A DNA stretch of 20,636 nt from Rhodococcus sp. IEGM 1379 (GTDB lineage: Bacteria; Actinomycetota; Actinomycetes; Mycobacteriales; Mycobacteriaceae): the NCBI RefSeq assembly GCF_030056815.1, contig NZ_JASHKR010000047.1:16233-36868 (forward strand). Direction: 5' to 3'. The position numbers and the translations under genes are program-made. Positions 1 through 20,636 of the stretch are shown in pieces; within the stretch, counting starts at the first letter, position 1; the number at the start of each line of letters is the position of its first letter. Under the pieces are notes generated by a model. The model searched no databases. It saw only the letters and a program-made list of their open reading frames with translations, and had not been told where the DNA came from.

Positions 1-2
1 TC

Positions 3-944
3 ATGACCGTTCGCGTCGGATACTTCCCACACAACAATTCGCTGTTCGTTCTGCGCCACACCGGAATCCTCGAACGCCGTCTCCCCGACGTCGAGTGGGT
101 GGACCTGCGTGAGCTTCCCGCGAAGCCCGCAGTGAACCCGGAGAACGCCTTGCCGACCCTGCACTCGGACTGGTTGTTCGAGGAGGGTGGATACGACGTC
201 ATCGGAACCGGATTCACGCCACCCGTCACCGGACTGGCCCAGGGCCGCGATCTCGTCTACATCGGAATCTCCGGCCCCCGAGTAGAGAACGGGCGCCTGG
301 TGGTGAAGGCCGATTCCGAGATCAACTCGGTAGAGGACCTGCTCGGCAAGCGCGTCGGCATCGCTCACGGATCGTGGCAGACCACACTTCTATTGTTCGC
401 CTTGGATCAGGCGGGGCTGAGTTGGTCCGACATCGTCCCCGTCGACACCGACGTCCGCGGCGGTGGAGCGGACCTCGTTGCCGGCACCATCGACGCCTGG
501 GTGGGCGCATACCCGGGGCTGACGGACATCGAAGCGAACCACGAACTGCGCACGCTGATCGCCACCGACGGACTCTTCAGCCACCCGTCACTGTGGTTCA
601 CCCGACGCGACTTCGCGGATACCAACCCCGAGGCTCTCCAGGCGATCATCAAGGCCCTGCAAGAATCCGATGCCTGGATCGAAGCCAACCCCCGAGAAGC
701 CGCGCAGATCTTCGTCGACGACGTCGAGAAGCGTGGCGGGTCCGCGAGCCTCGACGCCTGGGAAGCGGCACTGCGCGGACGTCCGTTCGGTGTCAACGCC
801 GTCACCGAAGAGTTCCTCGACGAGCAGCAGCGTGCGGCCGATCTCCTGCTGACCAACGGACTATTGCCGCTGGCAGTCACCGTCCGCGGCGCAGTCGTAC
901 CGTGGATCAACGAATTCGCTGGTTCGGGTCGTTCATTAGTTTGA
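3..944 (+). CDS. NMT1/THI5-like (SsuA/TauA/NitT family) substrate-binding protein, probably 5'-truncated by the window edge
   Basis: 313-aa ORF in frame from base 3. Motifs (GSWQTTLLLFALDQAGLSW, periodic Gly/Asp) match the periplasmic-binding fold of sulfonate/nitrate/taurine ABC binding proteins. No signal peptide is visible and the ORF is open to the window start, so the true start likely lies upstream. Codon usage fits a GC-rich host. Confidence 0.6.
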   Translation: MTVRVGYFPHNNSLFVLRHTGILERRLPDVEWVDLRELPAKPAVNPENALPTLHSDWLFEEGGYDVIGTGFTPPVTGLAQGRDLVYIGISGPRVENGRLVVKADSEINSVEDLLGKRVGIAHGSWQTTLLLFALDQAGLSWSDIVPVDTDVRGGGADLVAGTIDAWVGAYPGLTDIEANHELRTLIATDGLFSHPSLWFTRRDFADTNPEALQAIIKALQESDAWIEANPREAAQIFVDDVEKRGGSASLDAWEAALRGRPFGVNAVTEEFLDEQQRAADLLLTNGLLPLAVTVRGAVVPWINEFAGSGRSLV

Positions 945-1308
945 CCCACTGAGTGCGAGATGGACCTGGGGCGAAGGGCTCGCCGAAGTATTGTGTTTCG
1001 CGGACTACTTTCCCACCCTCGAATTCCATGATGTTCACGACGTAGGACGGCTGCTCGTCGTATGTGAGTACGAGTTCGCTGATCCAGATATTTCCGCTGC
1101 CGAGGATGCGTTGCACGGTGAAGCGTTTCGCGTTCGGCTGGGCGACACGCGACGCCTGAATGTTGTCCCGGCCGCTGATGCGCTCGCCCGACTGTGGATA
1201 TTCGAGAACTGCATCAGCTCGGTAGATGTGGTGTTCCGCCGTGAAGTTGTTGGCGTCGGAGGCCGCCCAGTGGCGGAGTAGAGCGACTCGCAAGTTGTCG
1301 TCACGCAT
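907..1308 (-). CDS. NTF2-like / SnoaL-like small protein (ketosteroid-isomerase-like fold)
   Basis: 133-aa ORF convergent with the first gene, with a 38-bp 3' overlap. Size and the alternating hydrophobic pattern (RILGSGNIWISELVLTYD..., EFEGGKVVRETQYF) are typical of NTF2-superfamily proteins. The call is by resemblance only. Confidence 0.5.
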   Translation of the reverse strand: MRDDNLRVALLRHWAASDANNFTAEHHIYRADAVLEYPQSGERISGRDNIQASRVAQPNAKRFTVQRILGSGNIWISELVLTYDEQPSYVVNIMEFEGGKVVRETQYFGEPFAPGPSRTQWVKLMNDPNQRIR

Positions 1309-1329
1309 GGCGAATCTTCAGTCCCCTAG

Positions 1330-1359
1330 ATGCACCGACATTACGTCGTCGGTGCATCG
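1330..1359. promoter_or_regulatory. Perfect 11-bp inverted repeat GATGCACCGAC(n8)GTCGGTGCATC, a candidate operator or terminator hairpin
   Basis: Read directly from the sequence. It sits 22 bp upstream of the NTF2-like start codon and about 300 bp downstream of the flotillin stop on the same strand. Its role is ambiguous: operator for the NTF2-like gene, or intrinsic terminator for the flotillin operon (no U-tract, as is common in actinobacteria). Confidence 0.4.
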
Positions 1360-1652
1360 GTTGCCTCCGTCGAAGTCCGCACGGCAAGGATCAATTATCT
1401 TGACCGCTCTCCGATGACGCGACCACGTTGTCGCTGCTGTGGGTGCACCAGCGCGATAACGTCGGGTGGGGGCGTCGGGAGCCTTGGTCATCGGCTCTTC
1501 CGTGAATTCCATTGCGACGTAGTAGATGTCGAATGGAGGTTGTGTGCCGGACCTGCCGAGTGTTAGCTCCCGCGGATCGAGGGTCTCTGTGTTGTGTGCT
1601 CAATACGGATGACGTCGGACAACCCCGACTACTGATTGCCTCGGTCGGGGAT

Positions 1653-2849
1653 TCAACTGTCATGGGAGTGGTGGTCTCCCATGCGCGGCAGTTCATCCCC
1701 GCCAGCTGTGGGTCGTGTGTTGAGTTCGACGCGGTCGGTGGTCTTCTTAGGCGGCTCGTGTTGCCCGAGGCTGCCGCGGAGGGAGTCGTAGATCGCCACG
1801 CCCTGACCAACCAGGCCGGTGGCTATCTCGCCGAGCCCGTCAGCACCGTTGAGGACGGTCAGGTTCGCCCCCGACAATCCTTGGGCGGCCTGCTTGACGA
1901 TCTCGGGGAGCTGGTCGATCAACAGCCGATCGAGCGCGACCCGGTTGTGCGACGCTGCCGCTTCGGCTTGGATTTTCATCTTCTCCGCGTCGGCCAACGC
2001 CAGGATCCGCACTCGCTCGGCTTCTGCCTCGGCAGGCTTGACGACTTCCGAAACGAGCTCCTGTTGGCGGAGCTCAGCGGCTCGCTGTGCCAGCTCCGTT
2101 TGCATTGCGAGCACTTCCCGTTGTGCCTGCGCCTGCGCCAGCGGTCCTGCCTGCGCCGCTTCGGCCTGCGCCTTGTCGACTTCAGCCTTGTACTGGGCCT
2201 GCACGATTGCCGTCTGCCGGGCGTACTGAGCTTGGTTGCGTTGTGATTCCTGCTCGGCCTCCGCGGCTGCCTGGTTTGCCCTTGCCTGGGCGATCTGGGC
2301 TTGCTGTTGGATCGCGGCGTTGTGTGGAGCGGACATCGCGCGGATGTAGCCGAGGGAGCCGTCGTCGATGGACTGGATCTGTAGGGCGTCGACGGTCAGC
2401 CCGATTTTGACCATCTCTTCCTTTGATCCGTCGAGTACTTCTGTCGCCAGTTTCTGGCGTTCCTTGATGATCTGCTCCACGGTCATCGATCCGATGATCG
2501 AGCGCAGATGTCCGGCGAAGATTCGACCGGTGAGTACGGACATTTGGTCTTGGTCGGAGAGGAAGCGTTGACCTGCGCTGATGATGCTCTCGGTGTCATT
2601 GCCTACTTTGAAGGCAATGACCGCGCGCACGTTGAGGCTGATCCCTTGTTGGGTGACGCATGTTTCCTCCACTTCGGCCTCGCACATTGCCAGTGTGAGA
2701 AACCGGACTTTGCGCAGCAGCGGCATGATGTAGGCGCCGTGGCCGGTCACTACACGGAACGGTGCGTCCCCTTTGCTTCTGCCTCCGGAGATCAGCATCG
2801 CCTCATCCGGCGCAGGCACTCTGTAGCCGAACATGTTTTGGCTCCTCAC
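1653..2849 (-). CDS. SPFH/band-7 domain flotillin-like protein (YqiK/FloT family)
   Basis: 398 aa. The N-terminal SPFH core (VVTGHGAYIMPLLRKVRFLTL..., ISLNVRAVIAFKV, VKIGLTVDALQIQSIDD) is followed by an Ala/Gln/Glu-rich coiled-coil 'flotillin' region (AQIAQARANQAAAEAEQES...). The probable true start is the internal Met of MFGYRV. Confidence 0.85.
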   Translation of the reverse strand: MRSQNMFGYRVPAPDEAMLISGGRSKGDAPFRVVTGHGAYIMPLLRKVRFLTLAMCEAEVEETCVTQQGISLNVRAVIAFKVGNDTESIISAGQRFLSDQDQMSVLTGRIFAGHLRSIIGSMTVEQIIKERQKLATEVLDGSKEEMVKIGLTVDALQIQSIDDGSLGYIRAMSAPHNAAIQQQAQIAQARANQAAAEAEQESQRNQAQYARQTAIVQAQYKAEVDKAQAEAAQAGPLAQAQAQREVLAMQTELAQRAAELRQQELVSEVVKPAEAEAERVRILALADAEKMKIQAEAAASHNRVALDRLLIDQLPEIVKQAAQGLSGANLTVLNGADGLGEIATGLVGQGVAIYDSLRGSLGQHEPPKKTTDRVELNTRPTAGGDELPRMGDHHSHDS

Positions 2850-2855
2850 ATTGTG

Positions 2856-3125
2856 TTATCGCGGATCGATCGTCAGTCCTAGCCCGGGCCAGGGTTCGAC
2901 CTGGAGTGTCCGCGCGCCGCGGATGTCGATCACCAAGACTTCGGTGCCCTTCGGCAATGGATCGGCCGACCATGCCAGGTATGACTCTTTCGATCCGCGT
3001 ACCGCTACCATCACCTCGCCGGCTCCGGCTGATCCGCGGGTCGCCACAACCAGCGAACCGATACAGCCGATTACCGAAAAGTCACTCACCCCTTGAATGG
3101 TCCTCTGATTGAGCCCGTCGCGCAT
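2856..3125 (-). CDS. NfeD-like short membrane protein (OB-fold, YuaF-type partner of flotillin)
   Basis: 89 aa, with an N-terminal hydrophobic segment (FSVIGCIGSLVVA) and a C-terminal OB-fold-like beta region (EVMVAVRGSKESYLAWSADPLPKGTEVLVIDIRGARTLQV). Its stop lies 4 bp before the flotillin start, the conserved nfeD-floT pairing with translational coupling. Confidence 0.7.
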   Translation of the reverse strand: MRDGLNQRTIQGVSDFSVIGCIGSLVVATRGSAGAGEVMVAVRGSKESYLAWSADPLPKGTEVLVIDIRGARTLQVEPWPGLGLTIDPR

Positions 3126-3139
3126 TTGGCTTTACGGGT

Positions 3140-3588
3140 CTACCGCATTAGAGGTATTTCGGCCGGTTCCCTCAATAAGTTTCCGGCCAGGGTCGGTGTC
3201 TGTCTGATCTTGATCACCGACACCGTGCCGTCGACGTAGTTGGTGACGTAGGAGTAGATGTCGTCGGGAGTGATCGCCACCCCCGACGGACCCGTGCCGA
3301 CCGTGATGGTGGTGAGTGAGTGGGTTGGTGGGGGTGGGCGGTGTCGATCACCGACACCGTGTTGCTGCCGTAGTTGGTGATGTAGGTGCGGGTGCCGTCG
3401 GGGGTGATCGCCACCCCGGTCGGATACGTGCCGACCGTGATGGTGGTGAGTGGGTTGGTGGGGTGGGCGGTGTCGATCACCGACACCGTGTTGCCGCCGC
3501 GGTTGGTGATGTAGGCGTGGGTGCCATCGGGGGTGATCGCCACCCCGGTCGGATTCGTGCCGACCGGGATGGTGTCGATATCAGTCAC
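3140..3588 (-). pseudogene. YVTN-family beta-propeller repeat protein, frameshifted (three 40-aa blades)
   Basis: The intact ORF 3214..3588 encodes two blades (GVAITPDGTHAYITNRGGNTVSVIDTAHPTNPLTTITVGT...) and then runs into Pro/Ser/Thr/Arg-rich nonsense. Shifting frame after the second VIDTAHP yields a third blade with a canonical YVTN motif (GVAITPDDIYSYVTNYVDGTVSVIKI) and a stop at 3140..3142. The third DNA repeat carries a 4-bp GAGT duplication and one extra G in a G-run (3313..3340) compared with the second repeat, a net +5 bp. Confidence 0.6.
3214..3588. repeat. Three tandem ~120-bp direct repeats (about 90% identical) encoding YVTN propeller blades
   Basis: Seen directly: repeat units at roughly 3459..3588, 3340..3458 and 3214..3339 share the core GTGTCGATCACCGACACCGTG...GTGATCGCCACCCC...GTGCCGACCGTGATGGTGGTGAGTG. 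Confidence 0.85.
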
Positions 3589-3736
3589 AGGTGTATGTCT
3601 TTCAGTTGTATGCGCCCGGTACAGGGTGCACAGGTGGCCTCGACAACCGCCCGGCGCTCGCCCGTTCCTGACGACCGCAAAACCAGATCACGATGCAGTA
3701 CTCGTGCGGTCGCGTCGTTGCCGCACACGCTCGAGT

Positions 3737-5575
3737 TCAGGTGAGGTATTTGAACCCCGCGATGGCATGGCAAATGAGGCCGGCGCCCTGAGCGGCCGCC
3801 CGTACTCCCGTCACAGCCAACAGGGTGTCCGGGTTTTCGAGAAGGTCACCAGCGGGTGTCTGCGTGAACATCCAACCCACGAGCTTCGGCGCGCTGTACG
3901 AGATCGACCGCGCAAAGAGAAGATCTGCGGCGACCCTCAGGTCTGCGGAGGGGTTCTTGGCGGCCTGATACTCCGGGCTGTCCTTTAGTGCCCGTCCCTG
4001 ACGGACGATCACGACGACCGTTAACACCGCATTGCCCAATAGGACTACCAGTTCGGCGTAGTCGGCCATCCCGCTCTTCAAGGAGCTCGCAGGTTGGACC
4101 TCGGGCGCCTGCCCCCATGCCTCACGGACGTCTGGCGGGCCGTTTTCGTCGCCGCCGATCACCGGCAGTTCGATCGGCGCTTGCACCCCGCCGCTGGAAG
4201 TCGAGAAAGTTCCAGCGGCCCCAGAGACAAGGGTGAAGCCGTCGGCGATCACTCCGGAAGCAAGGCCCAGAATCATGCGCACCTTGGCGTCAGTGTCCTG
4301 GTCTGGGAGACCTGCATCCTCAAGTCGCCGCCGATAGGTAGAGAGGGTGTACTGGTAAGCCCAGGCAGCCGTGAATACACCGAACGCACCTCGGCAGATT
4401 TTGAGGACAGCACGCAGCTTCGACTTCTCGGTGCGTGAGAACGTGGCGTCCGTGCCCACTACTGCCAAGATGTGGAAGGACTTCATCACGGCGTAGACGA
4501 TTTCCATGCCGGTGGTGTCATCACCGGGCTGCGCCGCAAGCCGGAGCGGGCGCATGGCGGTGTCTTCAACGACGACGGCGGCGTCGAACTCGGTGCTAGT
4601 CGGCGATTGAAGCCATCCGTCGGCTGCACTGGAGAAGCGAGTACCGCGGGTCACGACGAAATACACGATGTGCAGGGGCAGACCGATCACCAGGCAGACC
4701 AGGTTCAACAATGTCAGGTCTTCCTTGAAGATCCACTTGTAGAGCTCACCGAGGAAGCCGATCTCCATGGGGGTGTCTACAGCCTGCAGGACCCCCTCGA
4801 AGCTCTGCGCGACACAGTCGATGGCTGCGAGCAACCAGTTCTCGGTGCCTATGACCAGGTCGTCCTCGAGCTTCTCCCACAGGTTCACCATGGCCACCAT
4901 CGCGTCGCTGAGGTGCATCTGCAAAAGATCGCCGGCAACGTCGACGAGACCCTCGGTGAAGTCCTCGAGGCCGGTGAGGACGCTTCCGGTAGCGACGCTT
5001 GCAGCGGCACTGTAGCCGGTGATCGTGCTGGCGTCACCGTGGTCTTGAAGTTTGTGGAAAGCGGTCTTGGCAACCACTCCGCCAGCTGTCGAGATCGCGG
5101 CGGGGGTGTGCTGGTTCGCAGCCTCGGCGACCGTGTCCGAGGCTGATCCGGTCAGGCCGCTGGCATCGATGCCGATGGCCTTGTCAAACGAAGCGAATGC
5201 CGAGCTCACAGTGGTTTTGACATCGTCGAGCAGTGTCTTCTCGGAGATGATGTCGCCGACACTGTGCAGCATCCGCTTGAAGAGGCGTTGGGCGCCGCGG
5301 ATGCCATTCCAGTCGAATAGTGCGCGTAGGAAAAGAATAAGCAGTTCTAAGGCCACCAGGAGCTGTTTGAAGAACGAGACGACGGCATCGATCGCCGCTT
5401 CAACTGAATGTACGACCGTGTGAACGATTTTCTCGACACCGTCGACGAGGGTGGTGATCGCGACCTGCACACTGTCGGCGATGGTCACGGCGACCGAGAC
5501 GACACCGTGGTAGATGTCATCGGCTACGTCTTCGATGCCGTGCCAGAGGTCGTCGTACCAGTGTCCGAGAAGGTG
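3737..5575 (-). other. C-terminal helical, membrane-inserting region of the giant protein (aa ~1605-2217) with about 6 predicted TM or amphipathic helices
   Basis: Hydrophobic 17-21-residue stretches are separated by amphipathic repeats (DVADDIYHGVVSVAVTIADSVQVAITTLVDGVEKIVHTVVHSVEAAIDAVV). Hydropathy was read by eye only. Confidence 0.55.
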
Positions 5576-8500
5576 GGGTGGCGGGGTTGGGGTGCCGCGT
5601 GCGGCAAGTACGTCCTCTTCGGTGGACAAAAGCCTGTAGCTGAAGCTCGACGGTGTGCCGTTGCACGTGATGACAAACCCCAGATGGGGTCCGAGTGCAG
5701 TCCGCAGTCCGTCGACGTCGACCGGCATGCGGCGGTTGATGCCGGTGAGGGTTCGTAGGACGGTCGCTTCGTCGATGCGTGCAGTTGCGAGAGGCTGCCG
5801 GGTGTCCATGAACGAGGGCGGTGCCGCGGACGCTCGCAGAGCGAACGCGGTGGGCGCGGTGGGGGTGGAGGCCGTTGGGGGTGGCTTGACCGCGCACATT
5901 ACCTTGCGGACTGCGTCGGCTGCGGCGTCGGCGTGTGTGAGGTAGTCGTCGCTCAGCATGGTTTGGTTGTCGGCCGCGGTTGCCCCGTCATGCCAGTTGA
6001 CGAGTGTCGGAGTGGTCATCAGTGGTGACTGAAGGTTCGCCAGCTGCGTTTGAGCGTCATCGTCGGGGCGAATGAGGATGCGGTCGTTGCGTGCCATGAA
6101 CCCGGCGCGTGCATAGAGCGTGGTCGTCTTGAGATCGGTCGCTGCGATGTCGATGACAACCTCGCCGTGCGCGCTCGTGGGCGACGTGTACGTGTTTTGT
6201 GCGTTGACCGCGTAGGCCTGACCGGCGATCTCGAGGTCGACATCTGACGCTGCCCACAGCGTCACCGGCACGCCGGCCATGGGGGTGTGGTCGGCTGTGG
6301 TGGCCAGCAGCACCACGCGGTGTGTCGTGCGGTCGCGAGTCTGGTCGATCTTGCTGCCGGTTGTGTAGTGGTAGTCCTGGATGAGCTTGGTCTGCGCGGT
6401 GAGCGTCGGAGGCGTCGGTTTGGAGAGCAACTGGTTTTCGACCAGGCAGTTGATGTGAAATCGTTCGTTGGCTGGCATGAACGGTGCGCGGCAGTCCAGA
6501 GATGGCCCGTGTGCACCCTGCGAGACAACCTTGAGTGTGAGGCTGCCATCGGGTCCGCTGGTCAGTGTCAGCGGAGGATCCCCCGCTGTGGACGTCACGC
6601 CGGTCACGGACTGTGTCTGACCGGTGATGCCGTGTGAAACGGTGATCGTGGGCGGTTCGGAGGGGTCGTGGATTACATACCAGAGTTCAATTGGTTGGGA
6701 CGGCAGGATGGATCCATCAGCTGCCAGGACACTGATGCGCAGGTCGTACGTGATGCCGTCCGGTCCGTCGTCGGCGGAGATCTTGGCGGCGGTGCGAATC
6801 TCGGGATAGCTGGGGAGAGTGAACGGAAGATCGACGAGCCACCACGTGGGATGGGCATTCTGGTATGTGGGGTCGGTGTTCGTGTCAACGAGTACGCCGT
6901 CGTGGCCTTGTCTGGCCCCGTCGTGCACGGCACCGTGGTCGAAGTTCCAGAACGCGATGAGGTCAGGCTCGTCGCCGCGGAGCTTGACGTGCATTCTGGT
7001 GGAGATTTCTGTGGCAGTCAGGTATGTATCCCATACGCGAACTTCTGCCAGCATCCCGGACCATGGCATCGCAGCGGTCAGGTCGGGGCCCGCAACAGCG
7101 CCGAGATAGGCCTTGATCCCGGGGACGGTTGTCTGCGGAGTGTCGGTCGTCGGCACAACGGTGACAGCGGCGAGCGGCAGTCCGTCAAAGTACATCGCGA
7201 CGCGGTCGTCCTTGGTGCGGGAGACGGCGATGTGGTGCCAGCGCCCGTCACACGCGTCGGTGGGAGCCGTGGCGTGGATTCCGCTCCAACCACTCACATC
7301 GAGCTGACGTGCTACGTAGTGCATCGAGCCGTCCGGGTCAATCCAGAGGGCTACGTCGAATGCATCGCTCGCCGTGGTCGGGCAGATGCCGAGTATGCCT
7401 CCGGCTGCGGCTCCAGAGGATTGCGGTGGCACATTGATCCAGGCCTCTACACAGCTTTCGTGGGGATTCATCAGGTGCAGCGCCCCGGTGGCGAGATCTA
7501 CGTCGACGACAGCATGCGCGGTGCGGTCGGGCTGCGGGGTGCCGATGGGGTCCACGCCGAGTCGCAACGCGAGCGTTTGTCCGAGCACGAGGCTGTGGAG
7601 GGCGCCGTCGCAGTCGGCGTTCGGGTCTGTGGGCTCTGCGCAGCCGTAGAAAGCAGTGCCCGTGTCGATTATTGCGGCAGTGTTCACCGACTGGGGCTCA
7701 TGGTAGAGGCCGAGGAGGGTTCCGTGGTCAGGACTCAGGACAGCGACAGTTCCATCGGCGGTCGTGCACACGATCCTCCCGGCGTCGTCGAACACTGGAG
7801 CCCCAACCGCGGCTCCGCCTGGCAGGGTCGAGGTCCACCGTGTGGTGAGATTTACGAGTGAGGAGCCGGTCACGGTCCCATCGGCGTGCGTGGCGACGAT
7901 GAGGTCGGAATCTGGCCAGGCTGCCAGGCCAGTCGGCGAGTTGGCCGCCGGTCCCGCGGCCAGTTTGGTACTGCCGTCAACGGTATAGCGCGCGAACTGG
8001 CCGCTACCGGCGCACACGAGCCAGGACCCCGCGAAGCAAAAGGTGGTGCCGGGGAGGCGTTTGATCGGTGCGTCGGTAGGCCCGGCCGCCGGAATTACGG
8101 AGACGCCATCTGGTGCGGCGACGACCGCCATCCCGTCACTTAAACCGAGCGCGGTGGGGGCGTGCGTTGCCGTTTGGATGAACCGCGTGGCAGCGGGTTT
8201 ACGCCGGTCCGCAATCGCGAGAAGGCCGGCTGGCTCGATTGCCGCGATCCAGAGCTCGTCGGACGCGGGCGGGCAGAGTGGTCCGCTGTTCACCTGGAAG
8301 TCGGCGAAGGAAGTCAGCTGAGTTGTGCCGCCGGTGGCGGCGTCGATCGCGATTATCGACTCTTCGACGGTCAGCGCCAGGAAGCGGTTGCCGTCAGTGA
8401 CGGGCGCAGATGCGCCACGACCTGCATCGACTGACCACAACCGCTTCCCGTCGTCCTTTCCGACCCCGTACAAGGCGTTGTTGGTCATGAAGGCCACGGT

Positions 8501-20636: not shown

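Follow-up and report, generated by a model that had tools for sequence, protein, structure and literature searches.

A probable YncE/YVTN beta-propeller pseudogene beside an NfeD-flotillin gene pair in Rhodococcus sp. IEGM 1379

The 20,636-nucleotide stretch of Rhodococcus sp. IEGM 1379 DNA analysed here (the window) contains a short gene of the YVTN beta-propeller type whose reading frame shifts between its second and third repeat. A reading of the sequence without database searches had proposed that this gene, hereafter gene B, is a pseudogene, a slippage-prone switch or an assembly error, and that its position between a giant protein gene and an NfeD-flotillin pair hints at a common role. 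We therefore ask what gene B is, and whether its neighbours bear on the answer. Comparison with full-length relatives indicates that it is most probably a pseudogene, a relic without function of a gene for a secreted beta-propeller protein of the YncE/YVTN type. Coordinates of all features are collected in the table.

Features of the window discussed in the text
Feature	Position	Strand	Evidence or remark
Flotillin gene	1653-2849	-	conserved pair with nfeD; not part of the relic
nfeD	2856-3125	-	conserved pair with the flotillin gene; not part of the relic
YncE/YVTN gene relic (gene B)	3140..3588	-	TIGR02276, E = 5e-26; reading frames
Non-homologous tail ('NLLREPAEIPLMR'), 13 codons	3143..3181	-	truncation point; relatives have a C-terminal domain of ~100 aa here
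Blade 3 and 'VSVIKIRQTPTLAG' linker	3182..3328	-	mod 3 = 1 frame, GC3 0.93; tblastn 3325..3182, E = 1e-9
Tandem array of 129-bp blade-coding units, 2.8 copies	3212..3574	.	Tandem Repeats Finder score 533, 86% matches
124-aa ORF in the NCBI annotation (WP_283263447.1, 'YncE family protein')	3214..3588	-	two blades and a 38-aa out-of-frame tail
Insertion 2, +4 nt	3314..3321	.	+ strand GAGTGAGT (CACT/ACTC tandem duplication in the gene) versus a single copy in the preceding linker
Insertion 1, +1 nt	3330..3334	.	+ strand G5 (C5 in the gene) versus G4 at 3460-3463 in the preceding linker
Leader of gene B	3589..3650	-	aligns with the leaders of relic A and the R138 gene; blastn 38-nt match, E = 0.004
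Giant PQQ/LamG protein, 2217 aa	3737-10390	-	between the two relics; not part of either
580-aa partner of the giant protein	10433-12175	-	forms a rare conserved two-gene module with the giant gene
Relic A, same YncE/YVTN family	12381..12720	-	leader, GTG at 12647 ('MTVLDRPH'), signal peptide, blade 1, 'THPT' linker

Tandem blades and a doubly interrupted linker

Gene B belongs to the YVTN beta-propeller repeat/YncE family. Its translation, once repaired for frame, matches TIGR02276, a 40-residue YVTN repeat model with a curated cut-off, at 90.3 bits (cut-off 27.85, E = 5.4e-26), which is far beyond chance, and gene B also matches the Pfam Lactonase model at 37 bits (cut-off 21.7). Starting from a GTG at 3588, the gene runs through blade 1, blade 2, a frameshifted linker, blade 3 and a short non-homologous tail, and in a tblastn search the repaired protein accordingly matches two stretches, 3588..3322 and 3328..3143, that lie in different frames. 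The 124-aa ORF is identical to WP_283263447.1 and the adjacent 2217-aa ORF to WP_283263448.1, both from Rhodococcus sp. IEGM 1379 and the same 36,868-bp contig, and each of the two proteins forms a singleton cluster at 90% identity. No intact ortholog of gene B was found in any collection searched: the best non-self match among 5.8 billion proteins is 53-64% identical, and the matches in a plasmid collection were all distant, namely multi-blade YncE genes with DNA identities of no more than 75%. In the literature, strain IEGM 1379 was found in a strain list only, and sequencing details were not found. No RNA family of Rfam was detected anywhere in the window.

Each 129-bp unit of the tandem array encodes one 43-residue YVTN blade including its linker. 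Units 1 and 2 are 93.8% identical after removal of five inserted bases and differ at eight positions, while unit 3 is 81-83% identical to both over its first 96 nt, after which the repeat homology is gone. Of the three near-identical repeats of ~120 bp described previously, the tandem arrangement is thus real, with a period of 129 bp and near-identity confined to units 1 and 2. The ratio pN/pS between units is ~2.6 (7:1 and 14:2 substitutions), counts too small to serve as evidence, and the pattern is as expected for variable positions on the blade surface. A diversity-generating retroelement acting on a template/variable repeat pair was considered and rejected, as no reverse transcriptase was identified among the scanned ORFs and the differences between units are not adenine-specific.

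The similarity of the blades had also been read as a sign of recent repeat expansion. This goes too far, since the blades of intact relatives are also alike at the DNA level (84-85% identity), so that high identity between blades is normal for the YncE family and calls for no special recent expansion. Comparison with these intact genes rather suggests that gene B has undergone a net loss of blades.

The reported 5-bp indel is present in the sequence and resolves into two separate insertions of 1 and 4 nt (a fifth G in a G4 run and a GAGT duplication on the forward strand), which are separated by 12 nt within the linker that follows unit 2. The corresponding linker after unit 1 reads GAC ACC GCC CAC CCC ACC AAC CCA CTC ACC ACC (DTAHPTNPLTT). 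In the interrupted copy, the path of homology passes through all three frames within 13 nt, with '...VIDTAHP' in the coordinate mod 3 = 0 frame, 'TNPL' in mod 3 = 2 and 'TTITVGTGPSGVAITPDDIYSYVTNYVDGTVSVI...' in mod 3 = 1. The mod 3 = 0 frame encodes two blades followed by a 38-aa junk tail (HQPTHSPPSRSARVRRGW...), which is the out-of-frame translation of blade 3 and ends with a stop codon at 3216-3214. As stated in the sequence-only reading, the shifted frame carries the third blade and terminates (stop codon 3142-3140) 14 nt before the nfeD ATG at 3125. The codon signature follows the same path and changes frame exactly at the indels: frame 0 has a GC3 of 0.93 up to the shift, beyond which frame 1 reaches 0.93 and frame 0 only 0.54.

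Removal of either insertion alone leaves the frame broken, and thus two hits must have occurred. Conversely, extension of the C run from C5 to C6 produces a continuous ORF of 149 aa, and a third copy of the tetramer one of 150 aa, while the loss of one unit at either tract does not restore the frame. Given the undamaged codon signature of blade 3 and the possibility of restoration in one step by +1 or +4, the frameshift appears to be young and in principle reversible. The +1 insertion in the C run and the +4 tandem duplication of CACT would represent ordinary replication slippage at micro-repeats in a gene no longer under selection.

Further lesions, a second relic and the genomic neighbourhood

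The closest annotated DNA relatives of gene B are YncE-family genes on Rhodococcus plasmids, with 74.9% identity across the repeats, namely WP_158510651.1 from R. erythropolis R138 (plasmid pLRE138, 394 aa) and WP_230691582.1 from Rhodococcus sp. NJ-530 (436 aa). These full-length relatives (394-436 aa) each consist of one uninterrupted ORF encoding a signal peptide, 6-7 blades and a C-terminal domain. In the R138 protein, a signal peptide (MTVVDRSRLPMRRMRLFLGAAVAVAAALSISVVPASA) and six blades are followed by the linker 'VSVIAIEQPPTLTG' and a C-terminal domain of ~100 residues. The blade-coding DNA of R138 likewise forms a tandem array (period 126, 84-85% matches). Measured against such genes, gene B lacks an uninterrupted frame, the signal-peptide region and the C-terminal domain.

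At the 3' end, blade 3 and the 'VSVIKIRQTPTLAG' linker of gene B share homology with the final blade and inter-domain linker ('VSVIAIEQPPTLTG') of the full-length Rhodococcus YncE proteins. Homology to the relatives ends at ~3182 with the C-terminal domain absent beyond this point, as if the domain had been cut off ~10 residues past the last blade. Over the last 69 nt, GC3 in the mod 3 = 1 frame is 0.61, so that a clear coding signature is lacking. When 80 flotillin loci and the plasmid loci were searched by blastn, neither the 3' tail (3215-3100) nor the 148-nt spacer (3736-3589) nor the sequence downstream of relic A found a match.

At the 5' end, the Shine-Dalgarno sequence GGAAGG of the YncE family is eroded to GAAAG in gene B through a 3-nt deletion. 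Following 'GTGACTG', gene B enters blade 1 directly and lacks the ~120 nt of signal-peptide sequence present in the relatives. Short direct repeats (GTTCTCGA and GTTATCGA) occur at both edges of the signal-peptide region in the paralog, and the region may have been lost through deletion between them.

With regard to the blades themselves, the repaired protein is 59% identical to the last three blades and linker of the R138 protein (blastp, residues 167-297 of WP_158510651.1), and the first two blades of gene B are 67% identical to the first two of R138. As blades 1 and 2 thus resemble the first two blades of the relative and blade 3 resembles its last, internal blades were presumably lost, for which unequal recombination between the repeats would be a plausible route. 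A single chain of gene B would comprise two blades in frame or three after repair, versus 6-7 in close relatives. Natural beta-propellers contain 4-12 blades (PMC3797127), and consequently neither two nor three blades would close a ring in a single chain.

Some observations run counter to a pseudogene, among them the undamaged codon signature of blade 3 and the one-step restoration of its frame described above. Small annotated YVTN proteins of about three blades exist, for example P0119, which comprises 189 aa with a signal peptide. In addition, designed two- and three-blade 'Pizza' fragments are represented in the PDB, so that a short product is possible in principle.

A second relic of the same family, relic A, is located 9 kb away. 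From its GTG start it reads 'MTVLDRPH' (compare 'MTVVDRSR' in R138), its signal peptide and half of its first blade ('AALTVAATLGGTVGTASADTVIDTSPVGSNPCAVATTP') are legible only in a different frame (tblastn 12582..12469, E = 3e-7), and the remainder of blade 1 is back in the first frame and ends with the unusual 'HPT' linker also seen in gene B. Relic A is collinear with the 5' ends of the R138 and NJ-530 genes in an alignment and matches blade 1 of gene B over 124 nt (blastn, 71%, E = 3e-11). With at least three frameshifts and an end after a single blade, it is more decayed than gene B. YncE-type sequence in the region around both relics is evidently decaying.

The possibility that both relics derive from one gene, divided when the giant module inserted, was set aside, because each has its own leader and start codon. 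This points to two paralogous copies, though tentatively, as the match between the leaders reaches only E = 0.004. The two relics might conceivably be scars from the rare module of the giant and 580-aa genes having integrated between or into YncE paralogs. HNH endonuclease genes are also present in the region, which looks strain-specific and variable.

Taken together, the pseudogene option of the sequence-only reading has good support: compared with the full-length genes of the family, gene B shows five or more independent defects, the frameshift among them, and another decayed relic lies in the same region. We infer the order and mechanism of the individual lesions, and the loss of function itself, from this anatomy.

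The genomic neighbourhood had been taken to hint at a shared membrane-associated function of gene B with the NfeD-flotillin pair and the giant protein. In a survey of 80 flotillin loci with close relatives (72-92% identity; Mycobacterium, Williamsia, Antrihabitans, Streptomyces and others), nfeD is located directly upstream of the flotillin gene in 79. None of the 80 loci contains the giant gene or has a YVTN gene directly upstream of NfeD-flotillin, one contains an unrelated YVTN gene ~2.5 kb away, and none of the other window genes tested is syntenic in this set. The giant protein belongs to a rare family of ~17 full-length homologs (32-52% identity). At the loci of three of these homologs (four contigs), a homolog of the 580-aa ORF, ~550-870 aa long and lacking Pfam domains, is the conserved neighbour (the 866-aa one in L084 being a weak match), and no YVTN, NfeD or flotillin gene is located nearby. 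The C-terminal 700 aa of the giant protein, used as a query against GTDB species genomes, retrieved no confirmed relative, and PADLOC reported no defence-system match for the giant protein, its partner, NfeD or flotillin. Because adjacency to a YVTN gene is not conserved across the 80 and the three loci, gene B is not a conserved partner of either neighbour. The suggested common function consequently remains without support (a YVTN gene directly upstream in 0/80 flotillin loci and nearby in 0/3 giant-homolog loci), and a functional link from gene B to the NfeD-flotillin pair or the giant PQQ/LamG protein is unwarranted.

Alternatives to gene decay

A sequencing or assembly error, in which case the true genome would be in frame and encode a cytoplasmic three-blade protein of 147-150 aa, is unlikely. 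The 36.9-kb contig comes from a draft assembly, the indels are situated in a homopolymer and a micro-repeat within a tandem array, and similar out-of-frame tails occur in the database YVTN proteins P0038, P0101, P0025, P0075 and P0076, some of which may themselves be assembly errors. However, an artefact would require two separate insertions 12 nt apart, neither of which suffices for the shift. Furthermore, mis-assembly of repeats generates chimaeras and not new insertions of 1 and 4 nt, and the units differ at eight positions. Even after repair the gene would remain truncated, with neither signal peptide nor C-terminal domain, 3-4 blades too few and no good Shine-Dalgarno sequence, so that it would not become an intact member of the family.

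It is considerably less probable that gene B is phase-variable, with slipped-strand mispairing at the C run or CACT toggling between a two-blade product (OFF or alternative) and a three-blade product. A single slip of +1 or +4 at the respective tract would indeed produce a continuous ORF, blade 3 retains a GC3 of 0.93 in its own frame, and phase variation at homopolymers is documented in Mycobacteriales (PMC10334774). Hypermutable tracts in mycobacterial phase variation are defined as homopolymers of at least 7 nt or units of 2-6 nt present at least three times (PMC10334774), and C5 and a two-copy tetramer fall far below these lengths. Tracts of this size are also commonplace, with 31 G/C runs of five, four of six and 74 two-copy tetramers in 20.6 kb. 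Moreover, the upstream linker has C4 and a single copy of the tetramer, so the tracts themselves arose by the insertions, and gene B shows other signs of decay. The slippage-prone switch put forward previously is thus unsupported by tract length, though one slip would restore the frame. In its most specific form, a young and reversible switch with a cytoplasmic three-blade mini-propeller as the ON state, forming a ring by dimerising, and a two-blade chain as the OFF state, this explanation is equally doubtful. If true, a slippage-switched three-blade mini-propeller would constitute a natural counterpart of the designed Pizza fragments.

There is similarly little chance that the 124-aa product, or a blade-3 peptide of 46 aa starting at a GTG at 3280, is functional, perhaps by oligomerising into a ring in the manner of Pizza2 trimers. 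The ORF is annotated as a protein by NCBI, and the sequence is related to Pizza2 and Pizza3 in the PDB (E 1e-3 to 2e-4; Pizza6 down to 2e-12), of which Pizza2 trimerises into a propeller (PMC7337062). Against this, the 38-aa tail is a translation of the repeat in the wrong frame with a GC3 of 0.54 and no coding signature, the Shine-Dalgarno sequence is eroded, and the architecture of two blades plus tail has no homolog, the protein being a singleton cluster. The tail is also devoid of predicted structure in a low-confidence AlphaFold model of the 124-aa ORF built without an alignment, which places eight strands in residues 5-82 and none in 83-124; its mean pLDDT of 48 is too low for fold searching, and only the pattern of secondary structure was used.

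Programmed -1 ribosomal frameshifting, which would link blade 3 to blades 1 and 2 during translation, is extremely improbable: the change needed is a -1 shift and the frame to be entered has no stop codon over the length of the gene, but an open frame is expected by chance at such DNA composition, no X XXY YYZ heptamer is found in the zero frame of the ORF or in any frame within 3350-3290, homology has to traverse all three frames within 13 nt, and the closest full-length relatives are single uninterrupted ORFs in which the two-frame layout is not conserved. Even in combination, the switch, the functional short product and programmed frameshifting carry little weight as explanations of gene B.

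Implications and comparison with known systems

The biological weight of a pseudogene at this locus is small, as decaying fragments of repeat genes are normal in variable regions of actinobacterial genomes. The consequence for annotation is more concrete: WP_283263447.1 should carry a pseudogene flag, its last 38 residues being an out-of-frame translation, and several other short 'YVTN/YncE' database entries exhibit the same type of tail. The locus furthermore illustrates how a tandem blade repeat decays, through slippage insertions and possibly through deletion of the signal peptide and loss of blades.

The nearest known counterparts are the YncE genes of Rhodococcus plasmids, with which gene B shares the TIGR02276 repeat, the leader and start-codon context, the first blade and the motif of last blade plus linker. 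These plasmid genes are intact, whereas gene B is frameshifted, has 3-4 fewer blades and is devoid of both signal peptide and C-terminal domain. The unit period also differs (129 bp in gene B versus 126 in relatives) owing to the unusual 'DTAHPTNPL' linker of gene B. Among solved structures, the best match is the surface-layer YVTN propeller of Methanosarcina mazei (PDB 1L0Q, E = 1.3e-58), and E. coli YncE (PDB 3VGZ) is matched at E = 2e-6, the YVTN blade being common to both comparisons. The M. mazei and E. coli proteins have seven blades, followed by a PKD domain in 1L0Q. Both structures represent complete propellers of 353-391 residues, in contrast to the at most three blades of gene B.

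For the frameshift, the closest precedents are the 7C tract in glpK and the 7A tract upstream of espA in Mycobacterium tuberculosis (PMC10334774, PMC6667613), which stem from the same order and involve the same type of ±1 slippage. The M. tuberculosis tracts comprise 7 nt or more, differ recurrently in length across thousands of isolates and belong to otherwise intact, conserved genes (PMC10334774, PMC6667613), whereas the tract of gene B is 5 nt long, has a second lesion beside it and lies in a truncated singleton gene. For the reduced number of blades, Pizza2 and Pizza3 (PDB 3WW7, 3WW8) provide chains of two and three blades built from a related repeat that is detectable by sequence, and Pizza2 trimerises into a six-blade ring (PMC7337062). 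These proteins are engineered and perfectly symmetrical, and nothing suggests that a product of gene B is made or assembles. Gene B is best regarded as a pseudogene with several lesions that belongs to a known family of repeat proteins and has been mis-annotated as an intact protein of 124 aa.

Relics of the YncE/YVTN family

Besides the frameshifted, three-blade beta-propeller gene, a probable pseudogene, the window contains a second relic of the same YncE/YVTN family. Preserved in this second relic are a leader, a GTG at 12647, one blade, a 'THPT' linker and, readable in another frame, a signal peptide. This relic has accumulated at least three frameshifts and shares 71% DNA identity with blade 1 of the three-blade pseudogene. 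The latter (3143-3588) exhibits a GC3 of 0.93, compared with 0.75 in both the giant gene and the flotillin gene and 0.70 in nfeD, which could reflect either the codon composition of its repeat or a foreign origin. The motif 'TAHPT' is common to the giant protein and the linkers joining the blades of this pseudogene; inspection by eye gave it as the hexapeptide 'DTAHPT'. As no second copy of the linker DNA was identified in the window when up to 3 mismatches were allowed, the sharing of this motif is probably due to chance.

Out-of-frame translations of the blade repeat also form the start or end of five short database proteins annotated as YVTN/YncE (P0038, P0101, P0025, P0075 and P0076), with ends such as '...GHPRLRHQPA' and '...PPLRRGGHPGQQQGLCRELQ'. 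Intact-protein annotations seem to be given fairly often to YVTN genes that are frameshifted or mis-assembled.

Features of the window
Feature	Coordinates	Strand	Remarks
NfeD-flotillin pair	1653-3125		compared with loci L001-L080
Weak terminator-like hairpin, then T-rich run	3689-3706	minus	
2217-aa PQQ-propeller/LamG giant protein	3737-10390	minus	
580-aa partner	10433-12175	minus	without Pfam match
Second YncE/YVTN relic	12381-12720	minus	further decayed
HNH endonuclease	13338-14321	minus	Pfam E = 2.6e-12; weak PADLOC restriction-enzyme matches
Perfect 36-bp tandem repeat, 2.2 copies	16352-16430		within ORF without assigned putative function
15-bp repeat, 3.3 copies, 94% matches	16998-17046		within ORF without assigned putative function
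Second HNH-like ORF, weak	19664-20485	minus	

The giant protein and its partner

Positioned exactly between the two YncE relics, the giant protein and the 580-aa protein constitute a rare conserved module. The giant protein has about 17 identified full-length homologs (32-52% identity), mostly on metagenome or read-archive contigs, and each is adjoined by one or two proteins homologous to the 580-aa one (loci L083, L084 and L085). Neither PADLOC nor Pfam provided a clue to the function of the 580-aa partner or to that of the last ~900 residues of the giant protein. Directly past the stop codon of the giant gene, the 148-nt spacer preceding the three-blade pseudogene contains a weak terminator-like hairpin. 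It is the only site of its kind detected; as shuffled sequence is expected to yield 0.6, it is not significant.

Surroundings and the NfeD-flotillin pair

Both HNH ORFs are surrounded by ORFs lacking a family match, which is consistent with a variable or mobile region. The flotillin shares 72-92% identity with those of pairs in Mycobacterium MAGs, Antrihabitans and a contig labelled 'Williamsia faeni UNVERIFIED_CONTAM', and the NfeD of the window represents a short form of about 75-89 aa comprising the OB-fold domain only. Beyond this pair, no synteny with the 80 loci containing flotillin relatives was detected elsewhere in the window, and NfeD and flotillin appear to be conserved as a unit of two genes set in variable surroundings.
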